A stretch of DNA of 57,569 nucleotides, filler included, from Sphacelaria rigidula (Eukaryota): the NCBI GenBank assembly GCA_964200075.2. It is 8 parts of 8 records of this genome, joined end to end, with 100 filler letters (N's around TTAATTAATTAA, not from the genome) between each part and the next. Parts side by side here need not be neighbours in the genome. Positions count along the whole stretch, not along the records: positions 1 to 7,109 come from CAXNAA020016439.1; 7 more parts are not named here. One strand, 5' to 3'. The translations under genes were made by a program, and so were the position numbers. Positions 1 to 57,569 of this stretch are shown piece by piece; position 1 is the stretch's first letter, and each line of letters starts with the position of its first letter. Under the pieces are notes generated by a model. That model saw only the letters and a program-made list of their open reading frames with translations. It was not told the origin of the DNA and made no database searches.

Positions 1-236
1 TCCCCTGGTCATCATCCAGGATCCTACATGCTACATTTACTACGCCTTGGTGTATTTTGGCTACAGAGCGTCCTTGTGACAAACATCTGTGCCTTAGTGT
101 ACAGCCTCAGAAAGGTTTTCGACTGAAAAGTGCACCCCCATACCGTAAAATCACTCCACATTGGATTGTGTACGAAAAGGCATGTTCATTGCCTCTCCCC
201 ACCGCTGCGCTGAGTCTCCGCTTTGCTTGACCCTCT

Positions 237-440
237 ATTGATTGATTGATTGATTATCTTACATTGGCTGACTGCAACAATCCAGCCCGTGGTCAGGAGC
301 AGCGAAACAAACAGAATAATAGAAGAAAAAAGAAAGAAAGAGACAGAAAAAGACAGAAGCAACAGCCTCAGAAAGGGAAGCAGAAAGCCTCTGTGATGCA
401 CATTGTTTACAAATTACCTCAACGAACGATAGCGTAGCAA
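237..440 (-). mobile_element. 3' end of a retroposon-like repeat with an (AATC)n tail (copy 1)
   Basis: (ATTG)n at 237-254 is followed by ctgac...atccagcccgtggt and a long A/G-rich tract. The same arrangement recurs at 3343-3650. Confidence 0.45.
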
Positions 441-454
441 ATGGAATAGCGAAT

Positions 455-656
455 TTAAGACGTAGCCCTTGGGTAAACGGAGATAAGGAGAATCAGGAAG
501 AGCATTATATCTTTTTGTGTGAAGAACGGACAAACCATGATGAGTGGCCTTATATTGGAGGTGTTTCCATTAGGAGTAGGAAAAGTGCTCCGTCTCGAAA
601 GGGAAACGTGGTTAATGGTCAAATGACAGCAACAAATGAGTAACCCCCCCCCCCCC
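455..656 (+). mobile_element. 5'-truncated 3' fragment of the C-tailed LINE family
   Basis: Aligns by eye with 6830-7037 (ggaggtgtttccattaggagtagg...gtgctccgtctcgaaaggg...aacaaatgagta) and ends in a 13-C run. Confidence 0.85.
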
Positions 657-726
657 TCTCGTCTCGAAAGGGATGCGTGGTCAATGGTCAAACAACTAAC
701 TCGCAGATGAGTACGCCCCCCCCCCC
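657..726 (+). mobile_element. Mini-copy of the C-tailed LINE 3' end, head-to-tail on the previous copy's C-run
   Basis: ctcgtctcgaaagggatgcgtggtcaatggtcaaac...atgagtacg followed by C11. Confidence 0.85.
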
Positions 727-1804
727 TGCATCTTTCAACTGTACACACCGTCACTTTCTGTTTCGAGGCGAAGCTCCGCAGACTGGTGTTTGACCGTAAT
801 AGATCGATTCTTCCCGAGGAGAGGACACTGACACTACCTTCTTCCTGATTTTGCGCATTTGCTTGGTTCCCCTCCTATGTTATTCTGCGCCATCCTTCCG
901 TTGGAGTCTTTCCCAATTCTTACCGATTTCCCCTTTTTCAAGTCTTACGTTCTCTTCCGTTATTGTTCCCTTCATTTGCGTTCATCTTCATTTCTGACAT
1001 TTAGCTCAGACCACTCCTTGTCAGTGCATTCGCTGTGTCGGCTCTCGTTGTTTGCCTTCCCCCTCATCTTGTGACCTGCATTTTCTTCCGCGCATCCCCG
1101 AAAGCCTTCGACATCCTACACTCCGGAGGTAAATAACTCGTTTTCTATATACTTTACCCTTCTTCGTCTTTTTTTCGTCCCTTCGTTTCTTCGTGCCGCT
1201 CTGAAGTTTCGCCATGCGTGGTTTTGAGCAGTATACCGCACGTTCTCCTTAGGCTTCCATCCATTGTTTTTCAACCAACCCCTGTTACGTTCCTTTTGTT
1301 TTTGCCAACTGTGCCACCTATACAATCTTGACCTCATCTTGTGTCAGCTATTTTGTCGGACGCAACTTCTCTGCCTTCCATTTCCTCGTCTGCCCCTTCT
1401 TCTGCGTGCGCCGGAGCCTTGGAAGTAAGCGATGCCTTATTTCTTCGCTATAAGCATATCTTCCGCGACACCGCCCGTGGGTACACTCTTCCAGCCAACA
1501 TCCTAGGCCACAACAGCCCCATTTTCAGGAATTCTTGTGATCTTTCCCAAGGACAGTGCGGCTTGAGGTCATTGACTCAGTTTGATGACGTCCGCGGAAC
1601 ACGTACGTGTGACATCAGCCGCACTTTGAAAGTGCACGCCAGAAGCCGTCTTCTGGACGTGCGTCAAGAAGGGGAACTTTCTGGACGTCATAAGCCCTCA
1701 CAAGGTCATTTCTTGTTCTTTTTTTCTTTCACTTCTGACTCTTCCCCCTCCCCAGGACGAGTCCGTGGTCTCAAGGGATCAACCCATCTCCCCCCCGGTA
1801 CATG

Positions 1805-1875
1805 TGCTCCGTCTCGAAAGGGATGCGCGGTCAATGATCAAACGACTAAGGCGAGCAGCAAATGAGTACGCCCCC
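1805..1875 (+). mobile_element. Mini-copy of the C-tailed LINE 3' end
   Basis: tgctccgtctcgaaagggatgcg...aatgagtacgccccc, with a degenerate TSD cccccccggtacatg (1790-1804) / ccccctcgggacacg (1871-1885). Confidence 0.9.
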
Positions 1876-2060
1876 TCGGGACACGCCTTACATTTTGGTA
1901 TCGTGTTGGATTATGACCAGCACTCCCGAACCGCATCGGCTGTCGCGAATCAAACTCAGCGTAACAGAATATTCCTTGCTACCACACTTCTATTAGCGGG
2001 ATGACATTGTCAGCAAGGATGTCGATTACCTGTGCACTCGTAATTACCGGTAACACCTAT

Positions 2061-2131
2061 GGGGGGCGTACTCATTTGTTGCTTGCCTTAGTCATTTGAC
2101 CATTGACCACGCATCCCTTTCGAGACGGAGC
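2061..2131 (-). mobile_element. Mini-copy of the C-tailed LINE 3' end with a perfect 15-bp TSD
   Basis: Reverse-complement copy flanked by aacacctatgggggg at 2052-2066 and 2132-2146. Confidence 0.95.
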
Positions 2132-2239
2132 AACACCTATGGGGGGTAGGTAATACATATTTTGGTGGTACTAAGGGTCCCGAATTTCGGCCGCATCCAC
2201 GGGCCCCCCTTTTGCTTTCCGCGTAGCCTCTACTTGTAG

Positions 2240-2240
<1 letters not shown>

Positions 2241-2289
<49 letters not shown>
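2241..2289. repeat. (GCA)n microsatellite
   Basis: About 16 perfect GCA units. Confidence 0.95.
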
Positions 2290-2290
<1 letters not shown>

Positions 2291-3342
2291 CAAACAGCAG
2301 CAAATCTACACCCCTACAGCTTTACACGAACAGCGGACCGGCATGAGCACAAACAGCGTCAGGGATTCTTCTTCCCGGAGGAGTCTGGGGTCTCTGTTTT
2401 GCCCAATTAGTCTTGAGCCCGAAGGTGTCGAGGTGCGTGCAGCGCTACTTCGCTTTGTGAAAGTGACGAAAACGTCTGTGCAACACTTCACGATGGTACG
2501 GAAGCGTGGTACTACAAAAAAGATAATTGGTACGACGAAGAGACGTGGTAAAATGTACTCGAAGTACTTGTACTTCGTACCTTGCGTACAAGTACATACG
2601 CAATGTATGCGAAACAAGTGATGCGAAATAGTCTACAATGAACATATAAACATACAACAGACGTAATACAAGCATCAACACATGCATCCATACATGTAGA
2701 TATACACAATGCATACTGAGCACCACACCGAAGTACATGTGTACTGCTATAAACATGAGAAGTGCATTACACACGCGCAGAGTGCGTTCGAACCTCATCT
2801 CTGGCGTCAATGTACTGATGTTAGTGTTCTCTTGACGTTATTATACTGATTTTAGTGTAAAAATGTGGAAACCCAGGGATACACCACGAATCATCCCCGT
2901 CTTTGCGGTAATTTGAGGGTAAGTTATTGAAATTGCTGATTTCAGGAAATTACGGTAAGTTATTTGTTTAATCTGGGGTAATCGACATCCTTGATTATCA
3001 GCGGGGGGACGAAACGCGGGTTCCATTCACGCCGGATGCGTCTAGTTTGCCTTTTTTTTCTTTCAATATCTGATTTCCACCATCGACCGCGTGAAAAGTA
3101 GTTGACTGGGTTTGGATGCCGAGAGTTGACGCGGTGCGGGAGTGCTGATAGTCATAACCCAACCCGCGAGACCAAAATGCAAGGCGTGTACTGGGGGAGA
3201 GATGGATTGGTCTCTTCAGACCACGGACTCGTCCCGAGAAAGGGGAGGGGTTAAAAGTGTGGCAGAAAAAATACTGCTGCTGGCCGTACCTGTGTAGCAG
3301 TGGAATAGAGCATTATGTTTCTCGCTATGCTCCATACTTATG

Positions 3343-3650
3343 GTTGATTGATTGATTGTCGCACTTTAACTGACCCCCTAGGGATCCAGCCGTGGTGTCA
3401 TGATAGACGTACCCAAGACAACGAAACTGAAACACGCTCTGAAGAAAAGAAGGAACAGAAGAAAAAAAAAAGTAATGAAAAAAAGTCAACACAAGCAGAG
3501 CACAGAAAGAAATGGCCCACCGAAAACAAAACAAAAAAGAAGGAAAAGAAGAAAAAAAAATACAGAGCAAATAAAAAGAAATACAACAAGACAAAAAAAA
3601 AAGGGAAAAAAAGGAAAATGCCCACGGGATTCAGGGCAGCAGAGTAGATA
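3343..3650 (-). mobile_element. 3' end of a retroposon-like repeat with an (AATC)n tail (copy 2)
   Basis: (TTGA)n plus aactgac...gatccagccgtggt plus an A-rich tract, similar to 237-440. Confidence 0.45.
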
Positions 3651-4661
3651 TTAATTGAATATTGACTACGGCTCATTTCGGTAACGCACGTCTGTCTGCC
3701 CCTTCGTCTACTGCTTGCCGTCAATGGCGCCCCTGTTCTACTTATTTGGTTTTCGCAGTCAGATATCCGCAGCACCAATATACGCCGTGAGAGACGTATA
3801 CATTGACGAAGTGCTGCACACGTGTCCTTACGTACAGTCCTAAATTCGCAACCACCCATCATGCAGTGCTATCGGCATTATCGGCGCGTGTGCAACTTTA
3901 ACAGCACGATCAAACGACTCTGTACATTGAATTATGAAGAAGGTCAGTTGGATCGCCCGACGAGGACGGTACGTCGATTACATCATCACGCAGCGCTTGA
4001 GCTGGAACCTATCTTGCCCTGGCAGTCAGCACCCAATAATGCGCTGGTATCTAGTTTTTGTTCGGTTGTTCCTATACTTTGAATAATAATGAATATGTAT
4101 AGCATATTAGCACTGGCACAATAGCGTTCGAATTTCGGAAATAACACAACCACAGCGTGACGATAACGGCTCATGGCTTTGGACCCCGGAAATACATTTT
4201 GGGTCATACCTGAACGACAATTTCTTATCCATACGATATCAGGAATACGAATAAAAGGGTGCGGACGCGAATGCAAAGACATTGTAGAGTTCTCCACATT
4301 CCCCTCTCCTATACTACGCGGAGTACCGAGGACAACTACTGATTCTTCTTATTACCCAATGTACCGATTTGCCAAAATACCATGCCATCCCCACATGACC
4401 CGATCTGTCGGACTTTCACATCATGTACAACACGGAGATGTCCGAGTGTACACGTTTATCCTGGCACCGAGTATTTCTTAAACCTCTAAACTCCGTCAAG
4501 GGTTGGAGTCAACACTTTTGATCTCCTGGTATGACCCGAAATCCAAGAAGAACTGGAGGAAATCAAATGTTACGGTAACCACGCACACCTCATTTCGCCG
4601 GTTCATGGGGAATATTTTGCGTAGAGAGTATACCTCCGGCATGCACCCATTCCCCCCCCCC

Positions 4662-7037
4662 TGAAACAAATGTGGGCAGGGATGAAAGGCATTAGGGGAA
4701 ATCAGGCAGGAAAGATGGACAAGGGGATATCTACACTCCGGGCAAAGAACGGGAAAATGGTCCGCAGTTCGGAGGAGAAGAGAGAAGTGCTAGTCGAGCA
4801 TTACCGTAAAGTGGGAACACCAAAAACAACCACGGAGTTCCACAAAAAAATCGAAAAAGGAAACCAATGCCCGGGCAGAGGCGAATGTAGAGACGTCAAA
4901 ACGGAAGGATAGAGGCTCGACCGAATTGCAAAGAAATTTTCCCAGAGATGAAGTGAAGGAGTGCGTAGCTAAACTCAAGACAGAAAGGCACAGGGGCAGA
5001 CGGAATAGTGAATGACTTTCTAAAGTACGGGGGGGGGCGTTCTCATTTGTTGCTTGCCTTAGTCGTTTGACCATTGACCACGCATCCCTCTCGAGACGGA
5101 GCATTCTAAAGTACGGGGGGGAGAGAATGATTACCATGATGGTTATGCTGTATAACTGGATATGGGAGAACGAGTACACATAAAAGAGGTGGAGAGGAGT
5201 AGAAAACCTTTTCCAAAAAGGAGACAAGACTGACCCAGGAAACTATAGAGGGATGACGCTACTGAGTACGGTAGGAAAAACATCCTGTAAGATTCTGAAC
5301 GATAGAGTAGGAGCAATGCTAGAAAAAAAAAGACAAAGTCAACGAAGCACAAGCAGGATTTAGACCAAACCATAGTTGCGGAGACCATGTGTACTGTTTC
5401 TTTCTGGACGTGCAAAAGGATTATGACACAGTATGGAGGAATGGGTTGTGAAAGAATTTGTAGGAAACTGGGATCAGAGGAAAGATGTGGAGAATTGTAA
5501 AGATGACAAAATGTGCCAAAAGTTCTATGATGCCAGACGGGGAAATATTGAATTATTTCGATATCTTACAAGGAGTTGCACAAGGATGTACGTTATCACC
5601 TAGTTTGTTCAAGGTATCCATTAATGACCTGATGATAGCAATAGAAGCAGCAAAGGAAGGGGTCAGGGGCGGTGAAGATACGGTATCAGGATTGATATTC
5701 GCAGATGATTTTGTGTGGATTTCAGAAACAGTAGAAGGACTACAGACACAGATAAACAAGGCGCTAGAATATACTAGGAAATGGAGAGTGACAGCGAACG
5801 TAAACAAATGCGTGGTACTCGTCTGTAGTAAAGAAAAAACGGTCGAGTTCAAATGGAAGTGGGGAGAAACGGAACTGCCGATCGTAGACCAGTATACATA
5901 CCTTGGCGTGAAGATCTCAGGAAACTGCTCTTGGGATGCACACATAAACAAAGTAATAGAAAACGGTAAGGCACAGATATGAAGGATGGATGTGATTCTC
6001 AGAGACCCGCACCTAGACACTAGGACTAAGAGATGTGTCCTGATGAACGTGATCGTACCAAAGCTGGAATATGCGGGAGAAGTATGGGAGGGGAACATGA
6101 AGTTGGAGGAAAGGTTGGAAACAGTACAGATGGCAGCAGCTAAGAAGATAGTTGGATTCTCGAATGTACGAGTAATACAGTTTTGAGAGCAGAGTTAGGA
6201 ATGTACTCACTTGAACAAACAGAGACATGAGGAAATTGCGATGGCAATATAGCATAAAGAACATGCAGAGAAAGACATTGTCAGCCTTAGCTGATAGGGC
6301 TGTATGGAAGAAAGTGACGAAAGGGCAGGCTGGAATAGAGGTGGGATAAAGAAGTCGAGAAAGTATGGAAGGAGATAAGAGGAAACCAAGACGAAATACT
6401 GTCCATAGATGAGGATGCGGGGTACAAGACAAGAGTAAGAGATATGATAGCAATGAGGGGAAAAGGAGCGCTCAGACGCGAAGTAGACGAAGAACACCTG
6501 GAGATATACGGAGGGTTGAGGGAGGGGATCGGAATGAAAACATATTTGCATGGTCCAATGGACGCTGCGAAAAATATGAAACTACGATTTCGGGTAGGGG
6601 AGCTGGACCTGCCAGAAAGAAAAAAGAGGTTTACCAGTCGTCGCGAGGACGAGGAAGTAAATGCCTAGAATTGCCCCTGTGGTAAAAGAATAGAGAGCAG
6701 AAGTCACATAGTGGCAGAATATGAACTATACAAGGAAGAACGGATTGTGCTAGAGGGGGAAATGCGGGACGTGAATGAAGCTAGCATGAAATCGTTAGAT
6801 GAATTAGACAGTAGCGAAAAAACGAAGTATACTAGGAGATAGATGGTGGCCACAGACGGCGAAACAGGACGGGGATAAAATATGTGAAAGGTTTTTGTGT
6901 CATGTCTGGAATAGACATAATGAGCGCCGGGATGTTGGGGGTGTCTCTATTAGGAGTAGGGACTGTGCTCCATCTCGAACGGGATGCGTGGTCAATGTTC
7001 ACACGACTAAGGCAAGCAACAAATGAGTACGCCCCCC
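4662..7037 (+). mobile_element. 5'-truncated, decayed non-LTR retrotransposon (LINE) ORF2: reverse transcriptase, C-terminal CCHC-like region, poly(C) 3' end
   Basis: Frameshifted RT motifs: LFQKGDKTDPGNYRGMTLLSTVGK, QAGFRPN, FLDVQKDYDTVWRNGL, GVAQGCTLSPSLF, FADD, YTYLGV, then CPCGKRIESRSH. The terminal frame reads ...FLCHVWNRH...APSRTGCVVNVHTTKASNK* (TGA 7024-7026), then GTACG and a C-rich tail. Many stops and frameshifts. Confidence 0.95.
5029..5103 (-). mobile_element. Mini-copy of the LINE 3' end inserted antisense inside the LINE itself
   Basis: Flanked by an 18-bp direct repeat ttctaaagtacggggggg (5018-5035 and 5104-5121). It interrupts the codons for ...DFLKYGG... Confidence 0.95.
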
Positions 7038-7109
7038 GCCCCCACCCCCCCCCCCCCAACCCCACCCCCCCCCCCCCCCCACCCCGCCCCCGCCCACCAC
7101 TCTGACTCG

Positions 7110-7209
7110 NNNNNNNNNNNNNNNNNNNNNNNNNNNNNNNNNNNNNNNNNNNNTTAATTAATTAANNNNNNNNNNNNNNNNNNNNNNNNNNNNNNNNNNN
7201 NNNNNNNNN
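7110..7209. other. Assembly linker (N44-TTAATTAATTAA-N44)
   Basis: 100-bp spacer with stops in all six frames. Identical linkers lie at 14319-14418, 21528-21627, 28737-28836, 35946-36045, 43154-43253 and 50362-50461. Confidence 0.98.
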
Positions 7210-7285
7210 TACGTTTCTTCCATACATTACACAAAAACCTTTCACATATCCCATCCCCGTCCTGTTTCGCCGTCTCTGGCCACTT
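7210..7285 (-). mobile_element. Fragment of the same LINE family (near its 3' end)
   Basis: Reverse complement matches 6845-6915 (gtggccagagacggcgaaacaggacggggat...atatgtgaaaggtttttgtgt). Confidence 0.85.
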
Positions 7286-8199
7286 TTTTAGGGGGGGGGG
7301 GTGATATCAGGGGGAACCACGGTTTCGGTCAGCGTTGTAAGCTCACAGAGTCGGTGAAATGCGGTCAAGAAGTATCAACGCGATCAAGGGGCATTAGGTC
7401 GACAAAAAAGTCATGGGGCACCATCGCTGAAAGTGTGGGGAAAACGTTGTTTTGGGCTTGAACCTCATTTCATCGTACAGCCTCATTTTATATATTTGCC
7501 TGTTTCAAAGAAAACACTATATATAGTACAAGTGTGAATTATTGCAATATGATTAAGACGTTTCTACATCACTCCCTGCACTGATCCTCCACAGCTGACC
7601 AACAGTGAGGACGTTCGCTCATGTGTGTGCCGTGTTCAACTCGCCAAGGGCTCATTGCACGGTCATGTTTTTGCTGGTGACTAAGGCCAAGGCAATGTTC
7701 AATTGTTTCCAAGTGCTTTGCTCCCATGTTCTCGTGACATTCGCTGCATAACCGCTGTCTTCGTGCTCCTGAATCAACGAGAACGCAAAAAAATACCCCG
7801 CCATGAACAGGGTTTTGTTGTTTTGGTTCCTGTTTGAAGTTTTCCATCATCTTGAAGAGGCTTTTGTGGTTCGGGATCGACATCCCGCGAAAAAGAGCCA
7901 GAGTGGGCGACTTTTGATGGCCAGAGCACGCGCCACAGGTATCATATGACACCCAAACCTGAAGAGTAATGCACCGCTGCGCCTTCTTCATGCACTGCAA
8001 AAGAAAGCGCGCGATAAGATGCCTTCCCGCCAGAGGAAAGTCGGCAAAAGTGGTGAAAAATGCGAAATGATACATTTACATATGTATGTGCACAAGAACC
8101 CCCTACTATGACTCTTGAAACGTTAAATACTCCGGAGTATAGCACAAAACTAAATTCTTGCCACATACGCGTTGTTTCATGTCATGCGAGCAGGTAGTG

Positions 8200-9966
8200 A
8201 AACGCCCGCGTATGTTCGGCTGCCATCCCACCTGGAAAGGTTAGGAGCGCACCTGGACCCGGCGTAGGTGAGGGAGAGATGGCCACAGTCCACTTCACCA
8301 TACACTCCAGAAGGTTGTTCGGGAAATCCCTGAAGAAGTGGCTGGTGACTTCCATCGACACTGATCAGTGGATCATTGTACTTCTGGCGATGTCCTCCGG
8401 GCGTATCACGCCGCATGACTCAGGCGTCGTGCTAGTCACTGTCAAACGCATCGTGATTGGTGACCCTCAGTACATACTGGTGAACCGGATGTACAGCGCG
8501 ATCGAGAATCTGAGGGACGGGAGCGAGAGTGCTTGGCCGCCCGACGGCCAGTGCGATTGGCTGACACCGTCAATCAAGGTGGCACTGTTCGTTTTGACCC
8601 ACCTGCTGGCCGGGTGCGATTTTTTACCACATGTGTCCGGGATTCCTTTCCTGAAGATGTGGGATTTCGTTCTGAAGGCCATTCGCACGCCGAACCTCTT
8701 CACGAAAGCGATACTGGCGGACAAAGATGGGAGGCTCAGGGTGGAGATGGACGAGGGCGTGAAGCTGCTGGCCACCGTTTTCTTTTTCAGGTACGAAAAC
8801 GCTTTCTCGCAAGTTGCCACGGATCCGGAAATTCTGTTCACGTGCGGACAGGACTTGGCGTCGTACGTGAACAAGATCCGCCTGTGCATCATCACAGCGC
8901 ATGGGCACCAGCCTTCCCGCTGCTGCCCAGACTTGGACGCCTGTAAGAAGCACGTCAGTAAGTTCGATGCAGCGTTCGGAATACTGGGGGGGGAAGCTTC
9001 CTACGCAGCATGCCCCCCGTGAGCTTCAACGGACGCGGGTGGGGCATAAGACCTGATAGGAGGACTCACCACAAGGGTGGTGTAAAAGTGTCAGGCACAG
9101 CGAGGGTGGAGCTATCACGTGAAAACATTGTGGTGTACTTATCGAGTCACACATGCGTCGACACTTCCGGAAACGTGCAAATACTCAGATGTGCATGCAA
9201 CCCTGAAAGGGCTGCGACAAAACACAGATGCCGGAGCTGCAGGCGTGTGGGCAACTGCACTCTGAGCTACGGCTGCAAGGGTCGCTGCTTCTTGCCCCTA
9301 CCCCCTTCGCGAGCGGCCGCCGCGAATCCCGCTGAGGAAAGCGGCGACGGACACAGCGGTGCACGCGGCCGATCGCGAGACGGGAGAAGCCGATCAACAG
9401 CGAAGCATGCAAGAGGCGGGTCGACTGCATCACGTGAAATGGGGGCGGCATCTCGAGCAAGCACCGCACCAGGGACACCTGTTGATGCGACTGATGGTGA
9501 GGAGCCTGGCTGTCGCGGCACGGGGAGGGAGATGGTGGGGGGAGCGCACTCGGGACCAGATCCTATCAGTGAAACCGACGGCATAGATGGCCGTGCACGC
9601 GACCGATCTCGCAAGGGGAAAGGCCGGTCAGCAGCGAAGCATGCAAGGGGCGAGTCGGATGCATCCCGCAGAAGGAGCGCGGCAAGTGGAGCGAGAAATG
9701 CGTCAGGGGCACCTGTTGATATGATCCATGGTGAGGGTCGTTACGGGCACGGCGACGGGAGGCAGGGGGTAGGGAGGGCGCATCCGGGAGAAGAGCCCAT
9801 CAGTGGCTGCTTTTGCGACGGCGGATATGATAAACCCGCCGGACACAAGTCAAAATCTGCAGCCGGGATCTGGATCGGAGATTCGGATTCAAAATGCAGC
9901 GGGTCCGAGAGAGACGACTCGGCAACGGAAGCGGGTGATGACAGTGAGGAAGATTTCGCGTTCTGA
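8200..9966 (+). pseudogene. Academ (AcademX)-like DNA transposon protein remnant: XPG/PIN-fold nuclease region plus Cys-rich finger
   Basis: In-frame GVGEGEM, SIDTDQWIIVLLA, HLLAGCDFLPHVSGI and CPDLDACKKH (ORF 8279-9022). After frameshifts near 8975-8993 come YW...PPVSFNGRGWG and LRCACNP...CRSCRRVGNC...GCKGRC (ORF 9010-9966). Family assigned from recalled motif order only. Confidence 0.65.
9345..9805 (+). repeat. Two-copy ~234-bp (~78-aa) coding tandem duplication
   Basis: ARGRSRDGRSRSTAKHARG...PVDATDGE...GGAHSGPDPIS versus ARDRSRKGKGRSAAKHARG...PVDMIHGE...GRAHPGEEPIS. Confidence 0.85.
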
Positions 9967-11069
9967 TTTCAGTCTGTGGATAATATTGGGGCCGTTGTCT
10001 ACGTAGATAGATTGTGCAAACGTTCCTGTACAATTTAACGTCGTTTTTTCCCAGGCTGTAGTCCTGAGCCGTGTCTCATGTACATGTCGATGATGGTTCG
10101 TGCATGTGCGGTGCACCGTGGGGTGCGAAAGTGTATGGAGAGTGATCTGGCTACGCCCGTCAGCGAATCGCCTGTGGTGCATCAGGCTACATAGTAATGT
10201 CAATCAAGTGAGTGTTTCAGCGCAAGATGACTAATCTTAACGACACCATGGTATGCCAGTCAACATTTCGACTTACCGTGCAGCACTACCAACGCTCGCG
10301 CCTCAATGCTATGGCGTTCGTACAAGGAGAGAACCGCCGGGAATCATCCATATCACAACTGTGTTGAACAGTTGGACGAAAAATATCGGGTGGTGTTTTT
10401 CGTCACACTCTCGCCGATATCACTGATCCTGCACCATCTGCACCGAACTGGAGGGTCGTGTCACCACTGGTCTTGCGCATCACACATCGGGTCGATTTTC
10501 GGAACGTTTGATTTAAACTGCTTCTTATGGCAAACACAACATGTTGAACGACTGTTTTTTGCTTGTCCTTCTTCGTTTTGGGGGTAGATGATGGCTGGGC
10601 GGATGTTGCTTCCTCGGTATGCCTTGCGTTCATCCTCGGAAATTCTATCTCGTCCCATGAACGTTTTCAGGTGCTTGTGTCTTGTTTGTTTTGCTGAAGT
10701 TGTATGTTGTATGTTCGTCCAAGAACTTGAGAACATCAGTCGAGTCCAGAACAAAGTGGTAGTCAGGTGTAGAAATCCATGACAGTCCATCATCTCGTGT
10801 CGACTGTTCTCAGACAAATATGCTAGTCCAGTCGGAAACAAATCTGCGGCCACCGGAAAACGCGAACGTGACACGGGTTGTTCCCCCGGACTTGACCACT
10901 CTGACAGAAGAGTGTATGTGTAAAAAAAATCTGCCACTACCCAAACAAAATAATCTTTCTCGAGTCTTTTTATTTCCCAGAAGTATAGGAAGCCATTAGA
11001 AGCTGACAATACCCCCCCTAGCTCCCTTCAGGGCGAAAAATAACGCAGATGAACAAAAAAATAGTGCTG

Positions 11070-11655
11070 CGAGCTGGGCCAGCAGTTATTCCCGCATTCG
11101 CATGTCATACCATAAGTTACCAACTTTATCAAATCAGCCCGACTTGAATATATTGGTGTGACCTGCAGACCAACGTGGTAACGCACGGGACCACCGCTCA
11201 ATGAAAAAAAATGTACTGCATAATGAATCACCTTACCGGCGGAACAGAAAAAAAAGGAATCCGTCGGGATTCGAAGCCGTGACCTCCAGAACTGGCGTCA
11301 ACAGCATTACGTGGATAAAGTGACCGCACCCGCGCAACACGAAAAGTTGGATGCTGCGCCAAATTTCTCGAAGTTTTGGCCGCAATTGCACCAGAATCTC
11401 CTCCACTGAAGGACGCAACAACCACAGTAGGGATGCCCACGTTTTCTATTTTTTCGCGGAGTAATAGCATTTTTCTAGTTTTCGAAGAAACTTGAAATCG
11501 CTTCAACTGCATTTTTTTTTCTTCTTGGTATCCCTGGGAAGGCTGTGCGTAGTGACGATAAAAATGTTGTGTCAAAATTTTAGCGCCCAACGCTTCGAAT
11601 TACCCACCGCCCGGCCCGGATTCATTCGCAAATCACTGTCAGCTGGCCCAGCTCG
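11070..11655. mobile_element. Non-autonomous Tc1/mariner-type MITE (TIR CGAGCTGGGCCAGC)
   Basis: TG|cgagctgggccagc ... gctggcccagctcg|TA, the same TIR as 48337-49802. Confidence 0.7.
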
Positions 11656-13837
11656 TACAGTATTTTTTTAAGTTGTTTGTTTGCCATGAGAACTGACCTT
11701 AGGGGCGGAGGGGTCACGGCTTCACTGGCGACAGTATGCGTATGCGTGTACGCTATGTTTTGGGCAGCGACCTCGCGCGCCACCGCAGCTATAACGCCAT
11801 GCATATGTTTACACCATCTTCTCTGCTGACAGGCAACGCTGTTGTTTCGACGAAAGAGTGTGGGAGAAAATATGTACGACAACGAACACACCTAAACGCG
11901 GCGTAATTGCCGCCGGCTTATTTTGGATACCGTCTTTCTTTGTATATGATATGCTTTTCCACCGCATCTCATGTGTCCCAACACCCTGCACAGAGATGGC
12001 AATATCTCGATACACATCGCAGCTGCAGCGGCAAATGAAGTTGCTCTATGTAGCTAAGACGCATATTTATCAGCCCTCGAAGTCGCGGCTGCGCATACCC
12101 TTGCCTCAGATGGAAATGTTGACGTATAGTAATGTTCATATATTGCAATTTCCGCACGATACCGAGAACTACTTGGTGCGATTTTCATGTTAAACGATAG
12201 CTACTAGCCATTATTACCTGTCTCTTGAGTTCCAGCTGGCTGCCATTCGTGCAGAGCGAGCTGTCTGCGATCGCGTGTAGGTCGGCCATATTGGAAAATT
12301 ACTTTTGGGCTTGTACAGGTTTCGTCGCCTTTTCCCCCGATCATCCGTCGATCGTTAATGTGCTGTACTGGATGGAATTGAACCGGACGTCGATGGAGGG
12401 GTAGCTTCGGATAAGTTCTACAACTGTGCCTCACTATAGTTGTCATTATTTTGCCCTGTCGACTTATTTTACTTCACCAAGTCGCTTTTGAGGGGGTGGT
12501 GAAAAACGTGACACCAAACTGGGCGACACACTGAGTGGGTTACTGCCTTTTTATATATATTTTAGGAGAAAATAATCGGAACAGAAACAAGGGTATTATT
12601 TATGTATACATGTCATAACCTGACTGTCTGCACGTGTTATGTCACGGTTAAGCAGTTGAGTGAAGCCACGCGACAACAGCAAGCAGAGAACACAATTTAT
12701 TACAACATGGCACAGCATAACCTATAGCACACGACCAAACATGATCTGAAAGGAGGCACAGCAGCACAGTAATTATGTTGAAATATGAACGCATAGAACA
12801 TACTGTCGAGTGTGCACGACGTAGTATTTTGGATCAACAACACACCGTAGTGTGATGCGTGTACTCACATTCCAGCTTGGTGTTGAATCCATGACGGGGC
12901 AGCATCCGCCATGCTTATCTACAGTGCAGTGCAGAGTAAATTAAAGTGTACGAGCGTGCTCCAGCCTATCCAATCACCTCTTATGCTTTGCTCTGCCTGT
13001 TTTTATTCCACCGCCTCGCTCTCAAAATTACACACCTCGTTGATTTGTGGGAAATCTTGTCCGTTGCTACACTTCAGATCAGACCCGCGGTCAAGAGATC
13101 GTCGAAGATCAATCCCCAGTGCTTGCTGGCAGTAGCTATCGTTGGCTGCAGCGTGCTGGCGGACCAAAGCTTCTCTATCAGTCAGCAATAGCATAGCTCC
13201 CCAACAGGATTGTCCTACGAAGAGTTCTTCTCTGCCGGTGTGTGGCGTTCAGCCCAGATTATGTCTTCAATAACGGCGTGCGGCAGTCTTTTATCACGAT
13301 CACAAAGCTGCCTCTGCGGCCGTGCTGGAACAAGGGCATGGAGAAGCGTTCGTCTCGTGAGACCTTCTCTGACTCTGCACCGACCTCTGCACCAACCACA
13401 GGGAACCACAGGTACATATCACGGTACACCCTTTTCAGTGCAGTGGACTCGGTAAAGCAGTAGTCTACATTGGATTCAGTTCATGTAGGCAGCAGAGCAA
13501 AATCGACATGGTCATCTTTCGTCGCCAATGTTTACAGACTTCCTTCTTGTTTCGGCAGAGGTTGAATTTCAAAACAACAGCATTGGAACCAACACACCGT
13601 TGTCACAGCATGCTGTGCCGAGCGTAAGGTGCATCAAGTACATCAAGTACAGTGTATTGTAATGTGTTATGCAAGGAACTCTGACCTCAGACCAGCTGGA
13701 GCCAGAATGGTACTGGTGACTGCCCAAAAGTAGCGGACATATGTCGAGTTCCATTAGGAATTTACTGTTCCGAAATTTATATTTCGCGTTCCAAGAGCAG
13801 TACATAGGCATTAGCTCCGTCAGCCCGCTTAACCCTT

Positions 13838-14318
13838 TTGGGACCGGCCCCCCACTAACACAGGGTTAGTGAAATAATAATAAACAAGTCTTCGAGCGAC
13901 CTGCCCAATCACGGCGAGGCGAAATTTAACGACCAGACCCGAACGACCGGTGCTGGGGTTGTTGGCGAGTATGATGCTACTGAAAAGATCGTGTGGGGAC
14001 CCTATCCCTGGCCCAGATAAGCCTTCGCAGGTTTCCAAATGCAGGGCGGTCCGAGCTTGGTATATGATGTGACTTGCACTCAGTATACCTTTCCCAAGTT
14101 TTCCGGTGGGTTTTTTGGGTCTCAATTACACTAACACAGGGTCGACCGGAAAACCGGGAAGGAGTGTACATGCTACCATGTGGTCATTTTCAGCACGCTC
14201 TAAAACCAGGTGGGCTGTCGAAACACAAAATGATCTACTGTCATGAGTTGTGCTTATCCCTCTGGCGATGACCTGCAGGGTGCAGTCAACATGTATGTAG
14301 TGGGCGGGGATGAAGAAG
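13838..14318 (+). repeat. Dispersed repeat family (unclassified), truncated by the contig end
   Basis: 13860-14030 matches 57390-57560. 14120-14190 and 14195-14318 match 19160-19229 and 19600-19720. Confidence 0.8.
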
Positions 14319-14462
14319 NNNNNNNNNNNNNNNNNNNNNNNNNNNNNNNNNNNNNNNNNNNNTTAATTAATTAANNNNNNNNNNNNNNNNNNNNNNNNNN
14401 NNNNNNNNNNNNNNNNNNTTTTCGTGCAACCAAATACCCCCCCCCCCTTTCGTAGGATGGCT

Positions 14463-14832
14463 CACCAAATCTTCGAAATATGGTTTCATTTCTTCACCTA
14501 CTGATAGCTATTGACAACTGCTACACGCCGTTAAAATCTGGATATCAATCACCGAAATGTTGGGGTCCTAGGTGAAAAAACGATTTTGGGCAATTCCGGG
14601 TGTCCGAACGGACGCCAAAATGGTTTAGAAATTGGTTTTTCACCTAGGACCCCAAAATTTCGGTGATCGAAATCCAAATTTCTATGGCGTGTAGCAGTTG
14701 TCAATAGCTACTAGTAGGCGAAGAAATTGAACCATATTTCGAAGATTTGGTGTGGATACGAAGGTTTTACTCCCCCGAGTTTCTCAACCCCAATAAAAGA
14801 TCCATCCCCAATAATTTGTAAGATCCCGTGTT
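14463..14832. mobile_element. Foldback MITE of the AACACGGG family (left end truncated)
   Basis: Matches 41575-41941 and ends ...tttgtaagatcccgtgtt. Confidence 0.85.
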
Positions 14833-15549
14833 ATTGGGACCTACTCGGTACTTGATGCAGTACAATAACATCATTGCCAAAGGTGCACCAATCGAGCAGC
14901 GGCGGTGCCTGTGTTACCAGGTTAGTCTGCAGTTCACAGCGATATGCTCAGGTCGTGCTGATTTGGGAAACTTGAAGAGTTGTGATGACGACAGAGGATA
15001 CTGGGTTTATGGCCGGCCCAGCTCGTATATAGTAGGCAGTTTTGGCGGGGAGGGCTATCGTAAAAAGTGTCAGAACAAGCTCCCACAACAAGGCCATTGT
15101 GTGCTAGCTGACACCTACAACTCACTGCATGAGACAGCACAGACAACAGTTTGCTGTAATCTCTGGGCTGGGTACTGTCTGTGCTGCAGGTTTTCGAGAG
15201 AACGATCGATGCCAATAGATCATTAGCCGAGATGGCGAAGCAAAGTTTGGTCTAGTGTGTAAACGGCGCTGGGGATGTCCAAGGGCACAAGCATATTCGG
15301 GCTGGCGGGCGTTGCTAATCTCGCCGCGCCGCAAGCGAATTAACGAGAGGAAAATACAAGTCGATCTCGCCTCGTATTTTTTCAAAAATAACAAGCCAGG
15401 AGTGCCCATCTCGTGAAATGTCCCCCGTCTCGTATTTTTTTCCCGAGAATCTTCACAAGAAATAACCAACCGTAAGGAGCCATCTTGTTATTTTCACTCG
15501 TTATTTGCAAATAACGAGAGGAAATAACCAACCGGAGAAACGGCCTTAA

Positions 15550-15743
15550 GGGCAATAATCAGTTTTCAGGTATCAGTAAAATGCCTTTAACTCATGAAAA
15601 AAAACAAAAATGGTACCGAGGTAATTTTTTTTTTCGTGCCCTATTCATTGCCCATACCAAATGTCAGGGTCCAACTCTAAATATTGGCGGGAGCATGGGC
15701 CTGCAAACTTCAAATCCGCCTCTTCTAGGCTGGCCCAGCTCGT
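15550..15743 (-). mobile_element. Terminal fragment of the CGAGCTGGGCCAGC-TIR Tc1/mariner-type element
   Basis: Reverse complement of 48337-48530, ending ggctggcccagctcg|TA. Confidence 0.85.
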
Positions 15744-16371
15744 ACCATTCATTCCAGTATAGTCATGATGATGGTCATACAGTACAGTTATAACTGGTAC
15801 CATTTCCGAGCTCTAATGAACTGGTGTCTCAGACAACACCTCATGCGTCTTGCTTCGTCCACAATGGGCACTAGTGAACACGCCTCTTTCCCTACTTTGT
15901 AAGGAAATAATCGATTTTGACCCTCCCCTAGTATCACTGAATGAATGACTGAATCTTCACTATTCTCACGACTTGTGACCTGAGTGTTGGATGTTCACGT
16001 ATTTTATATAGATAGTGCTCATTCACTTCTCTGTATCTCATCAAGAGACGAGCACTACATGCCCATTGCCACTAACACGCAAAGTGGGGGAAGTACATAC
16101 AAGGTACACAGCATGCAAAAACTGCACAGCACGACAAGGACGAAGTTCGTTCGAAGTACTCTCGGGACACCGGTCCGCGTACTCAATCTCATATTGTATC
16201 GTCATGTTCGAGTCCTTCCCCTACCCCCTACTTGAAAAACGCCATTCGATCAAAATACACAGTACTCGAAACATGCTTCGGACACCCTGAATTGTGTTTA
16301 TTGCTTCTTCAAACCACAACCGCAACAGACAGACAGTACCGCAGCAGTCATCACACTCAATACAGCCGACT

Positions 16372-16625
16372 ATGAAGTTCGCCACCGCTGTAGTCGCGGG
16401 CGCACTATGTACGGCGGACGCTTTCGTGCCTGCCGTGCGAGTTACTAGTGCCTTCGGCCAGGCAGCAGTCTCTCAAGCCCCAGTACAGACTGCGCCCGTA
16501 GCACGCAGCAGCAGCGATGTTACGATGCTGCTCGGTGGAGGAGGGTCTAGGAGGGGAAGCGGTATCTCGAAGGTAGTATCGTCCAAGATTGCGAACGTGT
16601 TCCGAGGAAGCAAGGGAAGCAACGG
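16372..16625 (+). CDS. Exon 1 of a nucleus-encoded, plastid-targeted protein (bipartite presequence)
   Basis: MKFATAVVAGALCTADA-FVPAVRVTSAFG...: a signal peptide, an ASAFAP-like motif and a Ser/Ala/Arg-rich transit peptide. Phase-2 donor GG|GTGAGA at 16626. Confidence 0.85.
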
Positions 16626-17140
16626 GTGAGAGGTGATGTTGCCAGAGGGGTGTGTCGAACTAGAGACACAAGGGGAAGTTCAAAATAGCTGCCTGTCTGG
16701 GATGGTTTGACTACGGGCGGAGAAAAATCCATAACGTTCGGCTTCTTCAATCAGGATTTTGGCTATTGTCCATACTGAAATCAAGTTTAAAAACTGCGAA
16801 GTTTTAGGATTCCTTGGGTCGTCTCAACTGTCGTGGATGTGTATTTCTGCTGATTTGGCGTGGGTTGGAAAAGAAGTTCCGTGCTGCGACGAGGAAGTGC
16901 CGTGTACGATTGACGACAATTGACGGTGGCATTCGCCTGCTGTGCCGTCAGACGAGGATTGCCTTGATTAAAATAACAAGCAGTCTTGGATGTACATATC
17001 GCATATTTCGGCAGAGTTGTTATGAGTGATCGCATACGTATGCAATGCGGTGCACAACACACCTGCTGCTGCAACCAGCTCGTGTTGTTGCATACTGTAC
17101 TGTACTGGTATCATACATACGATTTTTTTTTTCGATGTAG

Positions 17141-17218
17141 AGCTCCCACCGGCGGACATGAAGACAGGACGGGACATGCTGGTTTCACCGCTCTGTTTAG
17201 TCTACGGTGCAGCACGCC
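17141..17218 (+). CDS. Exon 2 of the plastid-targeted protein (APTGGHEDRTGHAGFTALFSLRCST)
   Basis: T-rich acceptor ...gatgtag|, phase 2 to phase 2. Donor CC|GTACGT at 17219, with an alternative in-phase donor at 17207. Confidence 0.6.
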
Positions 17219-17497
17219 GTACGTCGTACGTGTATACTTATACAGCACCGTGTTGCCATGGAGCCGTGAGGCAGCAGTAGCATTTGCGTTTCTTTTTTTT
17301 CACCGCGTTGTTTTTGTGTCCATTTGTTCTCACCTCCAGCAACCTAGAAACACATGACGGTTCACTTACAAACGGTAAATAATGCCCACCCATCATGGAA
17401 GCTGGTCACACAAATCTGAAACACTGGGAGAGGAGGAAACATGTGCAGTATCATTATTGTTGTGCTGCCCTTTTTTTCCTGTCGAGGGAACGAACAG

Positions 17498-17555
17498 GAA
17501 CCTTAACGGTGGAGGAATTGGCGGCGGCATGGGCGGCGGTGGTGGGAACAACAAG
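17498..17555 (+). CDS. Exon 3 of the plastid-targeted protein (NLNGGGIGGGMGGGGGNNK)
   Basis: Acceptor gaacag| is phase-compatible with exon 2; strong donor AAG|GTATGT; Gly-rich linker. Confidence 0.65.
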
Positions 17556-18109
17556 GTATGTAGCTACATATTCGAGCTGCCCGTGTTGGAAAATGGGTAC
17601 GCCTTGTGTTTCTCACATGCCCGTGGAGTGTAGTATACTACAACAGCTGTATAGCAAGCCTGTGCTTGCCTTAGTTGTGTTGATGTTGAGGCAGTGACCC
17701 AAAGTTCACGTTTACTAATGCGTAAATACCGTATCTTTCTGCAAATCTACCAGCAAGGTGCCTGGCGTTTGCATGGATCAAGTCGGCACATGACACAGAC
17801 GACCAGGCCAGTGTTGCCAAAGTGTCCCCTTCCCTCGCTTCCCGTCTGAAATTTGGTCTTCCGTCATGAGTCTTTGCAGCAGTCTGCCTTCACACAATGT
17901 TCAATGTGCACGTGCTGAGTTTGCTGTTGTTACGCGACGGACTGCAAGGCGAGCGTCGTCCCTGTCGCGCCTGGGTTTCGATGTGTAGAACAAGTGCTGG
18001 CTTCAAGGGCCGAAGCCTGTTTCAGCGGCACCATCTCATGTGTCATCTGTACTCTTCCTGTGAAATCACGTGTTTTATCCCTGAGGCTGGTTCATGTGGC
18101 AAAATAGAA

Positions 18110-18610
18110 AAATCTGCACAACTGCCGTTTTGGAGCTTCTGCGTCGTTTTACTCCCCCAGGAGAGAGCTCGACGGATTTTGACACCTGATGAGGCCTTGT
18201 TATACTCGCGGTGAGACGGTTCCAGAACACCTGGGTGTTTTCCCGTCGGCGGCAGTTTTTTTCGACCAACCTTGAATTTTATTCGGAGATTCCGAATTTT
18301 TCTCGGAAACGGGTCACTTCAGGAGAAATTTCCGCCTTGCTGTACTCGTTTAAACGGTTCCAGGGCACCTTTTTGTTGCGGTGGGCGCAGTTTTTGTTGG
18401 CCAACCTTGCATTTTCTCATTTCTCGGAGACCGATCAAGTCCAGAAAAAGTCCGCCTTCCTGTTGTCGCTGAGGCGGTTCCAAGTTCCAAAGACACCTGT
18501 GCGTTTTTCCGGTGGCCGCAGCTGTTTTTTCGCCAACCTGGCGTTTTTCTTGGAAATGGCTCATTTTTTCACAGAAATCGGTCAGGTGCAGAATAAATTC
18601 CGAAAAGTTC
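18110..18610 (+). repeat. Dispersed repeat with internal ~125-bp degenerate tandem units
   Basis: The unit 'cggttccag..cacct...gcagttttt..ccaacctt...ttctcgga.acc' occurs three times. A homologue lies at ~47320-47620. Confidence 0.75.
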
Positions 18611-19229
18611 TTCTCGACTTGACCGGTCGGTGTCTGATCTATCCTGGTGGGACCGACCCCCACCTAACACGAGGTTGACCATGTGTTTGTGAAATAATAC
18701 AAGCTTGGCCGGCCAACAGTGATTTTTGAACGAAGGGTGGAGATGCGATTGGCAATTCGAAGAGTTGGGCGCTGAAATTTTGACACGACATTTTTATCAT
18801 CAATCCGCGCAACCCTAATATATTGTCTTTCCCTTGCTCAAAAAAATAAATCAAATGACCAACCATCCATCCATCCATCGAATTAATTAATTAATTAATT
18901 AAATATATATTGTATATAAATATATATAGTGATTAATTAATTAAAATGGAGTAGAGGGGACAAGAAAAAAGAAAAGAAAGTTAGAGCGAGTTGAGGCTTC
19001 AGCAAAAGCAGGGGAAAGGCAACAACTACTTCAAAAATTGATCAAGACAAAAACAACGCTCCAACACATAAAGGCACTCGCGTCAACCACATCTTGGTGA
19101 AGGGTTCCCGTGATTTGCCGGGTATTTTCTTGGGTCGCCAGCCTAAACTAGAACGTATCAATTACACTAACACATGATTGAGAGGGTGAACCGGGAAAAA
19201 GCGAACATGCCACAACGTGGTCATTTTCA

Positions 19230-19601
19230 CAAGGCAAAAAAATAAATGTCGCCCCGGTGGCTCAGTTAGTGACCTCGAAAACTTCTGACGGTTGGGTCGT
19301 GGGTTCAAATCTCGGAGCGATCTGGGATCACTTCTCACACCATATCCAACAGTGGAGAGCGACTATATCGTGGGTACACAATTGGACTTAACGGTCGACG
19401 AGGGAAAGGGAATGCTGAACCCCTCTTGCGATAGAAAATAAAGTCAAGCACCATAGAAAGAATGTGGAGTGCTCAAAACATGTAAAGAAGAAAAAGCTCC
19501 TGTGTTGATCTTCCTCCTGTGCGACCCCGGCTGGTGCGCCCACATATACCGAAAGGTGGAGACTGGCGTCCATAATAGATGGGACGACAACACACACACA
19601 C
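19230..19601 (+). mobile_element. tRNA-derived SINE with a (CA)n tail
   Basis: tRNA-like head with A-box TGGCTCAGTTAG (19258) and B-box GGTTCAAATCT (19302). The 3' body matches 36972-37075 and the tail is gacgacaacacacacac. It interrupts a repeat that is uninterrupted at ~14185-14200. Confidence 0.75.
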
Positions 19602-20104
19602 TAAACCCAGCTGGCGCTGTGGAAGGAGAGAAAGAGCTATGGTCATGAGTTCTGCCTATCCCTCTGCCGATGCCTTGCATAACACAGTAAACATGTATGT
19701 AGTGGGCGGGGACGAACAAGCGGTGTAAGGGTAGCTGAGAACTGCCCAGAACGTGCAAGGGAGTATGTAGCGGGAGCTGCTTCTGCTGTCGGAGAGGCGT
19801 ACTGCACTGCACTGTACTGTACCGTATGTGTGCGCCGCAACGCTCACGCTCTTCGAAGAGGATTTGCCGCTTGCAACGAAAAGAAAAATCGCGACCCACC
19901 CCCACCACAAAGGGCTGTGTAGCAAGGGTGATGGAAACCAAAAATTGCTTTGGCTCAAGAATAAGGGTTTTTTGGGTTAGTAGTGAAGACGGAAAAGTGA
20001 CACAAACAAAACTGCGAGACAAAAACGCGTTTTCGTAGTTGGGAAACTATCGGGCAAACCCGAGACTTCTGTACCTAATATTGGCCCGCCCTTGAGGTTG
20101 GTCA

Positions 20105-21104
20105 GGTCGCTTCTTATAGACTGAAAAAAGTCTCTTGAGAAAAGTCATTTTGGATGACGTTTCTCCGAGACTTTCCCCAGAGAAATCAGTTTTCAGAACC
20201 CCACCTTATATTCTATGAAAAAATCCTGGGGATTTGTACACCCGAGGCCATCATGCAGCCTGCGTGCAGACGCTGATAGTGGTCATCATTTGCATTTTGT
20301 GCTTGTGCTACCTCCGGTAAACCAGCACGTATATATTGTAATCCTGTCAAGGTACAGGATGGATGGGATGACAACACACACACACACAGTAGCTACTGGT
20401 ATAACATGGATCGAAATGACGGGCGTATCAACCCTCACTTCAGCCGATCGCCGCTTGGTACGGTAGTCGTGTCGCAAGCGGCGCAATGTGTGCAGCAGAC
20501 GGTTTGTGCGATACCGCACACAAAAAAAATCACGTGACACTAAGTATTGCGGTAGTAACCGTCTCGGTACGCAGAATTCTACAGAGTCCGTAATCGGTGG
20601 CGGGCACGACGAGCATGAAACCATACGAGCATAATCAACGCAGCCAGCAGGGGCGACATTGTGCTATTTCACGGTAGTAACGCTGCCGGCAAAAAACACT
20701 GCACGGTATGTACTTTCTGTCCCTTGTTCTACGGTCATGAAAAGGATGCACGGAGTGCTGCAGCAGCTATGCTGTTATCACTGCACTGTACATATAACGT
20801 GGACATCTCCTTTTGCATTGGTTGTAGTACGCTTGTATGCGAGGAGTGTGTGATGGAGCACTGACTGTACCATTGCGGGTGCGGTGTTCGAGGAATGTGT
20901 GATGGAACGACTTTTCGCAGACAGAGAAGAGTCTCTGCGAATCGATGGCTTTTCGCAGAGAGATCTGTCATAATCCCGCTGTCTGCAAATTGTGCCCAGT
21001 TTCCAGAGACTTTTTTCGTGAAAAATGGCCCTTCAACGTCGCGTTCTGAAAAAAGTCTCTGGAGACTGATCAAAACGACTTTTTCCAGTCTGAAAGAAGC
21101 GGCC
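20105..21104. mobile_element. ~1.0-kb non-autonomous PIF/Harbinger-type element
   Basis: TIRs ggtcgcttcttatagactgaaaaaagtc / gactttttccagtctgaaagaagcggcc, with a 3-bp TCA duplication at 20102-20104 and 21105-21107. Confidence 0.7.
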
Positions 21105-21659
21105 TCACTCTTCCCCGCACCCTGGTACCTCCCTTCCTTGAGCGATAGGATGGTGGGCGGGAAAAATCGATCAAGTGCCAGGGACTACTGTGATACTGAG
21201 GCTGTTGGCGTGTCGCTGTCTGGTCGACTGGTCTCGAGTGATACTGTCCGCTTCTTTGGTGGTCTTGCACCACACCAGTCTCGCGTGCTTGAACACTACT
21301 CGGCGACAGTGGCAGCTTGGCTACACGAACCCTTATATTTCATTTCAAGTTCGGCATACGCCAGAGTACCTCCCTTATAATTCGTCATCCGCCAACACAA
21401 ACCTCGTACTCTTGCAAGATACACCCAGTCATCCAAAGCCGCAAGTGGCGGGCGGCCCGCCGGTCGCCACATCCTGTTGAAAGCTCTCTACGGCGACCCA
21501 TGCTGGTTGGTACATCAGATGTACATTNNNNNNNNNNNNNNNNNNNNNNNNNNNNNNNNNNNNNNNNNNNNTTAATTAATTAANNNNNNNNNNNNNNNNN
21601 NNNNNNNNNNNNNNNNNNNNNNNNNNNAGAATAGCAAAAAACAAGAGAGGAACAACCCC

Positions 21660-21795
21660 CCCCCCCCCCCCAATGATGTGTGTGAAAAATCCGGAGCGAA
21701 AACGGTCAAAATGGTGTGTTTGGCTGTTTTCGCGTTTCTGCCCATTTTTTCGTACCTTTCGTAGCAAAAAACAGAAGGTATACATTTTCCTAGGC
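21660..21795 (+). repeat. Dispersed repeat
   Basis: Closely similar to 43734-43865 (aatgatgtg.gtgaaaaa...gcgaaaacggtcaaaat..tgtgtttggctgttttcgcgtttctg). Confidence 0.85.
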
Positions 21796-21917
21796 CGTTG
21801 CCCAAAAAATAAAATGAAAATATGCTGCAAAAAAAAGTGTAGGAAATAGAAAGGTAGAACAGAGTAAACTAACAAAACAAAGCAAGAGGGGGAAAAAATA
21901 GGGAAAACATCACAAAA

Positions 21918-22221
21918 AACACGAGATTTTACAAATTGGGGATGGATCATTTATTGAGGATGACAACCCGGAAAATTAAAATCTTCGTATCCACACCGAA
22001 TCTCCGACGTATGCTTCCCCCCAAATTAGTTTTTCCCTTAGGACCCCGACATTTCGGCTGTCGAAATCCAAATTCGTATGGCGTGTGGAAGTTGTCAATA
22101 GCTACCAGCAAGTGAAGAAATGGAAGCATACTTCGGAGATTCGGTGTAGATACAAAGATTTTAATCCTCCGGATTTTCATCCCCAATAAAGATCCATCCC
22201 CAATTTGTAAAATCCCGTGTT
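21918..22221. mobile_element. Foldback MITE of the AACACGGG family (internally deleted)
   Basis: aacacgagattttacaaattggggatgg ... ccatccccaatttgtaaaatcccgtgtt, flanked by aaaa / gaaa. Confidence 0.9.
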
Positions 22222-24468
22222 GAAATGTGTTACGAAACAGACACAGGCAAAACTAACCAGAACGCACCCGCAGAGCAAACTTAGAACCGAAGTAGCTCGG
22301 GTCCAAACCAAGGTGGGCGGTGTGATTCGAATGTGTGCCACACAAGCAGTCAATAACATGCGTACTTGGATTTTGTACAGGCCAAACTCGCACTTCACCG
22401 TCGATAAGTCATGTTCTGCGGTGTAAAATAGGATACTCGGATACAGGTTACTTGGCATTCAATAGTGTACCCGAATACGTGTTACCTTTTCAGTTATTGA
22501 ATAAACTTTTCCAGCACATTTACTTTATCCTCTCCAAAATCCTGATGTTCAGGACACAGAACAATGTATCATACCCCTACCCGCATAGCACGTTGTGATT
22601 AATATACAACACGCTACAGCGCAGTGTTGTGCAAACTAAACCTCCCCCTTGCTTTCCACCCCATCCTCTTGTAGAATCGGCACCGATCTATGCAACGACG
22701 CCAAGCCAGTGGACAGGCATGGGTGCTCCTACACTTTGTATGGCCAGAATCCAATCCAACATGGTCAGAACCCACACTTCACTACGGTCAGCATCCAATC
22801 CAACATGTTCAAAAACCGTGGTTTCTGTCATTTAATTCAATGCAGAGGTTACCCTACGGGCGTGGAGCCACTCCAACGCTAGACCAATCAGCCTTCAAAG
22901 TATGTGTCATATTTTACTGTGTTCAACAGGACGCACTCCACTCATGACGCTGAACCTGCTGCGTTATATTACTGCATCTAAAGCTCGAGGGTCTATCCAT
23001 GCCCATCATCAAAGCTTTTCCATCTGGATACACATAAGATACAGGTAAGCCAGTCTCTCTGTAACTCGGGATTGAATAAATATTGGGAGGCTACCTTGTC
23101 ATCATACCTCTTCGGCCGTCTTAGATGGTGACCGAACGTTATCACCTTCATTTTTGAAAGGAAAAATCGACTACGGGTACTGCGAGACAAAGACGGGGAG
23201 AAAACATGGCGGGAAATGAAAACGGAAAACAATAAAAAATAAGGCGTGGCGAGAAGCGGTACTTATCACCCTCACCACCCAGTATACGTCCCTCCCCTTT
23301 GACTAGCTTCTCCATGTGACACATTTTTGGGTATGTTCGGCACCATATCATTGCCTGCAGTACTCTATCGCGGGCTACGCTCGAGACCTGACTACCCGTA
23401 GGTTGTATAGACCGTACACCAAGATATGCCCGCACATGAGCAATCTGATTCAAGGACAAAGCCGCCAGCCTCTAGAAAACTGTTCGGTTACGGGACGCAA
23501 CGAACCAGGAAAAAAAAAGGAGTATAAGATCAAGAACAGGAACACAGGACTGGAAAAACAACACACAAAACGCAAAATAAAAAGAAACGAGCTTGCTCAC
23601 ATGCAAGCAAAGCTCTCTCACATGATGACCGCCTTTTGAAGCCGATGAAAACATAAATATACTAGGAACAATATCTCGCGGCTGCCTTGCAAATCGGTTC
23701 AGGATCGATCATGGATTTACGTGTGAAAAAAAAAAGAGCGAGAGAAAGAGAGATGACGACGACGACGACGACGACGTGACGCAGTCGTAGCGCGGACAAG
23801 CACTGGAAACAAAATGAGGGAAAACAAACAAACGGAGGCGAACAAAAGAAAGATGAAACGCGTGCTCATGTAGACACCGGGCTGCCTTCGCACCCGGCAA
23901 CTCCGCAGATCTTCACAGCCTCAAGTGGGCCAACATACCAGCGCAAAAAATAGCCTAGACAGATTATCAAGCTGTACTAGTGAAATAGTATCTTCAAAGC
24001 CAACGCACCACGTGGGACACCCAGCAACACAACGACCACAATCAAAATGCACACGAAAGTTGACGCAGGTTGGGGGTAACCGGAACGGAAACGAAAACAA
24101 AAAAACACTAGAATGAACGAGTTAAAGAAGAAAACAAGGGAGGGTCTTGCAGGTGCAAGCTTCAGCTCCCACATCACGGCACTCAACGCAGACGAAGAAT
24201 ATGGAAAACATCGCGTCACTGTTTTTCTGAAAGAAGCCGGCGCAAGGCAAAGCAGCCGCGAACAAATGCGAATGTAACGGCGGGCACGGAGAAAATCTTT
24301 TATAAATAAAAAGCGGGAATAAGTGTTCGGGAAAGCAAACATGCGCCAGGTGTGTAGAAAAAAAACAGAGAGCCTGTAAGCGGCACTTTTACCAAAGCCT
24401 TGTGGTGCACTTATTCAATGCACAGTATCTCCAATACCCTGACACCCGCGCTGTTGTCATCGTACCAT

Positions 24469-24520
24469 GGGGGGGGCGTACTCATTTGTTGCTTGCCTTA
24501 GTCATTTGACCATTGACCAC
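24469..24520 (-). mobile_element. Ultra-short (~45 nt plus tail) copy of the C-tailed LINE 3' end
   Basis: Flanked by taccatggggggg (24463-24475) and taccatgggaggg (24521-24533). Confidence 0.9.
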
Positions 24521-24896
24521 TACCATGGGAGGGATATGAGCCAGATGGCGGAACGCGATCCTATTCCGCCTGGCTTGAACACACACACCTGGACATGGTG
24601 GACCGACGACCTGGGAATGGTCTCCCGGGGTGGCAGCACTTTACACCCGTGCCACCTGCCAAACCGTGGCATCGCGGCCGGATTTGCGGAGCTGGTAAGA
24701 GTCGCGACCCACCTCCGTTATTTTTTAGGTGAGTCGACGTGCGCACGTGTGACAGTTACGTAGATTGGTAAAGAGGAGAACGTCAGGCGAGCAACGTGAG
24801 TGTACGCGATGGACAGTTGCACCCCACATTGGAACACCGAAAAGCACAAAGAGTACACTGGTATAATGTAATGCACTATGAGTTTTTGTCCATGGT

Positions 24897-25239
24897 GTGT
24901 ATTTTTTCCCGCCAGCAAACCCACGTACCCACGTACCTGGTACACGTACAGGTACCCAAAAACTGTCAACGCGCGCCCATACTAACTGCCTATGCCATCG
25001 CCCTCCGTCCCCCTTTTCCTGCGACGGGGGCGACGACGACAGGAACGCATCCGTTGTGGAACATCCCCGTGTATTTTTTCCCGTCAAATACCCACGTACC
25101 CACGTACCTGGTACACGTACGGGTACCCAAAAACTGTAGACGCGCACCCATAGCAATTGCCTTGTCATCGCCCTCCGTCCCCCTTTTCCTGCGACAGGGG
25201 CGGCGACGACAAGAACGCATCCCTTGTGGAACATCCCCG
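24897..25239 (+). repeat. Two-copy 172-bp tandem repeat
   Basis: The unit gtgtattttttcccg...cccacgtacccacgtacctggtacacgtac...ggaacatcccc starts at 24897 and again at 25069. Confidence 0.95.
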
Positions 25240-25380
25240 ACTCACGGTACCAACCTTTGAGGCCAAGGACCACGTGTACACTGACACATGTTCGACTACT
25301 TCTTTGCGAGCGACGAACAGCGCGAACGTTCCCGGTCAGCCGTGATAGGACCGTCGGCTCCAAGAAGAAGGCCACCCGCA

Positions 25381-25878
25381 ATGACTAACCTCAATCAACC
25401 GGACCAAAACGACGTACAGAATACGTCATCCATTTCGACGACCGGAACGGGGACGGCGGACGCGGGGACGGCGAACTCGGGGACGGCGAACACGGCGCAG
25501 CTACCGGCACAAGGGGGGAGAAACCCACAGAGCCTACCCGTCGCCACACCCGAAGACGGGGAGACCACTCCTGCACGGAGCACCGGCACCGCCGCGAGAT
25601 CCGCCACCACTTCCGCGCTCCCACAGCAGCTGCAGAAGCCGCAGAAGCCGAAGGAGGCAAGCGTGACCTCGGCGGCGGCGACCGACCTCGCGATTCCCCA
25701 GCATGATCCGATGGGTACGCGGAATTTCTCCCCTCGGGGGTTAATGGTGACTGAAGACGGCACACGTCAGAGTATCCGGAACAGGAAGCGCAAGAAGAAG
25801 AAAGAACCGGAAGGAGCGGAAGAAAAGGGTGGCGATCGTGTACCCTCAGGGGGAGAGGAGGGCGAGGATGGGGAATAG
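25381..25878 (+). CDS. Hypothetical low-complexity Thr/Ala-rich protein with a basic NLS-like patch and acidic tail (possibly element-encoded)
   Basis: GC-rich open frame (from 25288 or 25381) MTNLNQPDQ...RNRKRKKKKEPEG...EEGEDGE*, bracketed by tandem repeats. No recognisable domain. Confidence 0.35.
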   Translation: MTNLNQPDQNDVQNTSSISTTGTGTADAGTANSGTANTAQLPAQGGRNPQSLPVATPEDGETTPARSTGTAARSATTSALPQQLQKPQKPKEASVTSAAATDLAIPQHDPMGTRNFSPRGLMVTEDGTRQSIRNRKRKKKKEPEGAEEKGGDRVPSGGEEGEDGE

Positions 25879-26058
25879 ATTAGAGGTAGATGTGACAGGT
25901 ACGTGAGTACCGATCGGTGCGCACTGCTACGTACCTATCGGTACGTAACTGTACGTACCTACGTACTTGTCACAGGTTGGCGTACCGTCAGGGGAAGAGA
26001 AGGGCACGGAGAGGGGTACAGAAGCGGAGGAATGAAGTCATGCACGTTGGTTTATTGT

Positions 26059-26332
26059 CCAGGGTGTGCTTTGTTTTCCCTTCACCGACACAGCACACCA
26101 AAACAGTCACCATCGCTGCACCCGACAAACATAGAGGGTAAACCGCTATGATGCACCGCGATGTATTTTCCAGGGTGTGTATTGTTTCCCGTCACCGACA
26201 CAGTACACAAAAACAGTCACCATCGCTGCAACCGACGAACACAGAGGGTACACTGCTATAATGCACCGTGCTGTATTTTCCAGGGGATGTATTGTTTCTC
26301 GTCACCGACACAGCACACAACAACAGTCACCG
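26059..26332 (+). repeat. ~111-bp tandem repeat, ~2.5 copies
   Basis: ccaggg.gtg..ttgttt.ccgtcaccgacacag.acac.aaaacagtcacc at 26059, 26170 and 26280. Confidence 0.9.
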
Positions 26333-29300
26333 TACGTACGTACCTCTCAACTACATACCCACGTACCCGCGTACTCACGTACCCGCGTACCCACGTACCC
26401 AAGACAGCCGGGTACTGACGGTCAGGTACGGTGGTGCTACAGTCAAGCGGCCCAGCCCCGCAGACTAGCACTTGTTATCCAGACAGTAGTAACACTTCTG
26501 CCCTTTCCGTTTCCCGTCACAAAGAACATCATTAAGGGTACTGTGTGAATCCAAGCAGGGAAATATATCATCAGCACCCCCGAGGCAGGATGCTACTGAA
26601 GTCTTCGCGCACAAAATGGGTCACTGGGTGAATCAGGCAAACGAGAGGATAACACCCCTCGACACCGGAATGCCACGTAGGGCGGGCAACCAACACAAAT
26701 GAACACACGAACGCAAGTTAACAATATAGCCACTCGACCACGTAACACACATACACACGGGACAAAAAAGCGGTCACGAAGAATCCTTCGACGGCAAAAC
26801 TCCGCCTGCGCTTAATCTCTCTACACGAGCCTCGGGAAATACCGCAGCTAGACCGGAGCCTAGCAGCACCGACGCCAGATCGGAGGGTGGGGACGTCGGG
26901 TCTGCGTCCCCTGAGTCTGTACGCCTCCGAAGGAATACCTCCAGGGAGCACAGCAGCAACCGGGACACCTGGGATAAGAAAAGGATGAGACGCACAGAAA
27001 ACGAGCATGATTAATGGTGCACTCGATCACACATTTTTCGCAGCAGTGTTTTTTTAGTTGTATAAATCTTCGACCATGACAGGGGCTCCGATAGCCTTTT
27101 TTTTCCCATGATTTTTTATTGCTACGAAGCCTGGGGAGCACAATTCGTGTCGCGAAGCACGCACGCTTATGTGCATGACAGGCGGGTACCGAAAAGTCTG
27201 CATAGTGGGTTTGGTGAACAAGAATTCCCAGCACATTTTCTAGTAGAGTGAAGTGCACTGTGCTAAAGATTTCACACTTTCAATTCCATTGCCATAGCAG
27301 TGGCAACACACACATATTTTCACATTATATATATATATGTATGTGTGTGATTTCCGGGCACTCCACAAAACCACCCACCACGACACGAGAAATTTATTTC
27401 TGTCTCCGAGTCTTCCGAAGTAATTTATTCGGAACTCCTGGAGAGCTGCAACGTCCTGGCGGCCTACCTGATCGTTGAAGGTCATGCTGTCCATTTTGCC
27501 GGCACCCCCTGTCTGCCTTACTCTGTCGGGAGCGAACAGCGCCATGTCGGAGAAGTTCATGTGTGCTGGATTCAGGCAACGAAAGGGGCGCCGGGGGGAA
27601 AGAAGCATACACAAAGAAGGAGGGTGACTTCGTCCATGAGTCGTGGTAAAGAGGGTAGTTGAATATTCGATTCATGTGCTTGGTCATGACGTCGTTAAAT
27701 ATGAATCGACGTGCTGTCGGTATATTTCAGGAATGTAAGAGTATCGTCGTTGGAAGATGTGGAGATGATTAGGACTTGCTGGTAAATTAAGCAATGAAAG
27801 CAACTTGTTTTCTACACAGGGTTGATGGAAGCACAGCGATTGGGAAGAATAATGCGTTGAATGAGCCCAAAATGCACCGCTTGCGAAACAAAATGCGTTT
27901 GAACGAGGAGTTTTGGTCAACACCAAGTCATATCGTGAGAACCACGCAGAACAAACTACAGATCACCATCCACACATCAGATCGAATGCGCTGATTCAAA
28001 AAGTGTACTCGGATATGATGATTTTTCTTACACCGCACAGATCAACGTTCAACGATGATGTCATGCTTGTACGTGGCTATCTTGCAATGATGACGATATC
28101 CACTCTGTGATGTGCTCACACCGTGATGCGCATGAAAAAGGAGTGTTGACAAGCTTGCCCTAGAAGGGAAAAGTCGTTGAAATAAAGAAAGGGCGTCCGA
28201 CGCAAAGGGCGCAGTAACGTGTGTGTGTGTGTGTACCCGGCGGTTTTGTAACTTCTGTAGGGCTTTCAAACCGCTACCTGATAGTTAAGTGAGTTCTGCA
28301 ATCTTCCCATACCCTTACCGGGGTCATGGCTATATCCTTACAAAAATATCCGGTTGCGAGTACGGTTTTTCTGCGCAGTCTCCATACCCTGCCCGACAAG
28401 TTCTGTTAATTCTGGAAGACTCTCATACTGGTACCCGACAATTCTTTAACTTATGTAAGGCTTTCATACCGGTACCTGATAGTTATGTGAGTCCTGGAAG
28501 CCTCCCATACCTCTACCCTGGGTTAGGGCATACCCTTGCAGATATATACCCGACGCAGACACGAGGACAGGTATGTACCCTGGGGACGTATGGATGTAGC
28601 TTGAATCCCGGCACAATCTGATAACCTGAACTTGTGCTCCAAATCCCCATCAATCAACCCCCCCCTCATTCACTAAAGCTCCCCCCACACCTCTAGACTC
28701 TTGGGTTGGCGTCGAGTGGCAACGGCGCTGTAAAACNNNNNNNNNNNNNNNNNNNNNNNNNNNNNNNNNNNNNNNNNNNNTTAATTAATTAANNNNNNNN
28801 NNNNNNNNNNNNNNNNNNNNNNNNNNNNNNNNNNNNGGGGCGGGCGGGGGGGCCCGGGGGGCGCATCTACGAGAGCAACTACGGGGGGGTATTTGTTATC
28901 TCCCCAAGAACTTTCTAAGATTTCCGGCTCACCGGTGTTTTTCGAAAAATTCCCGGCGCACAGGATTTACTATCCCAACTACACCGCCCGCCCGTTCCTG
29001 ACCCTCCACCCCGCCGCGCCGCTTCGACGGTGGTGCTGGAGGCTTTCTGGCCGCCTCAAGGCAAGCACCTCCGCGACGAGACGGCTCGACGGTTGCTTCG
29101 CAAACGCCATATACGACACCTGAGCGGGTGGCAAGCGGGGCAGGCGCATAACAGTAAAAAAGTGAAGTTTTCATAAATGAGAGTGCATTGCAACCCCTTG
29201 CGCATCCTACTATTATGGGAGAGTTTACGGGGTTACCGGCGACCCATAGCCTGCAACCCGTTGACAATGTCGAACGGTCACATATGTATACAAATATGCG

Positions 29301-30521
29301 AGTTGTTTTCGTCGGAAGGGAAGAGGGGACGCGGATTCGTCCTGGTGAAGAACGGTGGAAGGGGCGTGGGGGTCAACACCGTCTACCGTTTGTTCTACAG
29401 CATTCGCTGGCTATTGTAGAATTTGATTGTCGTACCGTTGTAGAGGGTCTTCGTTAGAAATTGTTCCCAGAGGGGGCACGTCTGCATGCAGTTGGAAAAC
29501 CCACAAGGATGTACTATTATAATCGTACTCTCAAAGCTCTCTACACTTGATTTTCTGTGGATGGAGTTTTTGTTTGGTGGACGCTACTAACCACTTTGCG
29601 TGATCCGTCATTCCTTGAGTATCACGTCGTCGGCGTGTGTTGGACCGATCGTCCCCTTCAGCGTGCACCCTAACCAGCATTGTTTGACCTTCACGTCAAT
29701 CATGACCTGTTCTGCCGTACGCTATGGAATCGTTTTACTTTAGCGCCGACGGAAGTTGGTGTTCTCGAACCGCAGTGATACTGGCCTGTTGTTCTATTCT
29801 GCCTCGTGGAGCAAGAATGACAGCAGCAAACACGTACATGCACAAAACACATACAAACAGCTAGAAACAAACTAAAATAAGCACGGCTCAATCGCACAAG
29901 AGACAACCAGTGATTGGCACTTTTGTTCGTACTGAACGGGCAACCTTCTGATCGGGATCCGCGGAGAACAGATAGGCCGTGAGAAGACAAACAATGGAAT
30001 AGCCCATAATATACGCGAAGCGCCGGTCGGAGCCGACCTTAAAGTAAGGAACACACGCACCCCCCGCTCTCGTGCAACTTGCACACAACCCCCCGCCACC
30101 CCCTCTCACCCAGAAGAGAACAATCACGACTAGGGTTCGCTTCCCCACCTGTCGTGACATCTTCTACCCTTGCCTCCCGTAGGTGGCGTTTTTACCGCGG
30201 TACAAAAAGTGAAAAAAGAGAGAGAGAGAGAGAAGGAGGGATGATACTGCATGTGACGATCATGATGATGAGCTGAGTTGGCTTTCCTCTTTTTATGTCA
30301 AACGTTTTGCCTCAAAAACAAAATCAAAATCAAAATCAAAAACGAAAACAAAAACGCAACATAGCAAAGGCGTGCCACTGCTTACTCCCCGTGGAGAGCT
30401 CACCTCGCACAGCAGTGCTTTACGGCCTTTCTCCGAATCGAACATCCCCCCCTTTTGGGACGGACAAGGTCAAAAACTAAAATCACATAAAATTCACGAC
30501 TCCCTTCAGGACCCAATGTAC

Positions 30522-30718
30522 CGGGTAAGGGGATAGCTACGGTCCCGCCATCGGCAGCTGGTGCTGGTGCTGCTCCTGCTGCTGGTGTCGTGGTGGCCGA
30601 AGAAGTCCATGCATCCGAGTTGCACTTGACGATGCTGCCCCCTGCCGTGGCAATGACCACCGATGGTTGATCCCCCAGCGCAGTAATTGCGGGGTGGAGC
30701 ATTGGTGCGGCCGAAACC
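30522..30718 (-). CDS. Probable coding exon of an unidentified host gene (MLHPAITALGDQPSVVIATAGGSIVKCNSDAW...)
   Basis: GC-rich codon-like stretch bounded on the minus strand by aaaacag| and |GTACAT. Confidence 0.45.
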
Positions 30719-32075
30719 TGTTTTGCGTACACAGTTCGGTGCGTGAGCGCGCGCGGTGAGTGACGCGAGTGGTAAGGCTTGTGCTCTGCTCCCTTCCTCT
30801 CATTGTGTCTTGCTGTGTGTCTCGCTGTATATTATCAACTTTTCTGCGTACGAAAAGAGTAAAACTTCTATTCCTCTCCTTCTTCTGGCTTCGTGTTGAT
30901 ATGTGCGCCGTAAAGGACTCGAGCACAAATTTTGCTTCTTGTGACTTTGTTTTTCCCTTCCAATGATCATTTTGTATTTCAATGTTGTGAAATAAGAATG
31001 CCCTGACAGCGAAGATCTCAAAATTCTGGCAGCGGCTCAAGAGTTTTTTTTTCTTTGTCTTTCTTTTCCTGTGCCCCCTTTTTTTCCCCCCGCGGTCGCC
31101 ACAACACGACTTCGCCCACGCTCGGTGTCGTTTGGTACTGAAGCGTGCCATCTTTTTCACCAATACTAAGATAATACACATACGAAGCAAAAACTTCGTG
31201 CTCAGGCGTTTCCTCTTGATATGTTGTTCGGTGCGTGTTATACGCAGTTGTTCTCATGCGTTCATCTCGATTTCGGCATGGCACGTATGTACGTATACAC
31301 CACTAGGATTTCAGGGGCAAGACATTTTGAGTCGTCGTCTAGGAAACAACGGTGTTGGATGGGTTGATATCTATGTGCGCCGGGTACCCTAGTGTGCACA
31401 TATGCACTTTCATACTAGAAACAAGACATAACGCCTGAAAAAAGCTCCCGCGAAAGGGGAATATGTCCCGCGTAAGGAAGGACATGCCTAATTCCGTGCC
31501 CCGCGAGTACGAAGCGCACGTGAGATCTATCGAATGTCTAGAATACTAAGCGTACAACGTTTTGCGCACGACGCACGCAACGAACAGCATCTCCGCCCTC
31601 TGTACAGTCCCATGGGGAACATGGCGTGGCGTTTCCAACCAAACCAAACGGAGCACACACACAGAGAGACCTTCCTCGTATCCATCAACAATGACACAGG
31701 AGCAGCTGTCGAGACTAGAATATGTGAACAGAATGGCACAGTAACGACGGTATGTGTGATGGTACGTTGTGCTGTGTATCACGTGTGGAACGACAGGCAT
31801 CGCAGCCCACACTACTAGAGTTATGCCACGGCAGGGGCGCACAAAATGTTTCCTAGCTTTGAAATGCTAGGAGCTATCCCATAAAATAAAAATAAAGCGG
31901 CATATGAAGTACGTGATAGCACGCCTTCGGCTAGGGATACCTTGATTGAAATTCATAATGTTAATACTGTACTGTCTCGACTCAAATGGTTTTGTGTAGC
32001 TCCGAAGTCAAGGAGCCCCTCGATGAGAGACATCTGGGCCAAACTGTGCAACCCCTACCGGGTCGTGCTACGATA

Positions 32076-32400
32076 GGGGGTGTATTAATGGTCATGCATG
32101 CCACGGTCATCAGACCATTGACCTCGCATCCCTACAAACCCAGGATGGAGTGCGCCGGGTATTCGCCGGACCAGGCTCGCACACTCAATCGCCAAGCGCG
32201 AAGCGCCGTGCTGTGTTCGGCGAGTCGCATGAAGGGTGAGCTGCATCCTGCTAAGATTGTTCGGCCTGAAGCCTACTGATTATCTTGCATTTGGATGACA
32301 GCCTCCAATGACTTGCTTTATTCTCTAGTATCGCCAGTTCCAGAGACAGCCACGGCTTATGTACTGCCTCATGGGTGTCTTGCCATATAAACAGTAGGTA
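32076..32400 (-). mobile_element. 3' fragment of a second C-tailed LINE-like lineage
   Basis: Minus strand ...gggatgcgaggtcaatggtctgatgaccgtggcatgcatgaccattaatacaccccc. The body is homologous to 35270-35580. Confidence 0.7.
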
Positions 32401-32500
32401 GTACGATCTTTGGGTCATTTTTTCCGTAAAATCCCACTTCAAATCGTCGTCGGAAGCAGCAACGGCTGTTCGAACGCGGTTGATACAGATCAATGTCAGT

Positions 32501-32710
32501 AGAGCGTTTCGAAAAACACCTTTTTGTCATCTCAGAATGCAAATATCTCAGGATCAGAGAGTAACGAAAAATTAATTCTCCCTCCTCCGTCAAATGCGGT
32601 ATCCTCCTAAATTTTTTTCGATGAGTTTTTTTTTTACATATATTCTGCGCTCTTATCCTGAGATATTTGCACTCTGAAATGACAAAAAGAAGTGTTTCCC
32701 GAGACTTTTT
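32501..32710. mobile_element. ~210-bp MITE with long imperfect TIRs
   Basis: ctttttgtcatctcagaatgcaaatatctcaggat / atcctgagatatttgcactctgaaatgacaaaaag. Confidence 0.8.
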
Positions 32711-35273
32711 AGTGACGATGATTCGTTCATGCTGCTTGACAACGTTTTCATCCAACTACAGGCGTATCGCGAGTGTGTCAGGTCGTCTGACACACCGATG
32801 AGACCCCTTGTCGTGAAGTATAACCCCCCCCACCCCCCTCCCGGCTATCGTAGCATGACTCCACCATGGTGTAACAAATTAATTTAGAGCGTGCATTTAC
32901 AGTCAGCCTCTACAGACAACGCGCAAAGGACGAGTGCTTGGGTACGGGTGACTTTTTCAACATAAAAATCGAAGTGTGTCGACACGTTGTGTTACTGTAC
33001 ACTCAACACACACACTCACAAAATAACCATAACAGCAGCATAATAGCACACACGTGTTCTATGCTATTAATAGGGGGGGAAAAAATCAAGATCGAAACGC
33101 GTTCGAAAAGAAACGACAAAACCCATGAAGAGCATGAAAAGGCCAAGCCGACACATACTCTGGAAATCAATTCCAAATGTTTCAACAACACTCGAAATAT
33201 TTTGACAGAGTACTCTGTAGTGATCGTTGTTAACTTATCGAATAATGTTCTTCTCTTCTCATTATTCGATGCAAGGCAGGCGACCCTCAAATCGCCGTCC
33301 ACCTTTACACCGGACTGCCCTCCAAGCTATACCTTCGTGTCCCTTCCCGGGAACGCTCTAAGCAAGGCTTGAACGCTCCCATTGTCACCGGCATCACCCT
33401 TAGCATCCCCAACTCCACCCCGATCAGCGCGTTGTCCTAGTCCCGCCTTTTCAATGTCTCCAATCCACTGCGCCGTTTTCTTGCTGATGGTACAACGTTC
33501 GAGGTCATCTGGGCGGACGATCAGCCTGGCGTCATATTATTCCAAATGCGTGTATAAAAAACATATGCTTATTGAGGTTTCCCACGATATCTTTCAGAAC
33601 AAATCACATGCAAATGAAATCTCCGGCCGTGATGTGTGGCCTCGCTCATCCGAAAAACAATCCATGCGCAATTAGTAATATTCCATCCATAGTTGGTAAA
33701 ATCCCGTGATCACACGGGATTCTGACGTATGGGACTTATATATTTTTACGGGAATGAACGGAGTTAATATAAATTGGTCAGTATAAACACGGGGTTGTAC
33801 GCCTGCGGACGGATTCTTCGGAGGATGATGAGCGAGACGACACATTACGACCGGACATTGGGTCTGCATTTTGATTTATCAAAGTATTTCGATGCTTACG
33901 AAATATCCCGAAGCTTTGTCTTCCTCAAACAATTCGTTCGCAGTTTGTAAAAACCCCGTGCATACGTCAATGAGTTGCGATCGTTCGTTTGAGGTGGAAG
34001 ATGTGAGTGTACATGTGTAGCTGTTTCGATCGTTTTCAAGACCCCGTCGATGTTCCTTGGGTTCATTGATTGATTGATTGATTGTTGCAGTTCAACTGGG
34101 TGTGGCGAGTTAATTTCCCTGACGTTGCGTGTCGCCCACTCGACCTATTTTTCTTATCGTACCTCTAGCCTTGGCTCTGATAATTACCGGTAGCACCAGG
34201 CCTCGCAGCATCTTGATTTCACAGGTAACTTCCGTTGACTTAGGCGGTGGGCCCTCTTTTGTGATGAGTTGTGTCCCTCACTGCTACCGCAATTGGTGAA
34301 ATGAAGCTAGTAATGACGCTAATGCAAAAGTGGTTTTCTCCAAAACAACAAGCCGGCGTGTTTCGTCGGCTTGACTTTTCCGCACGGCATAGCAAAAACG
34401 CTTTCTAAAATACGCGACTATCTTACTACGTAGATTCGATCCCCCATGCCCTCTTCGTTGCCTACATCAAAATAGTGATATCCCAAACTGTCCAATTAGT
34501 CAGGCAGTTACACTCACAGTGCTTTACTGACAGCGGAACGGCTTTCCAAACTCTATACTGTGAGGGTATCTACCTTTTTGGGGGTCGGAAAAATAAAAGT
34601 ACGAGTTGGGCCGGCCAATAATTCCACTTGGCGGTTGAATACTTTCACCCTGCCTCATTTTAGGAGTTACTTCGTAGTTAGGAGCTGAAATGTTGACACG
34701 AGGTTATTATAATCAACATGCGAAAAGCAGCCGAAGCTCTCTGACCCCTGACCACTGAAACTTAGAGCAATAATGTGAAATTGATGGGAAAGAAAAGAAG
34801 AGGGAAATGTCATACCATACGATACTTGAACAGACCTCGAACGGACGAGATGGGAAAAAAACGCGAAGCATGATATGATCGATACAGAAGTCGTGCGCAC
34901 GGCTTGCAAAACAACGCCGATTCGCGGTTTAGCCCCGTTCAGGAGTGGTCACAAACTCATGCGATTCTATTGCTAGAAGCGGTTTGTGTAATCATGCACA
35001 ATTTTGAGGATGAATTACTAGCTCTCTACATGGAAGACCTTTGTGTTTTGGGCGCAACACACAACAAAAAGTTAACTGCAGCTGTCTTTTGTCGGAGGAA
35101 TAACGTAGCGGGTGTATCGCACCACGGTGCAGTAGATATACAGTACATGCTGCGGTTTGGTCGACGGGCATGTCAGCCTGATAAGCGACGAGTGCAGCAT
35201 CTGGGTCCACCCTTGGTTGGCTCTGCTCAACAACAACCGATGTCTTAGTATGCTCATACAGTAACGTTGGGGT

Positions 35274-35580
35274 GGGGGGGGGTACTCATGATCTTGCGTG
35301 TCGTAGTCGAAAGACCGTTGACCTCGCATTCCTGCAAAGTCGGGACAGGCCACGCCGAGTTTTCGCCGGCCCAGGCGCAATCACCAATCGCGAAGCACCG
35401 TGAGGTACCCGGCGAGTCGCATTAGGGATGACCGGTATCCTGCCACCATTGTTCAGCCCGGAGCATACTACCCATCTTGCACATAGGTGGAAGCCTGGGA
35501 TGAGTTGCTCTATTTCCTGCTAACGCCACTTCCAGGAAACAGCCACAATGGGTCACACTGCCTCATGGGTGTCTGTCTCA
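35274..35580 (-). mobile_element. 3' fragment of a related C-tailed LINE-like lineage
   Basis: Minus strand ...ggaatgcgaggtcaacggtctttcgactacgacacgcaagatcatgagtaccccccccc, homologous to 32076-32400. Confidence 0.7.
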
Positions 35581-35645
35581 CCATATACGCATTACGTGTT
35601 CCGATCATCCCCTTTTGCGCGGAGTTGAGGTTCTACCACCCCGTC

Positions 35646-35724
35646 TGCTCCCGTCTCAAAAGGGATGCGTGGTCAATGGTCAAACGACTAAGGCAAGCAA
35701 CGAATGAGTACGTCTCCCCCCCCC
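35646..35724 (+). mobile_element. Mini-copy of the C-tailed LINE 3' end
   Basis: tgctcccgtctcaaaagggatgcgtggtcaatggtcaaacgactaaggcaagcaacgaatgagtacgtct followed by C9. Confidence 0.9.
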
Positions 35725-35870
35725 ACACCCACCCCACACGGTATTATCGAAAGCGACCACCATCATGGTAGGCAACGCAAGCGAAAAAATATGCCGTAAC
35801 CTGGCTACCTAGCTTCCGCAGTGAGTGGCGTGTTTAACAGCGACGCTGCCAACCGATGTCAACCTTTAAC

Positions 35871-35945
35871 GGGGGGGGCGGGGGAGGGGCATTCATGATC
35901 ATGCATGCCATATTCATATGACCATTGACCTCGCATCCCTACAAA
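35871..35945 (-). mobile_element. 3' end of the second C-tailed lineage, cut by the contig end
   Basis: G-run followed by ...catgcatgcc...gaccattgacctcgcatccctacaaa, the same core as 32113-32139. Confidence 0.75.
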
Positions 35946-36971
35946 NNNNNNNNNNNNNNNNNNNNNNNNNNNNNNNNNNNNNNNNNNNNTTAATTAATTA
36001 ANNNNNNNNNNNNNNNNNNNNNNNNNNNNNNNNNNNNNNNNNNNNAAATGGACACAATCCCGGGGAGCTGTTGATTCTCATTTCAAAATACGCTCTCATT
36101 TTTCTGGCAACCCTGTCATTAGTCTCCCTGATGTCGACCATCTATCAAATGCCTAGAATAGTTGATAGAACCCACATCAGAGAAAACTTGCAAGCTTGGA
36201 TGCTGTTAATGCCAGAACACGAAAAAATCTCTTTCAAACCTCGTTCACTTCATAGACCCTAGAATACCCAGAGAAAATTAATGTACCACTACACTCGTGC
36301 ATTTCACAACGACTTGTACTGATTGTATCCTATCAGGGAGTAACTCGGAACATAAAACCAAACTCTGTAAGCACTAAAAATATCGTGTCCAAAACTAGCG
36401 ATTGATCAGTCCACTTAATTTCGAATTACTGATCTTTGATGCAAATTTCGCTCGTCGTCCGGCTCGATAAATTCCCAAAATCGTCACAGTCATCGTCGCC
36501 CAGGCTGCGGTCGCTGTTTTCGGTTTGGTTCTTGCGGTGTCACGGTCCGGGCTTCGTCATTTTTGTGCACATCCGCCTGGGTTCGAAAGCAGTCGCCTCG
36601 CCATAGAGAGTGGCTCGCAGCACCGGGGGCAGGGCACGCGTGCGGTAGAAAATAATCGCAGAAATAAGTCGTCCGCTGTATTTCATGCAAAAATACGAAA
36701 ATTATTCGAATACACCGTGCTCCCATCATATCAAAGATGAAATTCCTCCCCTACAAACCCATGCGTCTTTCCTCGCAACGCAACAAAAAAAATGAATTTT
36801 GTGAAACATATTTCACAGTATTATGCCGTGGGTACACAGACTCTGCCCCAATGGTCGACAAGCGGAGCCCCAGCAGGGGAAGTAACTGCGCTCAACTTCC
36901 CTCGCGAAAAAGATATACACGCAAGTATCCCACGAGGTGGAGTACCAACGAAAAACAGGGAACAAAAACAA

Positions 36972-37075
36972 ATCCTGTTTTGACCCTCCTCCTGTCAGAC
37001 TCCGGCTGGTGCGCCCTCATATACCGAAAGGTGTATACTGGCATCCAGAATGGATGGGACGACTCACACACGCAG
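36972..37075 (+). mobile_element. 3' fragment of the (CA)n-tailed SINE
   Basis: Matches 19498-19600 (cctcctgt...ccggctggtgcgccc.catataccgaaaggtg.a.actggc.tcca.aat.gatgggacgac.cacacac). Confidence 0.8.
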
Positions 37076-38574
37076 TAGTACTGTATTTTGCTGGCTCGCC
37101 AGGAACTAAATCAATTCAACTGCACTCAATGTAGGTCACACAAAATCGTCAAGCTATACTATACTGTGGACCAATCATTTTGATCAACTGAGGGGAAAAC
37201 ATGGAAATTTCGAGCAGTACATTCTTGCTCAACGTGTTTTCTCTGCATGTTTGTATGCGGGGAACCATGTACGCTCCACAAATAGTATAAGCATGCTCAA
37301 CAAACAATCTGTAGAAACGGAAAAAACAAAAATCATTCATTAATCCGCATTTGCCCGCAACATGAGAAATGTACCGTTATTGTAGGACAAGATACTTCGA
37401 TCATGCGCCAACACACAGCAGACTGTAATGCAGTACAGTCTACAAAGCAGTGATCAGCCTGGAGTACAGTATACAGAAAACAGTTGAACATGAGAAATGC
37501 TACGTGAAATCATTCATAACACTTCGCAATTCCGTTTCTGTTTGCAGTCTGCGTGCTCAACGTGCTTGATCAGCGTCCAATGTCCGACAACACAAAAACA
37601 ACCGCATCTCATATCACCAGCCAATGTAATTTTGCCCTCCTGTACTGTACATCGCGGTCAGTTGAAGTCACGACTTTTAATCCATGCAGTTTGAAACACA
37701 AGTAGCTGTGCACACAAGGCAACATGTCTGTATAACGCAACATCTCTCGTCGAAGTCATCTAGAGTCAAAAATGGAAGTTAAACTACCGTAGATGACGGA
37801 ATATAACACCCCCTTCTACAGTCAAGGGGATCATATCATTCTGCAGTGGAGAAGGGAAAAACCAAAGTCTTAAAACAGATGAGAATCGAAGTAGGGCACA
37901 CATTAAACACTCCAAAATCACACTTGCGCTCCATCTCATTACAGAGCGATCAGGGCGTGACGCTGAATGAAAAAGCAAACAAACACGAGTCGAAGATATT
38001 TTTTTCAACTGGTCCTCGATCCAAACAAAAATGATGGTTTATGAAATCGAAACATCACACAGACCACTGTGTCAACTACACAATGACGGTAGATTACGGA
38101 ATATAACACGCCTACACGACGAAATATGAAATCACATCCATACCCTCGGGGTATACATGTATGAAAGATACTGCATAGCATAACAGTGATCGAAACAACA
38201 GGGGATAAAAGGGAAGGGCAATGTATTGCCAACTAAAAACAATCCAACTGTAAGCCTGCAAAATGAATCTTCGACACGTTACACGTTAGGCCAGATGTCA
38301 ATTTAGTTTGGTGTTGTATAACACCCCCAGTTCAACAGAAGAACAAGGGCATATGATACTCTAGAAAGCAGGAAAATGTGCAAACCAAATCACAAACTAG
38401 AATAGAATGACTACTTACCGTTAACAAAACATTCTTGAAGTTACCCTACTCTTTAATCCTGGTGGTTCTATCAAGATTCCATGTTCAATCGAAGGAAACA
38501 ATTAAAAGGGAAAACTTGCCTTCTTGAGCACTGCGGCTCGTGTTGAAGTAGAAGCTGGGAAGCTGATGTTGTAG

Positions 38575-38875
38575 TCTTGGACGTGGCTTGTTCATTGGCG
38601 TTCGGATGCTAGAGTTGGTGAAGCGCGTGTCGAGGGATATTACCGCTGCCGATCTTGAGTACCATGCTGCTCCGCTTAGTTCAAAAATACAAAATAAAAC
38701 ATGAATATATGCCTTGGGTTCCTCCGTCCATCTCGTATAATAGCTGAGAAGCTTTGATTTTGTTGTCCTTGATGCAGCTGCTCGCTGGCGTTTGGATGCT
38801 AGTGTTGGTGACGCGCGTGTCGGGGGGTGTTTCCGCTGCCGATCTTCGGTACCGTACTGTCCAGTTAGCTCTTGT
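38575..38875. repeat. Diverged direct duplication of a ~90-bp unit (~210-bp period)
   Basis: tggcgtt.ggatgctag.gttggtga.gcgcgtgtcg.ggg...t.ccgctgccgatctt..gtacc at ~38597 and ~38786. Confidence 0.8.
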
Positions 38876-41497
38876 GGTGCTGTGATGCTGTCCGTTGATG
38901 ATGTTGTCCTTCTTGTTGTATGTGGCGTATGCGCGTTTCGATGCCTTGTTGAAAACCCCGTTTTAACTCTCCTTTTGAATACCGTAGAGATATTTTGTAT
39001 CATTTTTGACGGTTTGAGAAAACCTTGAGGTCGCCTGGGCGAAGCGTAGCCTGATCCCCTGGAGGACTAAGGCTACGACATGTAAATCCCTGGGAGTCCG
39101 TACATGAGCCTTGACCCAGGTTTAATGCTAGCAGGATAGGAAGCCTCATGATCCGGGTGCATTGTCGCGGGAAGTTGTAGGCCTGCCGTGGTCAGTTGAG
39201 ACCAGGTATCATTCATGTAATTAACTCACCTATTTTTGCCCACTCACACACACACACATATACCGACAACACACCTCTCACTTACGCTGACTTACACACA
39301 ACCGAATGAAGTGGGGTACTCATTCCTGGGAAAAACGCTCATACAAAATGACATGTCATAATCCCAGATTTTCGGCACGCGAAAAAGCGTGTGCCGCCCC
39401 AGCAGATATGCACTGCAACTACTACATCGGGTATACCTTAAACAACAGAATGATCTCTTCTTCGTTTTTCCCCCGCATGTCATGATCCAATCTCCATATC
39501 TATTTCCCTCGTATCCAGGCAGATCCTGGAGCGTAAGTATAATCGATTAAACATACCAGTGTTTTTCATTTTCCGTATTATGGAGGCGGTGTTTTGGCAG
39601 CTCAGCCGTGAAGAGAATCCGCACCTCGCGTCAGATGATGCCATAGACTTGGAGAATATGTGGATTAGTATCAGAGGAAGGTGTCACAGTCACAGCTGCA
39701 ACAGGAGGAGAAGTCGCTGATGGCCCGGTCTGCATCGAAACTGTAGATATTCACGGTGTGTTGGACTTTCGTTTTCACCACCCTGTTGCCTGATGACGAT
39801 CATAGTGGGTACAGTTGACAGTAGAGCACGCTGACTGCAACGGATCCTGCTGGCGTCATGATCAACCTTCGCCCAGTCATGGATGAACGCTGGAAGAAAC
39901 CCAGCGAACAAACATCGTTTATGGTTCACTATATATATGAGGGTTGGGAGGTGAACGTTTCCGCTCCAAAACGGTCGACAGTCGAAGGTTAAGCTCCTGT
40001 CACGCGACCAGTGGGTTGCGCGACCGGCCCTTGCCGGCGTACCTGGTACTGGGGGCGACATCCCGGTGCAGACAGTCCCGCCACTACCGGGACGGCCGTG
40101 CAAGCAGGCTGGCAGCCGGAGTGGGCGTTGCATTGGTGTTGTTCTAGCCTTATCAACTTAGATTTTCTCCGCACACACACGCTATGCACGTGAATATTCC
40201 GACTATTGCCTCACTTGCACTTCGGCCATATGCTGTGGAGTATTTCACGATCTCACCGCCTAATATATGTGGAAATATATCATCATACTGTACACCCTGA
40301 ATAAGAGCTTTCTACAGTCAGTATACAATTTAAAAGAATTTACTGTGCACAATATAGAAGATATTGGGGACTGCAACGTGGGGAATGCTCAAAGTGCGAA
40401 CTGCGCGCATTACCACTTCAAGATAGATCAGAAATCTCCACGGTATGAAATATTTCAGCTGGCTTGCGTGCCATATCGGCTGTGTTACTATACGGCTCCG
40501 CTAAAGATACAGCCATGCATTATAGCGGCAGGGGTGGCCTTTTATTCTAGGGCAAATGCACGCTCAGCTGCCACACCGACCGTTGCACAAGATATGGCGG
40601 GGCGAGGGGTGGTACACCACCCACCACCCCTCGGTACACACAGACAGCAAGCAGTATCATACAAATATACTGTATACAAGTTTGATTTGAAATCCGTGCG
40701 CGCGGGGTGGGCCGGCATGTAGAGAACCCTGCATAACTTCGTCGTGTACTACCGGGACGGGACCTCGTTTCAGTAGCAATCGCTTACGATGTGTGCTGTG
40801 ACGAGTCTAGTGCATGATGGTGCTTTTTCCACCTCCGCACACCGCCCGTGAAGCGAGCTCTCGATGCTGGAAGCGCCTACTCCTCTTCCCGGGATGATCT
40901 CAATTCTCTGTCTCAGATAATTGAAACTGCGGAATATGACAGTAGCTCCTAAAAGGTGCATATTCTCCCTCACACACCGCCTCCATATTATGGAAAAGGA
41001 ATAACACTGATACGTACATCAGTTGCTACAGATTCGGGGGACCTCGATTTTCCACGGATCTGCGCTCAGATTCGTGTAAAACCGTTCTCAAATCGTGACA
41101 AACGAATCTGAGCTTCCCCGTTTTGGACTAAATTGGGGTCCGTACGATGCGTTTCCGGATCTGAGGTCCCCTGATCTGCGTATAGATCCGTTTTTGCGAC
41201 TGCCATACAAATTGGTCTCACGGCACGAGTTAGTTTGTTCTACATGTGTGTAGACGGTAAAGTTTGTCCCGTTCGTTCAAGGGTTCGCAATCCATACACG
41301 CTGCAGACACCACATGTATTTGTATTGAAGGTCACTTTCCGTTGGAAACGGGAGAGAAATCAACAGTGGCGTGCTCATGACCGAAGCGATGATAAAACAT
41401 GATGGAACATGCAATACACAACTGCCCGCGGTAGAGGGATAGCCACACCACGCCACAAGTCAAGTGTGTAGTGTCGATAAGTGGTGACACATGAAGA

Positions 41498-41941
41498 AAC
41501 ACGGGATCTTACAAATTGGGGATGAATCATTTATTGGGGATGAGAAACCCGGAGAATGGAAATCTTCGTATCCACACCAAATCTTCGAAATATGGTTCCA
41601 TTTTTTCACGTACTGATATCTATTGACAACTGCTACACGCCACAGAGATTTGGGTTTCGACCACCGAAGTGTTGGGGTGCTAGGTCAAAAACCAATTTCG
41701 GAACCATTTCGGCGTCCGTTCGGACACCCGGAATTCCCCCAAACTGCTTTTTCACCTGGGACCCCAACGTTTCGGTTATAGAAACCCAAATCTCTATGGC
41801 GTGTAGCAGTTGTCAAAAGCTATCAGTAGGTGAAGAAGTGGAACCATATTTCGAAGATTCGGTGTGGACGCGAAGATTTCCATTCTCCGGGTTTCTCATC
41901 CCAAATAAAAGATCCATCCCCAATTTGTAAGATCCCGTGTT
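41498..41941. mobile_element. 444-bp foldback MITE (AACACGGG...CCCGTGTT) with a 4-bp AAGA duplication
   Basis: Nearly the entire element is an imperfect inverted repeat. AAGA lies at 41494-41497 and 41942-41945. Confidence 0.9.
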
Positions 41942-43509
41942 AAGAGGAGAATGAGCGATAACGTGGGCGCAGGAAGGGCGGCCGCCGGTCAAGGTTGTAG
42001 TGAGGGGACGCACCTCCAAGCGCCGATAGCGGCGAGGGGGGCGATGGATCCTAAAAAAAACTGATGTTTGGTAAATACCACCCTCGACAGTAAAGAAAAT
42101 CGCGCTCATCTTGAGACAGTGGGGTGCAAGCCGGGAGAAGTCAGTGGGCATTGTTTGAAGTACAAATAGTCGGGGGGAAATCGGTGAGCAATCGGTGAGC
42201 AATGTGTACACACACAGCAAAAATCGGCTCCAACCGGTGAGTTGTTTCGTACTGGATTGGCGGCCTGTTTAGTCAGTGTAACATGAGTGTACGCAGTCTG
42301 AGTGGTACTGTCGCCGGCAACCAATACAGTTTTCAATGCACCCTGCACAAGATAGACGGCGCATCATATCACGCGCGCAGCACACGACACGGCATGCACA
42401 CGGACAGCGGAACGAACCACACAGACAAATAAATCACACGGATGGACGACTCACCGCCAGCAGCCTACAGTTGGTAGTACAAGATTAGCAGGCAGGCAAA
42501 CCGGCTACCGTCGGAAAATATCCTGTTATGCATGGTTTTTTGTTCCAAAGACGATTTTCAAAACACTCTCCGTTCTGTCGGATAAAAGGTGTGGGTCCTT
42601 GTTGACCGTTTATGTCGATGTACAGTCGCTCCGCTCTTATCTTGATTTTATACTGCACAAACATGTGTGTGTGTGTGTGTGTACTCTCGCCGTCGGGTGT
42701 GTACTCTCGCCGTCGGAAAAGATATTCTTTATGCGTGGGCTATTGTTCCATAAATGATTGAGGGTGCGACATCGCCCTGTTGGATTCCAGCGCTTGCTAA
42801 GAACAACACGTAACCTACGAAACGTGAGCTGCGCCGTGGAAGTACAGTGCTCTTGTCTGTGCTTTTTCGTGCATGCAAAAGGAAGCGTGACGAGAGTACC
42901 TGTGGGTGTAATAGTCGGGCTCTGTCCGCGAACAGCACATAACAGCCGATTTTAAATTTTGGGGTTCAAAACTAAAATGGGGCTGAAGTCGCATTTTTCT
43001 ATTGCAGGGAAGATACGAAAGAGTAACACAGAGCGAAAGTATCTTCCCCCCCCAAACTCCGCAAGAGGACTTGACCGTCAGACCGCGAGAGTAGGTCACC
43101 TGCTGAATCGGCGTCAATATTCACTTGGAAAAAGTACACGCGTGGTCCAGATGNNNNNNNNNNNNNNNNNNNNNNNNNNNNNNNNNNNNNNNNNNNNTTA
43201 ATTAATTAANNNNNNNNNNNNNNNNNNNNNNNNNNNNNNNNNNNNNNNNNNNNCTCTTCCGCCACCAACGGGCGATTTTCGCATCATCGATGGTTGGTTC
43301 AAGCAACGGATACAGTACTGGTCGCCACGCAAAGATTGCCAGAGACAGAACAGTAATAGCGGAGAGACTTGAGAACCATTCCCGGGGGGAAGGGGGCGTG
43401 GTCGTTGTGCCGTCCGTGAACGGCAAATGAGCGGGAGAAGAGCCGAAGGTGTGGGCACCATGGTTGGAGTTGGCGCGTAAACTCCCTTGCGCGCGATGTG
43501 CCGCATCAG

Positions 43510-43540
43510 GTACAGTTTAGAGAGCGATGGCCTAGTACAG
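43510..43540 (+). CDS. 31-nt penultimate exon of a bromodomain protein (xYSLESDGLVQ)
   Basis: catcag|G...CAG|GTACGT. It ends in phase 0, matching the next exon, and its Tyr sits where bromodomains have the Tyr preceding helix B. Confidence 0.55.
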
Positions 43541-44137
43541 GTACGTTCTCGGCCGATCGGTGGCCCAGATAAGGTATGATTGAAAAAGAATTCCTAGATC
43601 AGGTATACCTGGGCGAAATTTGGCCTACAAAAGGTAAGCGGTTTCTGAAGGCATGACGTCCGTTTTCGCGTGGCCATATCTCTCGAGTAACATGCTTTTT
43701 TCCCGTGTTTTTTCGAGAACGGGGTGCCAATGGCCCCCCCGAATGATGTGCGTGAAAAAATCGTAGCGAAAACGGTCAAAATAATGTGTTTGGCTGTTTT
43801 CGCGTTTCTGTCCGTTTTTCGTACCTTTCTTGGGCAAAAAACGAGAAGATATACTTTTTCTAGTCCATTACTCAGTTTGAAATGCAGAGGACGTCGTGAT
43901 CTTTACTGAAGCATTGTGGGTGCTATTTCGATGGCGATCGAAAATTTGATCGGCAGTGTCAACCTGGTGCTCCCTTTCGTTTTATTGAGAATGTGGGGTG
44001 ACTGTCGGTTGAATATATTGTAATCCTGGCGAACGTGGCCAATCGATCTACGGGAGAGCATGGTATACGGCCCCGGAGTGCCAAATGTTTGGAGCCTGAA
44101 GGCGCACCACCTGAGGCTGGTGCTTGGGGGCGAGGGC

Positions 44138-44215
44138 GGGGCGTGCTCATTCGTTGCTTGCTTTAGTCATCTGACCATTGATCACGCATCCCTTTTGAGA
44201 TGGAGTACCGTTCCG
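44138..44215 (-). mobile_element. Diverged copy of the C-tailed LINE 3' end (intronic)
   Basis: ggggcgtgctcattcgttgcttgctttagtcatctgaccattgatcacgcatcccttttgagatggagtaccgttcc. Confidence 0.85.
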
Positions 44216-44553
44216 AACCACACTCATACTCCGTCGTATAAAGGCAAAATGCCGTGGGAGAAGATTACGGCTCATCTATTATACCACGACCGTACTATTT
44301 TGGGTATGAGCCCTCTCATGGACCCTACGGAAGCGAGGCACCAAACTGCTCTTGCATGCACCGGCACTGAAGAACACATCCATGAGAGGAAGCTGGGAAA
44401 AGGGAGAGCAGAGAAGAAGACTAGAGAAGTGGTGAAGCCCGAAGGATTTAGGGCAGTAAAGCAGGTACAGACACAACAGAGGGCACCGCAGAACCAGCGA
44501 CGAAGGAAGCAGTTAACAATTGATAGAGGCAGACAGGATTATTCGATTGGCGG

Positions 44554-44725
44554 CTATCGACGCAGCAGCCTCTCGTTGTGACGGCGGTTCGATTCTAGTT
44601 TGTCTTCGCGTCGCCACGTGTCCTCGAACTGTTCCATTCCTCTATTGACTCCAGGATGCCATTTGTCCATGTTCTTCGCCGCAGTGACCCAACTGTATGC
44701 ATCGTTAAGCTCTACTCCGTAGACG
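44554..44725 (-). mobile_element. Probable C-terminal fragment of an RTE-like LINE ORF (intronic)
   Basis: SWVTAAKNMDKWHPGVNRGMEQFEDTWRR resembles the W..AA.....W...V..G...F ending of RTE-type ORF2 proteins (recalled pattern). Confidence 0.45.
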
Positions 44726-44947
44726 CATGTACGCACCAAACACGAGGCATCACGTGCGGGACCACGCTACCCGCGATCTCGCAAACAGATGGGGATGAAG
44801 AAAAAAAGAAGGCAAGAACATGTAACATTACCCTTCAATTGAACTTGAAACAATGTGCTCTGTGAGATTTCCTGTGAGGTCCGATAAGAGAGCGTGACTC
44901 AATCAGACTATATCATTGTTTCTTGTGGTGTTCGTCGGACTGTGCAG

Positions 44948-45148
44948 CTGGCCGAGATAGAAGCCGACTTGGAACTCATCGTCAGCAACGCCCAGAAGTT
45001 CAACAGGCCACACGACCCCGTCTTCAAATTTGCTACAGAACTCCAGGGAGTGTTTAGAAGCCAGTTGCCTGCCATAAGAAGAGCTTTGGAGGGGATGGGG
45101 GCGGGAGGTGGGGCCGATATGCAGGTTGATAAGAGGGCTAGGCGATGA
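44948..45148 (+). CDS. Terminal exon of a bromodomain-containing protein
   Basis: tgtgcag| then LAEIEADLELIVSNAQKFNRPHDPVFKFATELQGVF...RARR*. This fits bromodomain helices B and C with the conserved D..LI..NA..(F/Y)N signature. Confidence 0.85.
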   Translation: MAEIEADLELIVSNAQKFNRPHDPVFKFATELQGVFRSQLPAIRRALEGMGAGGGADMQVDKRARR

Positions 45149-45663
45149 CATTAATGCGCACCCGCTCACCGTGAATGATTCCTGGTTGTAGTAAACTCGA
45201 GGAGTTTATTTGCTGGTTGTGCTTGTTTCTCAGAACTTCCGTGGGCATTATTGAGGTATCGTTGGATGAAGTTTGCAGCAAGGGTGAGGCTGGTGTGTTT
45301 GAAGGTTGTGTTTCATCATTGAATTATGTATTTTGTTATATTGTTTCTATGCTGTCCCAAAGTTGCTACTGGGGCATGTGTTGATCGGTCGGCGCACCCG
45401 CTGTGACCTGCTGGCGGAAGTTTTTGCAATTAGTCAATTCGCGGCTTCGGAATTGAAGTACCAAGCGTTGTGCATGACACGTGGAATTATGTGCCCGCGT
45501 GCTCACGCTTTTGTTCGGCGAGGGAACGTCTCTCAGTTTGGCGTGGGGCGCGCGGGTGTTGTCATGGGAGTTTTACTGTGGTCTGTTCCCGTGTTGCCCG
45601 TTTGTTCGCGTCTGCTGTCCGTATTGTCTTCACGAACTTGTCCATGCAGGGGAAGAGCTGCTG

Positions 45664-45665
<2 letters not shown>

Positions 45666-45717
<52 letters not shown>
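45666..45717. repeat. (GT)n microsatellite
   Basis: About 26 GT units downstream of the bromodomain gene stop. Confidence 0.95.
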
Positions 45718-45719
<2 letters not shown>

Positions 45720-48336
45720 GCCGAAAAAATGTCCCTCTCAATATGTTGCTTCGTCGTTCTTTTGCGAAAATTCTTCTTCCAAATGTGAGGGCCAAGTCTT
45801 GAGCTATGTTGCTGGTCGCGCTCGACCCGAAACGCTTGCTGTGTGGCTGATTCCGCCGCTGTTGGTATCCTTGACGCGTGACCTGTGCAATCCTGACGTA
45901 GGCACGACGGAGGTATATCACTTGGTGTGGTATTTTCTTTCTTGATCCATCCGTCTCACTACACTGTACGAGCCCCTTACTAGAAGTATCTCAAACTCGA
46001 GGTTCCCGATACGGTTATCTGTAAATTACTGTGAAATATATCGGGAATCTCGAGTTTGAGATACGTCTCTTGATGGGTCCAAAAGTCATTTCTATTTATT
46101 TCCTTCCGTGATATGAGGTGTTGTGTACCGTACCGTGTCCGACAGTTCCTGGAAAAGAGCGGCACACAGTCAACGGCGAAACAAACGCGTATTCTGGTCA
46201 AGGCTCAAGCTCCGTCGACACTCAAATTAAACTCTCGAATCAAAGGGCGCCCTTTTTTTTTTTTTGGACCCACACCCCTTTGTTTACATTTGGGACCGAT
46301 TAGGGGGAGGGGGTGGTATCTGCCGTTTTAATACTAAATCCTATACAATAACAACTCAAGGACAAGTTACTTGGTTTTAGCCTGGAACCTTGGTCAGTGA
46401 CTGCTGACCGGGCATATTCCCATCAGGGCAACCATTTCTATAGAGCACAGAGCCAAGCAGAAGCAGTGAGAACACACAAACAGCCAGCGGTCTACGCCGC
46501 GCTGTGTGGGTGAATATCTACCGCCTGGTTCATTGCCTCATGATGCCCCATGTGCAATCTATTCATGAAACCTTAGTGACAAGAGACAACGTCGCCGGGG
46601 CCGAAGTGACTCAAGTGTGACTTGGCCTGACTAGAGTTCAGCACCCGAACCAGCTTGGATTGAAAAATGCGGCGAGATTGGGCAAGAACGAAAAATTGAA
46701 ACCGTCGAAAACGCGGCAGGATTGGGCGACTTTCCAAGCTCCGCGCAACCGCACAAACAGTTCTGCGGACACCTCAGGAGACCTCGAGCTCTGCAACGGA
46801 CTTTACTCATCCAAATAAATGTGTTTTCAACACTTCGTTGTGTTTGAAGTGCGTCTTGGTCCGGTCGCTTTATTTAACCTTACCTGTCCAACCCTGTTGC
46901 CACTTCTGTGCAGATAAAACACACCAACCAACCCACACTAACCTCCAACGCACCGCCAACACTGCAGCACTGCTCATTCAACCAAGTTATCCATGAAACA
47001 CACAAACAGCACCCGTATATGGCTCGTGCGCATGGTTTCGACAACGTCTTGATGAGCAACTGACGCCCTAAAGCCTGAAAAATAAGTTTCAAGTTTGACG
47101 AAAAACAATGATTTTGGGACCGATTAGGGGGTGGGTGGGGGGGGGGGGTCAAAAAAATATTTTTTTGTGCGCCCTTGCTCGAATTCACAAGAGGTCTTAC
47201 ACCAACTCTTGATGAAAATAAAATCTGCCCGATTCTGACGCCGTCATTGCTGCCGTAGTTTTGGATGGAGACAGAACAATACTCTTCGCCCGCTCGTTAT
47301 GGCAAGCAATATGAAAACATCTGGAAAAGTGCTTCGTTGGAGCTTCTGCGTCGTTCTACGCCTGTATTTCAAAGACGAGTCTACGTCTGTGACCACGGGT
47401 TCGAGAGATCGGACTGATGTGCGGAAATAATACTAATGACGATTATTATTACGCCCTGAAAGAGAGCTCGGCGGATCTTGACACTTCGGAATGGCTTGCT
47501 ATACTCGTTGAGACGGTTCCAGCATACCTGTGAGTTTTTCCGATGGCCGCAGTTTTTCCTTGCCCAAACTTGGGTTTTCATCTGAGACTGCTCATTTTTC
47601 TCGGAGACCGATCAAGTACAGTAGCTCAGGCAAACCCAGCGAAGCCCACACCATGTTCGCAAGGTCTTAACAGAAGTGACAACTACAATGCATGGGAGAG
47701 CGTGTACTTGCGCTGCTTGTGCTGCTGTACAGTCAAACACGACATTTTCCATGTTCTACGAGGTCGTAGTTCTCCGCCTCATTTTGAACGGGTCCTCAAT
47801 TCGGCCGGGCGTTCAACATCGTCGCCAAACATGACGGCGCGTTCAAATTTTTATGGGTCACTTCGCCACTTCTGTTCGAGATTGTGACGATTCTGTACGA
47901 AGAGTGACTTTTGTTACCATCCCCCGAAATTCCTCCAGAGCGGTCAATTTTTGTGCCTCCTCAGGGTTTAAACCCTCCCAGAGGAATGAACAGCCTTCAG
48001 GTGTAGTCTTTGGTTTCCTCCACCCCCCCGGAGGCTTGTTTTCGCCTGCGGAGGGCCGCGCATCCCTCCGGAGGCATTTTGCTACCCGCGAACTCCCCAG
48101 GAGGGGTGCGCGGCCCTCCAGAGTGGTGGTTGTTGGCTTCCTCCGGAGGGATTCAAGGCTTACGGAGGCTTGTTCTGCCTCGGGAGGGTCGCTCATCCCT
48201 CTGGAGGAATTTTTTCGGGGGTAGCCAAATGTCCGCGTGTGCCGCCAAATTGCGTCCACTCATGTCGCATTCTGTGGTGGAAAATAGGGCCAACGATCAA
48301 AGGCGCCACCTCACCCAAGGCGCCCCCAAAGGGCTA

Positions 48337-57569: not shown

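Follow-up and report, generated by a model that had tools for sequence, protein, structure and literature searches.

The C-runs that accompany the 3′ ends of LINE copies in the DNA analyzed here probably serve one and the same family both as tail and as landing site. In our view they are best explained by a high-copy, APE-type LINE family of a brown alga or a close relative, the counterpart of RTEX-1 and RTEX-2 of Ectocarpus, which occurs together with tail-only copies and a partner family and integrates by target-primed reverse transcription (TPRT) at the 5′ edge of C-runs, where the target would pair with C's of the template RNA. The evidence base consists of a 57-kb window, that is, the whole stretch of DNA analyzed (eight slices of 7108–7109 nt, joined via N/TTAATTAATTAA spacers), two outside loci, protein relatives, the contigs of four public runs drawn from two studies (X1, X3, X4, and X5), and the literature; it covers about 12 insertions. 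The use of C-runs as tail and target by brown-algal RTE-X LINEs had hitherto been recorded only in a curator's note, for which the window family provides an independent confirmation from a second host. Newly added are anatomical details, namely a pre-existing target run, a target-site duplication (TSD) that opens with this run, a mostly target-derived tail, a coding 3′ recognition module, and the dominance of copies of ~66 nt.

The LINE family and its relatives

The longest copy, located at 4662–7031 on the plus strand, is degraded and 5′-truncated. Pfam RVT_1 was detected at 5464–5979 (E = 2e-12), and tblastn aligned the copy to residues 578–1360 of the related protein P0004 (1360 aa). Because this alignment begins only at residue 578, the copy must be regarded as 5′-truncated and devoid of the endonuclease. 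According to a three-frame translation, its RT-like pieces are interrupted by several stops and frameshifts. The terminal frame (6808–7026) is open and ends with ..TTKASNK and a TGA at 7024–7026, and merely 5 nt (GTACG, 7027–7031) lie between the stop codon and the element end. A C-rich tract (C6 G C5 A C13 AA C4 A C16 ...) follows on the same strand at 7032 to ~7100, and may be either tail or pre-existing target tract, the two being indistinguishable here. AATAAA and ATTAAA are absent from the last 130 nt of the copy, as is an A-tail. At its other end the copy abuts a C10 (4652–4661, plus strand), which may be the 5′ copy of a TSD composed of C only (10 nt with one mismatch, a match that was reached by 4 of 2000 random 30-mers). 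An earlier note on this DNA had described the reading frame up to the TGA, the GTACG and C-run without poly(A) signal or A-tail, and the C-run at the 5′ junction, all of which were confirmed by reading the sequence.

The 26-nt core of this 3′ end has eight matches with up to three mismatches in the window, as opposed to none in 100 shuffles. Searches with blastn and an nhmmer profile detected nine copies of the family (E ≤ 3.4e-14) within four of the eight slices, and a fifth slice holds a fragment of the LINE body only (7210–7283, minus strand), which is cut at the piece boundary and has C11 + TAAAAAA on its element-sense 5′ side (G11 at 7291–7301). The copies span 44–2370 nt, with variable 5′ truncation and neither LTR nor TIR. 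Besides the long LINE and the copies with clear mixed-sequence TSDs described below, they comprise a longer and older 3′ fragment at 371–643 (plus strand; also given as starting at 512), which corresponds to P0004 residues 1272–1355 and ends in ..AATGAGTAA followed by C13; a short copy placed head-to-tail behind it (657–715, plus strand), which is flanked by this C13 (644–656) and by a C11 (716–726); a 67-nt copy at 35646–35712 (plus strand), followed by TCT and a C9 (35716–35724); and an older 73-nt copy of ~84% identity at 44142–44214 (minus strand). A C-run succeeds the 3′ end in all nine copies. It follows immediately, with 5–13 C, in seven of them, stands as C9 behind the TCT in one, and is an interrupted C-rich stretch in the 73-nt copy. 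Neither a poly(A) signal (AATAAA/ATTAAA) nor an A-run was present at any of the nine ends. Thus, the nine 3′ ends that had been counted in four of the eight contigs, each with its C-run, were all recovered, and their coordinates proved correct to 1–2 nt.

Outside the window, a 23-nt pattern retrieved only two loci from a metagenome collection. Both belong to other assemblies and are longer copies that end in ..AATGAGTACG (..GAGTACG), followed by C8 in one case and C10 in the other. Viral contigs contained no locus matching the DNA pattern and no relative of P0004 at the protein level, and Rfam gave no matches at gathering thresholds for the whole window.

The proteins most closely related to the RT piece share 73–75% identity with it, and Ectocarpus gene models share 59%. 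When P0004 residues 700–1360 were used as query, the Ectocarpus models P0009 and P0034 showed identities of 57 and 71%, respectively, and Ectocarpus proteins (57–71%) are the closest named relatives. P0004 and P0005 (1360 and 1328 aa) encode Exo_endo_phos or Exo_endo_phos_2 together with RVT_1 in one ORF, the endonuclease being N-terminal to the RT (RVT_1 in the relatives: E = 1e-30 to 1e-34), and both end in ..GCVVNGQMTKASNK like the window copy. Classification as an APE-type non-LTR retrotransposon family is supported by the RT domain in the window and by APE plus RT in these full-length relatives, which upholds the earlier assignment to the non-LTR elements.

RTEX is a clade name of Repbase (PMC5753468). 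In Ectocarpus, the RTE-X LINE RTEX-1_Ec32 is annotated as "single EN-RT ORF; (C)n 3′" with a "C-rich" TSD, and RTEX-2_Ec32 as "(C)n termini/TSD," likewise with a "C-rich" TSD (PMC12477816, supplementary file 1). The same file lists the non-autonomous RTEX-N1/N2_Ec32, which have the 3′ 60–100 bp in common and possess C-rich TSDs, and of which RTEX-N1_Ec32 "can be present in tandem"; the partners in this table are sized 188 and about 600 bp (PMC12477816). Therefore, the claim that the trait had not been described before fails, as it was already recorded for Ectocarpus RTE-X elements. In the available portion of the main text of that paper the term "C-rich" does not occur, and trait and mechanism are not discussed there; the accessible part of PMC4421812 merely names RTEX-1 in Saccharina and does not cover tails. 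A poly-C reported in PMC9942856 was considered as a parallel and rejected, since in the excerpt available it belongs to the TIR of a DNA transposon. Our literature search retrieved neither the mechanism nor a description of the trait beyond the Ectocarpus table.

The window family agrees point for point with the Ectocarpus elements. Like RTEX-1/2 and RTEX-N1/N2_Ec32, as far as these are characterized in the table, it has EN and RT in a single ORF and combines a (C)n 3′ end and C-rich TSDs with partners that have only the last 60–100 bp in common, with tandems, and with a very high copy number, and it also has the C-terminal peptide ..G(R/C)V(V/A)NG..K of the Ectocarpus proteins. We therefore file it as the RTEX-1/2 counterpart of another host. 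It differs from the tabulated elements in its host and in that its commonest copies are just 44–78 nt long and start preferentially near −66. Membership in RTE-X is suggested by the protein similarity to Ectocarpus gene models and by these shared features, the RTEX consensus having been compared by description only.

Target sites and the origin of the C-run

TSDs were scored with anchors at both element ends, which was possible for the eight copies that have both ends inside the window. Six of them are flanked by a TSD of 10–20 nt that was matched as well by no more than 4 of 2000 random 30-mers, whereas the TSD is not clear for the remaining two (35646 and 44214). All six TSDs open with the C-run, as the earlier note had stated for the duplicated target. 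The 66-nt copy at 2067–2132 (minus strand) has an exact 14-nt TSD, which reads CCCCCCATAGGTGT in element sense (2053–2066/2133–2146). For the 44-nt copy at 24477–24520 (minus strand), which adjoins a G8 (24469–24476), the TSD comprises 13 nt with one mismatch (CCCTCCCATGGTA vs. CCCCCCCATGGTA; 24463–24476/24521–24533). The 68-nt copy at 1803–1870 (plus strand) resides within another repeat and possesses a TSD of 13 nt with two mismatches (CCCCCCCGGTACA vs. CCCCCTCGGGACA; 1790–1802/1871–1883). A tail-only copy of 66 nt (5038–5103, minus strand) is nested in the LINE's own G-run; its TSD of 18 nt, or 20 nt with one mismatch, consists of C7/C9 + GTACTTTAGAA, the G9 side (5018–5037) adjoining the 3′ end of the element and the G7 side lying at 5104–5121. 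Finally, C-only TSDs were assigned to the long LINE (4652–4661/7032..) and to the copy at 657–715 (644–656/716–726). A preference for T or A directly in front of the C-run (6 of 6 sites) was considered but rejected, because the chance expectation is ~0.1.

Two sites inside the window are preserved in their unfilled state, and they show that the C-run predates the insertion and that the element enters at the 5′ edge of the run. The repeat that hosts copy 1803–1870 has an inverted paralogue at 3091–3290, which is continuous through ..CTCTCCCCCAGTACACGCC.., and the two flanks of the copy overlap on this paralogue by the length of the TSD. The second site is that of the nested copy, which was formerly a coding G7 of the LINE (codons K-Y-G-G-E); P0004 shows KYGGEG in the corresponding position. 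The family's insertion at C-runs, another claim of the earlier note, is thus seen both in the position of the sites at the 5′ edge and in the TSDs that open with the run. In run X1 we observed a joint that leads from position 1799 to 1882 with a single G in between, which may represent the unfilled or a paralogous site of copy 1803. A repeat common to 1–500 and 3290–3700 was looked for and not found.

Where the TSD is clear, the numbers of C's in its 5′ and 3′ copies are 6/6 (copy 2132), 7/7 counting one T in the 3′ copy (copy 1803), 7/9 (nested copy), and 7 (CCCTCCC)/8 (copy 24520), and in two cases a T of the 5′ TSD copy corresponds to a C in the 3′ copy. As the 3′ run equals the run of the target or is longer by only 1–2 C, the apparent tail of these copies is mostly the target's own C-run. 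The 0–2 additional C's fit a primer that pairs with a few C's of the template and now and then slips or is trimmed, and they are also within the range of homopolymer length error, later slippage, or mutation. Longer runs are present as the C11 and C13 of the tandem pair and as the ~70 nt of C-rich sequence behind the LINE, and in run X5 the loose-end consensus that adjoins the 3′ end of the unit comprises at least 16 G; each of these (C11/C13, the ~70-nt tract, and the ≥16 G) could be a long pre-existing tract. The family also targets itself, as it has inserted into its own tails (tandem pair 371–726) and into its own coding G-run. Since long C/G runs adjoin several piece ends of the window, the assembly is indeed troubled by such runs, and their lengths must be taken as uncertain. 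The family is thus a practical nuisance as well, because its long C/G runs and its multitude of short copies coincide with the ends of assembly pieces.

The coding 3′ module, short copies, and a partner family

The ~60-nt 3′ module carried by every copy is coding, because the ORF extends to within 5 nt of the element end. In its 66-nt form the module includes GGATGCGTGGTCAATGG and encodes ..APSRKGCVVNGQ(M/T)TKASNK followed by the stop codon. In 26 of the 136 relatives compared, a motif of the form [G..][C/R][V/E]V[N/Y/D]G (GC(V/E)VNG) lies close to the C-terminus, from which it is separated by 4–10 residues and in one case by 23; elsewhere in these proteins it was not encountered among the 131,174 residues scanned. 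The nucleotides of the module (GGGATGCGAGGTCAATGGTC) recur in a second family that is non-coding, which suggests a constraint on the nucleic acid. A conserved RNA fold is unsupported: single-sequence folds of the module were not better than those of shuffles (z = −0.33 to +0.39), and RNAalifold with 12 sequences revealed a compensatory change in none of 11 pairs. The GAAA/ATGAG of the unit was also considered as hammerhead-like, but this interpretation was dropped, because the core did not fit when inspected by eye.

The second family is about 300 bp long and is represented at 35274–35573 (minus strand), where profile and sequence comparison identified a related 3′ module, AGGAATGCGAGGTCAACGGTC, and an end that reads ..ATGAGTAC + C8–9. 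Another copy (32076–32380, minus strand) is 71% identical to it over 309 nt and has a weaker C5 end. A third 3′ end of this family was recognized by sequence comparison at 35881–35945 (minus strand); it is cut at a piece boundary and is followed by C4 T C5 G C8. This non-autonomous family has the module and the C tail in common with the LINE family, whose partner it probably is.

Five of the eight truncated copies start within five alignment columns of TGCTCC, which lies ~66 nt before the end, and this start of the short copies at about −66 is independent of the TSD sequence. In the public runs, head-to-tail joints of the type unit-Cn-unit were found in at least 51, 43, 15, and 4 contigs of X1, X3, X4, and X5, respectively. 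A second class of joints extends ~11 nt farther upstream, where it is preceded by a C-run. The runs that contain the slice used for this comparison are labelled as one coded organism and an algae metagenome; no RNA run is listed among them, and four runs guessed to be RNA contained 0.05–0.07 of the sequence words. Between 21,743 and 131,341 contigs per run align to this one slice, and its unique flanks are covered by one contig each. As such depths must not be equated with copy numbers, we conclude only that each of the four runs contains the family in great abundance.

Proposed integration mechanism and alternative explanations

In the mechanism that we favor, TPRT would take place at the 5′ edge of a C-run, i.e., at W|C(5–13) on the top strand, which is equivalent to a nick of the bottom strand just 3′ of the G-run. 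A second nick 10–20 nt downstream would then give rise to a TSD beginning with the C-run. The 3′-OH of the G-run might pair with a few C's behind the ..GUACG of the template RNA, and it could be the (C)n of the source copy that supplies these C's to the transcript, in the manner of other stringent LINEs with their microsatellite tails. Such pairing would set the start of the cDNA and would be the C/G counterpart of the T primer and A-tail of L1, and occasional slippage or partial pairing might add C's, leading to longer tails and hence to new targets. Priming from the G-run on an oligo-C RNA end, as the earlier note had proposed, is plausible as a hypothesis. If the pairing is true, the family would offer a natural test of the extent to which the target choice of LINEs depends on primer–template microhomology and not on poly(A) itself. 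A more far-reaching version of this mechanism can be put forward only tentatively. Here, the terminal ~60 nt of the ORF would have a second function as an RNA element bound by the RT, the 66-nt pieces would constitute the minimal TPRT template, the few template C's would pair with the G-run in what would be a genuine C/G mirror image of L1 priming, and lengthening tails would become targets. A dual role of the ORF end would explain why distant relatives have GC(V/E)VNG at a fixed distance of 4–10 residues to the stop, why the non-coding partners retain the same nucleotides, and why 66-nt pieces are mobilized in huge numbers.

Alternatively, the specificity of the endonuclease might suffice. 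The APE would nick the boundary between G-run and W, the RT would start at ..GUACG without any template C's, and the tail would be wholly target-derived, a scenario with which the equal C counts in the TSDs of copies 2132 (6/6) and 1803 (7/7 counting one T) and the C-run already present in the unfilled paralogue are in good agreement. We consider it unlikely nonetheless. Against it stand the extra C's at two junctions (7 to 9; CCCTCCC to C8), the C11–C13 tails and the ~70-nt C-rich tract in the window, and the ≥16 G adjoining unit ends in the runs; moreover, the source copies carry (C)n, and read-through templates would contain C's anyway. It is far less probable that the C-run is nothing but an element-borne (C)n tail, with most landings in older tails, arrays formed by unequal recombination, and no preference for ordinary C-runs. 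Three insertions in C-runs that are not tails argue against this explanation: one in a repeat whose paralogue has the run, one in the coding G7 of the LINE, and one in sequence that looks unique, where the 14-nt TSD is of mixed composition. The tandem pair 371–643/657–715, the head-to-tail joints (≥51, ≥43, ≥15, and ≥4 contigs), and the entry for RTEX-N1_Ec32 quoted above (PMC12477816) would be compatible with it. An artefact, be it homopolymers introduced by sequencing or assembly or a coincidental association, is hardly credible. Several piece ends do lie beside long C/G runs of uncertain length, but the runs are duplicated along with mixed-sequence TSDs, the same end plus C-run recurs in two other assemblies and among the contigs of the four runs, which stem from two studies, and 100 shuffles yielded no match to the pattern.

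The integration proposed here, with TPRT at the edge of a C-run, invites comparison with human and mammalian L1. This APE-type LINE performs TPRT at a homopolymer-rich nick site with a T-rich primer, which can pair with the 3′ homopolymer of the template. L1 has a 3′ UTR with a poly(A) signal and a poly(A) tail that is added post-transcriptionally, and its TSD opens with the base of which the tail consists. The window family resembles L1 in the APE type, in the homopolymer-rich target, in the TSD that starts with the tail base, and, if the pairing holds, in a primer able to pair with the 3′ homopolymer of its template. Unlike L1, it has no T-rich primer, poly(A) tail, 3′ UTR, or poly(A) signal; its 3′ module is coding, and a specific 3′ sequence is needed, which is characteristic of the stringent type. 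Other LINEs without an A-tail are found in the Ectocarpus table, where RTE-1/2_Ec32 and CRE-1_Ec32 are listed with (CAA)n and (CA)n tails, respectively (PMC12477816). With these elements, as described in the table, the window family has in common a short 3′ repeat that is passed on from copy to copy, probably for register with the target. The window family differs from them in that its tail repeats just one nucleotide, C, and in that its TSD visibly includes the run of the target.

Terminal peptide and non-coding family

The peptide GC(V/E)VNG, encoded at 6990-7007 by the degraded LINE, lies at a fixed position 4-10 residues before the stop in 26 of the 136 relatives fetched (C-termini of P0002-P0053, protein relatives of the LINE), and reaches down to approximately 38% identity. 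It is confined to this C-terminal position, being absent elsewhere in the sequences of the 136 relatives. The nucleotides behind it are also retained in a second, non-coding repeat family of approximately 300 bp, copies of which lie on the minus strand at 32076-32380, 35274-35573, and 35881-35945. Two copies of this family share 71% likeness over 309 nt, and its last ~60 nt resemble the LINE 3' module, with the terminus reading ..ATGAGTAC followed by a C-run, as in the LINE. This family probably represents a non-autonomous partner, comparable to RTEX-N1/N2, the partners of the Ectocarpus LINEs RTEX-1 and RTEX-2.

Start points of truncated copies

The 5' ends of five of the eight truncated copies fall to within a few nt at TGCTCC, which lies ~66 nt before the 3' terminus (element 5' ends at or near 2132, 5103, 1803, 35646, and 657). 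In the centroid of the predicted fold of 6940-7036, GGAGUA is paired with the UGCUCC of this copy start.

Slice ends and other repeats

Of the 16 slice ends, 7 have a family copy or long C/G run no more than approximately 100 nt away (7032-7100, 7291-7301, 14437-14447, 21656-21671, 28846-28889, 35871-35945, and 50503-50519), which suggests that contigs break at such repeats or homopolymers.

Another repeat is present as two diverged, inverted copies (1700-1990 and 3091-3290), one of them broken by the 68-nt LINE-tail copy; contigs of the public sequencing runs aligned to this slice show 'opposite strands' joints from ~1786-1790 to ~3190-3196. A (CAG)n microsatellite of ~16 units occupies 2241-2289. 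Summed contig depth is very high at 1-474 and 3082-3555 in all four runs, and other repeat families are therefore placed there. Despite the GATTGATTGATT motif common to both segments, blastn found no mutual similarity between them.
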